Translations under genes and position numbers: made by a program
The notes under the pieces: model-generated
Seen by the model: only the letters and a program-made list of their open reading frames with translations
Databases searched by the model: none
Told to the model about the DNA's origin: nothing
Part shown: positions 1-64,000 of the stretch, one piece after another
Layout of the letters: the number at the start of each line of letters is the position of its first letter
Numbering within the stretch: position 1 is the first letter of the stretch
Source: a candidate division NC10 bacterium CSP1-5
Lineage (GTDB): Bacteria; Methylomirabilota; Methylomirabilia; Methylomirabilales; CSP1-5
Assembly (NCBI GenBank): GCA_001443495.1
Contig: LDXR01000007.1
Coordinates: 51,398-115,397 of the forward strand
Reading direction: 5' to 3'
DNA length: 64,000 bases

Positions 1-502
1 CATCGTGAATGGGACGGGGGGGCTCGTGGAGGCCATCACGTTTCGCACCATCCTGCTGCGGGATCTCTCGGGGGTGGTTCACGTCTTTCCGAACGGCACG
101 GTGAGTACGCTGGCCAACATGTCCAAGGAGTGGTCGGCCTACCTCATGGATATTGGCGTGGCGTACAAAGAGGATACCGACCACGTCGTCGCGGTCATGC
201 GGCGGGTGGCCGAGGAGCTGCGGCAGGATCCGGTCCTGGGCCCGCTGATCCTGGAACCCATTGAGATCTTCGGGGTGGATAATTTTGCCGATTCTGCCGT
301 CATCATCAAGGCGCGGCTCAAGACGCGGCCGATCCAGCAGTGGACCGTGGGGCGCGAGTATCGCCGGCGACTCAAGAAGGCCTTCGACGCCGAGGGGATC
401 GAGTTCCCTTCCCCCCAGCACTCAATCCGTGTGGGGGAGGCAAGCAAACCGTTACCGGTTCTTTTGAAGCAAGCGGCAGCCGGATCAGGCAGGGCCGACT
501 AG
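1..502 (+). CDS. MscS-family mechanosensitive channel, C-terminal part (5' end lies outside the window)
   Basis: The ORF is open to the window edge. The translation (VFPNGTVSTLANMSKEWS...IIKARLKTRPIQQW...) looks like the beta/C-terminal domains of small-conductance mechanosensitive channels. Confidence 0.8.
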   Translation, partial: IVNGTGGLVEAITFRTILLRDLSGVVHVFPNGTVSTLANMSKEWSAYLMDIGVAYKEDTDHVVAVMRRVAEELRQDPVLGPLILEPIEIFGVDNFADSAVIIKARLKTRPIQQWTVGREYRRRLKKAFDAEGIEFPSPQHSIRVGEASKPLPVLLKQAAAGSGRAD

Positions 503-521
503 CAGGCGCGGACCCTCAGGT

Positions 522-2195
522 TTACAGTTCTCGCCACGAAAGGATCTTGACGTAGTTGAAGATGTTCCCCCCCGGCATGCCCGGGGGCAGGTTCTTCGCG
601 AGATTGGGCATCTGGTACAGGTGCGGCACCTGGCTCCCCATGTCGAGGAACCGGCTAACCACCGCGCCCACCACATGGTACTGTTTGTCGATCGTGACCT
701 GGTTTTCGGCATAGACCGCTGCCGCCACGCGTTTGCTCGCCCTCGTCATGTGGATGCGGTCCTTGGCGATGAGTCCGAGGCGGTCGCCCGTCGGGAAGAC
801 CCCCAGCGGGATTAGGCTGCTATTGATCGTGATGCTGACTTGGTGGGCCCCGGCCGTGCCGGTCTCGTTCCAGTCCGCTCCCGCCTTCTTAGCGTAGAGC
901 GTTCCCCCGGTAATCCCAGTCGTGTAGTACATGGTTTCGATTTTGGTCGGCCCGGTCGTGCCACCCTGGGTGATACTGCCGGGTATCCGGATGATCCCCT
1001 CGACGGTCAACGTATTCGTAGCGCCGTTCCAGGCGAGCCGGTTGGTCCCATTGGAGACGTCGAAGCTCGCCGTGGTGGCATAGATCGTCAGATCACTGCC
1101 ACTGACCGCCGAGCCGGGGAGGACCGGAAGGGGGTTCCAGGAATTGGCGTCCAGGTAGTCCTCGTAGGTCACGCAGCAGACATCGGGCGACGGGTCGGTC
1201 AGCGAGGGGAATGGGATCACATTGTCGGGTGGGACGTCGTATTTTGCGTTGGTCCCGTTGTCGGAAAAGACGTATGTATCCCCAGACGTCCCGGCGAAGC
1301 CGTAATTGGTGTAGACCCCATCCACGCGTCGCTGGATTCCCACGGGGATGGGATTGCCATTTATATCCATGTCGCTCGCGCTATTCCCCACGCGGGCACC
1401 TCCACTGTTCATCGTGATCCTGCCTTCGTTCACCCGGATCTCGGCGTCGAGGGTGGAGGGATTGATGTCGGGGACCTTCCCGGTAAAAATCGGGTCGAGC
1501 GCGTTATACCAGTTGAAGATCCCGGCGGTGCCCCCGAAGTCGGCGGCGACGCCGGTCAGCCCGAGGCCGACTCCCAGGATGTGGACCGAGCCGGCGATCA
1601 CGACGTTTCCGTTGATCCGCGCCCCCGTCCCGCTGCCTCCCAAGAACGCGGCGTTCCCCCAGACCGACAGGTCGCGAACCTCCACCCGCACATCCACCAC
1701 CTTCGTGGCCCCCTGCGGCCCCGTCCCCTCGGAGCGAATGGTGAGCTTGTTGCTCTGTCTCAGCCCCAGCTGGACCGTATAGGTGGAGCCGTCACCAAAG
1801 CTGTCGAGGTTCGCGTTGGTGTACACGGGGAGGAAGCCCCCAGTGGGGATCGGCCCGCCCAGATCGTAACATCGCTGCTGGGGCGGGACCCACTGCCAGG
1901 GGATGGTTGCGGAGCAGTCAGCCGGCGAACCACCCGCGACCGGCGTCGGCGAAGCGAGGTACTGGTTGGTCATCCCATCTCGGTCGAAGGTGGCGTCGTA
2001 CTTCAGGTCGCGGCGGGCTCGCTCCACCCCCATCTCGGCCACGTAGAGGGCACGGGTGGCGTTCCGGTCATTAAAGGCAATCTGGCTCTCGGTCAGGGCG
2101 AGGGTGAGCATAGCGGAGCCGAGGATTGCCACGACGAGCGTGGCCATCAGGGCCACGATCAGGACGGCGCCTGTGTTGTTCTTCGTTGTATGCAC
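522..2195 (-). CDS. Large PilX-N-terminal-domain protein, GspK/PilX-position member of a minor-pilin-like operon
   Basis: GTG 2195 lies 9 nt after GAGGAG and just after the TGA of the upstream gene. The N-terminus NTGAVLIVALMATLVVAILGSAMLTLALTESQIA is a PilX_N/GspK-type hydrophobic helix without a G|FTLxE cleavage motif. The remaining ~500 aa are Gly/Thr/Asn-rich and probably beta-rich. Confidence 0.6.
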   Translation of the reverse strand: MHTTKNNTGAVLIVALMATLVVAILGSAMLTLALTESQIAFNDRNATRALYVAEMGVERARRDLKYDATFDRDGMTNQYLASPTPVAGGSPADCSATIPWQWVPPQQRCYDLGGPIPTGGFLPVYTNANLDSFGDGSTYTVQLGLRQSNKLTIRSEGTGPQGATKVVDVRVEVRDLSVWGNAAFLGGSGTGARINGNVVIAGSVHILGVGLGLTGVAADFGGTAGIFNWYNALDPIFTGKVPDINPSTLDAEIRVNEGRITMNSGGARVGNSASDMDINGNPIPVGIQRRVDGVYTNYGFAGTSGDTYVFSDNGTNAKYDVPPDNVIPFPSLTDPSPDVCCVTYEDYLDANSWNPLPVLPGSAVSGSDLTIYATTASFDVSNGTNRLAWNGATNTLTVEGIIRIPGSITQGGTTGPTKIETMYYTTGITGGTLYAKKAGADWNETGTAGAHQVSITINSSLIPLGVFPTGDRLGLIAKDRIHMTRASKRVAAAVYAENQVTIDKQYHVVGAVVSRFLDMGSQVPHLYQMPNLAKNLPPGMPGGNIFNYVKILSWREL

Positions 2196-2208
2196 CGTGA
2201 CTGTCTCC

Positions 2209-2949
2209 TCACATATTTCGCAGGCGGACGTCCGAAACCAGGCGAAAGTCCTGCGTCCCAGCCATTGGCGCGACATCTTCGGTCTCCACCTGAATGACGA
2301 TGCGCTGGATCCGCATCAGGTCCGCCGCCGCGACAGGGGAGGCCAGCTCTTTGAACTTCAGATTGGGATTGGGCTCGGCCGCATCGTAGTAGAAGTAGCG
2401 GAAGACCGTCGTGAGCGCGGGGTCGAGCTGCTCGGCGATGGGCGGGGGCTCGACGCACGCGTTGTCGGCAGGCGGCGCCATGAAGTTGGGCGGGAGCACG
2501 GCCGAATCCCAGACCCACGCTTTTCGCCGGAGCTGGCGGCAGGTCGCGTCGTATGTGTACCCGATCATGTCTCCCCACCCATCGGGCCCCGTCCCCGCCG
2601 GGTTGTTGACATCGGCGATGAAGCGGATGCCAGTCGCCGTAGCGCTCTGGATCGCCCGCTGCGTGGTGGCGGGGGTGGTCCCGGCCCCCAGGAGGGGAGT
2701 GGTATGGTTCGGATCGTAGCCGACCATCCGAAGCTCCCGGGAGATGAGCTCGAGCGCCGCGCGGGCATTCTGTTGGATGGAGACCTTCACTTCCCCTTTG
2801 GCATAGGTCACCCGGTTGGTGGCGAACATCTGGAGAATCGAGAGCAGGACGATGGCGAATATCCCAACGCCGATCAGGGCTTCCACGAGGGTGAAGCCGG
2901 CCTCTCCCTTCCTCTCTGCATCGTGAATGTTCATCACGCCTGCGCTCAT
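2209..2949 (-). CDS. PilW/GspJ-like minor pilin (prepilin-type N-terminal cleavage/methylation domain)
   Basis: The prepilin motif GEAG|FTLVEALIGVGIFAIVLL is present. I chose the ATG at 2949 because it overlaps the upstream stop as ATGA. The size (~246 aa) fits PilW/GspJ. Confidence 0.7.
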   Translation of the reverse strand: MSAGVMNIHDAERKGEAGFTLVEALIGVGIFAIVLLSILQMFATNRVTYAKGEVKVSIQQNARAALELISRELRMVGYDPNHTTPLLGAGTTPATTQRAIQSATATGIRFIADVNNPAGTGPDGWGDMIGYTYDATCRQLRRKAWVWDSAVLPPNFMAPPADNACVEPPPIAEQLDPALTTVFRYFYYDAAEPNPNLKFKELASPVAAADLMRIQRIVIQVETEDVAPMAGTQDFRLVSDVRLRNM

Positions 2950-3398
2950 TGGGCCACCCGGGCGTCGAGCCGGAGGGTCTTGGTTCCGAACTGCCCCTCG
3001 ACCCACTCCACGATGATGGTGATGTCGGCGAATCGGTATGGGGAGGTCCCCTGAACCCGCAGCCATGTCCTCCGGGTGAAACTATAGCCGTCTCTCACCA
3101 GGGGGGGAACGATCGTCTCAGTCTCCGAGGGTGCGCCACCAGGGGGCACCCCGCCCGTGTTCAGGCAAACGAGATCGGTAGGCGGAGCCGTGCAGCCTCC
3201 AGCGAGGTCAAAGGGGAGGTGCCGGAGGACCTCAATCTTTTGCTGCCCCAGGTCCGCCGCCGTGGTCATCCCACCGCCGTAGGCAATGTTCTGATAGCCG
3301 GTGGGGAACAGGCTGGCGAGGGCCAGGAGGGCCACACTGAGGATCGCCGCGGCGAACAGTACCTCGATCAGGCTGAATCCGTTCTCCCTTCTTCGCAT
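2946..3398 (-). CDS. PilV/GspI-like minor pilin
   Basis: MRRRENG|FSLIEVLFAAAILSVALLAL is a classical prepilin leader plus hydrophobic helix. The protein is 150 aa. Confidence 0.7.
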   Translation of the reverse strand: MRRRENGFSLIEVLFAAAILSVALLALASLFPTGYQNIAYGGGMTTAADLGQQKIEVLRHLPFDLAGGCTAPPTDLVCLNTGGVPPGGAPSETETIVPPLVRDGYSFTRRTWLRVQGTSPYRFADITIIVEWVEGQFGTKTLRLDARVAQ

Positions 3399-3419
3399 GG
3401 CTTCCCCGTTCCTCCGCTG

Positions 3420-4016
3420 CTACTGCACTCGGACGTGGCCGGTCGCGGGTGCAATCGAGATCTGCCGCGTCTGTCCTGTACTGTCTTTGGTAATCACGAG
3501 AGGGCTCACCCCATCAAAGCACTGAGTGAGCGGCATGCACATCTTCCCGGAGGAGTCGAATCCCGCGTAAAATGGGGGGTTACTCCCGGTCCCGCTGTTG
3601 TCGAGTTGAATGCCTGGATAGCTCGCGGCGAGGTTGATCCATGCCCCCACGAACAAGTCCGCCGTCTGCTGCGGGGTGTCCGCCTCGGCCGGCCAGGCGA
3701 TCGCAGGCGTGCGGCGGCCCTCCACGCGATACCGGTTAGCGTTGGCCCCGCCGCGCCGGTCGCGGCCGCGGATCCGGTACTCCCATCGGGTGGTCACCGC
3801 CTTTGACCGGGCCAGGCGCATGTCTCCCACCACCTGTCTCACCGCCGCGCTAAACCTGGCGCTTTCCACACTGGTCATCATGACCGGTAGGCCGGCCCCC
3901 ACCAGGATAACAGCCAAGGCCACTGCCCCTACCATCTCAATGGCCGTGAACCCCTGGCTTCCCACGTGGCGGGTCCGTTTTCCTATCGGTCTTTTATTCT
4001 CAAGCCCTGTTCGCAT
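3420..4016 (-). CDS. FimT/GspH-like minor pilin
   Basis: The prepilin motif GSQG|FTAIEMVGAVALAVILV is followed by ...ARFSAAVRQVVGDMRLARSKAV, which is typical of the GspH/FimT family. Confidence 0.7.
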   Translation of the reverse strand: MRTGLENKRPIGKRTRHVGSQGFTAIEMVGAVALAVILVGAGLPVMMTSVESARFSAAVRQVVGDMRLARSKAVTTRWEYRIRGRDRRGGANANRYRVEGRRTPAIAWPAEADTPQQTADLFVGAWINLAASYPGIQLDNSGTGSNPPFYAGFDSSGKMCMPLTQCFDGVSPLVITKDSTGQTRQISIAPATGHVRVQ

Positions 4017-4043
4017 CGGTTACGTCCGACGGATGACTTGCCG

Positions 4044-5753
4044 TTAGGCCTGGGACCATCGGCCTTTCAAGGTGAGGATCCCCCGTGGCGTCCCGGGGGG
4101 AACGGTGGTGTTAAACAGCGTGTCATAGCCCCAGACGCGGTTGGGCGGGTTGTAGTAGTTGGTCCCCGAGTTTCCGCAGCAGCGCCAATCCCCGGTGGCC
4201 TGGTCGCTATGCCACAGGGCGATGATGGAGCCGTTGTAGGTGAAGGTGTCGCCGCTCCAGTTCTCGAGGAAGCGGATGAGGTTCTCTAACTGGCCGTTGC
4301 CCTGTCCCACCGCCGACTCGCTGTCGGGCCCGAGGGCGAAGGCCGCATTCACCGTCGTGTTCGTGGCCGGCCGGTTCGAGGTCACTTGATTGCCCTTCGT
4401 ATCCGAGTTATTCGGCCCCCAGTTGTTGGAGAGGACGGTGATGGCGTCGCCTAACACGGCCGCCGGGACCTTGTTCACCGTGTTGTAATTCCCCTGGATG
4501 TAGATCGGATTCTCGGAGACGACGGTGAACCCCTGGCTCGGGAGCTGGGTGCCGTTTACCAGGCGGACCCCCTTATCCACGCCATCCCGGGACACGTAGA
4601 GGATCCCGTTCGCCGGCGCCTTGCCGCAGGTCTGCAAGGTCCCGACGTTGACCTCGGTGACGGTCATGGTGGCCTCTTCACGCTTGTCGTAGAAGCTCTG
4701 GGTGGTGACGTTACAGCCCGAGATGTCGACGGGGTTATCGTTCTTATCCTTGGCCGTCGTGACCCCGGCCGTGTCCGTTGAGATCTTGAGGTCTGCCTGG
4801 TAATAGAGTTTGGCAGCTTGCATCGCGGCGGAGTCCGCGGCTATCCCCTTCTCGATCATCTGATGGGAAACGACATCCGGGTTGGCCGGATCGTAAAAGA
4901 GATCCGGAATCGGCGGGATGATCTCCTGGACCCCCATGGTGCTGTCCCGGAGGAGGCCGCCGAAGGTGCTCACCGCCGCATTCATCCATTGGAGAGGCGT
5001 CCACGGGTTATTGAAGTTTTGGTCGTACTCGTGATCGAAGTTGAGGGCCTGATACGCCCCGGCGGCATCCTTCATCTGGGGGTTGCTCCCCCGCGTCGTC
5101 GGATCGCGCTTGAGGTAACGATAGACGTCGCCGACCGTAGTCACGTACGAGTCGAACTGGGTGCTACTGTTGATGACATAAATGTTGCTGTTCGAATGGA
5201 CCCGGCCGTTAAAGGTCATGGGCGGGCCGGGCGCGATCTCCAGGTCCACCCCTCGCCCGTAGAGGACGCCGAACTGGAAGAGGGGGACCTCCATGTACTG
5301 GAAAACCTGGGTGAGCCGGGACCGGCTTCCCCGGGGCCCCCGCACCTCGGCGGTGATCTCGTAGTCGGTCGTCTGGGCGACGAGTCCCGCGTACGCGCCA
5401 CTGCTGATCGTCGTGGCGTACGGCGTGGGCCTGATGCGCTGCACCTGGAAAGTGTTGAAGGTGTAGTTCGGATCGGTCAGCGCAGGGGCGGCGAGGGCGG
5501 CAAGCTGCCAGTCGGCGGGGTTCGGAGCCCCGGCTAAGAGATTCCGGAGACTCACGATCCCCGACTCGAGCCCGGCCTCGGCCCCGTAGAAGGTCTGGGT
5601 CTGATTTCTATAGTTGCCGGCAATGGCATCCTCGGTCTGGGCCGTTGCAAGGAACGCTATCCCCTGGACCAACAAAACAGCCATGATCAGGAGAGTGGCC
5701 ACCAGGACCACCCCTCTTTGCTCGTTCACTGTGTGTGTAATCCGCCGTGTCAT
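4044..5753 (-). CDS. Large PilX-N-terminal-domain protein, first gene of the minor-pilin-like operon
   Basis: ATG 5753 is preceded by AAGGAG with a 7-nt spacer; the track's TTG at 5780 is less likely. The N-terminus is QRGVVLVATLLIMAVLLVQGIAFLATAQTEDAIAGNY (PilX_N-like). The remaining ~530 aa have no motif I recognise. Confidence 0.6.
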   Translation of the reverse strand: MTRRITHTVNEQRGVVLVATLLIMAVLLVQGIAFLATAQTEDAIAGNYRNQTQTFYGAEAGLESGIVSLRNLLAGAPNPADWQLAALAAPALTDPNYTFNTFQVQRIRPTPYATTISSGAYAGLVAQTTDYEITAEVRGPRGSRSRLTQVFQYMEVPLFQFGVLYGRGVDLEIAPGPPMTFNGRVHSNSNIYVINSSTQFDSYVTTVGDVYRYLKRDPTTRGSNPQMKDAAGAYQALNFDHEYDQNFNNPWTPLQWMNAAVSTFGGLLRDSTMGVQEIIPPIPDLFYDPANPDVVSHQMIEKGIAADSAAMQAAKLYYQADLKISTDTAGVTTAKDKNDNPVDISGCNVTTQSFYDKREEATMTVTEVNVGTLQTCGKAPANGILYVSRDGVDKGVRLVNGTQLPSQGFTVVSENPIYIQGNYNTVNKVPAAVLGDAITVLSNNWGPNNSDTKGNQVTSNRPATNTTVNAAFALGPDSESAVGQGNGQLENLIRFLENWSGDTFTYNGSIIALWHSDQATGDWRCCGNSGTNYYNPPNRVWGYDTLFNTTVPPGTPRGILTLKGRWSQA

Positions 5754-5824
5754 CTCTGGACTCCTTCGTCTGAGCCTCAATCCGTTAGACTCGGACCCTC
5801 GGAGGTTGTTTATGCCTGAGAGAA

Positions 5825-5840
5825 AGCAGGGGGTGTGCCA
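5825..5840 (-). promoter_or_regulatory. Sigma-54 (-24/-12) promoter for the minor-pilin-like operon
   Basis: The minus strand reads TTGGCACACCCCCTGCTTT. This gives TGGCAC-N5-CTGC with exact GG/GC spacing, about 70 nt upstream of ATG 5753. Confidence 0.6.
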
Positions 5841-5946
5841 AGGACCTCCGTGTAATTAAGTGATTGATTTATATGGGGAAACAGGCCTATCGCGTTGATG
5901 GCGGCGGGAGAGAGAAAGGGAAAAAACGAGCCACAATGTCAGGGGG

Positions 5947-7359
5947 TCAATTGAGGCTGGACTTTTTGTCAGGGAGGACGTTGTTCAGGCCGTAGGCTTT
6001 GATCTTGCGATACAGGGTCCGTTGAGAAATCCCCAGGAGACGGGAGGCGGCGGCCTTGTTCCCATTGACCTCTCGCATGGTGGCCAGCAGGGCCTGGCGC
6101 TCGATCACCTCCATGGAGGTCCCGACCGCAAAGGTCAGAGAGCGTTCTGAGGTGAGCTGCCGGAGGTTGCCGGGGAGGTGCTCTGGCCGGATCGCCTCGC
6201 CCCGGACCAATACCACCGCCCGCTCGATACAGTTTTCGAGTTCCCGGACATTGCCCGGCCAGTCGTAGTCCATGAGCAGCGCGAGCGCCTCCGGCGCGAT
6301 CTCCCGGACGTCCCGCTTGAGCCGCTTGCGGTACATCTCGAGGAAGTGCTCGGCCAGGAGGAGGATGTCCTCCCGGCGCTCCTTCAGCTCGGGCAGGTGG
6401 ACGCCGATGACGTTCAAGCGGTAATACAGGTCCGGCCGAAATCGCCCCGCCGCCATCGCCTGGGTCAGGTCCTGGTTGGTTGCGGCGACGATCCGGACAT
6501 CGACATTGATCGACTGCTCCCCCCCCACCGGCTTGACTTCCCCCTCCTGGATCGCGCGCAGGAGCTTGACCTGCATGCCGGGGCTGGTTTCACTGATCTC
6601 GTCGAGGAAGAGGGTCCCTCCATCCGCCTCCTTGAAGAGTCCCCGCTTGGTGGCGATGGCGCCGGTGAAGGAGCCGCGGAGGTGCCCGAACAGCTCGCTC
6701 TCGAGCAGGGTTTCGGTCAGCCCCCCGCAGTTGACGGCTAGGAAGGGGCGGTCCTTCCGGGGGCTGTGGAAGTGAAGCGCCCTGGCGATCAGCTCTTTGC
6801 CGGTCCCGGTCTTGCCCTGGATGAGGACCGTGGCCTCGCTCCCCTCGAGATCCGCGATGAGCCGGTAGATCTCCTGCATGCGGGGGCTCTTGCCCAGGAT
6901 ATTGTCGAACCGGTGCCGCTCCTCGAGCTGGCGCCGCAGGTAGAGGTTCTCTTGCCGCAGGTGCTGCTCCTCGATCGCCTGCTTGACCAGGTGCATGACC
7001 CGCTCGGTGGTCACCGGCTTGGTGAGGTACGCATAGGCCCCTATCTTGATGGCTTCGACGGCCGAGTCGATCGAGCCGTGGGCGGTGGTGATGATCACAG
7101 GCAGGCCAGGAAGGCTGGCCCGCACCGCCTTCAGGAACGCCAGGCCGTCCATACCCGGCATCACGAGATCGCTCATGACGAGATCGACGGGCACGGCCTG
7201 GAGGATGCCCAGGGCTTCCTTGCCGCCGGTCGCGGTGAGCACCTGATAGCCGTGGCTCCCCAGGATCGTTTGGAGCAGCTCCCGAGCGACGGCATCATCG
7301 TCCACCGCCAGGATCTTGATCTTCTTTGGATCGACCTTCACCCTTGGCTCCTGGGCCAT
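5947..7359 (-). CDS. Sigma-54-dependent response regulator (NtrC/PilR-type: REC + AAA+ + Fis-type HTH)
   Basis: REC domain: KILAVDDD...DLVMSDLVMPGMDG. Walker A is GKTGTGKE. A GSFTGA variant stands in for GAFTGA. GGTLFLDEISE and WPGNVRELEN are present, and the C-terminus carries the HTH AAASRLLGISQRTLYRKIK. The start is uncertain (ATG 7359, or up to 7464). Confidence 0.9.
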   Translation of the reverse strand: MAQEPRVKVDPKKIKILAVDDDAVARELLQTILGSHGYQVLTATGGKEALGILQAVPVDLVMSDLVMPGMDGLAFLKAVRASLPGLPVIITTAHGSIDSAVEAIKIGAYAYLTKPVTTERVMHLVKQAIEEQHLRQENLYLRRQLEERHRFDNILGKSPRMQEIYRLIADLEGSEATVLIQGKTGTGKELIARALHFHSPRKDRPFLAVNCGGLTETLLESELFGHLRGSFTGAIATKRGLFKEADGGTLFLDEISETSPGMQVKLLRAIQEGEVKPVGGEQSINVDVRIVAATNQDLTQAMAAGRFRPDLYYRLNVIGVHLPELKERREDILLLAEHFLEMYRKRLKRDVREIAPEALALLMDYDWPGNVRELENCIERAVVLVRGEAIRPEHLPGNLRQLTSERSLTFAVGTSMEVIERQALLATMREVNGNKAAASRLLGISQRTLYRKIKAYGLNNVLPDKKSSLN

Positions 7360-7547
7360 GCTCCCATGTCCCCGGCCGATCTCGAGCGCCCCGGGTGGGC
7401 GGCTTGGATCGGTCGGAGCAGGCATGGGAAGCCCGGCGTCTTCCGGTAGCAAGGATCGGGCCAAAGTGGAGCTCCGCAGCAGCGCGCGAATCGCTTATTC
7501 GGCCGACGGTTAGATTCTGTCCGGCGGAGGGGCTTGGGAGGCTCGGG

Positions 7548-8477
7548 CTACCGCTTCAGGAGGCGGGCAAGATTCCCGCCGAGGATCTGGGCAACCTGGG
7601 ATGAGGGGATCTTGAGCGCCTGGAGGACCGTGATCTGCGCATCGAAGATGTCCTTGCGCCAGCCTCGGGGGAAAAAGCTGGAATCCGTTCCAAAGAGGAT
7701 CCGGTCCGGCCCGAGAATGTCGAGGGCCTTCGCGAAGAGGGTGGACAGGTCGAGAGGGTAGGGCGACAAGCGCACCCAGTCGTTCGAGCTCGACGTATCC
7801 GCGTAGATGTTCGCGCACTGGTCGGCGACGAGCAAAAGCTCCCGGAAGTAACCGCACCCGAAGTGGGGAATGACAAAGGGGAGGTCGGGGAAGGCCTTGG
7901 CGACGCCATGGAGGTCCACCGGGTTGGCGAAGCGCATGTCGAACCGGCTGGGAAGACCGAGCTTGTCCCGGACGCCAACCTTCAGGTGGCCGCAGTGGAC
8001 AAAGACGATGCCGCCATGCGCGGCGACGATCTCGTAGATGGGGAGGAGCCGCGCCTCCCAGAGATGAAAGCGGTGCATGGCCGGAAAGAGGCAGGCGCCT
8101 TTGACGCCCAGCTCGGCGAACGCCCGCTTGGTTCGGGCGGGCGCTTCATCCGTTGTAGGGTTCAGCATGAAGTAGGGGATGATCCGTTCGGGGTAGGCCC
8201 GGGCTGCCGCCGCGACCGAGTCCTCGTCGCCCGGGACGCTGGCGATCAGCACGATACGGCTGATCCCGTGTCGGTCCATCTCGGCCACCCAGCGGTCTGC
8301 GAGGCGGACTGGATCGGTCTGGGGAAACTCCCAGGGGAGGCGTTTTCGCAGCGTCGGGTAGACATCGGACTCCGACGGGGATTCGGGGAGCTCTTTGGCC
8401 AAGGTGGCGAAGAACCGGTGGGAGAAGAAATGGGCGTGCGCGTCGATCACCGGAATCTGGCCGAACGGAGTCTGCAT
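7548..8477 (-). CDS. Amidohydrolase-2 (ACMSD-like TIM-barrel metal hydrolase) family protein
   Basis: IPVIDAHAHFF, ...VFVHCGH..., ...HFGCGY... and ...FGTDSSFFPRGW are present. ATG 8477 is preceded by GGAGGGAG. Confidence 0.8.
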   Translation of the reverse strand: MQTPFGQIPVIDAHAHFFSHRFFATLAKELPESPSESDVYPTLRKRLPWEFPQTDPVRLADRWVAEMDRHGISRIVLIASVPGDEDSVAAAARAYPERIIPYFMLNPTTDEAPARTKRAFAELGVKGACLFPAMHRFHLWEARLLPIYEIVAAHGGIVFVHCGHLKVGVRDKLGLPSRFDMRFANPVDLHGVAKAFPDLPFVIPHFGCGYFRELLLVADQCANIYADTSSSNDWVRLSPYPLDLSTLFAKALDILGPDRILFGTDSSFFPRGWRKDIFDAQITVLQALKIPSSQVAQILGGNLARLLKR

Positions 8478-8520
8478 CGTCTCCCTCCGACGATGTGGGC
8501 GCTCCCACGAAGGCGTCTGG

Positions 8521-8549
8521 ATTATATCGGTCGCCCTTGCCCTTTGCAA
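8521..8549 (-). promoter_or_regulatory. Sigma-70-type promoter of the amidohydrolase gene
   Basis: The minus strand reads TTGCAA-17 nt-TATAAT. That leaves about a 37-nt leader to ATG 8477. Confidence 0.5.
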
Positions 8550-8867
8550 CGAAGTCTGTCCGGCCGAGGAGGACTCGGGGAACGGAACTATGAAAAGCAC
8601 GCACGTTCGGCCCCTCCCTCTCAGCCTCCCGCGGCGACTTCCGTGGCCAACGGGTCCTGTCGTCGGCCACCCCAGCCGTCCTCGGAGACTTCACGCACCA
8701 TTATTCCATCAGGCAGGAAACAGCGGTGGCGAAATTCTCCTCCGGGCGGCTGGGCGCCCGGCCTCCGCCACCCGTTGGCCGAAGTCCGATCGTCCGCCGT
8801 CCTGCAGATTCGGCGTTCCTCGCGAACTCGTCTCTCCCTTGGCTTCCCCCTGAGCGGTACGTGTAGG

Positions 8868-9072
8868 CCCCGAGCGACATTGCCGGAAGCGGCGGGGCCC
8901 CTCGGCGGGCGGCGGCCTGGGAAGCCGAGGCGCGATCCGTGCGGTGCTTGCTTGCACGGATCGTGAACACGGAGGGACCCAGGCCGTAAGCCGGCGATCA
9001 GGGTCGCCGCGAGAGGCCTGGAGCGAGAGGCCAAACGTGCCGCGTCGCTCATCTCTCGGCAATGTCGCTCGG
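8868..9072. repeat. Copy A of a GC-rich intergenic repeat (163-nt core 8868..9030) bracketed by a perfect 15-nt inverted repeat
   Basis: By hand alignment the core is ~89% identical to 27049..27211 in the same orientation. CCGAGCGACATTGCC (8870..8884) is the inverse of GGCAATGTCGCTCGG (9058..9072). Internal stems are 8899..8905/8924..8930, 8934..8942/8954..8962 and 8979..8985/9015..9021. Confidence 0.7.
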
Positions 9073-9092
9073 AGCCTGCAGGTGCTGTGCTG

Positions 9093-9121
9093 TTGTCCTC
9101 CTTCTGTCTCTCGGTTATGAT
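9093..9121 (+). promoter_or_regulatory. Putative sigma-70-type promoter of nth (implies a leaderless or near-leaderless mRNA)
   Basis: TTGTCC-17 nt-TATGAT ends 8 nt before ATG 9130. There is no Shine-Dalgarno sequence in between. Confidence 0.4.
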
Positions 9122-9129
9122 GAACGGCG

Positions 9130-9786
9130 ATGAAAGAGACCGACATTGACGCGATTGTGCGCGCCCTGAAACGGACAGTGCGGCAGTGGAACCCTACCGC
9201 TGTGGGACAGGTAGCCGCAGAATCCCGCGACCCCTTCCGCATCCTAATCTCGTGCCTCCTGAGCCTTCGGACCAAGGACGCGGTGACCGGCGGTGCCTCG
9301 GCCCGTCTCTTCCGACGCGCCGACACGCCGGCCACGATCCTCGCCCTTCGCGAAGCCACAATCGCCAGGCTGATCTATCCGGTCGGCTTCTACCGCACCA
9401 AGGCCAAAGTGATCCGCGGGGTCTGCCGGACCCTCATCGCAGAATACAGTGGCCGGGTGCCCGATGACCTTGATGAGCTCTTGAAGTTCAAAGGGGTCGG
9501 GCGGAAGACGGCCAATCTGGTGGTCTCGATCGGCTACGGCAAGCCGGGGATCTGCGTGGACACCCATGTCCATCGGATCTCGAACCGCTGGGGATATGTG
9601 AAAACCCGCACGCCCGAAGAGACGGAGCAGGCGCTGCGACGGAAGCTCCCCCGGCGACACTGGATCGTCTTCAACGATCTCCTGGTCAGCTTCGGCCAGA
9701 ACATCTGCAAGCCGATCTCGCCCTTCTGTAGCCGCTGCCCCGTCGAGCGGTACTGCGCCAAGGTGGGGGTCACGAAGCACCGATGA
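9130..9786 (+). CDS. nth: Endonuclease III (DNA glycosylase/AP lyase)
   Basis: The HhH-GPD core is LLKFKGVGRKTANLVV and ...VDTHVHRISNRWG. The C-terminus has the 4Fe-4S loop CKPISPFCSRCPVERYC. Confidence 0.95.
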   Translation: MKETDIDAIVRALKRTVRQWNPTAVGQVAAESRDPFRILISCLLSLRTKDAVTGGASARLFRRADTPATILALREATIARLIYPVGFYRTKAKVIRGVCRTLIAEYSGRVPDDLDELLKFKGVGRKTANLVVSIGYGKPGICVDTHVHRISNRWGYVKTRTPEETEQALRRKLPRRHWIVFNDLLVSFGQNICKPISPFCSRCPVERYCAKVGVTKHR

Positions 9787-9826
9787 CCGATAGAGAGTGA
9801 CGAGGACTGAGGGCCGAGATGTGACG

Positions 9827-11659
9827 ATGAGGAGGTATATGCGGCGAGGAGCGATCATACTCGCTCTGCTCGTGCCGCTACTGGCGGCGGCAACGAGGGG
9901 CGAGGAGGTCATTACGGCGGACGCTCTGCTCGGTCAGGTCCGGATCGTGGCGTCGCCGGCAATGGCCGGCCGCGGGGTCGGAACGCCTGGAATCGAGAAG
10001 GCAGCGGAGCATATTTCCAGAGAGTTTCAACAGGCGGGGCTGAAACCCGGTGGAACGCAAGGATACCGGCAGACCTTCGAGGTGATCACCGGCGTCCGGG
10101 TGGGGCCCGAAACCCGAATGCGTGTGTTCCCGGAGGGACCTGACCCGGAGAAATCGGAGACCCTCGCCAGGACCCTGTTTACCCCCTTTGGCTTCTCCGA
10201 AGATGGTGCCGTTGAAGGGGAGGTCGTCTTTGCGGGATACGGCATCACGGCGCCGGAACTGAACTACGATGACTACGCTGGCATCGATATAACGGACAAG
10301 ATCGTCCTCGTCATAACCCATGAGCCACGGGAGAAGGATGAGAAGAGCCCCTTCCGACATCCCGACGCCTATCGGTATACCGAGGTGCGTTACAAGGCCA
10401 TCAATGCCAGGGAACACGGGGCCAGGGCCATCATCGTTGTGGAAGACCCGTTAGGTCATACGGATCAGCCGGAAGAGCTGTTCGGTATCCGAGGCGTAGC
10501 GGGGGGGAGCCGGGCCGGGATTATCGCGGTGAATGCCAAACGGTCTGTGGCTGAGACCCTGCTCAAGCGAACCGGCAAGACCTTGGTCCAGTTACAGCAA
10601 ACCATTGATCGAGCTTTGACCCCTCAAAGCTTCGTGATCCCACGCTCCCGGGTGGCGATCCAGGTCAGGCTCATTGAAGAGCGAGGGACCGCCGCCAATA
10701 TCATCGGCATCCTCCCAGGAAGTGATCCGGTCCTGCGAGAGACCACCCTTGTCGTGGGCGCGCACTACGACCACCTGGGTCTCGGAGGAGAATACTCTCT
10801 GGCACCCTCGCAGTACGGCGAGATTCACCCCGGCGCCGACGACAATGCCTCGGGGACGGCGGCCCTCATCCTCCTCGCCAGGGCCTTCGCGAAATCCGGC
10901 GGAGCCAAGCGGACCCTGATCTTTGCCGCCTTCTCCGCCGAGGAGATGGGGATCGTGGGCTCCTCCCATTACACCAAGCATCCCCGGATCCCACTGGAGA
11001 AGACTGTGGCCATGGTCAACCTCGATATGATCGGCCGCCTCAAGGACCGGACCCTCTATGTTTTCGGGGTCAAGACGGGGAAGGAGTTCGCCGACCTGCT
11101 GGAAAAGGTGAATCGCGACCGTAACCTGATCCTGAAGTTCGGTGGAGGCGGGTATGGTCCTTCGGATCATACCAGTTTCTATACGCGAAAGATTCCGGTC
11201 CTCTTCTTCTTCACCGGGCCTCACGGCGACTATCACAGGCCTTCAGACACGGCGGACAAGATCGATGCAGACGGGCTCGCCGAGGTCAGCCGCTTCGTGT
11301 ATCGGATCATCGAGCACCTGGCCAATCGCGCCGACCCGGTCACGTATGTGCGGGTGGAAGAGCCTCCAGGGGGAGGAGGGAGTGGGGGATACGGGGCCTA
11401 CTTTGGGTCGATCCCCGACTTCGGCTCGCCGGACGAGGAGGGCGTCCGGCTGACCGGGATCCGTCCGGGAAGCCCGGCGGAGAAGGCGGGTCTTCGAGAA
11501 GGGGATGTCATCGTAAGAATGGCTGGGGTGCGCATCAAGAATCTCCACGACCTCGTCTATGTCCTGCGCTCCAAGCGGGCCGGCGACACCGCGGAGGTCG
11601 TCTTCCTGCGGAGCGGCCACGAGTTCAATGCGACCGCCACCCTCGAACAGCGCCGCTAA
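9827..11659 (+). CDS. Secreted M28-family aminopeptidase with a PA domain and a C-terminal PDZ domain
   Basis: The signal peptide is RRGAIILALLVPLLAAA. M28 metal-ligand regions are HYDHLG, ...GADDNASG..., ...SAEEMGIVGS... and ...GPSDHTSF. The PDZ-like tail is GVRLTGIRPGSPAEKAGLREGDVIV. Confidence 0.85.
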   Translation: MRRYMRRGAIILALLVPLLAAATRGEEVITADALLGQVRIVASPAMAGRGVGTPGIEKAAEHISREFQQAGLKPGGTQGYRQTFEVITGVRVGPETRMRVFPEGPDPEKSETLARTLFTPFGFSEDGAVEGEVVFAGYGITAPELNYDDYAGIDITDKIVLVITHEPREKDEKSPFRHPDAYRYTEVRYKAINAREHGARAIIVVEDPLGHTDQPEELFGIRGVAGGSRAGIIAVNAKRSVAETLLKRTGKTLVQLQQTIDRALTPQSFVIPRSRVAIQVRLIEERGTAANIIGILPGSDPVLRETTLVVGAHYDHLGLGGEYSLAPSQYGEIHPGADDNASGTAALILLARAFAKSGGAKRTLIFAAFSAEEMGIVGSSHYTKHPRIPLEKTVAMVNLDMIGRLKDRTLYVFGVKTGKEFADLLEKVNRDRNLILKFGGGGYGPSDHTSFYTRKIPVLFFFTGPHGDYHRPSDTADKIDADGLAEVSRFVYRIIEHLANRADPVTYVRVEEPPGGGGSGGYGAYFGSIPDFGSPDEEGVRLTGIRPGSPAEKAGLREGDVIVRMAGVRIKNLHDLVYVLRSKRAGDTAEVVFLRSGHEFNATATLEQRR

Positions 11660-11817
11660 CCGTGCTTGACGTGATGCCCGGTCCGTTCTGCGCATCCTGT
11701 CTTCCGTTTGGGGACGACGATCCGAAAGTTGCACAAACATCGACACGACGCGATAGTTACACGGCGGCTCTGGTGTCACTTGCCCTCGCCGTATGTGCTC
11801 CGTGAACGGCTTAACGC

Positions 11818-12441
11818 TCACGCTTCGTAAAAGCCTTCGGGTTCCGGGAGGCTGGCGAGGCGGAAGGCCCGTTGGCGGGCGAGGCATTGGGCACAGGCCC
11901 CGCAGTGCCGTTCCCCTCCCAGGAGGCAGCTATAGGTCTTCGAGAAATCGACGCCGAGATCCGTCCCGAGCAGCACGACTTCGTGTTTTCGGAGGGTGAT
12001 GAGCGGTGTCGCGATCTCAAACCTCTTGTCGAGGGTCACCGCCATCGCCCGGAACGATTCGATGAATCCCTGCGTGGAGGCGGGGTGATCTTCGGTATCG
12101 TCACGGTTGATTGAGAGGCAGATGCGCGTGCAGAGGCGCTCGTGCGCGTACGAGAGCGCGATCGCCAGGATCACGAGGTTTCGGTGGGGAAAGGGCACAT
12201 CGCGGTCTTTTCTCGCCCGTTGCCTAAAACCCTCGCCCAGCGAGGACGCATCGAGTGTCTCCAGAGTCAGGCCCCGGGCCTTCGCTTGCGCCTCGCAACT
12301 CAAGCGCTCCATCCGCGCGCCGCGCTGGCCATAATCGATGTGCACCGGGACAACGGTGAAGCCCTCCTTGACCTCCCGGGCCAGCAGCGTGGAGCTGTCG
12401 ACACCCCCGCTGAAGAGGACAAGACTTCGCTCTGCCGTCAT
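11818..12441 (-). CDS. Divergent QueC-like PP-loop ATPase (7-cyano-7-deazaguanine synthase family)
   Basis: The PP-loop is [18 protein letters not shown] and the C-terminal Zn-Cys cluster [20 protein letters not shown] are present. The SGYPDCR region that I recall from canonical QueC reads TEDHPAST here. ATG 12441 overlaps the upstream stop as ATGA. Confidence 0.7.
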
Positions 12442-13004
12442 GCCCTGCTGTCCCAGGTAACGTCCGGCGTTCCCCGCCGCGTATTTTCGTAGCGAGCCAT
12501 CACGAAAAGCGCATCCGAGAGTCGGTTGAGGTACTTGATGGCGAAGGGGCCCACGGCCTCCTTTCGACTCAGGGCGATCACCAGTCGCTCTGCGCGGCGG
12601 CACACGGTGCGCGCGACATGCAGGTGGGCGGCGCCCGGTGAGCCGCCCGGCAGGACGAAGTTTTCCAGAGGGCTGAGTTCCGCCGACAGGCGATCCATCG
12701 ACTGCTCCAGCGCATCGACGTGGCGCTGCTCGATCTGCGGCACCTTGAAGCGTGCTTTGTCCTCTTCCGGAATGCACAGGTCGGAGCCCAGGTGGAACAA
12801 GTCGTTTTGGATCCGCGCCAGCTCGCCTTGGAGAATCGGATCGAGACCGGTGGCCACCGCGGCGCCGATATGGGAGTTCAACTCATCGACCGTTCCGTAG
12901 GCCTCGATGCGCGGCGAGTCCTTCGGGACCCGCCTCCGGGTGCCCAGGCCGGTCGTGCCGTCGTCCCCGGTGCGGGTATAGACCTTTGTAATTCGTGGCA
13001 TCAC
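12438..13004 (-). CDS. PduO-type ATP:cob(I)alamin adenosyltransferase
   Basis: [14 protein letters not shown], ...[16 protein letters not shown] and ...[25 protein letters not shown] are hallmark PduO/MMAB motifs. Confidence 0.9.
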
Positions 13005-13209
13005 CGCATCTCCTTCTCACGCGCGTCTTTTGGTCTCGGGGGCTACCGCGGCTTTATTCTAGCAGTAAAGACAATCCTGCCCCTCAGTTTTTCCGATCCC
13101 GCCCTGGCGCTAGAGATCATCCTTTCTCTGGTGGAGGTTTTCGAGGGGCGTGTGAGGCACAGAGGAAGGCCGGTTGTAAGGAAGAAGACCGTGTGGCTCG
13201 TACCCGCCT

Positions 13210-13581
13210 TTAGATTTCTAAGTCCGCTCCTCGCGTCCACACCCGGCCATTGCCGAAAAAGAATCGCAGGAGCTTGCCGATGCGGCCCTCTTCCCCCTCT
13301 TCGAGCTCAAAGATCGCCGTCCCAAGGTAGTGGTGGTCGTCGCCCTGATCACGGGCTTCTCGGGAGTCGTAGAACACGACCATGGCGATCTGATCCTTGG
13401 ACGAGCAGACCACTCGCCTTTCATGGCACGTGACGACCATCGTGGTGTACAGGCCTCCAAACTGATGGAGGTATTCACCGACGATCGGGGGAATTCCGAG
13501 GTGAGCCGGGGCTTTGTCGTGGCCAGCATATGCGGGAGAAGCCAGAAAGATCGTGAATGCGAACAGCAATATCTTTTTCAC
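13210..13581 (-). CDS. Small exported hypothetical protein
   Basis: The signal peptide is MKKILLFAFTIFLASPAYA. I recognise no domain. Confidence 0.6.
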   Translation of the reverse strand: MKKILLFAFTIFLASPAYAGHDKAPAHLGIPPIVGEYLHQFGGLYTTMVVTCHERRVVCSSKDQIAMVVFYDSREARDQGDDHHYLGTAIFELEEGEEGRIGKLLRFFFGNGRVWTRGADLEI

Positions 13582-14096
13582 CGTGTCTCCATCCTCTATG
13601 TCGGGCTTCGCGTCTTCATTGGGTGCCCAAACTTCGTTATTGCAAATTCGATACCATAGGCTTCAAGCTAAGCAATTTCCTATAGTTCCCAAATTTTTGC
13701 ACGGCACCGCATACCCGTGCCCGTCCGGATTTCAGTCGTATCGTGCCGTGTACAAGCGTGGTCGGCCTGATTCGGCCAGCTCGGTCTGGAGGGGGTAGCC
13801 GCTCGTCGGGAGCAAGAGAACACTCTGTCCTTGGCCTACTCGTCGCTATTTGATTCTCCAGGCCAGCTTTGATAGACAGGAGGAGTGGATCTGGCGATGG
13901 TGCAGCGGCGGCTCGTCTCTGGCGCTTTGGGCGCTACGCAACCCTTCCGGCTGCCCATGGTGCTGCGACTCATCCTCAGCCTGCCGATCCTCCGCAACCT
14001 CCCCGGACGCCTTATCGGCCTCGGTGTCTGGCGCGTGCACGTAGAGACTGGCCCTTCCCCCTCAAGACCCTAGATTGGACATCCCACATTTAGTGC

Positions 14097-14141
14097 TTGA
14101 CAAGAAATGTGGCTCCATTTATGTTTAACCATATGGTTAAA
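14097..14141 (+). promoter_or_regulatory. Promoter plus palindromic operator of the arsR-family operon
   Basis: TTGACA (14097..14102), a 17-nt spacer and TATGTT (14120..14125) form the promoter. A perfect 18-nt palindrome TTTAACCATATGGTTAAA (14124..14141) overlaps the -10 box and the ATG at 14133. Confidence 0.5.
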
Positions 14142-14477
14142 TATACTAGCCATCTCGACGCCACGTTCTCAGCCCTCGCCGATCCGACTCGTCGGGCGAT
14201 CGTCGCGCGCCTAAGTCGGGGGGAGTGCTCGGTCACCAACCTGGCGCAGCCGTTCGACGTGTCCCTGCCCGCCATTTCCAAGCACCTGCGAGTCCTAGAG
14301 AAGGCGGGTCTTCTTGCCCGCCGAAGGGAGGGCCGGGTGCACCGGTGCCGCCTGGTGACCCGCCCACTGAAGAACGCCGAAGAGTGGATCGCCCGCTACC
14401 GGCAATTCTGGGAACAGCGCCTGGACGCCCTTGCGGAATACCTGGAGGAATCGCGAAAAAAGAAGGAGGGACGGTGA
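14133..14477 (+). CDS. ArsR/SmtB-family transcriptional regulator
   Basis: FSALADPTRRAIVARLSRGECSVTNLAQPFDVSLPAISKHLRVLEKAGLL is a winged-HTH sequence. The start is either 14133 (leaderless, given the promoter above) or ATG 14121. Confidence 0.9.
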   Translation: MVKYTSHLDATFSALADPTRRAIVARLSRGECSVTNLAQPFDVSLPAISKHLRVLEKAGLLARRREGRVHRCRLVTRPLKNAEEWIARYRQFWEQRLDALAEYLEESRKKKEGR

Positions 14478-14926
14478 TGCCGAGTGCAAGAGCAAAACAG
14501 GAGACGACCTTGCGTCTTACCCGAACCCTCAAGGCCGCCCGGGAGAAGGTCTTTCGCGCCTGGACGGACCCGGCAGCGCTCAAGAAGTGGTTTGCCCCCG
14601 GGGACGACTATGCCACGCCGATCGCCGAGGTGGACCTGCGCGTCGGTGGCCGATACCGCATCCAGATCCGGTCTCCTCAGGGGAAGCTTCATACGGTTGT
14701 GGGCGCGTACCGGGAGGTCAAACCACCGGAAAAGCTCGTCTTCACGTGGTCCTGGCAGGAAGGGGGCATGGATGTCGGCGAGACGTTGGTGACGGTCGAA
14801 TTCCGCGATCGGGGGAATAGCACCGAGCTGATTCTGACGCATGAGTTGTTCCCGACCGCCGAAACGCGGGACGAGCACACCAAGGGTTGGACCGGATGTC
14901 TCGACCGACTCCCCACAGCCCTGTAA
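14477..14926 (+). CDS. SRPBCC/AHSA1-domain protein
   Basis: The ATG overlaps the arsR TGA as TGATG. The pattern LRLTRTLKAAREKVFRAWTDPAALKKWF...VGGRYRI...VVGAYREVKPPEKLVFTW is typical of Aha1/SRPBCC proteins paired with ArsR. Confidence 0.85.
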   Translation: MPSARAKQETTLRLTRTLKAAREKVFRAWTDPAALKKWFAPGDDYATPIAEVDLRVGGRYRIQIRSPQGKLHTVVGAYREVKPPEKLVFTWSWQEGGMDVGETLVTVEFRDRGNSTELILTHELFPTAETRDEHTKGWTGCLDRLPTAL

Positions 14927-14974
14927 TGGCGGAGGCGAAACAGGGAACGTTCAAAGGAGAAGGAGGAGATCCCA

Positions 14975-15478
14975 ATGACGCGGATGACGGATCCGATTCT
15001 CGCAGAACTTGATCAGGAAGCGGCGACCACCCGGCGAGTGTTGGAGCGGGTCCCGGGGGATAAACTGGGATGGAGGCCTCACCCGAAGTCCATGTCGCTC
15101 GGGCAGCTGGCGCTGCACGTGGCGACCACGCCAGGGCAGGTCGCTGCTTTACTCTCCCAGGGCGAGCTGGAATTGCCGGAGTTCGGCAATGCGCCGGCGG
15201 CCACCACGAGTGCCGAGCTTCTCCCCGCGCTCGAAGAGAGCGTCGGTCGCGCCAGGGCGTTCCTCAACAGCCAGACCGACGACAGCGTCATGTCCACCTG
15301 GAAGCTGATGAAAAACGGGAAGCTCCTGTTCGCCGTACCCCGAATTGGCGCTGTCCGTTCCATCATGCTGAACCACTGGTACCATCATCGGGGCCAGCTC
15401 TCGGTCTATCTCCGGCTGCTGAACATCCCGGTCCCCTCGATCTACGGGCCGAGCGCGGACGAGAACCCCTTCGTGTAG
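14975..15478 (+). CDS. DinB-family (four-helix-bundle metalloenzyme-like) protein
   Basis: ...WRPHPKSMSLGQLALHV... and ...LNHWYHHRGQLSVYLRLL... are present. Confidence 0.85.
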   Translation: MTRMTDPILAELDQEAATTRRVLERVPGDKLGWRPHPKSMSLGQLALHVATTPGQVAALLSQGELELPEFGNAPAATTSAELLPALEESVGRARAFLNSQTDDSVMSTWKLMKNGKLLFAVPRIGAVRSIMLNHWYHHRGQLSVYLRLLNIPVPSIYGPSADENPFV

Positions 15479-15675
15479 GCGCCGGGCGACCCCCCTCAGG
15501 CTCAGGGTGACCGGTTCTTGATCTGAGGCTCTGTCCCGCGACCCGCGATATCGAAGTCCCTGGCTTCCTTCTGTTCCTCTTCTTCTATCAATGCCTTACT
15601 GACCCCTCTTGAGGCCCGAGGCGCAGTCGAAAATTCTTTGCTCGGCGAACCGCTAGCTCTGCTGTTGGGATTCGC

Positions 15676-16389
15676 CTACGCCTTTAATGCGTCGATTGTG
15701 CCCACCAACTCCGTGCAGTCGATGACCGCCCGATCCGTCCGCCTGCACGCGCAGTCGATACAACATTGCAGCTCTCGCACATTTCCCGGCCAGTCATGCT
15801 TCAGGAGGACGCGGTGGGCCGGAAGCGTTATGCCCCGAATATCCCGGCAATACTGCACGTTGAAGCAGTGGATGAAGTGTGCAACGAGCCAGGGGATGTC
15901 CGCCTTCCGCTTGCGGAGGGGGGGCACAGTGATGCTGATGCCAGGCAGGCGACGGAAGAGGTCCGCACGGAATTGTCCTTGCGGCATCGGGGAGAGCAAC
16001 TCCCTAGTCGTCGTTGCAATCACACGGACCCCGGTATGAGAGGCTGCCTGGTGCTTGATAGCGTGAAGGAGCGCGGTCTGCGAGAGCGCCGAGAGCGCGG
16101 CTACTTGCTTCAGAACCACCGTCCCACCGCGGGCGACCTGAGAGGCGCCGTCAAAGAGGTCAACTATCTTGTCCCCGTTCCGGGAATCTGCGGGTAGTGT
16201 CGCGCAGTGTATCAGGACGAGAGGACGGCCCGCCCGGTGCGGGTCTCGGGCATGAATGGCCTGAGCGATCAGGGTCTTTCCTGTCCCCCCCTCCCCGAAT
16301 ACGCAGACAGTTCCTCCTGATGTCGCGAGTGCGCTCACTGAGTGATCAATCTGCCGGATGGCGTTCGACTGGCCCACGATCAGTTTCAT
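15676..16389 (-). CDS. Stand-alone, degenerate sigma-54-activator (bEBP) AAA+ domain protein
   Basis: Walker A is GEGGTGKT. GGTVVLKQV stands where bEBPs have GGTLFLDEI. No GAFTGA loop is present (LFDGASQVARGG). FRADLFRRL and WPGNVREL are retained. There is no receiver or sensor N-terminus and no HTH C-terminus. Confidence 0.8.
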   Translation of the reverse strand: MKLIVGQSNAIRQIDHSVSALATSGGTVCVFGEGGTGKTLIAQAIHARDPHRAGRPLVLIHCATLPADSRNGDKIVDLFDGASQVARGGTVVLKQVAALSALSQTALLHAIKHQAASHTGVRVIATTTRELLSPMPQGQFRADLFRRLPGISITVPPLRKRKADIPWLVAHFIHCFNVQYCRDIRGITLPAHRVLLKHDWPGNVRELQCCIDCACRRTDRAVIDCTELVGTIDALKA

Positions 16390-16439
16390 GGATTCCTCTC
16401 CATAGAAGGGATGTCCTCCGCGGGATGAGATACCTCGGT

Positions 16440-16793
16440 TTACTCAACCCTCGCCTGCTTGGATTCGAGAGACGGTGGGGTTTCGCCAACGAAATGGACC
16501 GCCTCCTTTCCCTTCACGACGTCCGGAGTGATCACCCAGGTCCCTCGACAAGAGGCGCTGGCCACCTTGTCGGCCGTTTCGGGCCCGGCCGCGAGGAGGG
16601 TGAAGCCGCTGCCGATTCCTCCCAGGATGCAGAAAGCCGCCTTGAAGGGGAAGTAAACCGCGGACCCGACCACGCTGCCGACCCCGGTGCCGATTTGAGT
16701 CACGGTGCTCTCTTCGGCCTCTGGCTCTGCCCAACTCGGGGTGGTAAGGGCGAGTAAGCCCAATGTGACCATCACTGCAAGAGCCTGTCTCAT
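16440..16793 (-). CDS. Small exported Gly-rich hypothetical protein
   Basis: ATG 16793 lies 7 nt after AAGGAG. The signal peptide is MRQALAVMVTLGLLALTTPSWA. A hydrophobic Gly-rich core follows (GTGVGSVVGSAVYFPFKAAFCILGGIGSGF). Confidence 0.55.
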   Translation of the reverse strand: MRQALAVMVTLGLLALTTPSWAEPEAEESTVTQIGTGVGSVVGSAVYFPFKAAFCILGGIGSGFTLLAAGPETADKVASASCRGTWVITPDVVKGKEAVHFVGETPPSLESKQARVE

Positions 16794-16818
16794 TTGCCTG
16801 CTCCTTGTCATTTGAAAG

Positions 16819-17361
16819 CTAGCCCTGTTCATCTTGCGCTGCCTGCGGCCGTACCGTCACTTGGACCCGCAGCCGATTACTCGCCTGGCCCTGTCGGTCC
16901 ACGACAAAGACTTCATAGACCCGGATACCGCCAACGGCCCCCTGACGGACCTCTGGCTCCGCCACACTGCCGTCAAATCTGCGCATGGGGAGGGGGCCAG
17001 GAGCTGGGCGCATGGTGACCTTGATAGTCTCCTCCGCCGTCCCCTCCCGGAGGCCCAGGTAGCGGCCGCGACTGATGACGGCAGGGCCAAGCCCCGTGGC
17101 AAGGGTGAAGTCCTTGATCTCCGCGGTGACCCCGAGATAGACGTCAATGATATCGCCCTCCATGTCTCGAAAATCAAAACGCAAAGCCACCTGCGCCCCG
17201 TTTTCCGCATGGGTCGGCTCGATGCGGAGATTGCTGATCCGAGGTACGCCCGGACCGGGGATAGAGGACTCAAAGCTTGTCGCAGCGCAGCCACTGGTCA
17301 ATGCGAGAACAATCGCACATCCCCCAATGGCCAGTGCCCTTTCCTGTTTTCTCATATTCAC
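16819..17361 (-). CDS. Lipoprotein, function unknown
   Basis: The lipobox is AIVLALTSG|C. The beta-rich body has no motif I recognise. Confidence 0.65.
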   Translation of the reverse strand: MNMRKQERALAIGGCAIVLALTSGCAATSFESSIPGPGVPRISNLRIEPTHAENGAQVALRFDFRDMEGDIIDVYLGVTAEIKDFTLATGLGPAVISRGRYLGLREGTAEETIKVTMRPAPGPLPMRRFDGSVAEPEVRQGAVGGIRVYEVFVVDRQGQASNRLRVQVTVRPQAAQDEQG

Positions 17362-17470
17362 CCCCCACCCTCTACGACGGAGCCCAAGATCAACGAAAAC
17401 CGAGAGTCGGAAAGCTCCCCGGGAGGGGGCCGGATGAGGCCCCCTCCCGGAAGCCGAGGGACTGTTGTCA

Positions 17471-17731
17471 CTACTTGAACTTCGTCAGTCCCTCCTGTAT
17501 CGCCTTGATCCCTTCCTCCTGCTTGCCCTCCCGGTGGAGCCTCATGCCCTCCTCGCAGAGCTCCTTGGCCTCCTCATTCTTGGGATCCTTCTTCAACCGA
17601 TCCTGACACTGCTGGTAGAGCTTCGGGGCCTGCGGGTTCTGCAGGGGCCGCTGCTGCTGAGCCCAGCTTGCAGGAACTGCCAGGAAATACAGGCCCAAGA
17701 CCAGCAGGAGTGACAGTGCAACCTTCTTCAT
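17471..17731 (-). CDS. Small exported helical protein, function unknown
   Basis: AAGGAGG precedes the ATG. The signal peptide is MKKVALSLLLVLGLYFLAVPASWA. The mature part is rich in Lys, Glu and Gln. Confidence 0.6.
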   Translation of the reverse strand: MKKVALSLLLVLGLYFLAVPASWAQQQRPLQNPQAPKLYQQCQDRLKKDPKNEEAKELCEEGMRLHREGKQEEGIKAIQEGLTKFK

Positions 17732-18008
17732 TGTGACCTCCTTGGATAAACATCGGTGACGGTTTACCTGCTTTCATCCTTGAGTTCGATAACCTGCCTC
17801 CGCGTCCTCACCTCCTTTCTCCGGCTCTTCCATCCCCCGAGCCCCGGCGTTTTCGGTTGGTATTCCGCGGTTCTGTCGGAAGGATAGGGAACCGAGCAAG
17901 GAACCACAATCGGGGTGAAACCTGATATCGCTGAGGGAAAAACCTGAAAGGAGGGGAGGGTGGAGGCCGAGAAGTGAATGGTGATGGGTATTGTGGCGCG
18001 TGTTTCTC

Positions 18009-18161
18009 TCACCGCAATATGATGATGGCGTTGGCCGTGAGAGCTGCTGCCAAAGCTGCCGCCAAGGTTGCCAGAATGAGTATGCAGAGGACTACGCCTA
18101 TGACTGTGGGGACGAGAATGGCAGCCATGATGCATTCCTCGATTATCTTCAAAACCTTCAT
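18009..18161 (-). CDS. Possible 50-aa hydrophobic membrane peptide
   Basis: GGAG lies 8 nt before the ATG. The sequence is MKVLKIIEECIMAAILVPTVIGVVLCILILATLAAALAAALTANAIIILR. The ORF is below the track cutoff when started at this ATG, and I recognise no homology. Confidence 0.3.
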   Translation of the reverse strand: MKVLKIIEECIMAAILVPTVIGVVLCILILATLAAALAAALTANAIIILR

Positions 18162-18314
18162 CAGTCCGACTCCGTGTGGCAAAAGGGATATCGCGACTCT
18201 GTTGAAGAGAATCGGCAGTGAGACGAGATGAGACAATCGGGTGAGCACCGGATATTTGGCGAGGGAAAATCCCGAAGGGAGGGGAAGGACACCCCCGAGG
18301 GGGCCTCCAGAATT

Positions 18315-18947
18315 TCAGGGCTGGATCAGCCCGCGGCGGATGGCGTAGCGCACCAGGCCGGCCGTCTGACGGATGTCGAGCTTCTCCATGAGCCGGGTGC
18401 GGTGGGATTCGATCGTCTTGACGCTCAACCCCAGCAGCCCAGCAATGTCCTTCGTCGTCTTCCCCTCGGCGATGAGCTGGAGGACTTCCCGCTCCCGCGG
18501 GGTCAGGGGATCGGCGGGGAGGTCGGTCTTGGCCAGATAAGCTTGCACGACGGCCTCGGAGATCCCGGGGCTCAGGTAGCGGCCCCCGCGCATGACCTCC
18601 TGGATGGCCTGAACGAGTTCGGCGATCGCCTGACTCTTCAACACGTAACCACGGACACCGGCCTGGAGGGCCGCGAGGACGTACTGGTCCGCCGTGTGCA
18701 CGGTTACCACGATCGTTTTCGTGCGGCGGGACGCCCGGGTGATCTCACGGGCGGCGTCGAGGCCATTCAGGAGGGGCATGGCAAGATCGAGGACGGCCAC
18801 ATCGGGCTCGAGTTCCTGGGCAAGTTGAGTGGCTTCGCGGCCGTCTGCAGCCTCACCGATGACGGTGAACCCGTGCTGTTCCAAAAGGGTTCTCAGTCCC
18901 TGGCGGATCAGCGGGTGATCATCCGCAATGAGGACTTGGCCCGACAT
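18315..18947 (-). CDS. NarL/FixJ-family response regulator (REC + LuxR-type HTH)
   Basis: VLIADDHPLIRQGL, ...DVAVLDLAMPLLNG and the C-terminal HTH LTPREREVLQLIAEGKTTKDIAGLLGLSVKTIESHR are present. Confidence 0.9.
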   Translation of the reverse strand: MSGQVLIADDHPLIRQGLRTLLEQHGFTVIGEAADGREATQLAQELEPDVAVLDLAMPLLNGLDAAREITRASRRTKTIVVTVHTADQYVLAALQAGVRGYVLKSQAIAELVQAIQEVMRGGRYLSPGISEAVVQAYLAKTDLPADPLTPREREVLQLIAEGKTTKDIAGLLGLSVKTIESHRTRLMEKLDIRQTAGLVRYAIRRGLIQP

Positions 18948-18999
18948 TGTCGCTCCCTACGGTGAAGGCCACGTGGTGGCGCTGAACAGGGCTCAGCGT

Positions 19000-19395
19000 T
19001 CACGCTAATGTAGCCTGCTTGCCCGGGCCGCCTTCCAAGACCTGCCGGATCGTGGTCAGGAGCTCCGGCACCCGAGTTCCTTTCGCCAGGAAGGCGTCGG
19101 CGCCGCTCTGAGCCGCCGCTTGACGGTAGGCGTCCTCGTGATATCGGGTAATGATGATAACCTTTGTTTCGGGCCGCTCGGCCTTGATCCTTCGGGTGGC
19201 CTCCAGCCCGTCGACCCGGGGCATCGCAAGGTCCATGAGGATGAGATCGGGCGACAGCGTCCGAGCAAGCTCGAGGGCCTCCGAGCCGTCCCCCGCCTCG
19301 CCTACCACCCTGAACCCCCGATCCTTTTCGAGAATTCGCATGAGGCTGTTGCGAACTCCTTCATTGTCGTCGACGATCAGGATTGTCGTGGGCAT
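19000..19395 (-). CDS. Single-domain (CheY-like) response regulator
   Basis: TILIVDDNEGVRNSL, ...DLILMDLAMPRVDG and ...KVIIITR are present, and there is no output domain. I chose ATG 19395 over the longer track ORF. Confidence 0.85.
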   Translation of the reverse strand: MPTTILIVDDNEGVRNSLMRILEKDRGFRVVGEAGDGSEALELARTLSPDLILMDLAMPRVDGLEATRRIKAERPETKVIIITRYHEDAYRQAAAQSGADAFLAKGTRVPELLTTIRQVLEGGPGKQATLA

Positions 19396-19595
19396 ATAGC
19401 AGTCGACTCTCATGCTGGTAGTCCAGATCGTCTCACAGATCAAACGCCTCTTGCTGATATTAAGCCAATCGGATGGGCCTTGGGGAATCGGGTAAAACCC
19501 GGATTCGGATGGGGGAAATCCCGCAAAAGCCACGCGGGACACCGTGGTTCCACGGTGGCAGCGCGGTCCCGCATGCGGCTGTCAGCCTAGGATGG

Positions 19596-20804
19596 TTACG
19601 AGTGATCCGGGTCCGCCACGACATCCTCGTCCTGCAAGGGGATCGTCAGCCGTAGTTCTGTTCCCTGGCCGGGGGCAGAAGTGATTGTGGCTCTGCCGCC
19701 CACCTCGGCCACCCGCTCTTGGATGCTAAGCAGGCCGATGCCCCGCCTGCCCCACTTGGCGAGGGCGGCCCGCACCTCAAAGCCGATCCCGTCATCGCGG
19801 ACGGTGCAACGGATTTGCTGGGGCTGTCGCTCGAGCTCGATCCACACCCGGCTGGCCCTCGCATGCTTCGCCACGTTCGTGAGCCCTTCCTGGACGCCTC
19901 GGTAAATGACCGTCTCGATCTCTCGCGAGGGACGCGGCCCGAGGGAGCCCTCCACTGTGATGTGAAGCCCTGTCCGGGTTGCCACTCCCTGGCCGAGAGA
20001 GTCCAGAGCGGGTTTGAGTCCCAGGTCGTCCAGGATCGGGGAGCGGAGTTCGTGGGAGAGGCGCCGGAGGTGCTCCTCGGCCTGGTGGAGCTGGCCGCGA
20101 ACCGCTTCGAGGTGCTCCTGTGCTTGCAGGGGGAGCGCCTCGGCCAGCTCCTCCAGCTTGAAGTGGATCGCGGCGAGGAGTTGCCCCGCGATATCGTGGA
20201 GGTCGCGGGCGATCCGTCTCGCCTCCACCTCCCGGGTCTGCTGCACTGCGGCCGCGAGCGCGCGGAGCTGGTCCCGATGGGAGACCAGATCTTCGTATAG
20301 CTTGGCGTTCTCGATGGCAACCCCGATGATGCTGCCGATGGCCCGGAGCGTATGCAGCTCGAGCGGGGAGAACGGCACATCGCTGCGCCGGGCGATGAGG
20401 GCCACACCCAGAGGCTCGGCCTTCGAAAGGAGGGGAACGCAGGCGACGATGCGGAAGCCTTCCCCATCCAGGCCGGCCCGAATGGCCGGATGCTTGATGG
20501 CCTCGACCGGCCATATACTCACCTTCTTCGAGGTAATCGACTCGTCAATGATCAGTGACTCGTTGGGCTTGATGGTTGCCGCATAGATCGGTGAGAATTC
20601 CTCATGAGGGCCGGCAGTCAGGATCCCGCTCGACAGGTCACGGAGGTACAGCCCTGCAATCCGCACCCCGAATGCGAGCCGGATTTCGGCAGCCGCGGTC
20701 TGGATGACCTCCTCTACTTTATGGGCGCGGCCCACGGCAACGGCAAGGTCGTGGAGGACCTGTCCATGGGCATCCGTAGGAGGGGGGCTGTGTTGTTCGC
20801 TCAT
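19596..20804 (-). CDS. GAF-sensor histidine kinase (HisKA_3 / NarX-type)
   Basis: The N-terminus is GAF-like. The H-box is RIARDLHDIAGQLL. HATPase motifs are LTNVAKHA, RDDGIGF and GIGLLSIQERV. The start is uncertain (20804 or 20822). Confidence 0.9.
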   Translation of the reverse strand: MSEQHSPPPTDAHGQVLHDLAVAVGRAHKVEEVIQTAAAEIRLAFGVRIAGLYLRDLSSGILTAGPHEEFSPIYAATIKPNESLIIDESITSKKVSIWPVEAIKHPAIRAGLDGEGFRIVACVPLLSKAEPLGVALIARRSDVPFSPLELHTLRAIGSIIGVAIENAKLYEDLVSHRDQLRALAAAVQQTREVEARRIARDLHDIAGQLLAAIHFKLEELAEALPLQAQEHLEAVRGQLHQAEEHLRRLSHELRSPILDDLGLKPALDSLGQGVATRTGLHITVEGSLGPRPSREIETVIYRGVQEGLTNVAKHARASRVWIELERQPQQIRCTVRDDGIGFEVRAALAKWGRRGIGLLSIQERVAEVGGRATITSAPGQGTELRLTIPLQDEDVVADPDHS

Positions 20805-21247
20805 GATCGGTCCGCAGAACACTCTGGTGTTCAGGATCCACTCCCGGGCATTCGCTCGGCAGGTTCAAGCGGATGGTGCCTGGGGGGAGTACGCCCGTGA
20901 AGGGGATTGCCCGAGATACGCCCTAATTGTTCATTGTGTTGATGTTATCGGGTTGTTGTGGATGGCTCCTTCCAAACCGCGCAGAGGCTATTATGCTTGG
21001 TCGGACTGATGCGTTTGAAGTTTTCAAAGGGGCAACCTCCATGCCAACATCGGACGGGATCCGTGCCTTTGGGAGCAGTCGCTTAATGTTCAAGGTCTTG
21101 TGCTTGTACCCCTTAACCCCTGTATCAGGGTTGAACGGCCCTTGGAGGTCGAGCGAGGAGGTAAGATTTACACACTCGCAAGAGAGCTCACCCCCCCGGG
21201 GGGGCTCATTGGGGCCGAGGTGGTGGATGGGCAGTGGCGGCCGGCGA

Positions 21248-22042
21248 TTAGAGGCGCAGGCGCATGCCGTCGTATGCGACCTCGTCTTCGAAGTCCTGGA
21301 GCCGGGCCAGGGCATCAGCGTGGAGGTGGGTGAGGAGCAGGCGTTTGCACTTGAGTGCCGATCGGTGCGCCCGGATATCCTCGTAGCTCATGTGAAAGCG
21401 GATTTTTCGATCATAGCGGTAGGACTCGCAGATGAAGAGGTCGCAGCCCTCGGCGAGGTCGATGAGGTTATCCGTCCACTCGGTGTCACCGGAGTACCCA
21501 AGAACCTTTCCTCCCGCCTTCACCTTGTACCCGTAAGGGATATCCCGCAGGTGATGGACCACCTCGAGTGGGAAGGCCTCTATCGGGCCGATCCGTGTCC
21601 ATTTCTTCGGCTCGAGCTCGAGATACTGGACCGTGAATCGCCGTGGCATCATCTCTCGCGTCTCTTTGTACATCAGTCCCCATAGGCCTTCGATGCACTG
21701 CTCGGTTCCGGGGGGGCCGGCGATGATCAGGGGCTCGTCACGCTGGGTGAGAAACTGATACTGTAGGAAGAGGAATGGAATGCCCGACATGTGATCCCCG
21801 TGCAGGTGGCTAATTAGGATGGCCCCGATGGCCCCCGGATCCAGGTTGAGCCGCTTCAACATGATGAGGGTCGTGGCCCCACAGTCGAGGAGAAAGCCCC
21901 AGGAGGGGAGATGTACCAGGAAGGCGGTGTGATTTCGTCCGCCGCTCCCGAACGCATCACCCGATCCGAGGACGATGAGTTCTACCGGTCCCTCGGGCAC
22001 CCCCCCGCCGCTCTCCCCTTTCTCTTTCTTCTGTGCCGTCAT
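21248..22042 (-). CDS. MBL-fold metallo-hydrolase (RNase Z / PhnP-like)
   Basis: LIVLGSGDAFGSGGR and ISHLHGDHMSGIPF are present. Confidence 0.85.
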   Translation of the reverse strand: MTAQKKEKGESGGGVPEGPVELIVLGSGDAFGSGGRNHTAFLVHLPSWGFLLDCGATTLIMLKRLNLDPGAIGAILISHLHGDHMSGIPFLFLQYQFLTQRDEPLIIAGPPGTEQCIEGLWGLMYKETREMMPRRFTVQYLELEPKKWTRIGPIEAFPLEVVHHLRDIPYGYKVKAGGKVLGYSGDTEWTDNLIDLAEGCDLFICESYRYDRKIRFHMSYEDIRAHRSALKCKRLLLTHLHADALARLQDFEDEVAYDGMRLRL

Positions 22043-22085
22043 TTCTCCCCCCGTTCCAACACCACGGCCTCTATGCGGTTCCCCT

Positions 22086-22580
22086 TCAGGGACGGGGACT
22101 GATGATCATCCACGTGCCGAGGCCGCGGGCGACGCGCCTCCCGTCGTGATCGAGGACATCGCCTTCCCCGACGACAAGGTGCTTCCCTTGCCGGATCACC
22201 CGCCCGTGGGCGGTGAGAGTGCCGCTCGTTGCCGCTTCGAGGAAATTGATCTTGAGTTCGGCGGTGACCAACTGTGCTCCTTCCCCCAGGCTGTTGTAGG
22301 CCGCCCAGCCAATCGCCTCATCCATCAGGGTACAAAGCACCCCGCCATGCACCACGCCACTCCGGTTTAACAGGAAGGGCCTCGCCGTGATCCGGGCCTC
22401 GGTCTCGCCGCTTTCCCGTCGCACGACCTCCTCTCCGATCAGGTCCCGATAGTGAGGGTGCTTTTGCTTCTTCCGGGCGGCCGCCAGCCTCTCACTCAGG
22501 GACAAGAGCTCTTCCCGCGCCTGCTCCCCGAGGGATCGAAACCGCTCCACGAGATCCCTTTCCTCGCTTGTCAGGTCCAC
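22086..22580 (-). CDS. PaaI-family hotdog-fold thioesterase
   Basis: NRSGVVHGGVLCTLMDEAIGWAAY and ...GRVIRQGKHLVVGEGDV are present. Confidence 0.8.
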   Translation of the reverse strand: MDLTSEERDLVERFRSLGEQAREELLSLSERLAAARKKQKHPHYRDLIGEEVVRRESGETEARITARPFLLNRSGVVHGGVLCTLMDEAIGWAAYNSLGEGAQLVTAELKINFLEAATSGTLTAHGRVIRQGKHLVVGEGDVLDHDGRRVARGLGTWMIISPRP

Positions 22581-22592
22581 CGGCGACTCCTT

Positions 22593-23699
22593 TCAGATCC
22601 GCTGGTTGAATTTTCCCGCGTACCCGGTCAGCTCCACATACCCGTGGCCGGTGACGGGGTTTCCCTCGTACGTCCCCGTCACGTTGACACTCCCCTCCCA
22701 GTAGATGACCTGGGTGCTCTTTCGCGTATCGAGCTCCTGGTCGGGAAGGCTCGGCCTCACCGTGAGGGCGAGGCGATGATGCGGAATCCGGATCTCCCAA
22801 CCCATCGGGTAGGTCGCCTGGCTCCGTGGGCTCCTCCAGGTCTCCGTCGCCCGGAGCTCTACCTGCGAGAGGGTCAGGTGACGCGAGCTGCCGTCAGGCA
22901 GGATCAGGGTCCCACTGGAATGGGTGTCGGGCCGCCCCCTCTTCTGGCGCATGAGATAGAACATCAGTTCCACGCGATTGTCGAGCTGAAGCCCAAACCA
23001 ATCCCATCCCTCGTGCTCCTCATGGAGCTGGCTGCTCCCGAACTCGTGATCCATCCAACTCCATCCCGCAACCCGCTCCGTCCTCCCCTGTACCGTCATC
23101 GTCCCGGCGGTCTCAAGCCGGGGGAGGGAATAGTAGTGCGAGGCGTAGCCTGCGCCCTCCCCCTTCTGGCTCACCCCATCCGTGCCGTGGACCACGGGCG
23201 GCTTGACCGGGGTCAGGGTCAGGTCCACGACGTACTGTTCGTCCTTGGCCCGGAGGCGATGAACATCTCCTTGTGCCTCAAGACGCCAGTCACCATTCCA
23301 GACCTTCAGGGCGGTGGTGCTTGCGCCGGCGGCCTCGAGCGCAGCGCGATTGAGGCGATCCGTGAAGTGGAAGTGCCCTCGGTCGAGATCCGAGACGGCG
23401 AAATGGGCCAGAAAGAGGTCTCGCACCGTCCACCGGGACGGATTGGCCGTGTCCCGTCCTTCTTCAGTCCCGACCCGGAAGAAGGTGACCTGGTACCCGT
23501 ACCGCCTTCCGTCGGTCGTCCGAAGGTGCCCGGTGTAGTACCACCACTCCGTCCTGAAATCCGGATGACTGAAATGATCCCGGGGGAACTCGAATCGGTA
23601 GCCGGGAAGGGCCCGGCGATACTCCCGGGCCTCGGCGCTCACACACAGACCGAGCAACAGCAGCAAGGGCCACCAGCGGGCTTTGCCGAAAAGAATCAT
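22593..23699 (-). CDS. Exported CrtC/AttH-like (hydroxyneurosporene synthase family) lipocalin-like protein
   Basis: A signal peptide is present. FEFPRDHFSHPDFRTEWWYYTGHL and ...YGYQVTFFR are characteristic of this family. Confidence 0.75.
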   Translation of the reverse strand: MILFGKARWWPLLLLLGLCVSAEAREYRRALPGYRFEFPRDHFSHPDFRTEWWYYTGHLRTTDGRRYGYQVTFFRVGTEEGRDTANPSRWTVRDLFLAHFAVSDLDRGHFHFTDRLNRAALEAAGASTTALKVWNGDWRLEAQGDVHRLRAKDEQYVVDLTLTPVKPPVVHGTDGVSQKGEGAGYASHYYSLPRLETAGTMTVQGRTERVAGWSWMDHEFGSSQLHEEHEGWDWFGLQLDNRVELMFYLMRQKRGRPDTHSSGTLILPDGSSRHLTLSQVELRATETWRSPRSQATYPMGWEIRIPHHRLALTVRPSLPDQELDTRKSTQVIYWEGSVNVTGTYEGNPVTGHGYVELTGYAGKFNQRI

Positions 23700-23851
23700 C
23701 CTGGGCCGACTCTAGAGGATGCGGCACCAGGTGTCAAGGCAACGGCCGCGATCCCGTCGTGCAGGCCGATCCGCGTTCTATTGACCGGCAATTGCCTGGG
23801 TGTTAGGGTAGGCCGTGCGTGCCACCATCGCCGGGCGGGTAGAGGGCGGGG

Positions 23852-23879
23852 GAAACTTTTCTGCCGCGGAGTTGTCGAA
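23852..23879 (+). promoter_or_regulatory. Possible ECF-type autoregulated promoter
   Basis: GAAACTT-16 nt-TCGAA resembles the GGAACTT/TCnAA pattern of ECF promoters. It ends 10 nt before ATG 23890. Confidence 0.35.
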
Positions 23880-23889
23880 TTCAGTAGAG

Positions 23890-24489
23890 ATGGCCACACG
23901 TGCCGTCATCTCCGGGGGTCGGGATCCGGACCACGACTTGGTGGATCGGGTGTTGGGTGGGGACCGGGAAGCGTTTGCGAGCCTCCTGACGCGGCATCAG
24001 AAGAAGGTCTTCAATTTTATGTATCGAATGGTCGGGGAGAGAGGGGTGGCAGAGGATCTCACCCAAGAGGTCTTTCTCAAGGTGTACGAGGCGTTGCCCG
24101 GGTTTCGAAAGGCGGCGACGTTCTCGACCTGGCTGTACCGTATCGCCCATAACCACTGCCTCAATGCGCTCAAAGGGAGAGGACGTGAGATCGCCGTGAG
24201 CGCTCTGACGAAAGAGCCGGCGCATGGCAATCCCGTGACGGCGTTTGTGGACCCCTCCGCCTCTCCCGAAGAGAGACTCGAGCAGCAGGAATTGCAAGCC
24301 GTGGTTCAAATGAAGCTGGCGGAGCTGACGCCGGAGCACCGAGCGGTCCTGGTCCTCAGAGATATCCAGGGGCTTTCCTACGACGAGATCGCGGTGACCC
24401 TTGAGCTAGAAGGCGGTACGGTGCGGTCCCGGCTGCACCGGGCCCGGATGGAGCTAAAAGAAAAACTGCGGAGCTATCTGGAGCTGTGA
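23890..24489 (+). CDS. ECF-type RNA polymerase sigma factor
   Basis: Region 2 is GDREAFASLLTRHQKKVFNFMYRMVGERGVAEDLTQEVFLKVY. Region 4 is LPEHRAVLVLRDIQGLSYDEIAVTLELEGGTVRSRLHRAR. Confidence 0.9.
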   Translation: MATRAVISGGRDPDHDLVDRVLGGDREAFASLLTRHQKKVFNFMYRMVGERGVAEDLTQEVFLKVYEALPGFRKAATFSTWLYRIAHNHCLNALKGRGREIAVSALTKEPAHGNPVTAFVDPSASPEERLEQQELQAVVQMKLAELTPEHRAVLVLRDIQGLSYDEIAVTLELEGGTVRSRLHRARMELKEKLRSYLEL

Positions 24490-25418
24490 TGCAGTGCCAA
24501 GATATTCGAAGCCAACTTTCAGCCTATCTCGAGGGCGAGCTTGGGGGGGCGCCGCGGCGCGTGGTTGAAGACCACCTCCGGGAGTGCGTGCGATGTCAGG
24601 GGGAGCTGGTACTGCTCCAGCGGACCATCGCCCTCCTGCGAGGGCTGGACGAGCTCGAGGTGCCAGCGCGGCTCGCGGACGCCGTCGAGGCCCGCATTGC
24701 CCCTCGCAAGACGTTTGGTTGGGGGCGCCTGGCCTCGTGGCTCTTCTTCCCCATCCATGTCAAGCTCCCGATCCAGGCTGTCGCCCTGTTGCTCGTAAGC
24801 CTCGGCGCCGTGTATCTCTATCGTTCCGCTCCGGAGCTCTCACAAGCACCGCAGCCTCCTGTTGCCACTGAATCGGCCCCTCGGGGGGAGGTGGTCCCTT
24901 CGACGGCGGCAGGGAGAGCCGATCGGCTCGATCGGCCCACCCGCCAGGAAGCCGCTGAGAAGTCCTCCGGGCAGAGAGAGCCCCAGAAGGAGCGCAAGGT
25001 GCCTGAGCAAGAGGATGCCGCCGCCCGCGCCCTGCGGAAGTCGGCCCCGGAGTCGGCCGTCTCGGCCAAGCCCGCAGAGGAGGCCGAGGCGCTCCGGGAA
25101 CGAGATATCGGCGCCCGGGTACTGCGCAAAGAGGCTCCGGCAGGAGCCACGATTGCGGCTCCTTTGCAGGACGTGATGCTTGAGACCTCTGATCCCGCTC
25201 GTGCAATCGTGCGGATCACAGAGATTGTCAGCGCGCTCGAGGGGAAAGTTGAAGTGAAGGAGGAACGTCACCTCATTCTCATGATCCCTGCCAAGGCCTA
25301 CTCGCACTTTTTGACCGCTCTCAAGGATTCGGGTTATGCCGTGTCCACGCCCACGGAGTCTCCCGCGGCACCCTCTCCCGAGGGTACGGTGACTTTCTCG
25401 CTGCGCCTGACCCCGTAG
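24489..25418 (+). CDS. Anti-sigma factor (zf-HC2 N-terminus, one TM segment, Ala/Glu/Pro-rich periplasmic part)
   Basis: CQDIRSQLSAYLEGEL and ...HLRECVRCQGEL match the H-x3-C-x2-C motif. The start overlaps the sigma-factor gene stop. The TM segment is WLFFPIHVKLPIQAVALLLVSLGAVYLY. Confidence 0.8.
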   Translation: MQCQDIRSQLSAYLEGELGGAPRRVVEDHLRECVRCQGELVLLQRTIALLRGLDELEVPARLADAVEARIAPRKTFGWGRLASWLFFPIHVKLPIQAVALLLVSLGAVYLYRSAPELSQAPQPPVATESAPRGEVVPSTAAGRADRLDRPTRQEAAEKSSGQREPQKERKVPEQEDAAARALRKSAPESAVSAKPAEEAEALRERDIGARVLRKEAPAGATIAAPLQDVMLETSDPARAIVRITEIVSALEGKVEVKEERHLILMIPAKAYSHFLTALKDSGYAVSTPTESPAAPSPEGTVTFSLRLTP

Positions 25419-25499
25419 AGATCACCCCGGGAACTTTTTTCGTGCCTCCTTGTCCAAAGGGTTGACGGCAAATTGACACCCTTTCACAAGGAGGTTTCC

Positions 25500-26945
25500 A
25501 TGCGACCGTATCTGCACGCGGGTGTTTTCGGGACGTTGCTCCTCTCCCTGGCGGCCCTGGGTGGGACGATCGAGGCCGGGGCCGGCAAGGGCACGGCGCC
25601 CGCAACGGAGGAGCATCAACAGGCCGTGGCGGTGACCATCTACAACGGCAACCTCGGGCTCGTGAAGGACATCCGAAAGATCCAGTTGGCCTCGGGGATC
25701 CATGACCTACAGTTCATGGATGTGGCCGCGCAGATCAATCCAACCACAGTCCATTTGAAATCCCTGACCGATCCGAGGGGGCTGCGAATTCTCGAACAGA
25801 ACTACGAGTACGACCTCCTCAATCCCCAGAAACTACTTGAAAAGTACGTTGGAAAGAAGATCCGGTTGTGGGAGAAGAACCCGTACACGGGGACGGAGCA
25901 GCAGGTCGAGGCTCTTCTCTTGAGCGTGAACGGCGGTCCTATCTATCAGATCGATGGGGCGATCCATCTCGGTCATCCGGGCCGGCCGATCCTCCCCTCG
26001 ATCCCGGACAATCTCATCGCCCGGCCGACCCTGATTTGGCGCCTGGAAAACTCGACCCCCCGGTCCCAGATGATCGAGGCGACGTATCTCACGGGCGGTA
26101 TCACCTGGCGCGCCGACTACGTCCTCACGCTGAACGCGGAGGACAATCGGGGCGACCTGGGCGGGTGGGTGACCATCGATAATCGCAGCGGGGCGACCTA
26201 CAAAGACGCCACGCTGAAGCTGGTTGCGGGCGATATCCACCAGGCCGTGGGCGAGCGCGAGATGGCTGATGCCATGGGAAAGATGGCCGCCAGGGCCGAA
26301 GCCCCGAAGCCAGCATTTCAGGAAGAGGGGTTCTTCGAGTATCACCTCTACTCCCTCGACGGCAAGACGACCGTCAAGCAGAACCAGTCCAAGCAGATTA
26401 GCCTCCTCAGCGCCTCCGAGATTCCCATTCGGAAGGAGCTGATCTACTATGGGGCGCAGCACTACTACCGGAATCGGTACGGGGAGCCGATCTCGAACCA
26501 GAAGGTCGGCGTCTATCTGGAGGTCGCCAACAAGAAGGAGAACCGTCTGGGGATCCCGCTGCCCAAGGGGGTGGTCCGGGTTTATAAGGCGGACCGCTCC
26601 GGCGCTGCGCAATTCATCGGCGAGGACCGGATCGACCACACGCCCAAAGATGAGAAGGTCAAGATCAAGATGGGCGAGGCGTTTGATGTCGTGGGGCAAC
26701 GCATCCAGAAGGATTGGCGCAAGATCGCCCCGCAGGTGTATGAGGTCGAGTGGGAGATCTCCCTGCGAAACCACAAAGACGAGGCCGTGGAGGTGCGGGT
26801 GGTTGAGCCGATCCCCGGGGACTGGCAGGTGCTCCATTCGAGTCACGCGTACGAGAAGGTGGAGGCCCACACCCTCGCCTTCCCCGTGAAGATCCCCAAG
26901 GAGAGCGGGGTCAAGATCTCATACCGGGTGCGCCTCACCTGGTAA
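25500..26945 (+). CDS. Exported DUF4139-family protein
   Basis: AAGGAGG precedes ATG 25500 and a signal peptide is present. AVTIYNGNLGLVKDIRK, ...TWRADYVL and ...GWVTIDNRSG are typical of DUF4139. Confidence 0.8.
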   Translation: MRPYLHAGVFGTLLLSLAALGGTIEAGAGKGTAPATEEHQQAVAVTIYNGNLGLVKDIRKIQLASGIHDLQFMDVAAQINPTTVHLKSLTDPRGLRILEQNYEYDLLNPQKLLEKYVGKKIRLWEKNPYTGTEQQVEALLLSVNGGPIYQIDGAIHLGHPGRPILPSIPDNLIARPTLIWRLENSTPRSQMIEATYLTGGITWRADYVLTLNAEDNRGDLGGWVTIDNRSGATYKDATLKLVAGDIHQAVGEREMADAMGKMAARAEAPKPAFQEEGFFEYHLYSLDGKTTVKQNQSKQISLLSASEIPIRKELIYYGAQHYYRNRYGEPISNQKVGVYLEVANKKENRLGIPLPKGVVRVYKADRSGAAQFIGEDRIDHTPKDEKVKIKMGEAFDVVGQRIQKDWRKIAPQVYEVEWEISLRNHKDEAVEVRVVEPIPGDWQVLHSSHAYEKVEAHTLAFPVKIPKESGVKISYRVRLTW

Positions 26946-27048
26946 TGTCGCTTTGTCAGCCTGGGGAGGGCCGGCCCGCTCGGCTGCGGGTCCGCCCCTC
27001 CCTCGGCTTCCCGCCCCACAACCGTACTTCCCAGGCGGCGCCTGCAAG

Positions 27049-27211
27049 CCCCGAGCGACATTGCCGAGAGCGGCGGGGCCCCTCGGCGTGCGGCGGCCTG
27101 GGAAACCGAGGCGCGATCCATGCGGGCCGGTCTTGCACGGAGCGTGAACACGGAGGGACCCAGGCCGCAAGCGGCCGATCAGGGTCGCCGCGGAAGGCCT
27201 GGAGGGAGGGG
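27049..27211. repeat. Copy B of the GC-rich intergenic repeat
   Basis: By hand alignment it is ~89% identical to 8868..9030. The same three internal stems are retained. A 12-nt partner of the left box (GGTAATGTCGCT, 26941..26952) lies upstream and overlaps the DUF4139 stop codon. Confidence 0.7.
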
Positions 27212-27313
27212 CGAAGGCGCCGCTTCTTCTCCCGGCGCACTTGACTTTGTTGCGAAGGGACGGATAGCCTGGAGCGGGATAGGTGAGGGACATTTTGGAG
27301 TGGGAGGGATGCC

Positions 27314-28132
27314 ATGTGTCTTGCAGCCACATTGGAGATGTTCCGGTCTCAGCGCCTTTCGCCCGAGCCGCTGAGCTGGATGGCGATGGGCCCCACCGCC
27401 GTTGCTGGTGGGTCCCCCGCCAATCGCAAGACGAGGCCCCTGAGGCTCTCGCATGTGGTTGATCTCACTCAGACCCTCAGCCCGAAATTTCCGAGCTGGC
27501 CGGGGTACCCGTCCATCGAGGTGCGCAACACCCACAACTACGCGCGCGACGGTTTCCTTGCCAATGCCTGGCACGTCCATGAGCACAGTGGGACCCATGT
27601 GGACGCCCCTCTTCATTTCAGCGCGCAGGGCTGGTCGGCCGCCGAGATCCCCCAGGAAAGCCTGGTGGTCCCCGCAGTTGTCATCGACATCCGGGGCCGG
27701 GTGCGGCGGGACCCGGATACCCAGGTGCGGATGGAGGATATCAGGGCGTGGGAAAAGAAACATGGACGGGTTCCCCGAGGGGCGGCGGTGCTGATGTGGA
27801 GCGGATGGGAGCGTCGAGCGGGCGATCAGGCAGCCTACCGAAACATGGACAATCAGGGGATCATGCACTTCCCCGGCTTCAGCCGGGAGGCGGCCGAATT
27901 CCTGGTGAAAGAACGCACCGCTGGCGGGGTCGGCGTGGACACCCTCAGCCTCGATTACGGCCCATCCACAAACTTCGGCGCGCATTTTGCAGTCTTGCCC
28001 GCCAACCGGTGGGGGATCGAAAACCTGGCGAATCTGGGTCGGATCCCGCCCAAGGGTGCGACTCTCTTTGTTGGTGTGCCGCGCGTACAGGGGGCCTCGG
28101 GAGGCCCCAGCAGAATCCTCGCCGTGTGGTAG
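27314..28132 (+). CDS. Cyclase-family protein (kynurenine formamidase-like)
   Basis: VVDLTQTLSPKFPSWPG and ...HEHSGTHVDAPLHF are present. GGGAGGG lies 5 nt before the ATG. Confidence 0.8.
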   Translation: MCLAATLEMFRSQRLSPEPLSWMAMGPTAVAGGSPANRKTRPLRLSHVVDLTQTLSPKFPSWPGYPSIEVRNTHNYARDGFLANAWHVHEHSGTHVDAPLHFSAQGWSAAEIPQESLVVPAVVIDIRGRVRRDPDTQVRMEDIRAWEKKHGRVPRGAAVLMWSGWERRAGDQAAYRNMDNQGIMHFPGFSREAAEFLVKERTAGGVGVDTLSLDYGPSTNFGAHFAVLPANRWGIENLANLGRIPPKGATLFVGVPRVQGASGGPSRILAVW

Positions 28133-28274
28133 ATCCGGCCGCGCCAGACGACTTGACGTGTCCTTTAGTCGTATGCTAGATTTATTGGTGATGGAGATTG
28201 TCGCAGGGTGAGAATGACTGAGGCCCCGAGCGGTGACGAGCCGACGGGGCTTTCTTCTTGCGTAGGGGAGGCAG

Positions 28275-29027
28275 ATGAACGACGAACGCAAACTGGCCCT
28301 CTTCATTGATTTTGAGAATATCGCTCTGGGCGCCCGCGAGGCCAAGTATAAAACGTTCGAGGTTGGCCTGGTCCTCGAACGACTGGTGGAGAAGGGCAAG
28401 ATCATGGTGAAGCGGGCGTACGCCGACTGGGAGAAATATACCGAGTACAAGCGGGGTTTCCACGAGGCCGCCATCGAACTTATCGAGATCCCGCGGCGAT
28501 CGTACAGTGGCAAGAATTCTGCGGATATTCGCATGGTCGTTGATGCCATGGACCTGTCGTACTCCAAGGAGCACATCGACACCTTCGTGATAGCCTCGGG
28601 GGATAGCGACTTCTCCCCCCTGGTCTCCAAGCTCCGGGAGAACAACAAGTTTGTCATTGGGGTTGGGGTCAAGAACTCCTCCTCCGAACTGCTGGTGGCG
28701 AACTGTGATGAGTTCATCTACTACGAGGACCTGGTTCGGGGGATCAAGAAGCCGCGCATGGAGAGTTTGCCCGAAAAGAAAGCGGAGGTCTTCGAACTCC
28801 TGGTCGATTCCATCCTGGCCCTCATGCGCGAGAATAAGGACGTCCTCTGGGCCTCGATGATCAAGCAGACCATGATGCGCAAGCGTCCCGCCTTCAATGA
28901 GTCATACTACGGGTACAGCACCTTCTCCAAGCTCCTTGAGGACGCCGCCAAACACAGGATCGTCGAGCTGAAGAAGGAGGAGAAAAGCCGGACCTACATC
29001 ATCATGGGCCTCGGGGAAGGGCACTAG
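28275..29027 (+). CDS. NYN (LabA/DUF88) nuclease-like domain fused to an OST-HTH/LOTUS domain
   Basis: NYN region: LALFIDFENI, ...KRAYADW, ...NSADIRMVVDAMD and ...FVIASGDSDFSPLVSKLRE. The C-terminus is LOTUS-like (...WASMIKQTMMRKRPAFNESYYGYSTFSKLLEDA). Confidence 0.85.
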   Translation: MNDERKLALFIDFENIALGAREAKYKTFEVGLVLERLVEKGKIMVKRAYADWEKYTEYKRGFHEAAIELIEIPRRSYSGKNSADIRMVVDAMDLSYSKEHIDTFVIASGDSDFSPLVSKLRENNKFVIGVGVKNSSSELLVANCDEFIYYEDLVRGIKKPRMESLPEKKAEVFELLVDSILALMRENKDVLWASMIKQTMMRKRPAFNESYYGYSTFSKLLEDAAKHRIVELKKEEKSRTYIIMGLGEGH

Positions 29028-29142
29028 CGGCCAGCGGCTAGGACGCTAGCACGCTAGGACGCGCGAATGCTCAGATCATCGGGGAACTTTTGCGTTCCAG
29101 CCTGCCAGCGTTCCAGCATTCCAGCCGCCAAAGGCGAGGGCG

Positions 29143-29322
29143 ATGGAGCAGGGACTCAAAGAGGCGATCAAGTGGATCAATGCCGAGCTTCAGGATAACC
29201 CCCAGGCCAGGGTCGGGCTCCTGATTGACCAGGCGTCTCGACAGTTCAACCTGACCCCTCTCCAAACCGATTTCCTCTACCGCGAATATCAGCGAAAGGG
29301 CAATCCGGCGAAGCCCGCGTAG
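29143..29322 (+). CDS. Possible 59-aa protein (below the track length cutoff)
   Basis: The ATG is preceded by AAGGCGAGGG. The sequence is MEQGLKEAIKWINAELQDNPQARVGLLIDQASRQFNLTPLQTDFLYREYQRKGNPAKPA, and third codon positions are GC-rich. I recognise no homology. Confidence 0.4.
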   Translation: MEQGLKEAIKWINAELQDNPQARVGLLIDQASRQFNLTPLQTDFLYREYQRKGNPAKPA

Positions 29323-29367
29323 CCATCCGAGCAGTGAAGGAATCGCAAGTATCTTTGGCGATCTCCG

Positions 29368-31926
29368 CTATTCGTACTTCACCGCGTCGGCGATATTGAC
29401 GCGGGAAGCGTACAGCGCGGGGAGGAAGCCGGCGAGGAGCGACGTCAACAGGACGAGCCCGGCCGAGGTGACGAGGATGGTCGGGGGAAACGCAAAGAGG
29501 ATCGACCAGCCGAAGGACTGCTTATTGATGACGTGGATCAGGACGAGGGCCAGGAAGAGACCGATGATGACACCGAGGATCTCCGCCAGAAGGCCCAAGA
29601 GCCCCGCCTCCTGAAGGACCACCCGGAATACCTGCCCGCGAGACGCTCCGACTGATCGCAGGATGCCGATCTCGCGCTGTCGCTCCAACACCGACGCCCA
29701 GAGCACATTCAGGATCCCGAGGGCAGCCACGATCACCGCGATGATCCTCAGGGCATGCGTCACGGCGAATGTCTGGTCGAAGATCTCCAAGACCCGTCTC
29801 TTGAGGTCCTGATTTCGCATCACCAGGATGGCTGCCCCCTCGCCCGCCCTCTTGATCCGCTCCGTCATGACATCCGGATCCGCGTCCGACGTCAGGTAGA
29901 CCGCCAACACATTGATCCCCTGCTCCCCCCAATGCCGCCGGAAGAGGCTGCGGTCCATGGCGATCTTCCCCCCATCGGTCGTGTAGTCGTAGAAAATGCC
30001 GGCCACAGGAAAGGATGCGGCGCCGTTCGGAGTGTGAATGAGAACCTGGTCTCCCGAGTGAATGCCGTGCGTCAGAGCGACGGTCTCAGAGATGATGATC
30101 CCTTCTTGAGCTTTGGCGCCCCGCAGGATTGCTGAGGAGTCGCCCCGGAGGAAGAGCAGCCTGCCACGGGCTGCCACGACCTCGAAATCGCCGGCGGCGA
30201 GGAGAAGCTCACGTCCACGAAAGGCGATCTTAAGTCCCGTGAAGGGATCCACGGCCGCGATCCCTGCGATCGCGCGAACGCGGTCCGACAGTTCCGAGGG
30301 CAGGATCGCACGGACGCCCTTGGTGAAGCGGGAAGCGGGGGTCACGACGAGATCCGCCCGGATCGTCTCCTGCACCCAGACCTCCACCGTGCCGCGGAAG
30401 CTGCCGATCATGATCGCCAACCCGATCAGCATGCCGAGGGCGGTCATCATCGCTGCCACGGCCACCGCGTGCCTTCCTCGATACCCGCTGAGATGCGAGG
30501 CGAGGAGGAGCCCCGTCCCTCCGGGGACTCTCTGTCCGAGGTTGCGGATCGCCCAGGAAAATCCCAGGAGTGCCGACGGGGTGAGCAGGGCGCCGCCCAG
30601 AACGAGCAGGACCAGCGCGACGTACCCGAAGAGCGGGGTGCTGCCGACGGCCCCCTGCCGCGACGCCCAGTAGGCCCCGCTGAGAAGCAAGAGGCCGAGG
30701 AGCGAGAGGAGGGCGGGCCGCCGGCTGTGTGGACTGGCCAGCCCTGGATCAAGGGCTTCTCGCACGGTGAGCCTCCCTGCATGAAGACTGGGGTGCAGCG
30801 CGGCGAGAAGGGAAGAGGAGAGGCCCAGACCGAAGGCCGTCAGGACCGTGAAGGGGTCGAACTCCACGGCCGTGACCCGGATGAAGCCATACAGATGCGA
30901 GATCGTCCGGGAGACAGTGTTGAGAACTTGGCCGGCCAAGAGGTAGCCGAGACCGAGGCCCATGAGCGACCCGATCCCTCCTAAGACCAGGGCCTCGCCG
31001 ATGAAGAGGGCCGCGACCTCGCCCCCCGTGACTCCCAGGGATCGGAGGATGCCGATCTGCCGCCGCCGCTGGATGACCGAGAGGGAGAGGGTGTTGTAAA
31101 TGACGAAGGCCGCCACCACCAGCGAGATGGCGCTCAGGGCATTGAGATTCAGTCGGAAGGCCGCCAGCATCTTTTCGACTTGTTGATTGCGCCCCTCCGG
31201 CCGTTCAATGGTCAGATGGTGTGGGAGGACCTGTGCCAGCTCGGTGGCTGTCGTGTCAATTCCTGCGGTTTCCTCGAGGACCAGGTCGATCCGGTCGAGC
31301 CTTCCAATCCTGTCAAAGCTCTCCTGCGCAGTCGCGATGTCCATCAGGGCCAGATGGCCCTCCAGTGCTCGGGCAGGCCCTCGGGGTTCCAGGAGGCCCC
31401 GGATCGTGAACGAACGGCGGCGGCTCCCGGTGAGCAGGGTGATGTGATCGCCCACCGCAAGACCGTGAGTCGTGGCGAACGGCCGGGAGAGAAAAAGGGT
31501 CTCCGGCTGCAGGAGGATCTTGAGATCAACTGCCTCATCCTGTCCCGCGAGCAGGTACTCACGGAAGGCCTCCTCGGCCAAGAGGTCCACCCCGAGAACG
31601 AGGAGGACTTCTCCAGGACGTCCGTCCACCGGCGCGACATTCAGGACGAGGGGGGCCGCAGACTGTACCCCCTTTGCCGCTCGCACCGTGAGGAGAAGAG
31701 TTTCGTCAAACCCGACCTCTCCGGCCGTGACGGTCAGGGCGCTGCGGCCGGCGACCGCATCGATGGTCCGATGGAAAGAAGCCAGAACGCTTCGGTTCGC
31801 CAACTGGATGGCGGCGAAGGCCGCGACCCCGATGCCAATGCCGAAGATGGTGAGGGTTGTTCGGACGGGAGAATGTTCTACCCCACGACCGAGGAGGAGG
31901 AGCAGGGCCCGGACCCGGCTGATCAC
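29368..31926 (-). CDS. ABC transporter permease with two FtsX-like domains (MacB/LolC-type)
   Basis: The 852-aa protein has duplicated 4-TM FtsX modules and large periplasmic loops. Its GTG start overlaps the ATPase gene stop. Confidence 0.9.
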   Translation of the reverse strand: MISRVRALLLLLGRGVEHSPVRTTLTIFGIGIGVAAFAAIQLANRSVLASFHRTIDAVAGRSALTVTAGEVGFDETLLLTVRAAKGVQSAAPLVLNVAPVDGRPGEVLLVLGVDLLAEEAFREYLLAGQDEAVDLKILLQPETLFLSRPFATTHGLAVGDHITLLTGSRRRSFTIRGLLEPRGPARALEGHLALMDIATAQESFDRIGRLDRIDLVLEETAGIDTTATELAQVLPHHLTIERPEGRNQQVEKMLAAFRLNLNALSAISLVVAAFVIYNTLSLSVIQRRRQIGILRSLGVTGGEVAALFIGEALVLGGIGSLMGLGLGYLLAGQVLNTVSRTISHLYGFIRVTAVEFDPFTVLTAFGLGLSSSLLAALHPSLHAGRLTVREALDPGLASPHSRRPALLSLLGLLLLSGAYWASRQGAVGSTPLFGYVALVLLVLGGALLTPSALLGFSWAIRNLGQRVPGGTGLLLASHLSGYRGRHAVAVAAMMTALGMLIGLAIMIGSFRGTVEVWVQETIRADLVVTPASRFTKGVRAILPSELSDRVRAIAGIAAVDPFTGLKIAFRGRELLLAAGDFEVVAARGRLLFLRGDSSAILRGAKAQEGIIISETVALTHGIHSGDQVLIHTPNGAASFPVAGIFYDYTTDGGKIAMDRSLFRRHWGEQGINVLAVYLTSDADPDVMTERIKRAGEGAAILVMRNQDLKRRVLEIFDQTFAVTHALRIIAVIVAALGILNVLWASVLERQREIGILRSVGASRGQVFRVVLQEAGLLGLLAEILGVIIGLFLALVLIHVINKQSFGWSILFAFPPTILVTSAGLVLLTSLLAGFLPALYASRVNIADAVKYE

Positions 31927-32603
31927 TCCAGGATCCGCCCGTCACGGAGGTGGACAATCCGCTGAGCGTAGGAGGCCGCCTGCTGACTGTGGGTGGCGAG
32001 GACTACGGTGTATCCCTCCTGCCGGTTCAGGGTCTGCAAAAGCGTGAGGACCGCCTCGCCTGCCTTCGAATCGAGGTTCCCGGTCGGTTCGTCAGCAAGA
32101 AGGAGCGATGGTCGGGTGATGACGGCCCGCGCCACGGCGGCCCGCTGCATCTCACCGCCTGAGAGTTGATGCGGCCAATGGTTTATTCGCTCTGTCAGGT
32201 CCAGTCCCTGGATCGCCTCAGCCACCCGTTGCTGGACATCGCGGAGAAGGCTGCCCGCCAGGAGGAGGGGCAAGGCGACATTCTCCCCCAGGGTCAGGTG
32301 CGGCAGGAGGTTATACAGCTGATAGACGATCCCCACCCTTTCCCTGCGCAGACGCGTGAGTTGTGTTTCGTCCATCGCGCTGAACGGCTTTCCTTCAAAC
32401 CCTATCTCCCCGCTCGTCGGCCGGTCAATCCCCGCCATCAGATGAAGCATCGTGCTCTTGCCGCAGCCGCTCGGACCCATCACGGCCACAAACTCTCCCC
32501 GACGGATCTCCAGGCTCACCCCCTGGAGCGCCAGGATCGGCTGCGGTCCCTTGTCATAGCTCTTGGTGACCTGTTCCAGGTGGATGATGGGGGGCGTCCT
32601 CAT
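31923..32603 (-). CDS. ABC transporter ATP-binding protein (MacB/LolD-type)
   Basis: Walker A is GPSGCGKST, the signature is LSGGEMQRAAVARA and Walker B is LLLADEPTGNLD. Confidence 0.95.
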   Translation of the reverse strand: MRTPPIIHLEQVTKSYDKGPQPILALQGVSLEIRRGEFVAVMGPSGCGKSTMLHLMAGIDRPTSGEIGFEGKPFSAMDETQLTRLRRERVGIVYQLYNLLPHLTLGENVALPLLLAGSLLRDVQQRVAEAIQGLDLTERINHWPHQLSGGEMQRAAVARAVITRPSLLLADEPTGNLDSKAGEAVLTLLQTLNRQEGYTVVLATHSQQAASYAQRIVHLRDGRILE

Positions 32604-32623
32604 TGCTGTCGTCCCCCGCTCAC

Positions 32624-33421
32624 TTAGGCCTTGCGGGAGGTCACAATGCCTATGACCCAGTCCGCCAGCGTCGGGGAGAGGGCGTTCAGCACGACGAGGA
32701 GCCTGGCGGGGGGATAGACTATCACCTCCGGGCGGGGAGATCTGGCGCAGCGGATAATGGCCCTCGCCACATGGGACGGGGTCTGCACGGGCGGCTTGGG
32801 ACCGGGCTTTCGTCCCCGGGGATCTTTGGCAGCGTCGAAGAACTCCGTGGCGGTCCCCACCGGGCAGATGACGCTCACCCTGATTCCGCTCCCCTTCAGC
32901 TCTAGGCGGAGCGACTCGGAAAGCCCGATGAGGGCAAACTTGCTGGCACAGTACGCTCCGGAGAGGGGGATGCCTCGTTTCCCGACGATGGACGAGACAT
33001 TGATGATATGCCCGCTTCCCTGCCTCCGCATGATCGGCAGCGCTGCCCGGATCCCGTAAAATGCCCCGAGGAAGTTGACCCGAAGGATCATCTCCATATC
33101 CTCGGGGCTGGTCTCCTCTACCAGGGCAACGAGGCCGACGCCGGCATTGTTGACCAGGATGTCCACCCGGCCGAAGCGTTCGAGCGCGCGCTCGACCATG
33201 GCCTCGACCTGGTCCTGCTGGGCCACATCGGTGGGGAGGCTCAGCACCTCCGTCCCAAGGGCCTCGATCTCATGCTCGAGCCCCTGAAGGCGTTGCTGAC
33301 GACGCGCGGCCAGGACCAGGCGGGCCCTCTCGCGGGCAAAATGGAGGGCCGTCTCCCGCCCGATACCACTCGACGCGCCGGTCACGATCACGACCTGCCC
33401 GGCGAGGCCTGTGCCCAACAC
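32624..33421 (-). CDS. Short-chain dehydrogenase/reductase (SDR)
   Basis: The cofactor motif is VTGASSGIGRE, with NNAG and the catalytic YCASK. Confidence 0.9.
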   Translation of the reverse strand: MLGTGLAGQVVIVTGASSGIGRETALHFARERARLVLAARRQQRLQGLEHEIEALGTEVLSLPTDVAQQDQVEAMVERALERFGRVDILVNNAGVGLVALVEETSPEDMEMILRVNFLGAFYGIRAALPIMRRQGSGHIINVSSIVGKRGIPLSGAYCASKFALIGLSESLRLELKGSGIRVSVICPVGTATEFFDAAKDPRGRKPGPKPPVQTPSHVARAIIRCARSPRPEVIVYPPARLLVVLNALSPTLADWVIGIVTSRKA

Positions 33422-33503
33422 GCGCCTCCGTCGGCTGGTATTCCTGGTGGTGAGTCAACCGCTCTCGGGCGCGGCCGTCGTGGCCAAGCGGAGCGGGGAA
33501 GCG

Positions 33504-33800
33504 CTATTCCTGCGGGTAGGCGATGATCACGGCGTCCAGATGGAGGACCCGGTACTCGGCATCTCCCATGTAGAAATAATGCCCCTCCACCCCTTCGGGG
33601 CTCTCCTCGAAGGCCACGAAGGCGCCCACTTGAGGCATCTCCCGGAAGGTGTTGGCCCCGGCGTCGAAGCCGTCTCCAGTCGCGACCACGCGGCCGTACC
33701 GGATTGGGGAACCCCGTGGGCAGTGGATCGTCACGCCTGCTGGTGGCTGCGAGAGGACCTGAATCAGGAAATTGACCCCGTACACCTTATATGGCATCAT
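33504..33800 (-). CDS. GroES-like (Cpn10-fold) small protein
   Basis: GGAGGGGAGGAG precedes ATGATG. The pattern ...YGRVVATGDG...VGAFVAFEE...AEYRVLHLDAVIIAY resembles the co-chaperonin fold. This is a weak call. Confidence 0.5.
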   Translation of the reverse strand: MMPYKVYGVNFLIQVLSQPPAGVTIHCPRGSPIRYGRVVATGDGFDAGANTFREMPQVGAFVAFEESPEGVEGHYFYMGDAEYRVLHLDAVIIAYPQE

Positions 33801-33958
33801 GACTCCTCCCCTCCAGACGTGGACGTCGAAGATCATCATAGCACATTATCGTCCAGGCGGTGAGGCCGGAGAAATACCTGCCACCCCTGGCGTCACACCC
33901 TTGAGAGGGGTTGGTAGTTTCTGCCGGACGGGATACACTCGCAGGGGCATCTCGGGGG

Positions 33959-34669
33959 ATGATGGAGAGGGTGCAGGCCGTTCGAGGGGCTCGGAGCAGA
34001 GATGTGAGAAGCGACAAGGGGACAAGTCCTGAGGCGGTCCTGGAAGGGATGATCCGGCGGAGGCTGCTGGCGGTTATCCGGACAAAGACCCCGGAGCAAG
34101 CCCTGGCGGCTGCGGAGGCGGTGGCGGCGGGAGGTATCTTGAGCCTCGAGGTCTCCGTGACCATGCCCGATGCGGACCAGGTAATCAAGGCCTTGGCACC
34201 CCGACACGGCCTCACCGTCGGCGCCGGGGGTGTGCTGAGTAAGGAGCAGGCAGAGCTGGCCCTTCAGGCCGAGGCCCGGTTCCTGGTCTCGCCTGTCGGC
34301 GATATCAGCCTGGTCCCCCTGTGCCGGGAGGCGGGGGCGGTGAGCGTCATCGGTGCCCTGACCCCGACTGAGATCCTCGCCGTCCATCGGGCCGGGGCGG
34401 ACGTGGTGAAGATCTTTCCCGTGGACCCCCTCGGCGGTCCGCGCTATCTCCGAGCGGTCCTCGACCCGTTGCCCCCCCTCCCCCTGATGGTCGAGGGGGG
34501 TGTCACCCTGGAAAATCTGCCGGACTATTTGGGACTTCCAATTCGGCTTATCGCTCTCGGTGAGCATGTGGTCGTTCCTCGACTGGTGGCCAAGGGGGTG
34601 TATGCCCCCATCACGGCGCGGGCCAGAGATCTTGTCCTGCTGGTGGAAAAGCGGCAAGGGAAGAGATAG
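33959..34669 (+). CDS. eda: KDPG/KHG aldolase
   Basis: LLAVIRTKTPEQALAAAEAVAAGGILSLEVSVT, ...VGAGGVLS, ...FLVSP and ...VKIFP are present. The start is uncertain (33911-34049). Confidence 0.8.
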   Translation: MMERVQAVRGARSRDVRSDKGTSPEAVLEGMIRRRLLAVIRTKTPEQALAAAEAVAAGGILSLEVSVTMPDADQVIKALAPRHGLTVGAGGVLSKEQAELALQAEARFLVSPVGDISLVPLCREAGAVSVIGALTPTEILAVHRAGADVVKIFPVDPLGGPRYLRAVLDPLPPLPLMVEGGVTLENLPDYLGLPIRLIALGEHVVVPRLVAKGVYAPITARARDLVLLVEKRQGKR

Positions 34670-34785
34670 AGGGGGCCATTTCTCCAGTTGGCGTTGCGCC
34701 GTCGTTGTGCCATAATTGACGACACAGAGACATCCGGTCAGGCCTGAGGCAAGGGGCGGGGAGAGAGGGGCAAAGGAGCGCGGCC

Positions 34786-36075
34786 ATGGGGAAACAGACG
34801 GTGACCATCACGGATAACCGCACCGGCAAGACCTACGAGATCCCGATTGAGCACGGGGCCATTCGGGCCATGGATCTCCGCCAGATCAAGGTCTCCGAGG
34901 ACGACTTTGGCCTGATGAGCTATGACCCCGCCTTCATGAACACGGCCTCATGCAAGAGTACGATCACCTTCATCGATGGGGAGAAGGGGATCCTGCAGTA
35001 TCGGGGCTACCCCATCGAGCAGCTGGCCGAGCGGAGCACGTTTCTGGAGACCGCATATCTCATCCTCCACGGCGAACTCCCCACGCGCGCGCAGCTCGAC
35101 GAGTGGACCTACCACATCACCCACCACACGATGATCCACGAGAACATCAAGAAGTTCATGGATGGCTTCCATTACGACGCGCATCCGATGGGGATCCTGG
35201 TCGGGACGGTGGGGGCGCTCTCCACTTTTTACCCCGACGCCAAGAACATCATGGATCCCGCCAACCGGAAAAGGCAGATCTACCGCCTGATCGCCAAGAT
35301 GCCCACCATGGCAGCCTTCGCCTACCGGCATAGCCTGGGGATGCCCTATGCCTATCCGGACAACGATCTCACCTTTGCCGGTAACTTCCTCAACATGCTC
35401 TTCAAGATGACCGAGATGAAATACAAACCCAATCCGGTGCTGGAGAGGGCCCTGGACGTCCTGTTCATCCTCCACGCGGACCACGAGCAAAACTGCAGTG
35501 CCAATGCCATGCGCAGCGTCGGGAGCTCCCACGTCGATCCCTACTCTGCAGTGGCGGCGGCCACCGCGGCGCTCTATGGGCCGCTGCACGGCGGGGCCAA
35601 CGAGGCGGTCCTCCGGATGCTCCGCGAGATCGGCTCCAAGGACAAGGTCCCGGAGTTCGTCAAGAAGGTCAAGGCGCGCGAGGCGCTCCTCATGGGCTTT
35701 GGCCACCGGGTCTACAAGAGCTATGACCCCCGGGCCAAGGTCATCAAGAATCTGGCGTATCAGATCTTTCAGGAGAGGGGGACGAATCCTCTCCTGGAGA
35801 TCGCCATCGAGTTGGAGCGAATCGCCCTGCAGGATGAGTTCTTCGTCAAGCGGAAGCTCTATCCGAACGTGGACTACTACACCGGAATGATCTACGAGGC
35901 CATGGGCTTTCCGGTGGAGGTCTTTCCGGTCCTCTTTGCTATCGGGCGGACACCCGGCTGGATCGCCCAGTGGCAGGAGATGCTCCTCGATTCCGAGCAG
36001 AAGATCGCGCGTCCGCGCCAGCTCTATGTCGGGTCCGGGAAGCGCGACTACGTTCCCATCGAGCAGCGCCGGTAA
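34786..36075 (+). CDS. gltA: Citrate synthase
   Basis: The full-length 429-aa protein contains ...GILQYRGYPIEQL..., ...HADHEQNCSA... and ...GFGHRVYKSYDPRA. Confidence 0.95.
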   Translation: MGKQTVTITDNRTGKTYEIPIEHGAIRAMDLRQIKVSEDDFGLMSYDPAFMNTASCKSTITFIDGEKGILQYRGYPIEQLAERSTFLETAYLILHGELPTRAQLDEWTYHITHHTMIHENIKKFMDGFHYDAHPMGILVGTVGALSTFYPDAKNIMDPANRKRQIYRLIAKMPTMAAFAYRHSLGMPYAYPDNDLTFAGNFLNMLFKMTEMKYKPNPVLERALDVLFILHADHEQNCSANAMRSVGSSHVDPYSAVAAATAALYGPLHGGANEAVLRMLREIGSKDKVPEFVKKVKAREALLMGFGHRVYKSYDPRAKVIKNLAYQIFQERGTNPLLEIAIELERIALQDEFFVKRKLYPNVDYYTGMIYEAMGFPVEVFPVLFAIGRTPGWIAQWQEMLLDSEQKIARPRQLYVGSGKRDYVPIEQRR

Positions 36076-36129
36076 GTGCCGCGGCAGACGGCTCCCCCGG
36101 GGATCGTTCGCGAGGTGTGCTCCGCGTCG

Positions 36130-36870
36130 TCACAAGATGCCCTTGATCTCCTCCAGGCGTTTCACGATGTGATCCGGGGGCGGGATCGCCTCGTCGAGGC
36201 CGTCTCCCTTCCGATCCAGCCAAATGGCTCCCATACCGACTCCCTTCGCCCCCGCGATGTCAATGCTAGGGCTGTCCCCGATGAAGATCGCCTCGGATGG
36301 GGTGATCCGAAGGGCCTGACAGGCCACCTCGAAGATAGCGGCATGAGGCTTGCGCTGGCCTATCTCTTCGGAGATAAGGATTAACTCGAAGGACGAGGTC
36401 ATCCCGGCCCGGTCCAGGATCTGTCGGGCGGTGGGACCGTGATCGAAGTTGGAGATGAGGGCGAGTCGATATCTGGGCCTCAGCCAGTCGAGCAGCTCTC
36501 TGTGTTCGGGCGGGGCATGGACGGCGTCGGCGATGCACGCCATGTGAACGTCCAGCAGGCTCGCCAGAAAGGACTCACTGTCCTGGGTGAGCGGGACCTG
36601 GAGCATCTGAAAGAACAGGTGGAACCGCTCGCGGGCTGAGACCTCGCGCTCCTCCACCTCACGCAGACGAGCCGCCTCATCGAAGCTCTTCCGGAAGGCT
36701 TGATAGAACGCCTCCATGGAAATATGGCCGTGCCGGGCGGCGAAGATGGGGTAGATTACGGCGCTCGTCGAGCGGATGGCTTCTCCGTTGATGTGGATGA
36801 GGGGGAGGCGCTCCCGGACAAAGTCGGCCAGGGTGTCGAAGAGATCAAAGATGACGACCCGGTAGCTCAT
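36130..36870 (-). CDS. HAD-superfamily hydrolase (subfamily IA-like)
   Basis: Motif I is VIFDLFDTL. Also present are ...ALISN... and ...IFIGDSPSIDIAGAKGVG. Confidence 0.85.
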   Translation of the reverse strand: MSYRVVIFDLFDTLADFVRERLPLIHINGEAIRSTSAVIYPIFAARHGHISMEAFYQAFRKSFDEAARLREVEEREVSARERFHLFFQMLQVPLTQDSESFLASLLDVHMACIADAVHAPPEHRELLDWLRPRYRLALISNFDHGPTARQILDRAGMTSSFELILISEEIGQRKPHAAIFEVACQALRITPSEAIFIGDSPSIDIAGAKGVGMGAIWLDRKGDGLDEAIPPPDHIVKRLEEIKGIL

Positions 36871-36918
36871 GAGTCCCTCGACGAAGCTGGTTTATGGTAG
36901 CGGAATCGGGGATGAAGA

Positions 36919-38070
36919 TCAACTGACCCATGGCCACAGGAGCCGCCCGACGACGGCACCCCCGAGCACGAGCCAGGTCGCGTTCACCCGCCAGCGCAGG
37001 CCGGCCCCCGCCGCCGCCAGCGCGATGACCCAGGCGGGCCAGCTGGTGAGCGTCGAGACCGAGAGTTTCACCGTGACGGCCGCCATCAATGCCAGCGAGC
37101 TTACGTTCACCGCGTCGAGGAAGGCCGCCATCCATCGCGATCGTCGCAGCCGGGGCAACACGAGACCGAGCGCGGCGACGAAGATGAAGGACGGGAGAAA
37201 GATACCCGCCGTCGCCACCACCGCGCCGGGCAGTCCCCCGAGGATGTAGCCGATGAAGGTAGCCGTGCTGAGCACCGGGCCCGGCGTGAGCTGGCCGATG
37301 GCGATCGCATCGAGAAGCTGCGCCTCGTTGAGCCAACCGTAATCCCGGACGAGCCCGCCCTCGAGGAACGCCACCAAGACGTAGCCGCTCCCGTACAGCA
37401 CCGCCCCGACCTTCAGGAAAAACAACCCGAGTTTTACGAGCGAGACGCTCGCCGCCGCTGCACTTCCACCCCCCGCGGCCGCAACGATGCCCGTCGCGGG
37501 TGCGGAGATCCACGCAAGGAGCGCAAGGCTGCCGGCTCGCCCGAGCCACAGCATGCCGATCACGCCCCCGAGGAGCAGGAGGACAATCTCGTCCCACCCG
37601 ACGAGCGACGCGACCGCCACGGCGCATCCGAGACTCAGAAGCGGCATCCCCTTGGCGGCGCTTCGGCCCAGCCGCCACACGGCGGCGAGGATGATGGCGA
37701 TCAGCGCCGGCTTGATCCCGAACAGGAAAGGGACAACCCGGGGCAGCGTGCCGAACGTGACGTAGGCCCAGGCGAAGCCGGTCGTGATCAGCACGGCAGG
37801 GATGATGAAGCAGAGACCTGCGATGAGGAGGCCGGCCCATCCGGCCCGGAGGTACCCGACGTGGATGGCCATTTCGGTCGAGTTTGGCCCGGGGATCAGG
37901 TTGGTCGCGCCCACGAGGTCCAGAAAGTGCTCGCGGGTGAGCCAGCGGCGGCGCTCGACCACCTCCTCTTCCATCATGGCGATGTGCGCCGCGGGGCCGC
38001 CGAAGCCGATCAGGCCGAGCTTCAGGAATAGGCGTGCCAGCTCCGCGAGTCGCCCAGGTGGTGTCTCCAT
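36919..38070 (-). CDS. chrA: Chromate ion transporter (CHR family)
   Basis: FLKLGLIGFGGPAAHIAMMEEEVVERRRWL and ...PGPNSTEMA are present, and the motif is duplicated in the second half (FFLKVGAVLYGSGYVLVAFL). Confidence 0.9.
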   Translation of the reverse strand: METPPGRLAELARLFLKLGLIGFGGPAAHIAMMEEEVVERRRWLTREHFLDLVGATNLIPGPNSTEMAIHVGYLRAGWAGLLIAGLCFIIPAVLITTGFAWAYVTFGTLPRVVPFLFGIKPALIAIILAAVWRLGRSAAKGMPLLSLGCAVAVASLVGWDEIVLLLLGGVIGMLWLGRAGSLALLAWISAPATGIVAAAGGGSAAAASVSLVKLGLFFLKVGAVLYGSGYVLVAFLEGGLVRDYGWLNEAQLLDAIAIGQLTPGPVLSTATFIGYILGGLPGAVVATAGIFLPSFIFVAALGLVLPRLRRSRWMAAFLDAVNVSSLALMAAVTVKLSVSTLTSWPAWVIALAAAGAGLRWRVNATWLVLGGAVVGRLLWPWVS

Positions 38071-38088
38071 CCGTCCCGTGTCCTGGGA

Positions 38089-39432
38089 TCAGCTTCCGTG
38101 AGGAATGGGGTGGGCTGATTGCCGAACCTCGGTCGGACGCCGCTCGGGAAGTGTCTCGTACATGCGGAGGGCCACGATAAGCCCCGACAGGAGCGTCAGG
38201 GCGGCCACGACATGAATGGCGGCGGCCATCCCGAGGAGATCGGCAATCAGACCGGCCAATAGCGCCCCTATAGCATATCCCAGATCGCGCCAGAAGCGAT
38301 AGACCCCCATGGAGGTGGCCCGCCAGCCCGCATGGGCAACATCGCTGATAGCTGCCAGCAGGACCGGGTACACCATCGCCGTCCCCAGGCCCTGCAAAAC
38401 CGCGGCAAGAATCCACCACGAATACGTGGGAACAAGCACTGTTAACCAGATGCCGACGGCCTGCACTCCCATCCCCCCCGCAATGAGCCACTTCCGGCCG
38501 AGGCGATCGCTCAGTGGGCCCGTGATGGGTTGGAGCAGTCCCCACACCGCGGGATAGACCGCCTTGATGATCCCGATGGCAGCCACGCCCAGGCCATGCG
38601 AGGAGAAGAAGAGCGGGTAAATTCCCCAAGACATCCCATCATTGAGGTTGTTGACCAGACCAGCTTGACTACAGGATGAAAGCGCCCGTTCCTTCCAGGA
38701 GGTCAGCGCAAAAATCTCCTTAACCGAGGGGTGCCTCGCCCCAGGATTGTCAGAACTCGCTGATGTAAGGGCGGGCGCGTGAGATGTATGCTGCCGTGCC
38801 TCGAACCGAGCATAATCGATGGTCTCCCGGACAAACAACACAGAGCAGACCAGGCCTAACGCGGCGATGCCGATGCCCAGGTAGAAGGGCTCCGGGCGGA
38901 GGGAGTAGGCGGCGGCGATCTCACCCGTGACGTATGCCATGGTGCCGACGGCAAGATAACCTGCGAACTCGTTCAGGCCGAGGGCAAGTCCGCGCCGCTT
39001 GGGGCCCACCAGGTCCACCTTCATAATCACCGTCATGGACCAGGTCAGGGCCTGGTTGATGCCGAGCACGATGTTGGCAACATCGAACCAGATCCAGCGG
39101 TTGGCGTAAATGATAATGAAAGGGACCGGCAGTCCGATGATCCAGCCCAGGACTAGCACGCGCTTGCGTCCCCAGGATTCGGAGATCCGGGCGGCGAAGA
39201 AGTTGCAGATGGCCTTGACGATGCCGAAGCTGATGATGAAGGAGACGATGGCGGTCTTCGAGGCGAGGCCGAACTCCTGCTCACCGATCAACGGCACGAC
39301 GGTCCGCTCGAGCCCGACCATAGATCCCACGAAGGCCGTGATCAGGACCAAGAGCGAGAACTGGCCTATGTTCTCCCGGAGGCCGAGGCGTAGCTCGGCT
39401 GCAGGACGCTTCACATCGGCATTCCCACTCAC
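38089..39432 (-). CDS. MFS transporter
   Basis: The profile suggests about 12 TM segments. The MFS loop motif is ISESWGRKRVLVLG. Confidence 0.9.
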   Translation of the reverse strand: MSGNADVKRPAAELRLGLRENIGQFSLLVLITAFVGSMVGLERTVVPLIGEQEFGLASKTAIVSFIISFGIVKAICNFFAARISESWGRKRVLVLGWIIGLPVPFIIIYANRWIWFDVANIVLGINQALTWSMTVIMKVDLVGPKRRGLALGLNEFAGYLAVGTMAYVTGEIAAAYSLRPEPFYLGIGIAALGLVCSVLFVRETIDYARFEARQHTSHAPALTSASSDNPGARHPSVKEIFALTSWKERALSSCSQAGLVNNLNDGMSWGIYPLFFSSHGLGVAAIGIIKAVYPAVWGLLQPITGPLSDRLGRKWLIAGGMGVQAVGIWLTVLVPTYSWWILAAVLQGLGTAMVYPVLLAAISDVAHAGWRATSMGVYRFWRDLGYAIGALLAGLIADLLGMAAAIHVVAALTLLSGLIVALRMYETLPERRPTEVRQSAHPIPHGS

Positions 39433-39435
39433 GGC

Positions 39436-40173
39436 TCAGGTCTCGCCGCGATTCTTGCACCGAATGGTGGCAAACTCGGGGGGCTGCGAGGGCAAGTTCT
39501 CGAGCATGAATCGCACGAACTCGGCCTTTGGCCGGGGCTTCAGCGCCGGATTGAACCGCCGCTCGAATCCCAGCGTGGAGCTAGGATTGCCGCTCATCGC
39601 GCGACCGCAGGCCGAGCCGGCGAAGTGGGTCGGATAGAGCGCCAGCGCGTCATCAAGTGGAGCGAGCTTGATGAAGAGGCTGTCGTAGAGCTGTTCAGCG
39701 AGCACCCGGGACTCTTCGGGGCCATGGAGGTCTGGGCGGCCGGCGTCCCCGACGAAGAGGGTGTCCCCGGTCAAGAGGAGCCAAGGTTCGGGACCTCTGG
39801 TCTTGTCGGTCACGAGCAGGCAGATGCTGTCAGAGGAATGACCCGGCGTGTGGAGGACCCGCACCTTGACGTTGCCCAGCTCAAGCTGGTCCCCATCTTT
39901 CAACGGTTGGAAGGGAAAATGCGCCTGCGCAGCCCCGTGGAGGTAAATAGGGGCGCCCGTCTTCGCCGCCAGCTCGCGGCAGCCGGAGAGGTGATCCGCG
40001 TGAATGTGGGTCTCGATGATATGCGTGATCCGCATTCGGCTTCTCTCGCTGGCCTCGAGATACTGATCGATCTCCTGCTGTGGATCCACCACAGCTGCAG
40101 AGGCTCTTCCGCCTCACCCGAAGAGATATGAGGCACAGCCGGTCTCTGGTCTGAGGAATTGCCTGAAAATCAT
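39436..40173 (-). CDS. MBL-fold hydrolase (persulfide-dioxygenase-like) with an in-frame UGA at codon 20; candidate selenoprotein
   Basis: ATG 40173 lies 5 nt after AGGAGG. The frame reads MIFRQFLRPETGCASYLFG-TGA(40116..40114)-GGRASAAVVDPQQ... and continues directly into the track ORF 39436..40092. The metal motif is HIHADH. A hairpin follows the UGA, and selA is in the window. Confidence 0.65.
40072..40100 (-). promoter_or_regulatory. SECIS-like hairpin downstream of the MBL-gene UGA
   Basis: The mRNA forms CUGCAGCUGUGG-UGGAU-CCACAGCAGGAG. Ten of 12 positions pair, with 7 contiguous apical bp. The hairpin starts 13 nt after the UGA. Confidence 0.45.
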
Positions 40174-40585
40174 TGTGGCCTCCTGTGCCGTCTGCCTCGG
40201 GGCCACTGAAATTCAGTGTCCCTTCTGTCGTCATTTTCAACAGCCACATACTATTGGTCAAATCAATAATATAAACATTTCTGATTGCTTTTACGAATAC
40301 ATATTTAACTATTTGGAATAAAAGATTTTTATTATCATAAAGGCTCTGTTGCAGAAGGAATTTTGGCGAGCCTGGCATGGTGGAGGAGGGGAAAGTAAGG
40401 AGCAAGGGACCGAGAGCGACGCGAAGAGTGCTTATAAACCACTTACCGAAAGCATTGTCGTTTTAGCGGCGTGGTTTGCGGGAAAGGGGCGATTCACGCA
40501 TCCCTCGGGTTAAAAGAGGGGAATCATACATCAGTTGTCGTCCGTCTAATACGGTGAGGCACAATTGGACCCAAGAACCTTCGGT

Positions 40586-40600
40586 TGGCACGCCGCTTGC
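40586..40600 (+). promoter_or_regulatory. Near-consensus sigma-54 (-24/-12) promoter
   Basis: TGGCAC-GCCGC-TTGC matches TGGCAC-N5-TTGC exactly. Confidence 0.55.
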
Positions 40601-40642
40601 TAACTTGGCATGATGAAGCGTGGCACAAGGAGGCTGACGGAA

Positions 40643-40783
40643 ATGCTATTCTGCGCTTCATGCAAAATCTGGGTTCAGCCGATCCAATGGGTCGCCTACA
40701 TGCTGAATGGCTTGTTGGATATACACCAGGCGTGCCCTTGCTGCCACGATAAACTCCAGCAGCGCGAACCCGCCACTGTATAA
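40643..40783 (+). CDS. Possible 46-aa Cys-rich micro-protein
   Basis: AAGGAGG lies 9 nt before the ATG, and the ORF starts ~40 nt downstream of the sigma-54 promoter. The sequence is MLFCASCKIWVQPIQWVAYMLNGLLDIHQACPCCHDKLQQREPATV (CxxC...CxCCH). I recognise no homology. Confidence 0.35.
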   Translation: MLFCASCKIWVQPIQWVAYMLNGLLDIHQACPCCHDKLQQREPATV

Positions 40784-40925
40784 ACCACCTACGTCTGTCC
40801 TCCACACCGTCCTGTATCATTCCCAGCCACTGCAGCCTTTTTGAGCATCCTGCACCAACGGTGCTCCGGATTGTAGCGAGGCTCTTGCACCGAACGATGG
40901 CGGAGAGAGGGCGGTATGCCCTGTA

Positions 40926-42827
40926 TCAGCGGATCTTGGAGCCGGGGGGAATATCCTTGTCTGGGGTGAGCAGGATAATGCGCCCTTCGGCGTCCTCGGC
41001 GGCCAGGAGCATCCCCTGGGATTGGATTCCCTGGATGCGCGCGGCCTGGAGGTTGGCAACGACGGCCACCTTTTTGCCGATCAGCGCCTCTGGGGCGTAC
41101 TGCCCCTGCAGCCCCGCGACCAAGGTTCGTTCCTCCTCGCCGAGACGCACGGTGAGTTTGAGGAGCTTTTTCGAACCGGCGACCGGCTCGGCGCGCACGA
41201 TTTCGGCCACCCTGAGGTCAAGGCGCTGAAACTCCGCGAGGCTTACCTGGGAGTTAGCGGGATCGGCCTCTTCCTGGGCCCGGATCGCCGCAAAGCCCCC
41301 CTCCACGCGGGGGAAGAGGGGTGGCCCCTTGCGGATCATGCCGGACGTGGGACCGCTTCCCCAAGCGGCCTGACCGATCCGCATCGCCTCAACGTTTCCG
41401 TGGATCCCTAATTGGTCGGTGATGGCCTGCCCCGTCTCGGGCAGGAAAGGCGAGACGAGGAGCCCCACGATCCGCAAGGCCTCCCAGGCATGGTACAGGA
41501 CCCGCTCCAGGGCGTGAGGGTCCTTCTTGCTGAGCTCCCAGGGCTTGGTGCTGTCGATATACTTGTTGACCGCATTCACCAGCTCCCACAGAGCCTCCAG
41601 GGCACGATTGAAGGCGAGCTCATCCACTGCGCCCGTGACGGTCGTCGGGGTAACTTCGGCCTGCTGTATCAGCTCGCGGTCCTGGAGACTTTCGGGGTTC
41701 ATCCGCTGGGGGATCCTGCCGCTGACATACTTTTCGATCATAGTCAAGACGCGGCTCAGCAGATTGCCGAGATCATTGGCCAGGTCGGAGTTCAGCCGGC
41801 TGACCAAGGCGTCTTCACTGAAGCTGGCATCCAGTCCGAAGACCATCTCTCTCAGGAGGAAGTAGCGCAGGGCGTCCCGGCCGTATTTCTGGGTGAGATC
41901 GAGCGGCCGAACCACATTGCCGAGACTCTTGGACATCTTGCCCCACTCCACCTTCCAGTACCCGTGCACGTGCAGGTGGCGGTAAAGTGGGATCTCGGCC
42001 GCCCAAAGCATGGTGGGCCAGTAAATGCCGTGCGGTTTGACGATGTCCTTGGCGATCAGGTGATTGGCCTGGGGCCAGAAGGTCCGGTATTCGTCGCTGT
42101 CCGGATAGCCGAGGCCACTCAAGTAATTGATTAGGGCGTCAAACCAGACGTACGTAACATAGTCGCGATCAAAAGGGAGCGGGATCCCCCATCTCAGGCG
42201 GCTCACCGGCCGCGAGATGCACAGGTCTTCGAGGGGCTCGCGAAGAAAGGCCAGCACTTCATTTCGGTACCGCTCGGGACGGATGAAGTCGGGGTGTTCC
42301 TCGAGGTGCTTGATCAGCCTGTCCTGGTACCTGCTCATGCGAAAGAAGTAATTTCGCTCCTTGATGAAGGTGGGCTCGACCCGATGGTCGGGGCATTTGC
42401 CGTCCTCGAGCTCGCGCTCGGCATAAAAGCGCTCGCAGCCGAAGCAGTACCGGCCGCCGTACTCCCCGAGGTAGATCTCCCCACGGTCGTAGATCCGTTG
42501 CAGGAGGGCCTGAACCACTCGCTGGTGGGAGGGCTCGGTGGTGCGGATAAAGCGGGTATAGGTGATCTTCAAGGCCTGCCAAGTGTCGCGGAAGGCACCG
42601 CTGATCCGGTCGGCGTACGCCTGCGGTTCATCACCGGCCTTGGCAGCCGCCTGGGCAATCTTGTCCCCGTGCTCGTCGGTCCCCGTAAGAAAGAAGACGC
42701 GATGCCCCGTGAATCGCTTGAACCGCGCCAGGGCATCGGCCAGGATGGTCGTGTAGGCGTGGCCGAGGTGCGGGACGTCGTTGACGTAATAGATCGGGGT
42801 GGTGATGTAGATGATCCGCTCACTCAT
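40926..42827 (-). CDS. metG: Methionine--tRNA ligase with a C-terminal tRNA-binding (Trbp111-like) domain
   Basis: The HIGH motif appears as HLGH, and KMSKS is present. The C-terminus reads ...AEIVRAEPVAGSKKLLKLTVRLG.... Confidence 0.97.
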   Translation of the reverse strand: MSERIIYITTPIYYVNDVPHLGHAYTTILADALARFKRFTGHRVFFLTGTDEHGDKIAQAAAKAGDEPQAYADRISGAFRDTWQALKITYTRFIRTTEPSHQRVVQALLQRIYDRGEIYLGEYGGRYCFGCERFYAERELEDGKCPDHRVEPTFIKERNYFFRMSRYQDRLIKHLEEHPDFIRPERYRNEVLAFLREPLEDLCISRPVSRLRWGIPLPFDRDYVTYVWFDALINYLSGLGYPDSDEYRTFWPQANHLIAKDIVKPHGIYWPTMLWAAEIPLYRHLHVHGYWKVEWGKMSKSLGNVVRPLDLTQKYGRDALRYFLLREMVFGLDASFSEDALVSRLNSDLANDLGNLLSRVLTMIEKYVSGRIPQRMNPESLQDRELIQQAEVTPTTVTGAVDELAFNRALEALWELVNAVNKYIDSTKPWELSKKDPHALERVLYHAWEALRIVGLLVSPFLPETGQAITDQLGIHGNVEAMRIGQAAWGSGPTSGMIRKGPPLFPRVEGGFAAIRAQEEADPANSQVSLAEFQRLDLRVAEIVRAEPVAGSKKLLKLTVRLGEEERTLVAGLQGQYAPEALIGKKVAVVANLQAARIQGIQSQGMLLAAEDAEGRIILLTPDKDIPPGSKIR

Positions 42828-42867
42828 CGAAATCGAGATGGATGGCGCTCCACGCGGGGTGATCCGC

Positions 42868-43851
42868 CTAGGCGGCTTGAAGGTCGCGGAGCATGAGGAA
42901 CATCACCTCCAAGCTGAGTCGCGGGTTCGCGTACCGGCCGAGTCCGTCCAACGTCTGCTTCACCGTGCGATACATCGCCAGAAGCTGCCTGAGCGCGAGG
43001 TCCTTACTCTGGCCTCGCAGGGCCGCTTCGCGGTTTCGATAAACCAGGAGGTCCTGGCGACCCGTCACCTTTGAGACCATGAGGTCCCGGCACCAGGCGA
43101 GGAGCGCCTCGAGGAAGAGAGGGACGGTCTCCTTCTGGCGGAGGATCTGCTCTGTCAGCTCGAGCACGGGGACCGTCCTTCCGGGGGGAAGGGCAAAGAC
43201 CTGCCCCACCAGATCCCAGACCTCTGAGAGCGGGCTCTTGCGCAGCTCTTGCGCCCGGCCGAGGCTGCCGCCAGCGAGGCTGGCCAGGAGGGTGGCCTCC
43301 CCCTCTTCACACCCCTGCTCCCGGAGCCGGGTGGCGATAACCCCTTCGGGCAGGGGGGCGAATCGGATCTGACTACAGCGGGAAACGATCGGGGGAAGAA
43401 GCGCCGAGGCCTCTGGGGCGATGAGGATCAGGAAGGTAGCTCGTGGGGGCTCTTCCAAGGTCTTGAGGAGCGCATTCTGGGCCTGCTCCGTCATCGTCTC
43501 GGCCTGATCCAGGATGAAAACCTTTCCTCGTCCCTCGTAAGGCGTGAGGGGTGCCTCGCGGGTCAGGGTGCGGATCTGATCGATCTTGACCGTGGCGCCT
43601 TCCGGGATGACCAGATGGACATCGGGGTGAATTTTCTTGGCGATCTTGCTACAGGCGGGACATCGGTCACAGCAATCGCCGTTGACCCTGTCCAGGCAGT
43701 TCAGCGCTTTGGCAACCGTGATGGCCGTCAGAAACCGCCCGACCCCTTTCGGTCCGGTGAAGAGGAGCGCATGCGGCAGGCGATCGATCCCGATCGCCCG
43801 CTTGAGCAGCGAGACCGCGCGTTCCTGGCCGAGGATGCCGGCAAAGCCCAC
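42868..43851 (-). CDS. holB: DNA polymerase III delta-prime subunit
   Basis: LPHALLFTGPKGVGR and the zinc module CCDRCPACSKI are present. Confidence 0.9.
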   Translation of the reverse strand: MGFAGILGQERAVSLLKRAIGIDRLPHALLFTGPKGVGRFLTAITVAKALNCLDRVNGDCCDRCPACSKIAKKIHPDVHLVIPEGATVKIDQIRTLTREAPLTPYEGRGKVFILDQAETMTEQAQNALLKTLEEPPRATFLILIAPEASALLPPIVSRCSQIRFAPLPEGVIATRLREQGCEEGEATLLASLAGGSLGRAQELRKSPLSEVWDLVGQVFALPPGRTVPVLELTEQILRQKETVPLFLEALLAWCRDLMVSKVTGRQDLLVYRNREAALRGQSKDLALRQLLAMYRTVKQTLDGLGRYANPRLSLEVMFLMLRDLQAA

Positions 43852-44519
43852 TACCGTTTTTCCCCTTGAACAGCCCAGCTCGCGATCAGCGGCTCGACCC
43901 GCTGCCAGATCTCTCTGGCGATTGTCTCTTCCTGGCGCGTGGCATCGACGACGAGGAATCGATGAGGTTCCTCCCGAGCGAGGTGGAGATACCCCTCCCG
44001 CACCCGGTCGTGGAACTCGAGGGCCTCCGACTCCAGGCGATCCAGGAAGGGCTCGGGCAGTGAGACCTGGCCGCGCGCCCTCACCCGGTGGAGCCCCTCG
44101 CGAGGGTCGAGATCGAGGAGGATGGTGAGGTCCGGCGTGAGGCCCCCGGTGGCGACCTGATTCATTGTGCCGATGCGCCTCAGGTCCAGGCGTCGCCCGT
44201 GTCCCTGGTAAGCGACGGTTGCATCGGCGAATCGATCACACACAACGATGATCCCCGCCTCAAGGGACGGGCGGATGCACTCGCGACTGAGTTGGGCACG
44301 CGAGGCCAGATAGAGAAAGAGTTCGGCCTCGGCCGCCATCTCCTGATCGCGGGTCGTGAGCAGCATGGACCGAATCGCATCGCCGAGGGATGTCCCTCCG
44401 GGCTCTCGGGTCTCCGTCACGGGCTGCCCGGCGTGCCGCAGGCTGGTGGCCAAGCGTCGGAGTTGCGTGGTCTTGCCCGAGCCCTCGACGCCTTCAAATG
44501 TGAGAAGCAGACCGCGCAT
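43851..44519 (-). CDS. tmk: Thymidylate kinase
   Basis: The P-loop is FEGVEGSGKTTQ, and DRF is present. Confidence 0.95.
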   Translation of the reverse strand: MRGLLLTFEGVEGSGKTTQLRRLATSLRHAGQPVTETREPGGTSLGDAIRSMLLTTRDQEMAAEAELFLYLASRAQLSRECIRPSLEAGIIVVCDRFADATVAYQGHGRRLDLRRIGTMNQVATGGLTPDLTILLDLDPREGLHRVRARGQVSLPEPFLDRLESEALEFHDRVREGYLHLAREEPHRFLVVDATRQEETIAREIWQRVEPLIASWAVQGEKR

Positions 44520-44525
44520 CTTCCC

Positions 44526-45320
44526 CTAATCTTTTTTTGGCGCTGGACCCTTCGCCCGGCGGTCCAGGACCTGCTTGGCGGCCCGGGAGACCGCGGCAGG
44601 GATGTTGCGATCGCTGGCCAAGAACTTGAGTTCCCTGTCGGTGAGATTGGGAAGCCCGAGAGCCAACGAGACCCCCACGGGAGTTTTCGGATTGTGGAGG
44701 AGGCCGGTGATCACCAATTTGTTGGCCCGGAAGCGCCGGATGTTGGCGATGGCCCTGAGGACTTTATCGGAGATATCCCGCATTTGCGCGATAATGGCAA
44801 TCTCCTCGTCGCTGATGCGCGGGCTGTTCACCACCTCGAGGGCGATCATGTCGTTGGGGTCCTTGATCAGGATCATCCGCGCGTCCTTATTCCCCTTCTT
44901 CGCCAGGGCCAGCTTCTGCCCCGTGTTCATCTCCCGGATCAACTGCACGAGGGTCTTCTTGCGCTCGCGCTCTTCTTTCGTGGTTTCGTGCAGGATCCAT
45001 TGCACTCTGCGGCGGTCCGTCTCGGTCAGGCCGGGGTTCTTGAGGAGGGCATGGCCCACGACGGGGTTGTGAAAGATGAAGACCCGATCCTCCAGCAGTT
45101 GGGCCGCCACCGAAGCCGGCGCCCGTTCCGCCATATAGATAATGGCGGGGAGGGGGGTCAGGGGATTCGCGACGAGGAGCTTCCAGAGTTCTTCATCATC
45201 GGGGAATTGGGCGGGCAACTCCTCGAGGAGCTGGGGCTCTATCTCTTGCGATTGGGCGAGGCGGGTAGCCTCATCGCGGGTGAGCGCGGACGGAGTCGGA
45301 GTGGCGCTCGGATCGCTCAT
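44526..45320 (-). CDS. Conserved hypothetical helical-repeat protein, translationally coupled to selA
   Basis: Its ATGA overlaps the selA stop. The sequence has repeated ...NP.TP... helical units. I recognise no catalytic motif. Confidence 0.7.
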   Translation of the reverse strand: MSDPSATPTPSALTRDEATRLAQSQEIEPQLLEELPAQFPDDEELWKLLVANPLTPLPAIIYMAERAPASVAAQLLEDRVFIFHNPVVGHALLKNPGLTETDRRRVQWILHETTKEERERKKTLVQLIREMNTGQKLALAKKGNKDARMILIKDPNDMIALEVVNSPRISDEEIAIIAQMRDISDKVLRAIANIRRFRANKLVITGLLHNPKTPVGVSLALGLPNLTDRELKFLASDRNIPAAVSRAAKQVLDRRAKGPAPKKD

Positions 45321-46753
45321 GAGCTCAGCTCATCTGCAAGTATTGGACCGACGGCGCCGATCAAAAGCCCCACCTCGTCCTCGCGGACAGTTCGCATATC
45401 GAGGAGAACCTTTTCCCCTTTGATGCGCGCCACCACAGCCGGCTCTGCTTCCCTGAGCAGGGCCTCCAGTCGATGCGGGGACACCTCGGACCTCTGAAGC
45501 GCGACGCAATACGTGGGGAGGCCCTGGGCAGGAAGCGCCCCCCCTCCCACCTCAGACCACTGCTCCTCGACGGTCACGCGGACCGAGGGATGTGCCCGCG
45601 CCTGCAAGCCCGCGCGCACCCGCTCGGCGCGCTGCTCGATCTCGTGGAGCGGGCAGGCGATCATGGCCAGGGCGGGAATGGCACCGAGACCCTTCTCCCC
45701 TTCTAGGTAGGCCCGGAGGGTAGCCTCGAGGGCCGCGAGGGAGAGTTTGTCGATGCGCACCGCTCGCGCCAGCGGGTTTTTCCGGAGGCGCTCGATCATC
45801 AGCTTTTTCCCTACGATGAGCCCCGCCTGGGGCCCTCCGAGGAGCTTGTCTCCGCTGAACGCGATCAGATCCACCTCACTCCGAAGGGTCTCCTGGACGG
45901 TGGGCTCCCCCTTGAGGCCGAATGGGGCGAGATCGGCGATGGCGCCGCTGCCCATGTCGATCATCACCGGGAGGGCCCGGCGCCGGCCCAGCGCCACCAG
46001 GTCCGCGAGGGGGACGTCGCTGGTAAAGCCGAGAATCCGAAAGTTGCTGGGGTGCACCTTCAGGAGCAGGGCTGTCCTCTCCCCGATCGCATCTTCGTAG
46101 TCTTTGAGGCGGGTCCGGTTCGTGGTGCCCACCTCCCTGAGAACCGCCCCCGCCTTTCGCATGACGTCCGGGATTCGGAAGGAGTCTCCGATCTCGATCA
46201 ACTCCCCTCGGGAGACCACCACCTCGCGGCCTTCGGCGAGCGTATTGATGCTCAGCAGGACGGCGGCAGCGTTGTTGTTTACCGCAAGGGCCCCCTCGGC
46301 TCCCGTGAGGCGGGTGAGAAGGCCCTGTATATGCCCTTGCCGAGAGCCTCTGGCGCCTCTGGGGAGATCGAATTCTAAGGTCGAGTAGTGCTGCGCGACC
46401 TCGTGGAGGCGGGCCAGCGCCTCAGGAGACAGAGGGGCCCGGCCGAGGTTCGTATGGAGGATGACCCCGGTGGCGTTGATCACCCGGCGCAGGCTTGGGC
46501 GGGCCAGGTGCAGGGTCTTGCGGCACACCTGCGCGAGGAGTGTGGAAAGATCGGGGACGAAAGTCTCGATCCCCTCGCGGAGGAGGGCTAGAATCTTTTG
46601 TCGGCGCTCCTCGAGGGTCTCCCGGACCGCCTCGATCACCGTCCACCGGGGATACGCCTCGAGGAGTTTCTGGATGACCGGCTCCTGGAGGAGTTCGTCG
46701 ACCGACGGAATCTGGCGGAGGAGGAGGCCCGCCTGGTGCTCTGGAATAGCCAT
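45317..46753 (-). CDS. selA: L-seryl-tRNA(Sec) selenium transferase
   Basis: VINATGVILHTNLGRAPL, STLEFDLPRGARGSR, VNNNAAAVLL, VVSRGELIEIGDSFRIPDVM, VGTTNRT, KVHPSNF and FSGDKLLGGPQAG (PLP lysine) are present. Confidence 0.93.
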   Translation of the reverse strand: MAIPEHQAGLLLRQIPSVDELLQEPVIQKLLEAYPRWTVIEAVRETLEERRQKILALLREGIETFVPDLSTLLAQVCRKTLHLARPSLRRVINATGVILHTNLGRAPLSPEALARLHEVAQHYSTLEFDLPRGARGSRQGHIQGLLTRLTGAEGALAVNNNAAAVLLSINTLAEGREVVVSRGELIEIGDSFRIPDVMRKAGAVLREVGTTNRTRLKDYEDAIGERTALLLKVHPSNFRILGFTSDVPLADLVALGRRRALPVMIDMGSGAIADLAPFGLKGEPTVQETLRSEVDLIAFSGDKLLGGPQAGLIVGKKLMIERLRKNPLARAVRIDKLSLAALEATLRAYLEGEKGLGAIPALAMIACPLHEIEQRAERVRAGLQARAHPSVRVTVEEQWSEVGGGALPAQGLPTYCVALQRSEVSPHRLEALLREAEPAVVARIKGEKVLLDMRTVREDEVGLLIGAVGPILADELSS

Positions 46754-46821
46754 GTGCGGCCTCGTGTGCTCTTTGTATCATACCCTCCGAGCCCCGCGCA
46801 ACGCAAATTGGCGCGGGGACC

Positions 46822-46849
46822 GGAAAACCAAAAGCCACCCGGAGGTGGC
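46822..46849 (-). terminator. Rho-independent terminator (minus strand)
   Basis: The minus strand forms GCCACC-UCCG-GGUGGC followed by UUUUGGUUUUCC. Confidence 0.6.
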
Positions 46850-46988
46850 TCTTGGTCGGTGCTTCTTCCGCCTAGCGCCGTTCCAACTTTTCTCACCCAA
46901 TACACGGGTGTGCGATGCCAAGGCCCAAGCCTGCTGGCCGCCTTGGCCCGTTCCCTGGCTGGAACGGGCGCAATAACCTGGAACGGCA

Positions 46989-47291
46989 CTAGGAGAGTTC
47001 GTGGACCGCCCCTGCCCGTCTGGCCTGATAGCACGGCTTGCAATAGACCGGGCGGTCCGGCATAGGTCTGAAAGGGACGGTCGTCCGTTGGCCACACTGG
47101 GAGCAGACCGCTTCGAAGATCTCCCTGGGACCGGCGCTGACCCCGCCCCCCTTTCTCATCGCCTTACAACTCTTGCACCGTTTGGGTTCGTTGGTGAATC
47201 CCTTCTGGGCGAAGAACTCCTGCTCACCCGCCGTAAAGGCGAATTCTTTGCCGCAATCTACACATACCAAAATCTTATCTTGCAAGGCCAT
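46989..47291 (-). CDS. CxxC-x17-CxxC zinc-ribbon protein
   Basis: ILVCVDCGKEFAFTAGEQEFFAQKGFTNEPKRCKSC and ...AVCSQCGQRTTVPFRPMPDRPVYCKPC are present. I chose ATG 47291. Confidence 0.75.
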   Translation of the reverse strand: MALQDKILVCVDCGKEFAFTAGEQEFFAQKGFTNEPKRCKSCKAMRKGGGVSAGPREIFEAVCSQCGQRTTVPFRPMPDRPVYCKPCYQARRAGAVHELS

Positions 47292-47378
47292 GGGTTTCCT
47301 CCTCGATAGGCATCCATCGTCCTGGTCCTTCGAGCCCTGCGAAACCTTCAAGGTCCCATCCACCCCTCCTTTGTCTGC

Positions 47379-48524
47379 TCACCTTCGAACCCCCAAGCGG
47401 GGAAAGACCAGCTCCTGAACGCGGCCCACCTGGGTTCGTGCATAGTGCCATGCCTCCTCCTTCCGCGGCCCTTCGGTCCGGTACGGGGCGTCGGCGAGGG
47501 AGGTCTCTGTGCATCCCTCGGCCCGAAACTGGGGGAGAAAGGCGGCCGGAAGTTCGGGACCGACCTCGATTCCCGCCATGAGGGCCCAGACCGCAGTCCA
47601 GGCGCGGGGAACGTTCCCCAGGTGGTAGCCTCCACCTCCGAGGGCGAGCCAGCGGGGGGCACTCTCGGCGAGGATCGCGACGGCCCTGAGGAAGCCCTGC
47701 ATCGTCAGTCGCAGATGGGACAAGGGGTCACTCCGGTGGGCGTCGATCCCCAACTGGGTGACGACCACATCCGGACGAAACGTCTCGAGAAGAGGAGGGA
47801 CGGTCTCCTCGAATGCCCAGATGAAGATCTCGTCATCGGTCTCGGGGGCGAGGGGCACATTGACCGAAAATCCCTCGCCCTTCCCGGTCCCGATCTCCTC
47901 CGGGAAGCCGGTGCCAGGAAAGAGGGTGAGACCGGTCTCATGCAGCGAGATGGTCAGCACCTGATCCGTGTCGTAGAAGGCGTCTTGGACTCCGTCTCCA
48001 TGGTGCGCATCGATGTCCACATAGGCTACCCGCAGCCCGTGGTCGATCAACAAGCGGATGGCCACGGCGGCGTCGTTGATATAGCAGAAGCCCGAGGCGC
48101 GACCGGATGCGGCGTGGTGGAGGCCTCCCGCGATGTTGAAGGCGCGCGGGGTCTCGCCGGCCGCGAGCAGCCGGGCCGCTTCGAGCGACGCCCCGGTAAG
48201 GAGGGTGGACCAGGCGTACACGCCCTCAAAGATGGGATTATCGCTGGTGCCGAGGCCGAAGTGCCAGGAGCGGGGGACCGAGACCCCTGCACTCGCCGCC
48301 CGGAGGACGTCCAGGTACTCTTTCGTGTGGATGCGGCGGAGCTCATCTTCGGTGGCGGTCGGGACGTCGGCCAATCGGGTATGGGCAGAATGAAAGAGGC
48401 CGTAGGCGTGGATGAGATCATGGGTGTGCGTCAGGCGGCGGATCTTCATGGGGTGGCTGGGACCGTAGTCAAACTCCCGGTACTTCTGGGTGTAGAAGAA
48501 AACGGCCTGGGTCGCGTTGGTCAT
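47379..48524 (-). CDS. Histone deacetylase-family (AcuC/Hda-type) deacetylase
   Basis: GGLHHAASGRASGFCYINDAAVA and ...VDIDAHHGDGVQDAF are present. Confidence 0.85.
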   Translation of the reverse strand: MTNATQAVFFYTQKYREFDYGPSHPMKIRRLTHTHDLIHAYGLFHSAHTRLADVPTATEDELRRIHTKEYLDVLRAASAGVSVPRSWHFGLGTSDNPIFEGVYAWSTLLTGASLEAARLLAAGETPRAFNIAGGLHHAASGRASGFCYINDAAVAIRLLIDHGLRVAYVDIDAHHGDGVQDAFYDTDQVLTISLHETGLTLFPGTGFPEEIGTGKGEGFSVNVPLAPETDDEIFIWAFEETVPPLLETFRPDVVVTQLGIDAHRSDPLSHLRLTMQGFLRAVAILAESAPRWLALGGGGYHLGNVPRAWTAVWALMAGIEVGPELPAAFLPQFRAEGCTETSLADAPYRTEGPRKEEAWHYARTQVGRVQELVFPRLGVRR

Positions 48525-48567
48525 CTCCGGTTGCCTTCTGGAGCGAGGAACCTTAACGCACAGAGGG

Positions 48568-49056
48568 TCAATCCTTTTCGCCCGGGCGGCGATACGTGCC
48601 ACTCCTTCCCCCACGCTTGGAAACGAGTCGGATATTCTCGATGGTCATCTCTTTGTCTCGAGCCTTGCACATGTCATAGATCGTGAGGGCTGCCACCGAG
48701 ACGGCCGTGAGCGCCTCCATTTCGGCTCCGGTCTTGCCATGCACCTTCACCCGGGACTCGATCTCGATCGTTCCCCGGTCTGCGTCGGGGCTAAAGGTGA
48801 CCTCGGCGGAGGTGATCAGGAGGGGATGGCAGAGTGGGATGAGGCGATCGACTCCCTTGGCGGCCATGATCCCGGCCACGCGGGCCACAGCCAACACATC
48901 CCCCTTGGGGATCGATTTGTCGAGAATCATCCGAAGGGTTTCAGGTTTTAGACGGATGGTGCCTCGGGCCGTCGCGTCTCGGGTGGCGTCAGCCTTTTCG
49001 CTGATATCCACCATCCGGGCTCTGCCCAGGGGATCCAGATGGGATAACGGTTGCAT
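48568..49056 (-). CDS. moaC: Cyclic pyranopterin monophosphate synthase
   Basis: LSHLDPLGRARMVDISEK, ...KGDVLAVARVAGIMAAK and ...IPLCHPL are present. Confidence 0.95.
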   Translation of the reverse strand: MQPLSHLDPLGRARMVDISEKADATRDATARGTIRLKPETLRMILDKSIPKGDVLAVARVAGIMAAKGVDRLIPLCHPLLITSAEVTFSPDADRGTIEIESRVKVHGKTGAEMEALTAVSVAALTIYDMCKARDKEMTIENIRLVSKRGGRSGTYRRPGEKD

Positions 49057-49282
49057 CTTGGGCCTGCGTATGACGCCGCATGATGGCGTACATTTCGTCC
49101 TTGATCTTGAGTTTGAGTTTCTGCAGCTCTTTGCGCTTGCGCTCTTGATCGCTGGTCAGGTAATAGATCCGATCGAACTCCATGATCTTGCGATCAAACT
49201 CTCTATGCTTTTCGGCGAGGCGGCGGAATTCGGTATCTTCCTCCTTCAGCCGCGCAAAGAGCTGCGCCTCGGTTTCATTCAT
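48989..49282 (-). CDS. DUF465 (YdcH-like) coiled-coil protein
   Basis: LKEEDTEFRRLAEKHREFDRKI and ...QKLKLKIKDEMYAIM are present. The 3' tail overlaps the moaC start by 68 nt in another frame. Confidence 0.7.
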   Translation of the reverse strand: MNETEAQLFARLKEEDTEFRRLAEKHREFDRKIMEFDRIYYLTSDQERKRKELQKLKLKIKDEMYAIMRRHTQAQDATVIPSGSPGQSPDGGYQRKG

Positions 49283-49492
49283 ATGTAACCTCCTTTCGCA
49301 GAGCAGAGATTCTTCCCGGTAAGGGCAAGCGCTTTTGGATAGAGGGGGACGAAGGCTGGGTGGGCACGTAGACCCTGCATCGGCAGGCTAAAGCGTCCGA
49401 CCTGAGTCATATCCCCTACGGCGTGTGTCACGTACAGACCAGGGCAGTAGGCTAGTGAAAACCGCCGGGAAAGTCAAGAAGAAAAATGGGGG

Positions 49493-50488
49493 TTAGAGGG
49501 GTTTGACCGCCGTACTCTTGAATGTGATGTAAACCCGGGCGCCGATGGCAAGGCCAAGCTCCTGGAACGACTGCTGCGTCACGCGGACGGTGAAGGGCTC
49601 CCCCGCCTCCACGGCGACGTCGAGCACCCCTTCTGCGTGTTCTTCAATCCGGGTCACGCGTCCTTTAAACGCGTTACGGGCGCTCGACTGGAGCGGCTCC
49701 TGGGAGAGCAGGATCTCATCGGGACCGATGGAGATATGCCCGGTCGTGGACAAGCCGGGAGGGACGGCGATGCGCACCTTGCCGGTGTCGAACAAGGCGG
49801 TCTCCCCATTGGTGAGGAGCCGCCCGGTAAAGAGGTTTTCGTACGGGGACGGCGAGGGGCGGCCATCTCTCAGGACCACGACGTCGCGGGCCAGCCGGTG
49901 GGCCAGGCGCCCGTCATGGGTACTGAATATCAGGGTCTGTCCCCGTTCCTCCCTCGCTCGGAATACCTCCTCCAACGCCTTGGCCGTTATCTGATCCACG
50001 TTGGCAAGGGGTTCGTCGAGGAGAAGGACCTCCGGGTCCAGGACTAACGCCCTGGCAATGGCCACCCGCTTTTCTTCGCCCCCCGAAAGCTCTCGAGCCC
50101 TCCGCTTCTGAATATCGGCGCACCCCACCAGGGTCAAGGCTTGCCCAACCCGTTGCTGAATCTCCGCCCGAGGGACGCCGCGAGCTCTGAGGCCGAAAGC
50201 GACGTTCTCCAGCACCGTCGTGTCAAAAAGGAGGGGGTTCTGGTGAAGCAGGCAGACCTTTTGGCGATGGCGCGCGAGATGCTCCGAAGTTATCGGCTCG
50301 CCCTCGTAGGTCACCGTGCCGCGGACGGGATCCATCAGTCCTGCAAGCACTCTGAGAAGCGTGGTCTTCCCCGCCCCATTGGGACCCATGACGGCGGTGC
50401 TTGAGCCTGCCCTGATAGCGAGGCTCTCGATCGACAGCGCCATTCGGGCACCGTATCTCACTTCGATGTTGCGGAGCATGAAGGGCAT
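49493..50488 (-). CDS. tupC: Tungstate/molybdate-type ABC transporter ATP-binding protein with a C-terminal TOBE/Mop domain
   Basis: Walker A is GPNGAGKTT, the signature is LSGGEEKRVAIARA and Walker B is LLLDEP. The C-terminus is TOBE-like. Confidence 0.8.
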   Translation of the reverse strand: MPFMLRNIEVRYGARMALSIESLAIRAGSSTAVMGPNGAGKTTLLRVLAGLMDPVRGTVTYEGEPITSEHLARHRQKVCLLHQNPLLFDTTVLENVAFGLRARGVPRAEIQQRVGQALTLVGCADIQKRRARELSGGEEKRVAIARALVLDPEVLLLDEPLANVDQITAKALEEVFRAREERGQTLIFSTHDGRLAHRLARDVVVLRDGRPSPSPYENLFTGRLLTNGETALFDTGKVRIAVPPGLSTTGHISIGPDEILLSQEPLQSSARNAFKGRVTRIEEHAEGVLDVAVEAGEPFTVRVTQQSFQELGLAIGARVYITFKSTAVKPL

Positions 50489-50497
50489 GAGGGACGC

Positions 50498-51187
50498 CTA
50501 TCGTCTCCGGACTAGCAGCCTAACGACAACGTTGGTCACGAGGGAAAAAAGGATGAGGATCACGCCGAGGGCGATGGCAAAGGCGAACTCGCCTTTCCCC
50601 GTCTCCAAGACTATCGCGGTGGCCAAGGTCCGGGTGTATCCCCGGATGTTCCCGCCGACCATGAGGGCGGATCCCACTTCCGCCACCACTCGGGCGAAGC
50701 CGGCCAGGACCGCGGCGGCGACCGCGTATCGGGCCTCCAGGATCACCATGAGCGCGGCTCGCGGGCGGGAGGCTCCCAGGGTGAGTCCGGTCTCCCGAAC
50801 CCTTGGATCCACGCCCGTGAGGGCGGCGACGGCCAGGGCGATCACAATGGGGATGGCGAGGATGAACTCGCCGATGACAATAGCGGTCGGGGTGAAGAGG
50901 AGTTGGAGATCACCGAGCGGGCCTTGGCGAGAGAGGAAGGCGAAGACCGAGAGCCCCACCACCACGGTGGGCAGGGCCATCAGAGTGTTGATCAGGGTGA
51001 TCAGGCCCTCCTTGCCTCGGAAGTTTCCCTCCACGAGGAGGACCGCGCAGGGGATCCCAGCGGCCGAGGCCAGAAGGGTCGCGCCGAGGGACACCTGAAG
51101 AGTGAGCCAGGTGATCTGATACACCTCGGGGTTAAGGGTGGCGATGAGGGTGCCCGCTTGCAGCAGACCTTCCAGTAGAAAATCCAT
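50498..51187 (-). CDS. tupB: Tungstate ABC transporter permease
   Basis: This is an ABC permease with about 5 TM segments. ATG 51187 lies 7 nt after the tupA stop. Confidence 0.8.
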   Translation of the reverse strand: MDFLLEGLLQAGTLIATLNPEVYQITWLTLQVSLGATLLASAAGIPCAVLLVEGNFRGKEGLITLINTLMALPTVVVGLSVFAFLSRQGPLGDLQLLFTPTAIVIGEFILAIPIVIALAVAALTGVDPRVRETGLTLGASRPRAALMVILEARYAVAAAVLAGFARVVAEVGSALMVGGNIRGYTRTLATAIVLETGKGEFAFAIALGVILILFSLVTNVVVRLLVRRR

Positions 51188-51194
51188 GGCCGCC

Positions 51195-52004
51195 TCACGG
51201 TTTCGGAATGGCCGTCGGAATGAAAAGGGGTTGGCCAAATTCCTTTGTCCCGAAATTGGCGATGATCTTTTGACCTTCAGGCGAGGTGAGCCAGCCGATC
51301 AAGAGCATTGCCCCGAGGTAGTTGACGTGCGCGTGTCTGGCCGGGTTGACGGCGATGACATGATAGGGATTGAAGAGGACGGGATCCCCCTCCATGAGAA
51401 TCGGCAGGTCGAGCTTCTGTCGAAAGGCCAGATAGGTCCCCCGATCCGTGAGGGTGTAAGCCCGCTTCTGGTCAGCGATGACCAGTATCGCTCCCATCCC
51501 GCGCCCCGCCTCGAGGTACCAGGGAAGCGACGGGGTCAACCTCGCCTTCTCCCACAGACTCAGCTCCTTCGCGTGCGTTCCGGACCGGTCTCCCCGCGAG
51601 ATGAAGAGGGCCTTCGTTTCCGCAATTCGTTGAAAGGCCTGCTGAGCTTCTGAAGCCCCTTTGATCCCCGCTGGATCATGGGCAGGGCCCACGATGACAA
51701 AATCGTTATACATGACGGGGCGGCGGTTGACTCCAAAGCCCTGCTTCACAAACTCCTCTTCGAGCTCCGGCGCATGCACCAGCGCAACATCTACATCCCC
51801 CCGCTCGGCCAGTTTCAGGGCCTTTCCCGTCCCCACCGGGATCACGTCCACCTGAAGCCGAGATCGTGTCTCGAAGGGGGGGATCAGGACGGCCAGGAGG
51901 CCGGAGTTTTCGGTGCTGGTCGTCGTCGAGAGGCGCAGTCGCCCCTCGGCCGCCTCTGCTGGAAAGCTCGCGACGAGAAGGAGGGCGAGGATCGCGTAAA
52001 TCAT
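51195..52004 (-). CDS. tupA: Tungstate ABC transporter substrate-binding protein
   Basis: A signal peptide is present. TTTSTENSGLL is, as I recall, the TupA anion-binding signature. ...RGDRSGTH... is also present. Confidence 0.85.
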   Translation of the reverse strand: MIYAILALLLVASFPAEAAEGRLRLSTTTSTENSGLLAVLIPPFETRSRLQVDVIPVGTGKALKLAERGDVDVALVHAPELEEEFVKQGFGVNRRPVMYNDFVIVGPAHDPAGIKGASEAQQAFQRIAETKALFISRGDRSGTHAKELSLWEKARLTPSLPWYLEAGRGMGAILVIADQKRAYTLTDRGTYLAFRQKLDLPILMEGDPVLFNPYHVIAVNPARHAHVNYLGAMLLIGWLTSPEGQKIIANFGTKEFGQPLFIPTAIPKP

Positions 52005-52924
52005 ACGGTCTCCGCTCGAGGCGAAGGATCGGTGGCGAGGATGCGGCCGGATTCGGTCGTATCGTAGCCACCCAGTGCGTCCACCCGGGTCCGGAATTCT
52101 CGCGAGCCGGCAACCTCCAAGAGGACCTGGATGCCGCGGGAGAAGAAACGCTCCTTCGGCACCAGGATGTCGAAGCGCTCCCTGGTGAGGGGGATAAACT
52201 CGAGGTCGAGGAGGCGCGCGGCGGCGTGTGTCGCGAGCCCGGCATCACCCTCTCCTCGGAGTATCTTCAACCCCACCGCGAGGTGGGTAGGGACCGCCAC
52301 CTGGTATCCGGTGATCTGTTCGGGGTCGATGCCGAGCCGCGCCAGCTCTTGGTCGACGAAAATGCGGGTTCCCGATCCGTCTTGGCGGTTGACGAACCGG
52401 AGGCCGCCGCGGGTCAGATCGGCCACCGACCGAAGCCTAAAGGGGTTTCCGGGCCGCGTGACGAGGCCCAGCTCCCGGTGGAATAGGGGGACGACTGCAG
52501 CGCCGGAGGGAATGGTGCTCCCAAGGTATGGGAGGTTGTATTCACCGGTCTCTGGGTGGCGCACATGGGCCAGGGCAAGATCTGCGACGCCGTCTCGAAG
52601 GGCGACGAGGCCGGCGCTACTGCCGACCGTGGCGAGGAAAAAGGAGGGGCAAGCCCGCCGCCTGGCGTAGAGCTCTGTCAGGATGCCAAGACTCGGGTCG
52701 TCGCTGCCGGCCGCCAGCAGGAAGGGCCGTTCCTCTTCCTTTCGCCGCCACCCTGGACCCTTCGCACTGTCCTCGATCCACTGGTCGATGAGCGCCTTCG
52801 GAAAGATCCATTTCCCGGTCACCCGGGTACACGGGATTCTGCCAGCTTTGGCCAGATAGTAGACCTTCTTCTCGTGGATCCCGAGATAGGCAGCAACTTC
52901 TTTGGTGTTCATGAGTTCGGTCAT
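52001..52924 (-). CDS. HTH (excisionase/MerR-like) + periplasmic-binding-protein-like domain regulator
   Basis: The HTH is MNTKEVAAYLGIHEKKVYYLAKAGRIPCTRV. A PBP-like domain follows. ATG 52924 is preceded by GGAGGGGAG, and the stop overlaps the tupA start as ATGA. Confidence 0.75.
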   Translation of the reverse strand: MTELMNTKEVAAYLGIHEKKVYYLAKAGRIPCTRVTGKWIFPKALIDQWIEDSAKGPGWRRKEEERPFLLAAGSDDPSLGILTELYARRRACPSFFLATVGSSAGLVALRDGVADLALAHVRHPETGEYNLPYLGSTIPSGAAVVPLFHRELGLVTRPGNPFRLRSVADLTRGGLRFVNRQDGSGTRIFVDQELARLGIDPEQITGYQVAVPTHLAVGLKILRGEGDAGLATHAAARLLDLEFIPLTRERFDILVPKERFFSRGIQVLLEVAGSREFRTRVDALGGYDTTESGRILATDPSPRAETV

Positions 52925-53190
52925 CTTTCTCCCCTCCGGTGATCGAGATTTATGCCTAATTTGGAAAAAAGTCAATAAACATTACTAATAATTACAAATT
53001 ATTCCACAAAATTCCATTATGGATCAGAACCCATATCCCTGAGCTATGGGGAGGCCACCCCCCCAGAATCCCGCTGGTAGTCGATAGTCCATTTGAGAGC
53101 CCACAGGCATTGTTCAGCGATTCCCGATGTGGTATACCGAGCCTGCTTCGTGCGTTGGGGATCGGCCAACGAGAGAGGCGGAAGGGCGAC

Positions 53191-54372
53191 ATGACCATGC
53201 AGGATTTCTTCGGTCGCGAACTCGAGCGCTTGAAGCGCAAGGACTCTTACCGGTGGCTCCGGGCCATGGAGGGGCCGCCTGAGGCGCGGATGCGGGTCGA
53301 TGGCCGCGAGGTGATCGTCCTCTGTAGCAGTAACTACCTGGGTCTGGCGACCCACCCGCGGTTGAAGGCGGCCGCGATCGAGGCCACCGAGCGCCTCGGC
53401 GTTTGCTCCGCCGCTTCTCGACTCATCGCCGGCAATAATGAGCTCTACCGCATCCTGGAAGAGCGATTGGCCGTTTTCAAGAGGCGTGAGGCCGCGCTCG
53501 TCTTCAGCACCGGCTACATGGCGAACCTGGGGGTCATCTCGGCGGTGGTGGGCGACGGGGACGTGGTCTATACCGACGCGCTGAGTCACGCAAGCATCGT
53601 CGACGGCTGCCGCTTGAGCCGGGCGACGGTGAAGATCTTTCCCCACAATGACGTCGATGCCCTGGAAGACCTATTGAAGTCAGACACCGGGTTTCGGCGG
53701 AGGCTCATCGCGGTTGACGGGGTCTACAGCATGGACGGAGATCTGACACCCCTTCCCGATCTCGTCAAGTTGTCCAAAGATTACGACGCACTGCTCATGC
53801 TTGATGATGCGCACGGGACCGGAATCCTGGGCGAGCGGGGAGGGGGCACGGCGGAGCACTTCGGTCTGGACGATCCCGATGCGGTCGATATCGAGATCGG
53901 CACCCTGGGCAAGGCGTTGGGGAGCTTCGGGGCCTATGTCGTGGGCAGCCGGAGCCTGCGGGAATATCTCATCAATCGATCGCGGAGTTTTATCTTTACC
54001 TGTGCCCTGGCCCCGTCGGCCCTGGCCGCCGCCCTCGCCACCCTGGACGTCCTGGATGAGGAGCCGGCGCATCGGCAGAGGCTCTGGGAAAACCTCCGTC
54101 ATTTCCGAGAAGGTCTGCACCGTCTGGGCCTCTCCACAGAGCCCAGTGCGACCCATATCCTTCCCGTCATGACCTATGACCGGCAGCGGACGATGGCGCT
54201 CTGCGAGCGGCTGCTGGAGCTTGGCGTCTTCTGCCAGGGGATCCGGCCCCCGACCGTCCCTCCCGGGACCAGCCGGCTCCGCTTCACCGTCACCGCCGCG
54301 CACACGCGGGCCGATCTGGACCGGGCGCTCGAGGCCGTTGAAAAAGCCTTCCGCGAGTTCGCCCCCCTCTGA
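53191..54372 (+). CDS. bioF: 8-amino-7-oxononanoate synthase
   Basis: NYLGLATHP, ...FSTGYMAN..., ...DDAHGTG... and ...GTLGKALG (PLP lysine) are present. Confidence 0.93.
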
Positions 54373-54471
54373 GCGGTCGTTGTTGGCCGGCCTCGCAAGC
54401 ACATCCGCGCAGGGCGGGGACTCATTCGCGCAGAGACTCTGAACGGGAGTTCGTGCGAGGGGGAACGTGCA

Positions 54472-54933
54472 ATGCTCAGTCAATCCACTAGGTGGCGATT
54501 GACGACGCAACTCGAATGCCTTCAAGTCGTACTGGGCGGGAGGGATGCTGCGGTGATCAACCGGCGTCCGGCATCAGGCAAGTGGTCGGCCCACGAGAAT
54601 CTCGCGCACCTCGCTCGGATTCACGAAATCTATCTCGAGCGAATTCGCCGGATCCTGAGCGAGGAGCGGCCACAGCTTCCCCGGTACACAGCCGAGGATG
54701 ACCCGGAGTGGCCGCAGTGGGTGAGGATGTCAACCGAGGAGGTCGTGCAGCGGCTGATGGCGCTACGAGATGAGCTCGTCCGGGTCGTCACACCGCTCTC
54801 CCTGGACCGCCTCAACCGGATCGGTGTCCATTCCGCGCTCGGTGGCATGACGATTCCGGAGTGGATCGAGTTCTTCCTGCTACACGAGGCGCATCATCTC
54901 TACGCTGCGATGCAGCGCGCTCGCGACGGATAG
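54472..54933 (+). CDS. DinB-family protein
   Basis: [16 protein letters not shown] and ...[15 protein letters not shown] are present. Confidence 0.8.
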
Positions 54934-55148
54934 ACCGTCGGGGGTTTGTGCCTAGAACTGGAGCGTGCCCCGCGCCCGCAACTCAGAGGGGCGAAGGCTG
55001 TGATAGACGAAGGCAATACGCATCGCGGATCTCCTGGCAAGTGACTCCAAAGCCCTGAAACCATCACGCCCCACTGTTCGTCTATTATACGTCAAGGTGA
55101 GTTACGTCGGATTCCAGCAGTGCCTCAGGCACCAGGGGGATGTGAACC

Positions 55149-55847
55149 ATGAAGATTGTTTCCGTCAACGTGGGACTGCCGCGGGAAGTGATCTGGAAGG
55201 GTAAGAGAGTCACCACCGGGATCCTTAAAGAACCCATCACCGGGCGCGTGATGATGCGGAGGCTGAATCTGGACGGGGACCGACAGGCGGACTTGTCCGT
55301 CCACGGTGGACCCAGCAAGGCGGTGTATGTGTACCCGGTCCAGCATTATGACTATTGGCGGGGGGAATTGCCTGAGATGAAGCTGCCCTGGGGCATGTTC
55401 GGCGAAAATCTGACCACCGAAGGATTGCTGGAGGATGCCGTCAGCATTGGAGATCGGCTTCGCATCGGCTCAGCCGAAGTGATGGTGACTGAACCGCGGA
55501 TGCCCTGCTACAAACTGGGGATTAAGTTCGGGCGGGAGGACATCATCAAGCGGTTTCTGAGAAGCGGTCGGACCGGCTTTTATGTGGCGGTCTTGCAAGA
55601 AGGTGAGGTCGGAGCCGGAGACAGCGTGGATCTCATCGGTCGCGACGGAAACGATGTCACAGTGGCCGACATCACCCGCTTATACGTGAATGAAAGGGAC
55701 AACCTGGACCTGTTGCATCGCGCGATCCAGGTCGAGGCCTTGCCCGAAAGCTGGCGCGACCACTTTCGGCAGCAGATCCAAAAACTGGGTCGCTCCGTGG
55801 AGAGAGAGCGGCAGGCGAAGTCGCGGGCATCGCCGTGTTGTGAGTGA
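55149..55847 (+). CDS. MOSC-domain protein
   Basis: GDRQADLSVHGGPSKAVYVY, ...GENLTTEGL and ...EPRMPCYKLG are present. Confidence 0.85.
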   Translation: MKIVSVNVGLPREVIWKGKRVTTGILKEPITGRVMMRRLNLDGDRQADLSVHGGPSKAVYVYPVQHYDYWRGELPEMKLPWGMFGENLTTEGLLEDAVSIGDRLRIGSAEVMVTEPRMPCYKLGIKFGREDIIKRFLRSGRTGFYVAVLQEGEVGAGDSVDLIGRDGNDVTVADITRLYVNERDNLDLLHRAIQVEALPESWRDHFRQQIQKLGRSVERERQAKSRASPCCE

Positions 55848-55859
55848 GCGAAAGGGCAA

Positions 55860-56834
55860 CTACGACGCGCTGGCGCTCATGCCCATCGGAGACGCGGGAC
55901 TGCCCCGGGACTCGACGGCAAAGCCCCGTTCGCGCCAGGCGTCAAAGCCACCGGCGAGTGGTCGGACGCGCGTGATCCCTCGCCGCCGTAACAGAAGCGC
56001 CACCCGGGCGCTCGAGGCCTCGCTGGGTCACGTGCAGTACAGGACGAGCTCGCGGTTGCGCGGGATTTCCTGGTGGCGCTGCTCGAGTTGATCCGGCGAG
56101 AGCTGGATGGCGCCGGGAATGGTCGCTGGCTCTGCCTCGAAGTCGAGCGAGTGACGCAGATCCACGACCACCAGATCTTCGCCGGCATCGAGCTTGCGTT
56201 TGAGTTCCTCCGGGGTGATCCGGTCGATCCGCAGCCGGCGCACAAACCGACGCCGCTGCACATACTTCCAGCCGATGTACCCCGTCAGGGCGACCACGAG
56301 AATCAATACGAGCCGGGCGCCGAGCTCCGCAGCGTGGGCTGCAACCCGCTCGATTTGATCACTAAAGACGAAGCCGAGCCCCGTATACGCGCCCACCCAA
56401 ATCAATGCCCCCACCCCGTCGAAGAATAGAAAGCGCGGGAGCCGCATGCGGAAAATCCCCGCCAGGGGCGGTGCCACCGTGCTCAATCCAGGGACGAACT
56501 TAGCCACGATCAGCGAGCGGGCGCCATGCCGGACGAAGAAATCTTCCGTCCGGCGAACGCATGAGTCCGGCTCGAGGGCGATCCGGCAGAGGAGCTGCAA
56601 GACCCTGCTGCCGCGTCGGCGACCCAGCTCGTACCAGATCGTGTCGGCGAGCAGCGTCGCCAGGGACCCCACGCCGATGGCGAGGGCGAAGCTTAATTGC
56701 TCGGCGCCGGCAAGGGCTCCGGCGGCGAGCATCAATGGGGCGGCGGGGATGGGCAAACCGACCTGCTCGACGAACACCACCGCGAACAGGACCGAGTACC
56801 CGTGCCGGATCAGGAACTCCAGTGCCTCACTCAT
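55860..56834 (-). CDS. DedA-family membrane protein fused to a rhodanese domain, with an in-frame UGA at the rhodanese active-site position; candidate selenoprotein
   Basis: The track ORF 56028..56834 stops at ...RELVLYCT-TGA(56030..56028). The same frame continues PSEASSARVALLLRRRGITRVRPLAGGFDAWRERGFAVE..., which completes the rhodanese fold, to TAG 55862..55860. A hairpin follows the UGA. Confidence 0.65.
55996..56012 (-). promoter_or_regulatory. SECIS-like hairpin downstream of the rhodanese UGA
   Basis: The mRNA forms AGCGCC-CGGGU-GGCGCU (6 bp). It starts 15 nt after the UGA. Confidence 0.4.
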
Positions 56835-57103
56835 CGCAACGGTCCCCTCCTTCGCTCTTGCGAGCCTGCGAGGTTAGTAATACGTCCGCAGGTAATGACG
56901 GCAGCCCACGGAATGATGGACACGAGCAACGATTCTAGCAGCCGTTGGGGCCTGTGCATCCCGGTTCTGGCGTTAGGCGACCGGCCACCCGGAAGGCGCC
57001 GCTCACCACCTGCCCCCCACCCTGTAGCAGCCCCCAAAGCGCATCACTCTCATCGGTTGTCGCGGGACTCGCGAAGGCAAGGAGGAGCAGCGGCGCCAGT
57101 GCG

Positions 57104-57568
57104 CTACTCTTCGACCACCGCGCCGTCCCATTCGATCGCGATGCCCCGCTGCACGGACTGCGAGGCCGGACAGCCTTTCTCGTGGATCTCGATCGCACGC
57201 AGGGCCTCCTCACGCTTTCCCTGGGGAACCTTCACGTGATAGTGGACCTTGATCCGCGTGATCAGAGGTTTGCCGTCTACATTCTCGATGAAGCCCTCCA
57301 CCTCCGAGGACAACTTGTCCGGCTGTGTCGGAATCTTGCGTGCCGCTAGCGCCCCGGCCAGCGTGCCGGTCATTCAGCCGGCCACCGCGGCGATGATGTG
57401 GTCGAGGGTCGTGGGCACGTCCTCCGGCGGCTCCACCCCGTAGAATTTCTTGATCCCCCCGTGGACGCCGTAGCGGACCGGCTCGGGAAAGTTCTCGATG
57501 TAGGCCCGGCGGAGGGGACCCTTATCCTTGATGATTTTCACCTTGGAGACGTGAATCAACTCAGCCAT
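57104..57568 (-). CDS. OsmC/Ohr-family peroxiredoxin-like protein with an in-frame UGA at the first conserved Cys position; candidate selenoprotein
   Basis: Track ORFs 57374..57568 and 57104..57373 are contiguous and in frame, separated only by TGA 57376..57374. The junction reads ...LDHIIAAVAG-U-MTGTLAGALAARKI.... The second OsmC Cys motif (EKGCPASQS) is present. Confidence 0.7.
57344..57363 (-). promoter_or_regulatory. SECIS-like hairpin downstream of the OsmC UGA
   Basis: The mRNA forms CGCUGGC-CGGGGC-GCUAGCG (7 bp including one G-U). It starts 10 nt after the UGA. Confidence 0.4.
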
Positions 57569-57681
57569 GTTTGCTCCTCCTTGTCAGAATGGGACGTTTC
57601 TTCTTTTGATGTCCGGCGCTCCCCGTTGGATTCACCGAGTGTCGGCCGCTTCCCTTGGAGTCTCAAAGCGACAGCGTCGGG

Positions 57682-58521
57682 CTAAACTGCACCATGCTTC
57701 TTAAGCCACTCCTGCAAGCGCTTCCATCCATCTTCGGCCGGTTCCCTCCGGTAGCTGGGCCGGTAGTCGGCGTAGAAGGCGTGGGGTGCTCCGGGGTAGA
57801 CGATGATCTCTGACGGACTCCCCGCCGACTTCAGGGTCTTGCGCATCTCCTCGACGGTATCGAGCGGGATGCCCGGATCATCGCCTCCGTACAGGCCGAG
57901 GACGGGGGCCTTGAGCGCGCCGACGACGTCGATCGGATACTGGGGCTGCAGTTCCGTGCGATTGCCGGTGAGCCGGCCGTACCAGGCCACGCCGGCTTTG
58001 AGCTGGGGGTTGTGGGCGGCATACAGCCAGACGATCCTCCCGCCCCAGCAGAACCCGGTGATGCCGAGCTTCGCGATGTTCCCTTTGCCGCCCGCCTTGG
58101 CCCACGCGACGGTGGCGTCGAGGTCCGCCATCACCTGCGCGTCGGGGACCTTCGAGACCACTTTCGCGAAAATCTCCTTGCTCTCGGATATTCCCGACAC
58201 ATCCCCCTGGCGGGCGAAGAGCTCGGGGGAGACAGCGAAGTAACCCATCTTCGCAAATCGGCGACAGATATCCTTGATGTGTTCGTGAACGCCGAATATT
58301 TCCTGCACGACCAGGACCACGGGGAACGCAGTTCCGGTGGCCGGCATCGCCCGGTAGACCGGGATCTGGCCATCGGCGGTCGGAATCTTCACCTCACCCG
58401 CGATCAACCCGCTGGTATCGGTGGTGATCGTCTGTGCTGATACAGGGCGTACGGCGAGCGCGAAGCCGACAGCCAGTGTGGTCATGACAAACTCTCGCCG
58501 TGTGAACTCCGTCTTGGGCAT
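57682..58521 (-). CDS. Tat-exported dienelactone hydrolase-family protein
   Basis: The Tat signal is [28 protein letters not shown] is the nucleophile elbow. I chose ATG 58521 over the track's TTG 58584. Confidence 0.85.
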
Positions 58522-58593
58522 CAGGCTGCGTAGTTCCTCGTCCAAACCCTGATTCCTCCTTTCCCATCCGGTGTTGGGGGTCAAGGGCGGGAC

Positions 58594-59223
58594 TCAACGC
58601 CGCAGCAACTTGAAGCCGATGCCCGAACCCATCTTTTGCGCATATGCGAGATGAATCCAGAGCATGGCTAGTGGCTCGAGCAGGCGCGCCGCCTGCAAGG
58701 GACCAGCATCCACAGCCTCGAAGCCGAGCTCTTGGGTGAGTCTCGCAACGGCAGTCTTGGCTGCAGCGTCATCGCCGCAGATAAACATCGTAGCCTGCTC
58801 GGCGCCGAAGTGTGGACTCGCCATGTTTTCGGCGCCGGTCATATTGAACGCCTTCACGATGCGAGCGCCCGGTGTCTTCTTGGCAATCTCTTCGGCGGCA
58901 GACGTGGTGTGACCGATCTCCAGGCCGCCCAAATCTTGCTTGAGCGGATTCGTGCAGTCGATCAGAATCTTGCCCGACAACGGGCCAGCCGCTTTGAGGG
59001 CGTGGTCCACAGAGGGCCAAGGAGGAGCGAAAAGGATAACCTCGCCGAACTGCACAGCCTCGGCAGGGGAACCCGCCCGAGTGTTGGGGCCGGCCAACGT
59101 GGCGAGACTCTCCAGTTTTTTGGGGTCCCGCGAGTAGCTGAAGAGAATCTTGTGGCCACGCCTCGCCCAGGCCTTTCCCAGCGTGCTGCCCACATTGCCT
59201 GAGCCAACAATCCCGATGTTCAT
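58594..59223 (-). CDS. NADP oxidoreductase, coenzyme F420-dependent family (Npd-like)
   Basis: The Rossmann motif is MNIGIVGSGNVGSTLG. ATG 59223 is preceded by GGGGAGAAGAGG. Confidence 0.8.
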   Translation of the reverse strand: MNIGIVGSGNVGSTLGKAWARRGHKILFSYSRDPKKLESLATLAGPNTRAGSPAEAVQFGEVILFAPPWPSVDHALKAAGPLSGKILIDCTNPLKQDLGGLEIGHTTSAAEEIAKKTPGARIVKAFNMTGAENMASPHFGAEQATMFICGDDAAAKTAVARLTQELGFEAVDAGPLQAARLLEPLAMLWIHLAYAQKMGSGIGFKLLRR

Positions 59224-59244
59224 CCTCTTCTCCCCAGTCATTTC

Positions 59245-60234
59245 TTACGGGGTTGTAATCACCGCGCGGAAGCGAACCTTGCCTTCAGCAACACGCTCGT
59301 AGGCCTTGGTGATTTCGTCGAGTCGGTAGGTTTCGGTAATGACCTTTACCTTGCCCTGTGCGGCATAGTCAAGGGCCTCGTAAAGGAACTCCATCCCGTT
59401 TTGCTGTGAGCCGATGATCCGAAGGCGCTTCAAGATGGCGTCGGCTGGTGGGACCGGAAAGGGTTTGGCCTCGTAGCCCATCAGAACGAAACGCCCGTCA
59501 GGGCGTAGTCCTTGGATGCTGTCGGCCATGGCGTCGTTCGAGTTACTGGTGCCGAGGATCACGTCGGCACCCCCGATACCGGCCAGGCCCTGCCCATCGC
59601 GGACGATCTCATCGGCCCCTAGCTGGCGGATGGACCGATCCTTGTCGGGCGACCGGGAAACCGCGATCGTGGTGAAGCCGGCGGCCTTCGCGTACTGCAC
59701 CGCGAGGTGGCCCAGGCCACCGATGCCGACCACGGCGATGCGCTCGTGCGGTTTGGGCTCAGCAATCCGCAAACCAGACCACACCGTATAGCCGGCACAC
59801 AGGATGGGTGCGGCCTGCTCGTAGGAAAGCCCCTCGGGTAGAAGCACGGCGGCGTTTGCATAGGCCAGCATGAATTCGGCGTGGCCGCCTGACATCTCCC
59901 CGCTCGTGCCCGCTTGCTGCGCGCAGAACATGGGTGTGCCGCGGAGACACCACTCGCAGCGCCCACATGCGGCTTGCAGCCAGGGCACCCCCACGCGATC
60001 GCCCACGCGCCGCATGGTGACACCCGGACCGACGGCGACGATCTCCCCCACCGGTTCGTGTCCCAGGATGCGGGGGAAGTCTCCCGGCAGCTCGCCCCTG
60101 GTCTGATGCACGTCTGTGTAACAGATCCCGCTGCCGCGGATCTTGATCAAGACCTGATTGGGGCCCGGTTCCGGCGTTGGAACCTCCTTCACTTCCCATT
60201 TCCCGTGAACAGTGGGAACCACTGCAGCTCGCAT
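59245..60234 (-). CDS. Zinc-dependent alcohol dehydrogenase
   Basis: GICYTDVH, ...GHEPVGEI..., the structural-zinc Cys cluster CGRCEWC and GIGGLGHLAVQYAK are present. Confidence 0.9.
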   Translation of the reverse strand: MRAAVVPTVHGKWEVKEVPTPEPGPNQVLIKIRGSGICYTDVHQTRGELPGDFPRILGHEPVGEIVAVGPGVTMRRVGDRVGVPWLQAACGRCEWCLRGTPMFCAQQAGTSGEMSGGHAEFMLAYANAAVLLPEGLSYEQAAPILCAGYTVWSGLRIAEPKPHERIAVVGIGGLGHLAVQYAKAAGFTTIAVSRSPDKDRSIRQLGADEIVRDGQGLAGIGGADVILGTSNSNDAMADSIQGLRPDGRFVLMGYEAKPFPVPPADAILKRLRIIGSQQNGMEFLYEALDYAAQGKVKVITETYRLDEITKAYERVAEGKVRFRAVITTP

Positions 60235-60246
60235 GATCCTGGCTCC

Positions 60247-60819
60247 TCAACGGCCGTCGCGAGGCGGGACGATCCAGTAGTAGACCGTGTGCTGGCCGCC
60301 CGACACCGTCACCCTGATCGTCTTCTCCGGTTTCCAGTCGCCCATGTCGTAGTTGTGCGACACGACTCGGGTCCCTGACCGCAGCTCGCTCAAGAGCTTG
60401 GGTCGCAGCTTCATGTTCACGGACGGCAGCAAATACAGCGTCACCACGGTCGCCTCGCGAAGGTCGGCCTGGAAGATGTCTCCTTGCAGGAACTGCACGC
60501 GGTCTGTGACGCCGGCCTGCCGTGCGTTATCGTTCGCTTCCTGGACGCGCTGCGGGTCGAGGTCGATGCCGACTCCGCGGGTACCGAAGTGCTGGGCAGC
60601 GGCGATAACGATCCGCCCGTCGCCGGAGCCGAGGTCGTACAGCACGTCGTTCGCGTTCACGTTGGCCACCTGCAACATCTCGGTGACGACAAGCATCGGA
60701 GTGGGGACAAATGGGACGTCAAGGTCCGGCACCGTTGTGACGGTCTGCGCATTGACGGGCAGCGCGACCAAGAGACACAGCGCGAGGAGAGCCATGGTGG
60801 GAGGTCGTTGATATCGCAT
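60247..60819 (-). CDS. Exported class I SAM-dependent methyltransferase
   Basis: AGGAGG lies 8 nt before ATG 60819 and a signal peptide is present. The SAM motif is VLYDLGSGDGRIVIAAA. Confidence 0.8.
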   Translation of the reverse strand: MRYQRPPTMALLALCLLVALPVNAQTVTTVPDLDVPFVPTPMLVVTEMLQVANVNANDVLYDLGSGDGRIVIAAAQHFGTRGVGIDLDPQRVQEANDNARQAGVTDRVQFLQGDIFQADLREATVVTLYLLPSVNMKLRPKLLSELRSGTRVVSHNYDMGDWKPEKTIRVTVSGGQHTVYYWIVPPRDGR

Positions 60820-60905
60820 CTCATATTCCTCCTTGTAGGATGTCCCAACGTGGGACAAGCAGGATCAGTGCGCCAACGGCGCGACTGTCGCATCGGCATA
60901 CTATT

Positions 60906-61520
60906 TCATCGAGCCTTTCCATGGACGAGGGGCGAGGGTTGGCCCCACTGACCGCTGAAGACAAAGGAGTCCAGGGGCTTGCGGGTGCGCGGGGCCAGCT
61001 CGCGCTCACGCAGGTCATCTGGCAACCGGCCCGGATCGTCGAGATAGCCGATCGCCATCACCGCGACCGGCTCGTAGCCCTCGGGGATCCCGTACACCTC
61101 CCGCGCCCTGTCCACGTGGAATCCGGCCATCTGGTGGACGAAGAGGCCGAGGGCCATCCCCTGGATTACCAAGTTTTCGACCGCCAGACCGACGTCATGA
61201 AAGGCGTGTCGATTCGGCTTCCGGTTTCTCTCAAAGGCCAGCCTGGCCACCGAGAGCATGAGGACCGGCGCATGCTGGGCCCATCGGACGTTGCCTTCGA
61301 CGAGACAACTCAGCAAGCGCTCGTATTCACCTGCATGCCCCTTGGTGGCGACGATGAAGCTCCACGGTTGCTCGTTGTAGGAGGACGGCGCCCATCGAGC
61401 GGCCTCCAGAAGGCTGCGGAGCTTGTCCGGTTCAACCACGCGGTCGGCGAAGGCGCGCGGGCTCCAGCGCTCCCGCAGCAGCCCGTGAATCTCGTGTGTA
61501 GTCTCGGCGAGTTTCTGCAT
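60906..61520 (-). CDS. Nitroreductase-family protein
   Basis: RWSPRAF and ...AARWAPSSYNEQPW are present. Confidence 0.9.
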   Translation of the reverse strand: MQKLAETTHEIHGLLRERWSPRAFADRVVEPDKLRSLLEAARWAPSSYNEQPWSFIVATKGHAGEYERLLSCLVEGNVRWAQHAPVLMLSVARLAFERNRKPNRHAFHDVGLAVENLVIQGMALGLFVHQMAGFHVDRAREVYGIPEGYEPVAVMAIGYLDDPGRLPDDLRERELAPRTRKPLDSFVFSGQWGQPSPLVHGKAR

Positions 61521-61548
61521 CGTTGATTTTCCTCGCTGATCATGGCGG

Positions 61549-61824
61549 TCACACCGATTTGCCCTCTACATATGCCCGCAACATCCAGGCCATTTTTTCG
61601 TGCTTCTCCATCAAGCCGGTCAGGAAGTCGTTCGTGCCGATGTCGTGGTAGCGGTCCGCACAGGTCTCGAGGTCCACGCGCAGCGCCCGAATCAGTGCCT
61701 CGTGGTCGGCGAGGAGGTAGTTTTTCGTCTTCGTGTTCAGCACATATTCGTCGGCGAGGACCGTATTGAGAATCTTTACGACGCCTTCACCCTCCTTGTT
61801 GGCCAGTCCGATGTTCGGTTTCAT
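61549..61824 (-). CDS. Dps-family protein with a large internal in-frame deletion (mini-Dps or decaying gene)
   Basis: The Dps N-terminus (MKPNIGL...LNTVLADEYVLNTKTKNY) joins directly to the Dps C-terminus (LLADHEALIRALRVDLETCADRYHDIGTNDFLTGLMEKHEKMAWMLRAY). The protein is 91 aa instead of ~155, so the helices that normally carry the ferroxidase ligands are missing. Confidence 0.65.
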   Translation of the reverse strand: MKPNIGLANKEGEGVVKILNTVLADEYVLNTKTKNYLLADHEALIRALRVDLETCADRYHDIGTNDFLTGLMEKHEKMAWMLRAYVEGKSV

Positions 61825-61876
61825 GTGTGTTCCTCCTTGCTGTTTGGCTCAATGTGCGAAGACTAAAGCATGGTCG

Positions 61877-62575
61877 CTACGGTAGGTCCAGGAAGATCAG
61901 CGCCGCGGCTTCCGTGGCCTGGAGCGCCAGCTCCGGTTCGTCGGCAATTCGGGCCTGGTCCCCTGCCGCGAGGGGGGTACCGTTCACCGTGAGGCTACCG
62001 GTAATCACAAAGAGGTAAGCCTTGCGACTCGGTCGACTCTTGTGGGTCACTTCCTGTCCCGCCCGCAAGCTCGACACGTAGATGACTGCGTCTTGGTCGA
62101 TGGTCAGTGTTTCCGCAACGTTGCCCCCAGACACAACCGGCAGGAGCTTTCCGCCTCGCTCTTCGACCGTGAAGCGACGCTGCTCCCATTGAGGGGGAAG
62201 GCCCTTCGTCCGGGGCGTGATCCAGAGCTGAAGCAGGTGAACGGGACGCTCTGTGGAGTGGTTATACTCGGCGTGGACGATCCCGGTGCCGGCGGACATC
62301 CCCTGGACCTCGCCGGCACGGATGACCCCGCGGTTTCCCTGGTTATCCTGGTGTTCCAGCTCTCCATCCAGAACATAGGTGACGATCTCCATATCGCGGT
62401 GCGGGTGGGCACCGAATCCCTGCCCTGGCTGGATGATGTCGTCGTTGACGACACGGAGCGCCCCCCAGTTCATGTTGGCGGGGTCGTAGTAATCATCAAA
62501 GGAGAAGTGCCAGTAGGTGGAGAGCCACCCGAGGTCTCTGTGGTGCCGCTCTTTGGATTGGATGATTTTGATCAC
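61877..62575 (-). CDS. Pirin-family protein
   Basis: GFGAHPHRDMEIVTYVLDGELEH and ...MSAGTGIVHAE are present. Confidence 0.9.
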   Translation of the reverse strand: MIKIIQSKERHHRDLGWLSTYWHFSFDDYYDPANMNWGALRVVNDDIIQPGQGFGAHPHRDMEIVTYVLDGELEHQDNQGNRGVIRAGEVQGMSAGTGIVHAEYNHSTERPVHLLQLWITPRTKGLPPQWEQRRFTVEERGGKLLPVVSGGNVAETLTIDQDAVIYVSSLRAGQEVTHKSRPSRKAYLFVITGSLTVNGTPLAAGDQARIADEPELALQATEAAALIFLDLP

Positions 62576-62618
62576 GCGCGTTACCTTTGCTATGACAGCG
62601 GGCTGATTCCCTGCTCAA

Positions 62619-63089
62619 TCAAGCGGTCTTCTCGCGCGCGAGCTCCAGGAGTTCGACCAGCGCCTGGAGCCGCTTCGTCCCCAGGTGCCCCAGGTGCTGC
62701 GTGTGCAGATGAACGATCGGAGCGTCGAGGCGCCTCAGGAGGCGGAGCCCCCCTTCCGTGATCCGAACCATGACGACCCTCCGATCCTTCCTGTTGCGCT
62801 CCCGCGCGATGAGTCCGCGGGCCTCGAGCCGATCAAGGAGGCGGGTGACGTCGGGGTCACGGGTGATCAGGCGTTCGCACACTTCCCGGCAGGCGAGCCC
62901 GTGGGGACCGGCGCCCCGCAGGATGCGGAGCACGTTGTACTGGGGGTGTGAAAGTCCGACCGACTTCAGGACCTTTGCCTGGCCGCGCAACAACGCATCG
63001 GTGGTCCGCAAGAGGTTCAGAAACGCCTCTTGCTCCAGCGTCCGGAAGGGCTTCTTTTGTTTGATCTCTGCCTGCAGCCGTCCAGCCAT
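62619..63089 (-). CDS. MarR-family transcriptional regulator
   Basis: HPQYNVLRILRGAG and ...TRLLDRLEARGLIARERNRKDRRVV form the wing. Confidence 0.9.
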   Translation of the reverse strand: MAGRLQAEIKQKKPFRTLEQEAFLNLLRTTDALLRGQAKVLKSVGLSHPQYNVLRILRGAGPHGLACREVCERLITRDPDVTRLLDRLEARGLIARERNRKDRRVVMVRITEGGLRLLRRLDAPIVHLHTQHLGHLGTKRLQALVELLELAREKTA

Positions 63090-63159
63090 GGTATGAAGAA
63101 TATATTCGTTTCAACGATAAATGTCAAGAGGAAGGTCTCTTGGTGAGGCGGAGCGACCC

Positions 63160-63200
63160 TTGACGCGGACGAGCCGCCCCGGTATCGTACGGTTACGATA
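63160..63200 (+). promoter_or_regulatory. bioA promoter with an overlapping inverted-repeat operator
   Basis: TTGACG (63160..63165), a 17-nt spacer and TATCGT (63183..63188) form the promoter. A perfect inverted repeat TATCGTA-N4-TACGATA (63183..63200) covers the -10 box and the likely transcription start. Confidence 0.5.
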
Positions 63201-63232
63201 AACCTTTCTGGCCCGCCAGGCAGGGGTCGCCC

Positions 63233-64000
63233 GTGATCTCCAAAGCGATCTTGCAGCAGAAGGATTACCGGCATCTGTGGCACCCCTTTACCCAAATGCA
63301 GGAATGGTTTGCCGAAGAGGCGTTGATCATCGACCGGGGGGAGGGCAACTATCTCATCGATGTCGATGGTAACCGCTACCTCGATGGTGTGTCCTCCCTC
63401 TGGTGTAACGTGCACGGGCACAACCGGCGCGAGATCGATGAGGCGATCATCGCACAGCTTGGGCGGATCGCCCACTCGACCCTCCTCGGCCTCTCCCACC
63501 CTCCCGCGATTCTCCTGGCAGAACGGTTGGTCGAGATCGCCCCGCCCGGCCTCACCAAGGTCTTCTACTCCGACAACGGGGCGACGGCGGTGGAGATTGC
63601 CCTGAAGATGGCGTTTCAGTATTGGCGGCAGAAAGGCCCGGAGAGGTTCCGAGGGAAGACCACCTTTCTCTACTTCACGGGGGGGTATCATGGGGATACC
63701 CTGGGGGCCGTGAGCGTGGGAGGCATCGACCTGTTCCACCACCTCTATAAGCCCCTCCTCTTCGAGGCCTTTCCCCTGCCTGCCCCCTATAGCGCGGCGG
63801 AGAGAGAGGCGGCCCTCAAGGAAGCGCAGCGGACGATTGAAGCCCGCCATCCTGAGGTGGCGGGCCTCATCATGGAGCCGGTGATTCAGGGGGCGTCGGG
63901 GATGCGACCCTACCCTTCGGGTTTCACGCGAGCCGTCTGGGAGCTCTGTCGGGATCACGAGATCCTCTTCATCGCGGATGAGGTAGCCACCGGGTTCGGT
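63233..64000 (+). CDS. bioA: Adenosylmethionine-8-amino-7-oxononanoate aminotransferase (3' end lies outside the window)
   Basis: The gene has a GTG start and is absent from the track because it runs off the window. HLWHPFTQM, ...DGVSSLWCNVHGH..., ...FYSDNGATAVE..., ...GGYHGDT... and ...LFIADEVATGFG are present. Confidence 0.9.
   Translation, partial: MISKAILQQKDYRHLWHPFTQMQEWFAEEALIIDRGEGNYLIDVDGNRYLDGVSSLWCNVHGHNRREIDEAIIAQLGRIAHSTLLGLSHPPAILLAERLVEIAPPGLTKVFYSDNGATAVEIALKMAFQYWRQKGPERFRGKTTFLYFTGGYHGDTLGAVSVGGIDLFHHLYKPLLFEAFPLPAPYSAAEREAALKEAQRTIEARHPEVAGLIMEPVIQGASGMRPYPSGFTRAVWELCRDHEILFIADEVATGFG

Follow-up and report, generated by a model that had tools for sequence, protein, structure and literature searches.

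A stand-alone, degenerate bEBP AAA+ domain conserved among Candidatus Methylomirabilales, and its island of small exported proteins

Sigma-54 transcription depends on bacterial enhancer-binding proteins (bEBPs) as its obligatory motors. On the minus strand of the window (the whole 64-kb stretch of DNA that was analysed), a gene at 15676..16389 encodes a 237-aa protein that is reduced to a bEBP AAA+ domain with its lid and is degenerate in several motifs, beside three genes for small proteins with putative export signals. The locus raises the questions of whether this gene, hereafter that of the pseudo-bEBP, is more than a remnant, and what its product could still do.

A bEBP central domain with altered motifs

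The pseudo-bEBP gene has GGAG/AGGA 5-12 nt upstream of its ATG, and its ORF is bounded by stops, with 5' extension impossible and the 3' end just past the lid domain. Its product matches the Pfam models Sigma54_activat (PF00158, 2.1e-21, 76.8 bits versus a cut-off of 20.2) in two stretches, Sigma54_activ_2 (PF14532, 5e-19, 69.3 bits, cut-off 25) in one full-length stretch, and AAA_lid_14 (PF25601, 1e-17, 64.1 bits, cut-off 27); it aligns with ZraR at 1.7e-34 and almost end to end with the PspF-type model TIGR02974 (model positions 1-235). The AF2 model (pLDDT 86.4) is matched by Foldseek to NtrC1, VpsR, NifA and FleQ at TM about 0.8, with VpsR and NtrX among the closest structural matches. By sequence homology, the protein is a bEBP central domain. 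Neither a sensory N-terminal domain nor a C-terminal HTH (Fis/HTH_8) was found with Pfam and NCBIfam, and these results together with the ORF bounds bear out the initial annotation, which had described a stand-alone AAA+ module. PexR was considered as a relevant relative and dropped, being a canonical bEBP, and a PADLOC search of the region returned only generic RtcR/PspF-like AAA+ matches, leaving the idea of a defence system without support.

Residue-level alignments were made with ZraR, NifA, DmpR/CapR, NtrC1 and the window's own NtrC-type bEBP, and motifs were tallied in 17 members of the pseudo-bEBP family and 84 ordinary bEBPs. The Walker A motif GEGGTGKT (residues 32-39; 16273..16296, minus strand) is present, with G32, G35, G37 and K38 of GxxGxGK invariant across the family and threonine at residue 39 in 16 of the 17, giving GKT where the bEBP norm is GKE. 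Sensor II (WPGNVREL, residues 200-207; 15769..15792, minus strand) is also present, its R205 kept in 15 of 17 members. The arginine-finger region FRADLFRRL (residues 140-148; 15946..15972, minus strand) is intact in this copy but not conserved among orthologues: R141 is represented by nine R, six H and two Q, and R147 by twelve R and five H, whereas all 84 ordinary bEBPs have R at both positions.

The losses are more extensive. In Walker B, VVLKQV stands for hhhhDE, with Lys94 in place of Asp and Gln95 in place of Glu (16105..16110, minus strand). The Asp position is K in 16 family members and R in one, versus D in 82/84 ordinary bEBPs, and the Glu position is Q in 14/17, versus E in 82/84. 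Lys or Arg thus replaces the Asp in 18 of 18 sequences when the outlier P0205 (below) is counted with the family, which points to a remodelled nucleotide pocket and not to random decay. The L1/GAFTGA region is represented by a remnant, RNGDKIVDLFDGASQVARG (residues 70-88; 16126..16182, minus strand), which has a net 10 residues fewer than bEBPs, a deficit common to all 17 members, and which forms a helix without a protruding loop in the AF2 model. HMMER sets DLFDGA opposite GAFTGA, with gaps of 3 residues before and 7 after; MAFFT opens a single 10-residue gap at GAFTGA/L1, and whether DLFDGA or DKI faces the motif depends on the aligner. The pre-sensor-I insertion (L2 loop) is shortened by an 8-residue deletion between G120 and V121 (16027..16032, minus strand), and sensor I has changed from Asn to Thr in 14/17 members. 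The initial annotation had listed Walker A, FRADLFRRL and WPGNVREL as present, DE of Walker B as replaced by KQ and the GAFTGA loop as deleted, all of which the profile and residue-level alignments confirm; the L2 deletion, the sensor I substitution, the change from GKE to GKT and the drift of the arginine fingers in orthologues go beyond it.

From its Walker A and sensor II motifs, the pseudo-bEBP is predicted to bind nucleotide. It should be incapable of ATP hydrolysis, of remodelling sigma-54 holoenzyme and of DNA binding. That the first two activities are probably lost had been proposed at the outset, and the proposal is sound because the Walker B and GAFTGA losses are shared throughout a conserved family; it is strengthened by the drift of the arginine fingers, sensor I and sensor II. 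That the protein still activates sigma-54 from solution, as isolated NtrC-family central domains do, is extremely improbable. Its preserved fold, Walker A and sensor II would suit such an activator, as would the two arginines of this copy, but neither acidic residue of Walker B remains, no GAFTGA can be recognised, L1 and L2 are short by 10 and 8 residues, the cluster contains no sigma-54 promoter, and even replacing the central F or T of GAFTGA alone mostly abolishes activity (PMC3162934).

Spread of the family and selection on the gene

A word-index search recovered about 17 protein clusters of 62-98% identity with the same features. All members are stand-alone proteins of 234-286 aa, except for one mis-called entry of 327 aa and one fragment of 160 aa, and the extra residues of the longer orthologues are a low-complexity read-through of the downstream spacer that forms a variable C-terminal tail. 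All named members belong to Candidatus Methylomirabilales / NC10, and the next-best sequences are ordinary bEBPs with at most 42% identity among the matches listed. An exhaustive search of 1.84 billion representatives added a sole further stand-alone relative, P0205 (49% identity), which has LVLKDV at Walker B and has lost both arginine fingers. A C-terminal stretch of P0205 resembling 'LGISR' (AARLLGISRDRL) was considered as an HTH remnant; it has no Pfam match and is a visual lead only. Searching genome contigs with back-translated WPGNVREL and RKRKxDIPW gave ordinary bEBPs at 29-39% identity and no family member among the matches listed, these patterns being too generic, and a search of metagenome contigs with the single protein gave nine loci, all of close relatives, which were used for the synteny comparison.

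The pseudo-bEBP gene has a dN/dS of 0.19-0.55, below 1 in all 28 pairwise comparisons, while neighbouring genes have 0.08-0.24 and the NarL gene about 0.1; the ratio is 2-3 times that of the neighbouring regulators. Frames are intact, with no frameshift or premature stop in about 11 lineages separated by dS of about 0.2-0.7, and length and termini are preserved. Residues peculiar to the family, such as K74, Q84, K94/R, T126 and those of the VPPLRKRK motif, vary little or not at all. The gene is not a pseudogene; it encodes a lineage-specific pseudo-enzyme descended from a bEBP.

These observations bear on the proposal that the gene is a relic, a slowly decaying PspF-like former activator of the island that no longer has a function and persists as a passenger of operon transcription. 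The apparently stepwise losses of L1, DE, sensor I and the arginine fingers, the relaxed dN/dS relative to the NarL gene, the deletion under way among neighbouring genes and the reading of the downstream spacer as a variable tail in some orthologues are what a relic would display, but the open frames and fixed termini of the many lineages, a dN/dS clearly below 1 in every comparison, the nearly invariant residues of the family and the survival of the gene where its downstream neighbours were deleted make this explanation improbable.

An island of exported proteins and its control

The initial annotation described four minus-strand ORFs, whose positions hold. Upstream of the pseudo-bEBP gene is that of a 117-aa exported, Gly-zipper-like hydrophobic protein (16440..16793; signal peptide ...TPSWA/EP), within an ORF of 16440-16832 whose ATG at 16793 is chosen as start by gene callers in relatives, so that orthologues are also called at 117 aa (dN/dS 0.12-0.32). 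It is preceded by the gene of a putative lipoprotein (16819..17355, within an ORF of 16819-17361), which is 178 aa long from the ATG at 17355 and has a conserved Cys in a lipobox-like LTSG/C (dN/dS about 0.3), and by that of an 86-aa exported helical protein (17471..17731; signal peptide ...PASWA/QQ; dN/dS 0.55-0.83). The export signals were read by eye from the sequences and not with a predictor, as n-region, h-region and AxA in the 86-aa and 117-aa proteins and as the lipobox-like motif in the 178-aa protein. Every source-named member of the 178-aa protein family is from Methylomirabilales/NC10, and its distant homologues are encoded behind hydantoinase genes and away from any AAA+ gene. A conserved ORF for a 50-aa hydrophobic peptide (MKVLKIIEEC...; 18009..18161, minus strand), called at 50-52 aa in relatives, is found further upstream. 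The four genes are co-oriented but do not form the tight run first described, as 109 nt lie between the 86-aa gene and its neighbour, with a conserved, GC-rich hairpin (17413..17455, minus strand; -44.8 kcal/mol, z = -3.6) that resembles a terminator or attenuator.

The pseudo-bEBP gene was likewise described as the last of the run, which is true here but is a derived state. Relative to locus L001, blastn places a deletion junction around 15568/15569, where the loss of 864 bp took away the whole gene of a 146-aa coiled-coil protein and most of a PRC-barrel gene, of which the 3' end remains at 15505..15569 (minus strand; tblastn, blastn). These two downstream genes, for an exported coiled-coil protein and a PRC-barrel protein, are elsewhere the most constant neighbours of the pseudo-bEBP gene, so its terminal position reflects a lineage-specific loss, and it is itself intact in the lineage that lost them. 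Species-level MAGs share the post-deletion architecture. An analogy of the 146-aa protein to PspA, with the pseudo-bEBP as PspF, was rejected, because an N-terminal signal, anchor or lipobox makes the former probably periplasmic.

Synteny of the pseudo-bEBP gene with the 178-aa and 117-aa genes recurs in six lineages, and the four genes are found together in several NC10 lineages, contrary to the possibility that they are never syntenic elsewhere, but they are not an obligate module. At L001, L090, L091 and L092, the pseudo-bEBP gene lies beside Gly-zipper, MlaC, MazG-like or PRC-barrel genes, without the 178-aa, 117-aa and 86-aa genes, and at L106 (one strain) the 117-aa gene is absent; this absence and the loss of both downstream genes in the lineage of the window indicate that the island is being eroded. 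A PilZ gene is found near the pseudo-bEBP gene at L090. Whatever its direct neighbours, every pseudo-bEBP gene, that of P0205 included, is surrounded by the same type of island, encoding small exported or membrane proteins (PRC-barrel, Gly-zipper, coiled-coil, lipoprotein and DUF3096/DUF1328-type), and a leader of about 50 nt upstream of the gene moves with it regardless of the gene that precedes it.

In the lineage of the window and its closest relatives, the island is preceded by genes for a GAF-HisKA_3-HATPase histidine kinase (19596..20822), a single-domain receiver (REC) protein (19000..19395, likely start MPTTILIVDD) and a NarL/LuxR-type response regulator (REC and GerE; 18315..18947), all on the minus strand. 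A REC-only gene is thus upstream of the pseudo-bEBP gene here, as it is, directly, in L001. A 45-nt element has three minus-strand copies at the locus and none elsewhere in the 64 kb (0.11 expected by chance): E1 upstream of the 50-aa ORF (18230..18276), E2 about 175 nt upstream of the 86-aa gene (17904..17948) and E3 upstream of the REC and NarL genes (19482..19525). A sigma-54 promoter search gave 21 matches, versus 21.0 expected, and none of them falls on the coding strand from 15.6 to 18.3 kb; sigma-54 dependence of the cluster itself was rejected on this ground. A sigma-70 consensus scan of 15300-19000 gave no promoter-like sites, and an Rfam scan of 15000-21500 gave a chance miRNA match only and no riboswitch. 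Sigma-54 regulation probably operates in the host cell, since the window also encodes a canonical bEBP with GSFTGA and DE (5947-7464) and has a perfect TGGCAC-N5-TTGC site at 40586.

Possible partners and comparison with known systems

The pseudo-bEBP is probably a non-catalytic regulatory subunit. Tentatively, and as the preferred one of several readings, it may be the output of a stress-type island and act as a nucleotide-loaded AAA+ subunit that co-assembles with, or titrates, an active bEBP ring. According to this proposal, it would be produced together with the envelope-stress proteins of the island and would act by protein-protein contacts alone; its most likely mode would be to join or deplete the ring, and switching the island on would then damp or re-specify sigma-54-dependent transcription. 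A more specific version, in which the Walker B Lys occupies the place of the Mg2+ site, nucleotide is held permanently, and the dead subunit, induced by the two-component system along with the envelope-stress proteins, enters or caps active bEBP rings, is unlikely. Every other conserved protein of the island looks extracytoplasmic, which counts against the ring proposal, as do the dN/dS ratio of 2-3 times that of the neighbouring regulators and the erosion of the island. Hetero-oligomerisation is also weakened by divergence, the nearest full-length bEBP among the matches listed being only 42% identical and the NtrC-type bEBP of the window 35%. The arginine-finger helix is located at the inter-subunit interface in bEBP rings, and its drift in orthologues could mean that selection no longer acts on ring assembly itself.

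The other reading to be weighed is a sigma-54-independent adaptor, a split and re-purposed NtrC-like module in which the dead AAA+ domain would bind a nucleotide or second messenger and a non-bEBP partner (e.g., REC, NarL or the kinase) and so tune the genes of envelope proteins. The constancy of the island type, even around the 49%-identical outlier, the REC-only genes upstream, the travelling leader and the PilZ gene of L090 are all in keeping with it, and so is the fact that other bEBP-derived AAA+ domains became ligand sensors, FleQ and VpsR binding c-di-GMP according to PDB titles. FleQ is presumed to contact c-di-GMP through the Arg of an N-terminal LFRS and through an Arg-Asn that follows Walker A. 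Residue 3 of the pseudo-bEBP aligns to FleQ residue 147, so the counterpart of LFRS would fall before residue 1, and within the aligned range AQA follows Walker A; both of these presumed contacts would then be missing. Neither an interaction surface nor a definite partner stands out for such an adaptor, and the two-component system is seen in the lineage of the window and its closest relatives, the contigs of more distant members being too short to show whether it is always there. The adaptor reading is somewhat doubtful.

GAFTGA-less derivatives that keep DNA binding, and FleT, which lacks both flanking domains yet is an activator subunit, are already known, but no conserved family that has given up all three of catalysis, sigma-54 contact and DNA binding while remaining under selection was found described in the literature searched. 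Should its targets be other bEBPs, the pseudo-bEBP would control sigma-54 regulons as a natural regulator of trans-dominant type, and as a poison subunit it would represent a previously undescribed, genetically encoded means of shutting down or re-specifying whole regulons; should they lie elsewhere, it would show how an AAA+ transcription motor can be turned into an adaptor that binds nucleotide. The locus also draws attention to an uncharacterised island of envelope-stress type, with its cis-element, in Methylomirabilales, the order that includes nitrite-dependent methane oxidisers. The family is narrow, its hosts are uncultured or hard to grow, and the phenotypes proposed here are predictions from sequence.

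Among known proteins, FleT of Rhodobacter (Cereibacter) sphaeroides, described as a sigma-54 activator protein needed with FleQ for class III flagellar promoters, likewise consists essentially of a central domain with no N-terminal regulatory domain and no HTH, and is believed to hetero-oligomerise with full-length FleQ (PMC10084136, PMC7277832). In contrast to the activator role described for FleT, the pseudo-bEBP, having lost the Walker B DE, L1 and L2, should contribute neither catalysis nor sigma-54 contact, and it is found in an island of envelope-protein genes instead of among flagellar genes. Whereas FleT helps FleQ, the role proposed for the pseudo-bEBP would be closer to that of the inactive form of RedR, which inhibits its active partner via the central domain (PMC10084136), but RedR1 and RedR2 are nearly identical, in contrast to the 42% identity between the pseudo-bEBP and its closest full-length bEBP among the matches listed.

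TyrR, DhaR, HupR, VpsR and YplP, which are regulators at sigma-70-type promoters, and NtrX and Caulobacter NtrC have a small GAFTGA deletion or substitution and are sigma-54-independent (PMC3162934). Like the pseudo-bEBP, they are descended from sigma-54 activators, but several of them keep sensory domains, whereas the pseudo-bEBP has neither a sensory nor a DNA-binding domain and has also lost the Walker B pair. Its likely ancestor is of the PspF type: PspF and HrpR-HrpS consist of AAA+ and HTH without an N-terminal domain, and the pseudo-bEBP, too, begins at AAA+. PspF and HrpRS, however, are active ATPases with GAFTGA and HTH that are controlled by partners acting in trans (PspA, HrpV), and no such partner was found at the pseudo-bEBP locus. 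ATPase-dead or otherwise inactive central domains can be incorporated into rings, where they change the output of the active subunits, as reported for PspF E108Q (structures and study, PMC4132715) and RedR (PMC10084136), and the natural Gln95 of the pseudo-bEBP mimics the E-to-Q trap substitution. The engineered Walker B and GAFTGA mutants of PspF and inactive RedR are laboratory variants or regulated states of complete activators; the pseudo-bEBP, in contrast, is a naturally fixed, stand-alone gene family.

A stand-alone central domain without Walker B and GAFTGA

The four minus-strand ORFs of the initial annotation are all present as given in the ORF listing: the AAA+ gene (15676-16389, 237 aa, KRT70001.1, with a Shine-Dalgarno GGAG/AGGA 5' of its ATG), the 117-aa gene (ORF 16440-16832, ATG at 16793), the 178-aa gene (ORF 16819-17361, ATG at 17355) and the 86-aa gene (17471-17731). 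The 237-aa protein matches Pfam Sigma54_activat (2.1e-21, in two separate stretches), Sigma54_activ_2 (5.2e-19, in one unbroken full-length stretch) and AAA_lid_14 (1e-17), the domain search returned no domain beyond these three, and the NCBIfam NifA, NorR, ZraR, NtrC and PspF models align to it via central domains only. Because a stop codon lies upstream and the ORF ends right after the lid, the protein is a stand-alone central module, with neither a DNA-binding nor a sensory domain.

Motifs were called by HMMER against the solved bEBPs ZraR (1.7e-34), NifA, DmpR/CapR and NtrC1, by BLASTP against the NtrC-type bEBP of the window (5947-7464) and from a 101-sequence alignment, all of which agree. 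The protein retains the P-loop (Walker A GEGGTGKT), FRADLFRRL and WPGNVREL; K94-Q95 stands in place of the Walker B DE, and the L1/GAFTGA loop is 10 residues short. The AlphaFold2 model is confident (pLDDT 86.4, pTM 0.83) and converts the L1 hairpin to a continuous helix, and Foldseek places it at TM ~0.8 to NtrC1, VpsR, NifA, FleQ, ZraR, NtrX and PspF. The concordance of alignments, model and structural placement confirms the stand-alone module lacking Walker B DE and GAFTGA that had been read from the sequence, and extends it by a pre-sensor-I insertion (L2) that is 8 residues short, a sensor I Asn replaced by Thr, and a Thr after the P-loop Lys, where 74 of 84 ordinary bEBPs have Glu. The protein belongs by homology to the bEBP central-domain superfamily and fails three defining tests of a functional sigma-54 activator; that it is still an active one is extremely improbable.

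A narrow family under relaxed selection

A search of 5.8 billion proteins yielded 17 clusters at 62-98% identity, whose members are stand-alone and 234-286 aa long, except for one mis-called 327-aa entry and one 160-aa fragment; below them, the matches listed drop abruptly to multidomain bEBPs of the ordinary kind, with identities of ≤42%. Every named member derives from a MAG of 'candidate division NC10' or 'Candidatus Methylomirabilales'. When 1.84 billion representatives were searched exhaustively with HMMER, one further stand-alone relative emerged (P0205, an outlier at 49% identity), which reads LVLKDV and has neither the L1 loop nor either arginine finger.

Every family member shares the L1 and L2 deletions. 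At Walker B, the Asp is replaced by Lys in 16/17 and by Arg in 1/17, and the Glu by Gln in 14/17. Nine members have R at the first arginine finger, against six with H and two with Q (ordinary bEBPs: R in 84/84), and at the second 12 have R and five H; the sensor II Arg is retained in 15/17. The fixed segments are the P-loop, the linker VPPLRKRKxDI and the motif WPGNV.EL. Judged from these residue counts, the catalytic apparatus of the family is freed from constraint. Pairwise dN/dS of the AAA+ gene is 0.19-0.55 among eight lineages, in none of which a frameshift or premature stop was found, and the same genome pairs give 0.09-0.10 for NarL, 0.135 for AHSA1 and 0.08-0.22 for DinB. These ratios point to purifying selection, though relaxed. 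The relaxation would accommodate a relic without function, which is improbable beside the intact reading frames.

Gene neighbourhood and regulatory signals

Synteny was mapped by tblastn on contigs of 11 distinct lineages. The proposed four-gene unit is conserved in part: six lineages (the window species, L107, L002/L003, L004-L006, L109 and L087-L089) have the 178- and 117-aa genes 5' of the AAA+ gene, in some separated from it by a Gly-zipper_YMGG or MlaC gene, but the two are absent in L001 (order REC, Gly-zipper, AAA+), L090 (354-aa MazG-like protein, AAA+) and L091 (PRC-barrel, AAA+). On contig L092 the AAA+ start is 92 nt from the contig end, and the genes upstream fall outside. In L106 (3131-3240), a single strain with a 96%-identical AAA+ protein, the 178-aa and AAA+ genes are only 109 nt apart, so the 117-aa gene was apparently deleted, a further step in the erosion of the island. 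Homologues of the 178-aa protein are more widely distributed (66 clusters, all source-named ones from Methylomirabilales/NC10), and distant ones (~52% identity) follow hydantoinase A/B genes, where the surroundings contain no AAA+ gene. On L099-L101, from other NC10 genomes, the homologue (genes at 7001-7519) comes immediately after hydantoinase A/B, overlapping or close to its stop, near galactose-1-phosphate uridylyltransferase, P-II and glutamine synthetase genes, a context unrelated to the AAA+ gene.

The steadiest neighbours are a downstream pair, a 146-aa protein (N-terminal signal, anchor or lipobox, then a long coiled coil) whose gene overlaps the AAA+ stop codon or starts shortly after it, and an exported PRC-barrel protein (L001, L002-L006, L087-L089 and L092; truncated in L090). 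The window lacks both genes. By blastn it is collinear with L001 to 15568, then 864 bp of L001 are skipped, and the match picks up again within the final 65 nt of the PRC-barrel gene (15569-15505, minus strand). This deletion relative to L001 took the whole 146-aa gene and most of the PRC-barrel gene, leaving ~21 terminal codons (tblastn), and the truncated layout is common to all six MAGs of the window species. The description of the AAA+ gene as last of its run is thus true of the window layout, as a derived state. The ~100 nt after the AAA+ stop (15570-15675, minus strand) are conserved as DNA (orthologous to L001:1926-2012 and L004:8702-8842) and in some genomes form an in-frame C-terminal tail of the AAA+ protein (...PNEEFS..GPQEGP...), and in others extend the following gene at its N-terminal end; this spacer is probably non-coding but constrained.

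The island of small envelope and membrane proteins is a constant context that reaches the family edge, since the P0205 gene is surrounded by DUF3309, DUF1328, Iron_permease-like and two PRC-barrel genes. It may be 'stress-type', because the alphaproteobacterial EcfG and RpoE2 general-stress regulons include PRC-barrel genes (PMC6599016, PMC6180224). No TGGCAC-N5-TTGC-like site with ≤2 mismatches occurs on the coding strand at 15.6-18.3 kb, and the number of such sites across the window equals chance expectation. Among the sigma-54 promoter-like sites elsewhere in the window, TGGCACGCCGCTTGCT (40586-40601, plus strand) is a perfect match, and TGGCACACCCCCTGCT (5825-5840, minus strand, one mismatch) lies between the NtrC-type bEBP gene and that of a 578-aa PilX_N-domain protein (4044-5780), a position that suggests a PilR-like circuit.

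Alignment of the intergenic stretch preceding the 86-aa gene with its counterparts in relatives revealed a 45-nt element (…GGGATTTTCCCTC…ATATC.GGT…CCCGATTGT), which includes a GGGATTTTCCC-type inverted repeat. Exactly three copies occur in 64 kb (0.11 expected for the core), all on the minus strand: upstream of the REC-NarL genes (19482-19525), of a conserved ORF for a very hydrophobic 50-aa peptide (MKVLKIIEEC...AIIILR, 18009-18161, minus strand, between the NarL and 86-aa genes) at 18230-18276, and of the 86-aa gene (17904-17948). L002/L003, L004, L093, L095 and L097 have copies at these same three places; L098, a shorter contig, has all three copies and L094 two. The element contains no sigma-70 or sigma-54 consensus and is probably a promoter or operator of the adjoining two-component system. 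Its placement before the units of the locus, retained in relatives, suggests that the GAF-kinase/REC/NarL system has an autoregulated local regulon, whose distal outputs would include the AAA+ gene. In L002 and L004, an additional ~250 bp is inserted immediately 5' of the 50-aa ORF.

A GC-rich hairpin directly 3' of the 86-aa gene (17413-17455, minus strand; -44.8 kcal/mol, z = -3.6) is nearly invariant, more conserved than flanking coding sequence, and could be a terminator, attenuator or RNA-stability element; for the 178-aa, 117-aa and AAA+ genes to be transcribed, there must therefore be read-through or a promoter that escaped recognition. A leader of ~50-90 nt directly 5' of the AAA+ start (16390-16440, minus strand) is conserved regardless of the upstream gene (L001, L002, L090, L092 and L109; its distal 45 nt are absent in the window and L107), and could contain a gene-specific promoter or translational control element.

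Candidate mechanism and known systems

The pseudo-bEBP may bind nucleotide without hydrolysis and act via protein-protein contacts. The best-supported specific model, tentatively preferred, has the protein serve as a non-catalytic subunit, joining assemblies of active bEBPs or titrating them, as in two precedents (both PMC10084136), one of them RedR, whose inactive form blocks its active partner via the central domain. Against co-assembly, a close full-length paralogue is absent (best ≤42% identity among the matches listed), the interface-proximal arginine-finger helix drifts in the family, and no partner gene lies near the AAA+ gene. A sigma-54-independent adaptor role inside the island is a somewhat less probable alternative.

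The anatomy of the pseudo-bEBP is clear and unusual, in a narrow family whose gene is under relaxed constraint, with a mechanism that we infer. Established GAFTGA-defective homologues are TyrR, DhaR, HupR, VpsR and YplP, which, unlike the NC10 protein, are described as regulators at sigma-70-type promoters (PMC3162934). FleT, like the NC10 protein, consists of the central domain only, but is an activator subunit. The NC10 family combines the GAFTGA loss of the TyrR group with the central-domain-only state of FleT and the loss of the Walker B pair.

Follow-up and report, generated by a model that had tools for sequence, protein, structure and literature searches.

A candidate selenocysteine residue in a stand-alone CstB-like persulfide dioxygenase

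When a reading frame that otherwise looks complete is interrupted near its start by a single TGA, is that codon a stop, a mistake, or the site at which selenocysteine (Sec) is inserted? The question is raised by a gene for a protein of the metallo-beta-lactamase (MBL) fold on the reverse strand of the window (the whole 64,000-nucleotide stretch of DNA analyzed here), for which an earlier, sequence-only reading had proposed Sec at codon 20. We consider what homologous loci say about this codon, whether the mRNA that follows it carries a plausible Sec insertion element (SECIS), and what the residue might do in a protein whose nearest characterized relative is CstB, the S. aureus type III persulfide dioxygenase (PDO)-rhodanese fusion (PDB 3R2U, 28MT-28MY; the Alicyclobacillus acidocaldarius homologue is 3TP9).

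Structure of the gene

Read from ATG 40173 to 39436, the frame holds 245 sense positions, and the TGA at 40116..40114 is its sole internal stop (Table 1). The mechanical ORF call opens at GTG 40092, as the sequence-only reading had reported, giving 218 residues, and the coordinates that it gave for the Shine-Dalgarno (SD) sequence, the ATG, the TGA, and the single 245-codon frame all agree with the sequence. Its choice of the upstream ATG as the real start is also borne out: the peptide encoded before the TGA, MIFRQFLRPETGCASYLFG, agrees at almost every position with the N-termini of full-length homologues, and the SD and ATG are conserved, with GGAGG sites comparable to the window's preceding the homologous ATG in loci L001, L004, L005, L010, L161, L082, and L093. 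GTG 40092 falls within the stem of the hairpin described below; the strong SD stands before ATG 40173 instead. Further, among sequences that share the window's type of hairpin (class A), the amino acid never changes in 12 of the 19 upstream columns, yet in 10 of these 12 it is written with two to five synonymous codons. Because synonymous sites vary while the amino acids that they encode are kept, the 19 codons are translated in this frame.

Table 1. Positions of the gene, its predicted elements, and its neighbors in the window
Feature	Position	Strand	Basis or remark
Full CDS, candidate selenoprotein	39436..40173	-	245 residues, Sec at position 20 (translation)
Shine-Dalgarno AGGAGG	40179..40184	-	5-nt spacer to ATG 40173
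Start codon ATG	40173..40171	-	Read directly
19 codons before the UGA, beta-strands 1-2 of the MBL fold (MIFRQFLRPETGCASYLFG)	40117..40173	-	Conservation and model
In-frame UGA, codon 20, proposed Sec codon	40114..40116	-	Aligns with Cys20 of S. aureus CstB
Hairpin core GCUGUGG-UGGAU-CCACAGC	40077..40095	-	7 bp, 5-nt loop (fold, conservation)
Fe(II) triad, predicted	39763..40008	-	His56 40008..40006, His112 39840..39838, Asp137 39765..39763
Cys189-Gly190	39604..39609	-	Counterpart of CstB mobile-loop C201-G202 (alignment)
Terminal stop TGA	39438..39436	-	Read directly
MFS transporter gene	38089..39432	-	4-nt gap downstream of MBL gene; Pfam MFS_1 E=4.5e-46
ChrA-type chromate/oxyanion transporter	36919..38070	-	PF02417 E=3.9e-82, TIGR00937; co-oriented, downstream
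selA (L-seryl-tRNA(Sec) selenium transferase)	45317..46753	-	PF03841 E=2.3e-150, PF12390 E=3.3e-16

Cysteine and TGA at column 20

The sequence-only reading had suggested that relatives carry Cys where this gene has TGA, and had called for an alignment. In that alignment, Cys occupies column 20 in all full-length homologues (22/22), and the motif that it had given, '...SYLIGC...', occurs literally in CstB (3R2U) and in many other homologues. Across the loci fetched as DNA, the column is TGA in 39 (the window and 38 others) and Cys in 21; one Cys control, P0051, was left out of DNA comparisons. Nine more TGA loci (L161-L169), recovered from database proteins that seemed "truncated", have the codon in the same column, and its occurrence there in dozens of independent contigs is beyond chance. 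The TGA loci come from Methylomirabilota and Acidobacteriota, and the Sec forms make up at least four clades interleaved with Cys clades, which takes a minimum of five switches. L123 seemed to have another stop at the Cys13 column, but the codon there holds an ambiguous base (TNT).

The residue at this column goes together with a second feature of the protein, a Cys-Gly loop (Cys189-Gly190). Within the family that has this loop, column 20 is strictly Cys or TGA, and variants with Asp or a gap at the column are without the loop. In more distant homologues that are linked to a major facilitator superfamily (MFS) gene, position 20 is taken by Ser or Asp or falls in a gap, which shows that Cys or Sec is not needed there in every case. 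In the databases, N-terminally truncated calls make up 54 of the 120 best clusters, which means that annotation pipelines currently miss Sec in these genes; the cluster that is 100% identical to the window protein holds 28 member sequences. From these comparative data, UGA-20 is very probably a selenocysteine codon and the gene that of a selenoprotein.

A conserved hairpin downstream from the UGA

Bacterial SECIS elements, under the bSECISearch criteria, have a loop ~16-37 nt after the UGA with a G in it. The stem-loop in the window agrees with these criteria in both placement and loop: its core spans 18-36 nt after the UGA, inside the CDS, and the loop UGGAU begins 25 nt past the UGA. The sequence-only reading had quoted an extended, imperfect form of the stem (40071..40101) as a possible SECIS. 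The 19-nt core is unique within the 64-kb window and is found identically in 17 loci, and the nearest Cys forms keep only a 4-bp remnant of it. Hairpins of three classes, in different registers, occur across the Sec loci; they seem to track host lineage, and their loops start 21-26 nt after the UGA.

Free energy proved to be a poor guide to these structures. Taking for each gene the best hairpin within 44 nt downstream from codon 20, we obtained means of -9.6 kcal/mol for 35 Sec genes and -10.3 kcal/mol for 21 Cys genes (p=0.89, no separation), and we rejected hairpin free energy as SECIS evidence, given that Cys homologues fold equally well. Since stability was uninformative, synonymous-site and pair-conservation tests were used in its place. 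In class A, represented by seven distinct sequences with 54-100% amino-acid identity, the six hairpin codons are invariant, whereas elsewhere only 8/92 conserved codons are invariant and 84/92 vary (Fisher p=2.9e-6); in class C, 2/5 hairpin codons are invariant versus 1/95 elsewhere (p=0.006). No predicted pair is broken in any of the 17 class C or the 8 class B sequences, and at one pair C-G and U-A replace each other in a compensatory change. The window's own class A hairpin is conserved without covariation, and the GUGG/CCAC part of its stem follows from V-V-D-P codons and is present in Cys forms too. Rfam gave no SECIS family match (the whole window at the gathering threshold; 39950..40250 at E<=10), an uninformative result. 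Thus, one part of the earlier claim stands, in that a hairpin folds at SECIS distance and is under selection, and the other does not, in that folding itself is not above background. Judged by its conservation, the hairpin at 40095..40077 is under selection and acts as a candidate SECIS.

A known element of this kind is the SelB-bound SECIS of E. coli fdhF, with a GGUC apical loop ~19-22 nt after the UGA. Like the candidate, it is an intra-CDS hairpin that follows the UGA directly and has G in its loop, and the class B hairpins carry the same GGUC tetraloop as fdhF. Unlike fdhF, the class A loop of the window is UGGAU, with no evident bulged U and no Rfam model match.

Selenocysteine genes and the use of TGA

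The sequence-only reading had placed selA 5 kb from the MBL gene, and the Pfam match confirms the gene at about that distance. Three orthologous loci (L161, L082, and L093) have a same-strand selD gene 40 nt upstream of the MBL gene, and this selD itself contains Sec (GAGUGCK). No selB or selD was found within the 64-kb window, and no tRNA-Sec in the window or in 17 related loci; selB was not found beside selA, whose neighbors are a deacetylase, an ABC transporter, and unidentified ORFs. TGA is the true stop of six verified window genes (MFS, ChrA, HAD, MetG, SelA, and the deacetylase, HDAC) as well as of the MBL gene itself, so there is no codon reassignment here, in line with the earlier judgment that TGA is an ordinary stop elsewhere in this DNA. 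A search of the window for other genes with an in-frame TGA gave 262 raw candidates, 41 of them with Cys within three residues of the TGA; all 41 appeared to be non-coding and none was convincing.

Protein family and gene neighborhood

Pfam Lactamase_B covers residues 11-183, and the PDB sequence matches are 3TP9 (E=2e-49) and 3R2U (E=4e-47). The AlphaFold2 model (pLDDT 88) has strands at residues 3-8 and 13-18, and Foldseek aligns it to 3TP9/3R2U with TM scores of 0.91-0.93; canonical PDOs reach 0.82-0.84 and glyoxalase II 0.62-0.72. Assignment to glyoxalase II was rejected on the basis of profile scores far below cutoff (TIGR03413, 82.6 bits vs. 200.8; PRK10241, 41 vs. 421) and of a fold nearer to PDOs. 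In the alignment to 3R2U, H56/H112/D137 correspond to CstB H56/H119/D145, and the complete HxHxDH motif occupies codons 56-61. The Cys-Gly loop reads 'AGSACGR' in the window protein and 'AGSPCGK' in CstB, with G186, S187, C189, G190, and R191 invariant in the alignment; the model has low confidence over residues 181-200, which is what one expects of a dynamic loop. No rhodanese domains were found in the window protein, which ends at residue 245, and for this reason we class it as a CstB-like PDO domain and do not call it an orthologue of CstB. The persulfide-dioxygenase-like assignment of the sequence-only reading therefore holds, with 3TP9 and 3R2U as top matches in both sequence and fold, and can be refined to a CstB-type domain without rhodanese. 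Function is a separate matter: identity to CstB is 35-38%, and the full HxHxDH motif also permits a glyoxalase-II-like di-metal hydrolase, with HxHxDH and H183 leaving room for a second metal site. On balance, these signals lead us to lean toward a stand-alone CstB-type persulfide dioxygenase with such chemistry.

In most of the fetched loci, the next gene downstream encodes an MFS homologue (41-78% identity); this holds for Sec, Cys, and Ser forms of the MBL gene and across many phyla, L001 being the exception. ChrA was rejected as a conserved partner: L082, L004, and L161 are the only other loci with a copy near the MBL gene, and its orientation there is different. Of the co-oriented run with MFS and ChrA that the sequence-only reading had described, only the MFS part is thus conserved. 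That reading had also speculated about a link to sulfur or selenium trafficking, which gains some support from genes at orthologous loci: a separate rhodanese gene upstream of the MBL gene in L165-168, DsrE/DsrH nearby in L161 and L093, an ArsR-rhodanese fusion upstream in L172, and other ArsR/LysR genes and selD.

Alternative explanations

If the TGA were a genuine stop, the protein would start at GTG 40092 and the codons upstream would be a leader peptide or untranslated. This is what the mechanical ORF call and the annotation of the 54 truncated clusters imply, but the 218-residue form would be without the first two beta-strands of the MBL core, present in every solved homologue; full-length relatives have N-termini homologous to the upstream peptide, whose codons vary only synonymously, and the SD precedes ATG 40173, not the GTG within the hairpin stem. 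We regard a genuine stop as very improbable. A pseudogene, or a sequencing or assembly error at 40114..40116, deserves still less weight, to the point of being negligible: TGA is indeed one base away from TGC or TGT, yet the independent contigs that share it come from different samples and span 53-100% protein identity, with frames intact on both sides and products of correct length, and the identical database protein cluster has 28 members. The UGA could also be decoded with no Sec involved, by near-cognate insertion of a standard residue (Trp, Cys, or Arg) or by another form of recoding. The full-length product is demanded by the fold and by N-terminal conservation whichever residue is inserted, and the searches for selB and tRNA-Sec came back empty in the window (for tRNA-Sec, in the 17 related loci too). 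However, a column that is strictly Cys or TGA in the Cys-Gly-loop family is what a Sec/Cys pair classically looks like, a conserved hairpin stands at SECIS distance, selA is in the window and a Sec-type selD is beside orthologues, and TGA is an efficient stop for six neighboring genes; readthrough of this kind is improbable.

A further alternative accepts Sec and differs about its purpose. The MBL-MFS module may serve selenium metabolism, not sulfide detoxification, with the MBL and MFS proteins processing or moving a Se compound (e.g., selenopersulfide or selenotrisulfide) and thereby feeding SelD or clearing excess Se. The selD upstream of the gene in L161, L082, and L093 sits beside a divergent LysR gene, and a Se-linked LysR subfamily beside sel genes has been proposed (PMC5322559). 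The selD-adjacent slot takes two MBL subtypes that are 56% identical, where selD and LysR are 79-86% identical. Moreover, the window has selA at a distance of 5 kb, UbiE-type methyltransferases adjoin the gene in L001, L170, and L161, and ChrA is a neighbor of the MBL gene in the window. However, selD is adjacent in only three of ~40 Sec loci, all from close genomes, and a T-run follows the selD stop, so that selD and the MBL gene may be separate transcripts. The MBL-MFS pair is also widespread in Cys and Ser forms, including in Chitinophagaceae and Flavobacterium, and the nearest characterized enzyme acts on sulfur persulfides. We consider a dedicated role in selenium metabolism unlikely.

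A possible role for Sec20

The reading that we prefer, and judge likely overall, is that of a real selenoprotein gene for a rhodanese-less CstB-type dioxygenase, with a role for Sec20 and export by the MFS transporter as follows. Translation would begin at ATG 40173, and the hairpin at 40095..40077 would recruit Sec-tRNA(Sec)/SelB to decode UGA-20 as Sec, the usual way in which a bacterial SECIS works. Sec20 would take the place of CstB Cys20 as a sulfane-sulfur acceptor at the beta2-beta3 turn, away from the iron. A low-molecular-weight persulfide would load sulfur on the loop Cys189, and the loaded Cys189 would be oxidized by Fe(II)/O2 to an S-sulfonate, as for CstB. Sec20, as a selenolate or Se-S persulfide and possibly from the partner subunit, would then resolve the S-sulfonate and free thiosulfate or sulfite, which the co-encoded MFS transporter would export. 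The data presented here establish the Sec/Cys column, the translated N-terminus, selection on the hairpin, the fold with its motifs, and the conserved MFS partner; incorporation of selenium, activity as a dioxygenase, the part of Sec20 as a relay, and what the MFS protein transports are inferred. Sec20 is put forward as the resolving nucleophile because no rhodanese Cys408 is present, and we offer this resolving or relay role only tentatively. Equally speculative is the broader idea that residue 20 is a second catalytic center of CstB-type dioxygenases, probably acting across the dimer and replacing the missing rhodanese cysteine. In the stand-alone enzymes, Sec20 or Cys20 would then take up sulfane sulfur and resolve the S-sulfonated loop cysteine by way of a Se-S intermediate. 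If true, this would be the first selenocysteine partnered with a non-heme iron dioxygenase, and it would explain the persulfidation and sulfonation of CstB Cys20 in crystals.

In evolution, Sec is as a rule found only where a redox-active cysteine would otherwise stand. Together with the recurrent exchange of Sec and Cys in these genes, this argues that Cys20 of CstB-type enzymes is functional. The MBL fold and the non-heme-iron persulfide dioxygenase would join the selenoprotein families, through genes that public databases now annotate as N-terminally truncated 218-residue proteins. A testable hypothesis follows about C20 in CstB and about how rhodanese-less CstB-like enzymes may finish their catalytic cycle. 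In addition, a widespread and uncharacterized MBL-MFS gene pair is documented here, and the three SECIS variants, which seemingly track host lineage, should be useful to bacterial selenoprotein prediction.

Comparison with CstB and other known systems

The window protein shares with CstB and 3TP9 the position of residue 20, which is Cys in both structures and predicted to be Sec here. It also resembles CstB in its Fe triad, which maps exactly, and in the presence of the Cys-Gly loop. In the CstB crystal structures the Fe ligands are H56/H119/D145, and C201-G202 is a CstB-specific mobile-loop dipeptide that acts as a glutathione mimic and is self-S-sulfonated (PMC12934615). The same 2026 structural study found Cys20 persulfidated or sulfonated in crystals, a modification described as 'of unknown significance', and put ~29 A between C20 and the iron in the opposite protomer (PMC12934615). 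This distance weighs against the role proposed here for residue 20. The two proteins differ in that only CstB has pseudo-rhodanese and catalytic rhodanese domains, leaving the window protein without an equivalent of Cys408, which is essential to CstB turnover. Residue 13 is Cys in the window protein and Gln in CstB, and the conserved partner is an MFS transporter here, compared with the cst operon genes for CstB.

Canonical PDOs (human ETHE1 4CHL, Myxococcus 4YSB, Arabidopsis 2GCU, and BpPRF 5VE3) have in common with the window protein the MBL fold, the HxHxDH motif, the His2Asp Fe site, and an MIFRQ-type N-terminus. The substrate that they bind directly is glutathione persulfide, and the product released is sulfite (PMC12934615). 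Unlike the window protein, they have no Cys-Gly loop, and the residue-20 column is Asp ('YLIGD').

In gene organization, the locus recalls the BigR/Blh H2S detoxification operon of Xylella and Agrobacterium, which consists of an ArsR-family repressor, the PDO-rhodanese Blh, and a membrane anion exporter. In both, a membrane transporter is encoded with a PDO-type MBL enzyme, and many of the homologues have ArsR-type genes upstream. The transporter here is of the MFS and not the TauE/SafE type, however, there is no adjacent regulator in the window, and the Blh model NF040641 (NCBIfam) matches only weakly (score 50.6 vs. a cutoff of 625).

Among known selenoproteins, none of the 87 families in Table 1 of a published catalog is an MBL-fold, Lactamase_B, COG0491, or dioxygenase family (PMC9312934), which agrees with the impression of the sequence-only reading that this family was new in this respect. 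We found no MBL-fold, PDO, or glyoxalase selenoprotein in the literature and selenoprotein catalogs searched, and with UGA-20 almost certainly encoding Sec, the stand-alone CstB-like PDO would be a selenoprotein family absent from them. The closest parallels are the catalogued Sec proteins that handle sulfur (rhodanese-like sulfurtransferases, DsrE-like proteins, and YeeE/YedE), whose folds are unrelated to MBL; in these, Sec replaces the Cys that carries sulfane sulfur, and Sec and Cys forms swap among lineages, as they do here (PMC9312934).

UGA and cysteine alternate at residue 20 of the MBL-fold gene

The frame proposed in the sequence-only reading, with 245 codons running from an ATG behind an AGGAGG and a single in-frame TGA as its candidate selenocysteine (Sec) codon, is present in the window where that reading placed it, and the mechanical ORF list does start the gene at GTG 40092. 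A homolog search covered 5.8 billion proteins, and the best 120 clusters were evaluated. Homologs of 69%-100% identity are without exception annotated at ∼218 residues, starting just past the TGA, and those of 59%-64% identity are full length in the protein database; N-terminally shortened gene calls account for 54 among the best 120 clusters. That relatives should carry cysteine at the TGA column, and that the peptide before it is the normal family N-terminus, were both expected and borne out by alignment: column 20 is Cys in 22/22 aligned full-length homologs (motif FGC), whose N-termini (MIFRQILHPxTGCASYxFGC) match the pre-TGA peptide.

Genomes and metagenomes supplied 160 related loci for comparison at this column: codon 20 is TGA in 39 (window counted) and TGC or TGT in 21, and Ser, Ala, or Asp occur in distant relatives only; TGA is also found in nine further loci, reached via “truncated” database proteins. 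Carriers of the TGA are Methylomirabilota, Pyrinomonadaceae, Terriglobia-like Acidobacteriota, and unclassified MAGs. In a rough neighbor-joining tree, Sec and Cys forms are intermixed: Sec forms make up four or more clades among the Cys forms, and at least five Sec/Cys switches are required. Of the 19 columns upstream of the TGA, 12 have an invariant amino acid in seven distinct sequences from the window's own clade, and 10 of these 12 are encoded by two to five synonymous codons; this region is therefore translated in the MBL frame. Relatives also have a GGAGG-type ribosome-binding site before the upstream ATG. Because TGA is the true stop of the MBL gene and of six Pfam-verified window genes, there is no genome-wide UGA reassignment, which had already been thought unlikely.

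Two loci stand apart. L125 (VFSW01031486.1, a metagenome contig) is alone in having Cys20 within a Terriglobia-like clade whose other members are all Sec forms; beyond “SLSG” its C-terminus is scrambled, its hairpin loop reads CGUUU versus CGUGU, and the gene is probably frameshifted or a pseudogene. In L013 (Desulfobacteraceae bacterium Eth-SRB2), a Cys20-form homolog has an in-frame stop (VVDP*TD, ∼6094 in the locus) in place of the Lys of the conserved VVDPKRD motif; an error, pseudogenization, or a further recoding event may account for it.

Coordinates of features in the window and of selD genes in three related loci
Feature	Location	Strand	Remark
Shine-Dalgarno AGGAGG	40184..40179	-	read directly; 5 nt before ATG
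Start codon ATG	40173..40171	-	read directly
In-frame TGA, codon 20	40116..40114	-	sole interruption of frame
Hairpin perfect core GCUGUGG-UGGAU-CCACAGC	40095..40077	-	loop starts 25 nt after UGA
Terminal stop TGA	39438..39436	-	closes frame of 245 sense positions
selA	45317..46753	- (same strand as MBL gene)	PF03841, E=2e-150
selD with in-frame TGA	L161 6826..7881	+	SFSHGAG-U-GCK
selD with in-frame TGA	L082 1601..2647		SFSHGAG-U-GCK
selD with in-frame TGA	L093 2905..3957		SFSHGAG-U-GCK

Conservation of the hairpin downstream from the UGA

The hairpin noted earlier at the SECIS position is there, as an imperfect stem beginning 13 nt past the UGA, but its foldability does not serve as evidence. 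The best hairpins of 35 Sec genes average -9.6 kcal/mol versus -10.3 for 21 Cys genes (Mann-Whitney p=0.89), and we rejected stability as SECIS evidence since the DNA is GC-rich and Cys genes fold equally well. Rfam has no matching model for the hairpin, which we take as uninformative.

Conservation, unlike stability, is evidence for a candidate functional RNA element. The core codons (GCT GTG GTG GAT CCA CAG) are identical at 6/6 positions in seven distinct sequences whose proteins are 54%-100% identical, versus 8/92 for other codons with an invariant amino acid (Fisher p=2.9e-6). The exact 19-nt core is found in 17 loci and occurs once in the window. The nearest Cys forms encoding A-V-V-D-P keep a 4-bp remnant (GUGG/CCAC), which those codons dictate, without the three outer pairs. 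Other Sec clades have hairpins of two further types, classes B and C, whose loops begin 21 nt past the UGA. The class B loop is a GGUC tetraloop, identical to that of the Escherichia coli fdhF SECIS; class C is CGC-CGUGU-GCG over a GG/CC lower stem. With RNAalifold, 5/5 pairs are held in 17/17 class C and 4/4 pairs in 8/8 class B sequences; changes in the two classes comprise eight one-sided substitutions that preserve pairing and a C-G to U-A switch in three sequences, with no broken pairs. Synonymous constraint is also detectable in class C (2/5 vs. 1/95 codons invariant, p=0.006).

The Sec/Cys column, the translated N-terminus, and the hairpin conservation support the candidate-selenocysteine interpretation, and on sequence grounds we predict a genuine selenoprotein gene with high confidence. 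The family had been described as one not known to contain selenoproteins, and the literature that could be searched agrees: no Lactamase_B, COG0491, or dioxygenase family is among the 87 prokaryotic selenoprotein families that a 2022 review (PMC9312934) gives as a “complete list”, and there is no mention of such a family in a 2026 review, the GOS study, deep-Sep and its supplements, Haft's 2022 preprint, or full-text searches. NCBI and JGI label these genes as truncated “MBL fold metallo-hydrolase”. Within that searchable literature, this is a new selenoprotein family in an unexpected fold; the recoding itself, in which a SECIS directs Sec to a Cys position, follows a mechanism already known.

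Selenium genes and genomic neighborhood

The selA gene reported near the MBL gene is confirmed, and no tRNA gene, selB, or selD was found within the 64-kb window, nor did a scan for in-frame-TGA genes there yield a demonstrable second selenoprotein gene. The region upstream of selA (46754..50500) encodes, on the same strand, a histone deacetylase family member and the TOBE-domain ATPase and permease of an ABC transporter, as well as short unknown ORFs. With selA solitary and selB missing beside it, the Sec machinery is dispersed in this genome. The lineage is Sec-rich, given that a Methylomirabilota MAG is predicted to have 63 selenoprotein genes (2026 review, PMC13188914).

An MFS transporter gene lies 4 nt downstream from the MBL gene in the window, and an MFS homolog (41%-78% identity) follows Sec, Cys, and Ser forms in most loci and many phyla, with the exception of L001, where a methyltransferase takes its place; neither ChrA nor the HAD hydrolase gene is conserved as a partner. 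Upstream neighbors in other loci include a two-domain rhodanese (L165-168), DsrE-DsrE-DsrH (L161, L093), divergent LysR or ArsR regulators, and, in L172 (Cys form, 64% identity), an ArsR-type HTH-rhodanese fusion gene (139..807, +) that overlaps the MBL start by 4 nt and may encode a persulfide-sensing regulator. This setting fits sulfide or persulfide oxidation followed by export of the oxidized anion, as in the BigR/Blh system. A minority alternative is a selenium-specific role, in favor of which selD adjoins the MBL ortholog in three loci (L161, L082, L093), directly upstream by ∼40 nt on the same strand. Each of these selD genes has an in-frame TGA as well, located in the canonical GAGUGCK motif, and in public gene calls selD is shortened to a 297-residue AIRS-domain protein.

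Other neighbors are more sporadic. UbiE-type SAM methyltransferases recur in L001 (6872..7525, directly downstream in place of the MFS gene), L170 (3866..5442, three consecutive after the MFS gene), and L161 (2845..3432), which may point to a connection with chalcogen or metalloid methylation. In L163 (406..6179, -), genes for an HMA/E1-E2 ATPase, a YHS protein of 50 residues, and a pair of DUF1573 proteins adjoin the Sec-MBL gene; all three of these families appear in the 2022 selenoprotein catalog (PMC9312934). A 98-residue ORF between metG and the MBL gene in the window (40524..40820, -), with no Pfam/NCBIfam match, is identical in L081 and found in no other fetched locus.

Residue 20 and comparison with CstB

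The Lactamase_B domain spans residues 11-183 of the joined protein (Pfam), for which no NCBIfam family scores above threshold. Its closest solved relatives by sequence are 3TP9 (E=2e-49) and 3R2U, the Staphylococcus aureus persulfide dioxygenase-rhodanese fusion CstB (E=4e-47), followed by canonical persulfide dioxygenases and then glyoxalase II. An AlphaFold2 model (pLDDT 88, pTM 0.88) gives the same ranking by fold (TM 0.91-0.93, 0.82-0.84, and 0.62-0.72, respectively).

A Sec clade of Terriglobia-like loci (L005, L010, L011, L097, L115, and others), together with L093, has TG-H-TLMVGDLGRTE and PGA(F/Y) where the window has TG-D-TLFVGDAGRPD and P(T)HF. Fe-ligand Asp137 is His and His183 is Ala in these proteins, a pattern that may give an iron site of three His, like that of cysteine dioxygenase. 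L093 shares with L082 and L161 the order divergent LysR, selD, MBL, MFS; its MBL protein is 56% identical to theirs, versus 79%-86% for selD and LysR, and it joins an N-terminus and hairpin of the window's type (class A) to the His-type body. This mosaic suggests recombination, or a SECIS tracking the host SelB instead of the protein clade.

The TGA codon aligns with CstB Cys20 and falls in the modeled turn between strands 13-18 and 25-29. CstB Cys20 is reported to bear a persulfide in solution and in one crystal form, and a sulfonate in a second crystal form (PMC12934615). Among the loci fetched, a Cys-Gly loop accompanies a Cys or Sec in column 20, and almost all ETHE1-type sequences, with Asp or a gap there, are without it. 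Together, the recurrent Sec/Cys exchange, this co-occurrence, and the observed CstB reactivity argue for an active redox or sulfur-carrying function at residue 20. The finding bears directly, and in a testable way, on an aspect of CstB that had lacked an explanation. In rhodanese-less enzymes, Sec20 might serve as the nucleophile that resolves the loop cysteine once oxidized, or that passes sulfane sulfur on to this cysteine, a role we infer only tentatively. The identity of nearby residue 13 (40135..40137) varies by group: the window's clade has Cys (TGCASY), the Terriglobia-like clade Ala, CstB Gln, and canonical persulfide dioxygenases Thr; in CstB this position belongs to a second-sphere hydrogen-bond network deciding sulfite versus S-sulfonate chemistry (PMC12934615).

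In CstB, C201-G202 on a CstB-specific mobile loop is a built-in glutathione mimic; the C201 persulfide is oxidized at the iron to an S-sulfonate, which travels ∼27 Å to persulfidated Cys408 of a rhodanese domain, releasing thiosulfate (2026 preprint, PMC12934615). CstB has two rhodanese domains, whereas the window protein stops at residue 245 with neither and, judged by its architecture, probably acts like the CstB dioxygenase domain but is not a CstB ortholog. It shares the positions of the Fe(II) ligands (His56, His112, and Asp137, aligned with H56, H119, and D145) and of the loop (Cys189-Gly190, aligned with C201-G202), and is somewhat likely to perform a CstB-like persulfide oxidation.

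Follow-up and report, generated by a model that had tools for sequence, protein, structure and literature searches.

Rhodanese-type selenoproteins are already known, as the initial annotation of the locus described here had said (NF041203; PMC13188914). The closest of these is the family NF041203, "rhodanese_LYCAU". Its model is that of a free-standing protein, about 126 amino acids long, and an example that passes the model's cut-off carries a lipoprotein-type signal peptide. Its signature is the motif [LF]YC[AT]-U-P[NS]E, where U is selenocysteine (Sec). A second system, TsoB (NF045694), fuses a Sec rhodanese to a membrane protein. Here, the membrane domain is DsbD-like, and the protein has a UxxxxU motif and two Sec residues (PMC13188914).

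Rhodanese domains are also attached to membrane proteins in forms that use cysteine. In E. coli YgaP, a single rhodanese domain is tethered to the inner membrane. Fusions of a DedA domain (COG0586) to a rhodanese domain with Cys are likewise described, for example Pseudomonas aeruginosa PA1209, where published descriptions give the architecture PF09335 plus PF00581; they say nothing of Sec, and what the fused rhodanese domain does, and how it is linked to the flipping of undecaprenyl phosphate (UndP), is called unclear there (PMC10127716, PMC12893004). Among the relatives of the membrane domain are the UndP flippases E. coli YqjA and YghB and B. subtilis UptA. The marks of these flippases are two acidic residues (Glu39/Asp51) at the tip of re-entrant helix 1 and two basic residues (Arg130/Arg136) at that of re-entrant helix 2; D51 and R136 of YqjA/YghB are held to be essential for UndP flipping (PMC10127716).

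The DNA analyzed here (the window, 64,000 nucleotides) comes from candidate division NC10 bacterium CSP1-5. Its minus strand holds an open reading frame, 56834..56028, that closes at LVLYCT-TGA. The deposited product, KRT70046.1, has 268 amino acids and lacks everything past the TGA; it and many of its relatives are labelled "hypothetical" or "VTT domain-containing protein" in the databases, at 268 amino acids. Past the TGA, however, the same frame reads PSEASSARVALLLRRRGITRVRPLAGGFDAWRERGFAVESRGSPASPMGMSASAS. These 55 codons complete the Pfam rhodanese domain, with coordinates and sequence just as the initial annotation had them. Table 1 collects the features.

Table 1. Features of the window that bear on the DedA-rhodanese gene, with the basis for each (positions are those of the window).
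Feature	Position	Strand	Basis
selA, L-seryl-tRNA(Sec) selenium transferase	45320..46753	-	tblastn; NCBIfam TIGR00474
Recoded coding sequence (proposed), 324 codons, UGA = codon 269	55860..56834	-	translation; full-length homologues of about 320 aa; open conserved frame in 68 loci
TAG stop	55860..55862	-	read from sequence
Rhodanese domain, residues 207-302, broken by UGA	55929..56216	-	Pfam PF00581; NF041203; Foldseek
SECIS-type hairpin G-AGCGCC/CGGGU/GGCGCU-U, codons S275-L280	55995..56013	-	pairing; synonymous-site constraint
UGA codon 269, read as Sec	56028..56030	-	TGA/TGC/TGT distribution; Cys in homologues
Cys267 codon, invariant, C of the C-x-U motif	56034..56036	-	homologue alignments
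Last transmembrane helix and basic linker, residues 173-200, KYVQRRRFVRRLR	56235..56318	-	AlphaFold2 model of homologue P0005; charge counts
DedA/VTT membrane domain, residues 29-154	56373..56750	-	Pfam PF09335; alignment to E. coli YqjA
Segment with invariant C83 and C92 (LCRIALEPDSC), Arg-rich loop, predicted cytoplasmic	56559..56588	-	homologue alignments
ATG start	56834	-	start position common to homologues and locus L001
Shine-Dalgarno-like AAGGAGG, 11 nt 5' of ATG	56846..56852	-	read from sequence
OsmC-like gene, upstream, co-directional, in-frame TGA at 57374..57376	57104..57568	-	PF02566; homologue comparison
Nitroreductase-family gene, recurrent neighbour of DedA-rhodanese genes	60906..61520	-	PF00881

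Taken at face value, of course, the TGA ends the gene. The product would then be a 268-residue DedA protein with a truncated, dead rhodanese stub, and what lies 3' would be either a remnant in decay or a fault of assembly. This is how gene callers and GenBank have annotated it. Comparison with related loci argues otherwise. Among related loci sampled at one per GTDB species (n = 80), codon column 269 holds TGA in 68 and TGC or TGT in 12. The same column holds Cys in every full-length database homologue, where that Cys is invariant and lies, as claimed, within the rhodanese active-site loop. The 68 species with TGA represent at least four phyla, the relatives coming from the Acidobacteriota, the Methylomirabilota/Rokubacteria, the Nitrospirota, and metagenome-assembled genomes of the Deltaproteobacteria/Binatia.

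In all 68, the frame past the TGA is open, conserved, and varied in the synonymous manner of coding sequence. The protein there keeps the pattern P-N-E-A-T-S-A-R-V-A-L-L-L...G-I..R-P-L.G-G..W, while synonymous sites vary freely outside the hairpin discussed below. The initial annotation had staked its reading on such conservation 3' of the TGA. Further, an identical 268-amino-acid frame was found on at least 23 independently assembled contigs. Because of these contigs and the TGA column in 68 of the 80 loci, the UGA is neither chance nor a sequencing error, and the same two observations lead to rejection of a pseudogene. The reading as a real stop is therefore effectively refuted, and scarcely conceivable. 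A neighbour-joining tree makes the Sec form ancestral within the sample, with four nested switches to Cys.

A reassigned genetic code was considered as well. It was rejected because TGA serves as an ordinary stop in the window more often than any other codon, ending 25 of the long open reading frames, against 10 for TAA and 7 for TAG.

The next evidence lies in the nucleotides themselves. The hairpin AGCGCC-CGGGU-GGCGCU, which had been placed 15 nt past the TGA, was located there (55996..56012); with its G-U closing pair it reaches the limits given in Table 1, so that the element begins 14-15 nt past the UGA. In TGA forms, and only in these, AGCGCC-CGKGU-GGCGCU hardly varies, synonymous sites included. 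All six core pairs are formed in 67 of 69 Sec forms, as against 1 of 12 Cys forms. Third codon positions have an entropy of 0-0.22 bits within the stem and of 0.83 in the codon of the loop, compared with 1.3-1.8 in flanking codons. The share of pair cells that are paired is 94.5% in the true register and 21-69% in shifted ones. The closing pair varies among CG, GC, GU, AU and UA, and one locus has a C-G to U-A change. True covariation is nevertheless thin, because four of the seven pairs never vary.

Folding stability does not help. The 63 nt next to the UGA fold with a stability that is ordinary for their G+C content (63%; z = -0.75). In DNA of this composition stability is not evidence, and the argument therefore relies on the synonymous-site constraint and on the contrast between Sec and Cys forms. 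A search of the whole window with Rfam at gathering thresholds gave no match; no Rfam model covers bacterial SECIS elements.

For the position of the hairpin and its apical loop, the fdhF-type SECIS was taken as the comparison. Like it, the hairpin sits within the coding sequence shortly past the UGA and has G and U in its apical loop, here about 23-26 nt past the UGA. Unlike it, the hairpin has a very short stem (6-7 bp) and a 5-nt loop, with no bulged U evident. Overall, a nucleotide constraint that is specific to TGA forms fits a bacterial SECIS hairpin.

A gene for selenocysteine synthesis lies in the same window. A tblastn search with E. coli SelA found a homologue with 44.6% identity (E 3e-93), and this matches the NCBIfam equivalog TIGR00474 at 600.7 bits against a cut-off of 267.9. 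The genome thus has part of the selenocysteine machinery. Searches with E. coli SelB and SelD gave no tblastn match in the 64-kb window or in the related loci that were fetched, and neither ARAGORN nor Rfam found a tRNA(Sec) in the window. In the decoding proposed here, SelA would make Sec-tRNA(Sec), SelB carrying this tRNA would bind the hairpin, and UGA269 would be decoded as Sec.

One might ask whether the UGA is recoded to something other than Sec, either to Cys by a SelB-like protein and tRNA system, or by plain read-through. There are descriptions of unusual systems for Sec/Cys recoding from uncultured bacteria of soil, and all homologues that do not have TGA do have Cys. Nevertheless, the SelA encoded in the window is specific for Sec-tRNA(Sec), the position of the hairpin and its G-containing apical loop are those of an ordinary bacterial SECIS, and the family to which the domain belongs is already curated as a selenoprotein. 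Recoding to another residue is, on this evidence, very improbable.

The apparent stop is thus almost certainly a selenocysteine codon, giving a full-length DedA-rhodanese selenoprotein. That the gene is a genuine selenoprotein gene, with a product of 324 residues that joins DedA to rhodanese in the inner membrane, is a conclusion that the comparisons of sequence make very probable. If the TGA in mid-gene encodes Sec, the product is full length, and the public annotation cuts the gene short.

The gene may not be alone in this. The OsmC-like gene upstream has an in-frame TGA of its own, kept in the related locus L001. Its column holds Cys in most full-length homologues, the same split by TGA recurs in three unrelated contexts, and OsmC-like and DedA-rhodanese genes are clustered together in relatives. 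The OsmC-like gene is a probable second selenoprotein of the same cluster. A scan of the window for other genes with in-frame TGA gave seven candidates, of which only the OsmC-like gene resembled a single interrupted frame. One other candidate has an ATG a few codons past its TGA.

How does the rhodanese domain compare with those already known? Its fold is supported by Pfam (PF00581, 52.5 bits against a cut-off of 22.2, the match spanning the TGA) and by an AlphaFold2 model (pLDDT 84.7) of P0005, a Cys-form homologue that is 66% identical and shares the numbering through the active-site loop. The best Foldseek matches of this model are single-domain rhodaneses (3tp9, rmsd 1.5 A). Among NCBIfam models, the domain's best match is NF041203, with which it shares both the motif and the Sec column: LVLYCT-U places Sec two residues past an invariant Cys, and this is conserved across the loci. 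The score, 88.3 bits over profile positions 19-126, does not reach the curated cut-off of 115 bits. The model was also run on related forms; the bona fide NF041203 selenoprotein at locus L086 passes at 165 bits, while cytosolic stand-alone forms score 95-99 and a fusion to a Na+/H+ exchanger scores 100, below the cut-off. A search for the UGA and hairpin as a DNA pattern, with the bases of stem and loop fixed, also matched L086. By motif and profile, then, the domain is a relative of the C-x-U "LYCAU" rhodanese selenoprotein, and the gene is its fused variant. It differs from the curated family in standing at the C-terminal end of a membrane protein of the DedA type, where it is predicted to be cytoplasmic.

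Other likenesses are more distant. TsoB matches the rhodanese part weakly (E 1.7e-4). YgaP is a structural match (5hbl), but there the rhodanese domain is N-terminal to two transmembrane helices, without DedA, and has a Cys in a canonical 6-residue loop.

The loop itself, which reads C267-T-U269, raises the question of which residue takes the canonical catalytic position. The initial annotation had the UGA replacing the Cys that forms the persulfide. Ungapped HMMER alignments to 6mxv and 3iwh agree, as U269 falls on the catalytic Cys. Three MAFFT modes with GlpE, PspE and YgaP, however, put the invariant C267 there and U269 two residues further, which gives a C-x-U motif and a loop two residues longer; gapped HMMER alignments also favour C267. 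In the P0005 model, a strand (262-266) leads into the loop (267-272) and then a helix (273-284). Pairwise HMMER, profile HMMER, MAFFT and the secondary structure of the model disagree on the canonical residue. The claim thus stands as to the loop, and is divided as to the Cys replaced.

The membrane domain is a DedA/VTT domain by Pfam (PF09335, 52.1 bits against a cut-off of 33.9), while the NCBIfam equivalog models for DedA/UptA score far below their cut-offs. It is homologous to the flippases, with 28% identity to E. coli YqjA, from which it keeps E39 (as E23) and the GRxxG, F/G and P motifs. The remaining flippase residues have changed. D51 is replaced by Ala32, with no acidic residue nearby; R136 is replaced by S118 (S, N or G across the family), and R130 by K112. 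Neither the acidic pair nor the basic pair is therefore intact, and the domain lacks two of the four residues held essential for UndP flipping. Conversely, some things have been added: the rhodanese domain, and two Cys in the loop predicted to be cytoplasmic, C83 (inside a 2-residue insertion) and C92, which are invariant in three homologue alignments (A1, A3 and A4) and which YqjA lacks. The last transmembrane helix, residues 173-200 in the P0005 model, and the basic linker place the rhodanese domain in the cytoplasm, a location predicted from the positive-inside pattern of charges flanking the membrane segments.

Gene neighbourhoods were taken from called genes with Pfam matches, as clustering of raw open reading frames is noisy in DNA of high G+C content, with its shadow frames. 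In about 40 of 81 loci, the gene directly upstream, in the same orientation, encodes a nitroreductase; it occurs beside both Sec and Cys forms, and the Acidobacteriota have this arrangement. In NC10/Rokubacteria, the conserved cluster runs nitroreductase, Zn-ADH, AKR or F420-type oxidoreductase, DLH, OsmC(Sec), DedA-rhodanese(Sec). Such a cluster looks like defence against oxidants or electrophiles. Much of the synteny falls within one phylum, of course, and inheritance rather than selection may be its cause.

The function considered here is accordingly put forward tentatively, and could well be otherwise: the selenol and C267, perhaps with C83 and C92, may form a redox or chalcogen-transfer site on a diverged DedA protein, used in defence against oxidants and electrophiles. 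Its chemistry would involve a selenenyl-sulfide or a per(seleno)sulfide, with the site held at the cytoplasmic face of the diverged transporter. The protein would act within a defence set of MarR, pirin, nitroreductase, quinone-type oxidoreductases, dienelactone hydrolase and Sec-OsmC. Residue conservation and gene neighbourhood are the two sources of this reading. A role as an UndP flippase or as a selenium importer is less likely.

The importer deserves a closer look. Here, the DedA domain would bring in selenite, or else thiosulfate, sulfite or tellurite, for the Sec-rhodanese to capture and reduce at the inner face. Rhodaneses can carry selenium. The link between DedA and selenite drawn in the initial annotation has a source, as a DedA mutant of Ralstonia/Cupriavidus metallidurans has been connected with selenite resistance (Ledgham 2005, as cited in PMC10127716), and no specific selenium transporter is known in prokaryotes (PMC13188914). 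Uptake of selenium by the present protein is where that link finds no support, the context being defence-like. Genes for selenium or sulfur assimilation adjoin the gene in none of the lineages examined, selA is 9 kb off in an unrelated gene neighbourhood, and the same module occurs on Na+/H+ exchangers. A selenium importer that itself depends on selenium would also be awkward, and four lineages have exchanged Sec for Cys. Uptake and trapping of chalcogens is, for these reasons, improbable.

The occurrence on exchangers suggests a different role, in which the C-x-U rhodanese would not act on a substrate as an enzyme. It would be a portable and highly reactive selenol sensor that responds to oxidants, persulfides or electrophiles, and switches on or off the transporter, driven by proton-motive force, to which it is attached. 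The same module, with the same pattern of UGA and hairpin, is found at the C-terminus of two unrelated transporter families, DedA and the Na+/H+ exchangers of PF00999 (among the matches listed, loci L109, L120, L130, L135, L156 and L169). The module is also found alone, and the gene context resembles stress defence. There is an analogy as well in the Kef K+/H+ antiporters, where glutathione adducts control the gating and flavoproteins serve as partners. The stand-alone and lipoprotein-type forms (L086, L167), however, argue for autonomous catalysis, and we know of no precedent for a regulatory rhodanese selenoprotein. Such a gate is possible, and on balance unlikely. The more general form of the proposal, that the C-x-U Sec rhodanese is a mobile cytoplasmic module carried by at least two unrelated transporters, coupled to ions or protons, and controlling transport as a redox or electrophile switch, or as a substrate trap, must be called rather doubtful. 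Were it true, selenocysteine would have a part in the regulation of transporters that has not been described before, and DedA-rhodanese fusions would gain their first functional handle.

Whichever role applies, searches of the literature on DedA proteins and selenoproteins found no description of a Sec-containing DedA or DedA-rhodanese fusion, and those on selenocysteine use in NC10, Rokubacteria and Acidobacteria found nothing relevant. A 2026 review lists Sec-containing transporter proteins, with neither DedA nor Na+/H+ exchangers among them (PMC13188914). The frozen hairpin offers a simple DNA pattern by which further members may be found, and at least 120 metagenome contigs have matched it.

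Reading the UGA as Sec would correct a systematic error of annotation, since the product of the window and its relatives are deposited as proteins of 268 amino acids. It would also add to the prokaryotic selenoproteome a fusion with a membrane transporter, in lineages abundant in soil and groundwater. For the DedA field, it bears on the question of what the fused rhodanese does and how it relates to UndP flipping. That the loop carries Sec speaks for a chemically active rhodanese domain. That D51 and R136 are lost speaks for a task other than UndP flipping in this subgroup of DedA proteins.

The DedA-rhodanese gene opens on the minus strand with an ATG at 56834, preceded by AAGGAGG 11 nt 5' of it, and runs for 268 codons to end ...NRELVLYCT before it meets a TGA. 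Past that TGA, 55 further in-frame codons (PSEASSARVALLLRRRGITRVRPLAGGFDAWRERGFAVES...) lead to a TAG (55860..55862). Here, Pfam assigns residues 29-154 of the TGA-bridged translation to a VTT/DedA domain and residues 207-302, which include the TGA, to a rhodanese domain. The initial annotation's ORF, TGA, continued frame, and hairpin were all recovered where it had put them, in both sequence and translation. In GenBank, the 268-aa ORF (KRT70046.1, from candidate division NC10 bacterium CSP1-5) is labelled a "hypothetical protein". The gene encodes a genuine selenoprotein, is widespread, and has been mis-annotated.

Many database proteins are exactly 268 aa long (69-91% identity), and these all end in LYCT. 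The same search returns many proteins of ~320 aa that read LYC[TA]-C-PNE[AV]T[SA]AR across the site, with Cys in the UGA column. The comparison set at the DNA level takes one related locus from each of 80 GTDB species, mostly Acidobacteriota, with others from Methylomirabilota/Rokubacteria, Nitrospirota, and Deltaproteobacteria/Binatia MAGs. The codon is TGA in 68 of these loci and TGC or TGT in 12, and in all 68 TGA loci the frame stays open 3' of the TGA, with strong conservation of the downstream protein. The true-stop reading is effectively refuted. The identical 268-aa ORF lies on at least 23 independently assembled contigs, and TGA is the commonest ordinary stop among the long ORFs of the window (25 of 42), which means that the genetic code is standard. 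The conserved loci, the independent contigs, and this ordinary use of TGA together rule out a sequencing error, a pseudogene, or a reassigned codon. A neighbor-joining tree of 81 sequences (the 80 closest species plus the window, with more distant, mostly Cys-type fusions left out) reconstructs Sec at the root and four separate nested switches to Cys.

Recoding of UGA269 to Sec would proceed through a SECIS hairpin within codons 275-280, a reading that is well supported. The hairpin, AGCGCC-CGGGU-GGCGCU in the window, starts 15 nt past the TGA, and its apical loop (CGKGU) lies ~23-27 nt past the UGA, the place expected for a bacterial SECIS loop. Across the 69 TGA forms (68 relatives and the window), the 17 nt AGC GCC CGK GUG GCG CU (codons +6 to +11) are near-invariant, third positions included. 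Third-position entropies at the hairpin codons are 0.19, 0, 0.83, 0, and 0.22 bits in these Sec forms, against 0.41, 1.38, 0.92, 1.28, and 0.92 bits at the same positions in the 12 Cys forms; four-fold sites flanking the hairpin stand at 1.3-1.8 bits. All six core pairs can form in 67 of the 69 Sec forms, but in only one of the 12 Cys forms. In the alignment, pairing holds in 94.5% of pair cells, and sliding the register lowers this to 21-69%. Several types occur at the closing pair (CG in 28, GC in 10, also GU, AU, and UA), and 23 of 65 sequences are unpaired there; one locus, L022, has a compensatory change from C-G to U-A. Because four of the seven pairs are invariant and the predicted fold is not unusually stable for a sequence of such composition (z = -0.75), the SECIS argument rests on synonymous constraint specific to the TGA forms. 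The local amino acids are fixed by the hairpin as well: Sec forms read S-A-R-V-A-L, while Cys forms have Leu or Met for Val and sometimes Gln for Arg.

A tblastn search with E. coli SelA matches the window at 44.6% identity (E 3e-93), 9.3 kb from the UGA gene; SelB, SelD, and tRNA(Sec) were not found within the 64-kb window. Together with two conserved UGA/Cys genes, this selA makes it very likely that the genome decodes Sec. That UGA269 is recoded to some other residue is very improbable. On the 3' side of selA lie a 264-aa ORF, which has no Pfam or NCBIfam match, then tmk, holB, and metG. A 469-aa ORF lies opposite the 264-aa ORF, which could be a real selA-coupled gene or a shadow ORF.

Features of the window around the DedA-rhodanese gene
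Feature	Position	Strand	Remarks
264-aa ORF	44526..45320	-	start overlaps selA stop by 4 nt
selA (L-seryl-tRNA(Sec) selenium transferase)	45320..46753	-	TIGR00474 equivalog, 600.7 bits (cut-off 267.9)
E. coli SelA tblastn match	45374..46723
MOSC/YiiM and DinB_2 genes (followed by molybdate ABC transporter genes and moaC)	54472..55847	+
DedA-rhodanese	55860..56834	-	in-frame TGA (codon 269) 56028..56030
237-nt insertion	56866..57102		between OsmC-like stop and DedA-rhodanese ribosome-binding site
OsmC-like gene (PF02566)	57104..57568	-	directly upstream of DedA-rhodanese; in-frame TGA 57374..57376
Run ahead of the two TGA genes: MarR, pirin, ferritin-like, nitroreductase, methyltransferase, Zn-dependent dehydrogenase/quinone oxidoreductase type, NADP oxidoreductase (F420_oxidored), and dienelactone hydrolase (then OsmC-like (Sec) and DedA-rhodanese (Sec))	56831..63089	-

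The second UGA gene, OsmC-like, carries its TGA at an AG[C/U] site (AAVAG-TGA-MTGTLAG), where most full-length homologues have Cys (Gly in P0150, Trp in P0159). Public gene calls split it into ORFs of 64 and 89 aa, and over 100 database clusters consist of the 3' half (89-90 aa), with the start called at the ATG after the TGA. This TGA is kept in the loci L001, L204, L205, L207, and L210-L212, which include three unrelated genomic contexts besides L001. A candidate hairpin (CGCUGGC/GCUAGCG) begins 10 nt past it. Its score on NF041052 ("OsmC_like_Se") is just 24 bits, against a cut-off of 95, so the gene may represent a separate OsmC selenoprotein subfamily. In L001 (91% identical), 35 nt separate the OsmC stop from the DedA ribosome-binding site; the insertion relative to L001, a sequence unique in the window, recurs only in L201-L203, which are contigs of the same species. 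A search of 55700..57200 gave no promoter-like match.

The UGA had been proposed to replace the persulfide-forming Cys of the rhodanese. Sec is certainly within the active-site loop, as half of a C-x-U pair (C267-T-U269), and neither C267 nor residue 269 varies across the alignments. Exact replacement is unproven, as alignments split between the two. Residue 269 falls on the catalytic Cys in ungapped HMMER alignments to 6mxv and 3iwh; C267 does so, with a two-residue gap, in those to 3tp9, 5ve3, and 6pfz. With E. coli GlpE, PspE, and YgaP added, three MAFFT modes always match the canonical Cys to C267, and the family loop (C-T-U-P-N-E-A-T-S) is two residues longer than theirs. In the AlphaFold2 model of P0005, a Cys homologue (pLDDT 84.7), a strand spans 262-266 and coil 267-272, and a helix starts at 273. 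By analogy with other selenoenzymes, nucleophilic attack would be expected to come from Sec, with C267 as its partner.

Basic residues cluster at 69-106 (nine Arg), 129-134, and 190-205 (KYVQRRRFVRRLRIDR), and segment 157-174 is slightly acidic. By the positive-inside rule and the modelled helices, the long loop holding the invariant C83 and C92 and the rhodanese domain are both predicted to be cytoplasmic. Compared with E. coli YqjA, E39 is kept (E23 in the window), but D51 is Ala, R130 is Lys, and R136 is Ser, Asn, or Gly; a two-residue insertion holding C83 is absent from YqjA. These four YqjA residues are treated as the signature of PMF-driven undecaprenyl-phosphate flipping, and subfamilies without them are argued to do something else (PMC10127716).

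Among NCBIfam models, NF041203 ("rhodanese_LYCAU, rhodanese-related (seleno)protein") matches the rhodanese domain best, with 88.3 bits against a cut-off of 115; by this score the domain is not a formal member. Rhodanese-type selenoproteins had been reported before, as the initial annotation said: in reviews this type, whose motif is CxU, appears as rhodanese form 3 and is credited to Zhang and Gladyshev 2005 (PMC13188914, PMC9312934). Fusions of DedA(COG0586) to a rhodanese are also on record, and what the rhodanese does in them is called unclear (PMC10127716); PA1209 is an example (PMC12893004). Neither selenoprotein review mentions DedA, the Sec-containing transporter list of the 2026 review (PMC13188914) has no DedA or Na+/H+ exchanger entry, and a literature search for a Sec-containing DedA found no description. 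Thus, both kinds are known, and their combination appears undescribed.

At least 120 metagenome contigs match a UGA-plus-hairpin DNA pattern, which fixes the stem and loop bases, so that the hairpin is present in the matches by construction; the informative point is that one such module occurs in several architectures. Among the matches listed, DedA fusions predominate, and about a dozen are stand-alone small rhodaneses, part of them with lipoprotein-type signal peptides. Export would be expected for L086, L118, and L167, stand-alone CxU forms with N-terminal signal or lipoprotein-like sequences (e.g., ...VVFIAC...), in contrast to the DedA-fused domain. L086 passes NF041203 (165 bits), while cytosolic stand-alone forms score 95-99 and an exchanger fusion 100 bits. 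Six listed matches (L109, L120, L130, L135, L156, and L169) are fusions to a Na+/H+ exchanger (PF00999), which makes this the second transporter to which the CxU Sec-rhodanese module is joined; these proteins are ~540 aa long, and their C-terminal rhodanese, reading IAYCA-TGA-PNEATSARVAQELRQAGW, matches the pattern. Their membrane domain has a conserved LCDC motif. In the metagenome contig L081 (WNGQ01136698.1), ~130 residues of the DedA domain are tandemly duplicated within the DedA-rhodanese frame (GALAGTG...FLLFDAL twice); the repeat may have arisen in assembly or may be a genuine internal duplication. The parallel exchanger fusions speak for a Sec-rhodanese that senses for, or gates, its transporter, a possible but rather unlikely role.

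In the window and its close relatives, DedA-rhodanese is the last gene of a co-directional run. More distant NC10/Rokubacteria relatives (72-74% identity) retain the nitroreductase, Zn-ADH, an aldo-keto/short-chain reductase, the hydrolase, the TGA-split OsmC, and DedA-rhodanese. In Acidobacteriota, ~40 of 81 loci have a co-directional nitroreductase gene ~20-40 nt upstream, beside Sec and Cys forms alike. No sulfur or selenium assimilation genes were found near DedA-rhodanese in the neighbourhoods examined, and the earlier lead toward selenite uptake through DedA finds no contextual support; uptake and trapping of selenite or thiosulfate is improbable. The neighbourhood resembles, instead, an oxidant/electrophile-defence set, and the window's cluster a regulon for thiol-reactive electrophile/quinone stress. 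We infer that the selenol and C267 would form a redox or chalcogen-transfer centre on the cytoplasmic side of a divergent DedA transporter, with the cluster's flavin or NAD(P)H oxidoreductases as its partners.
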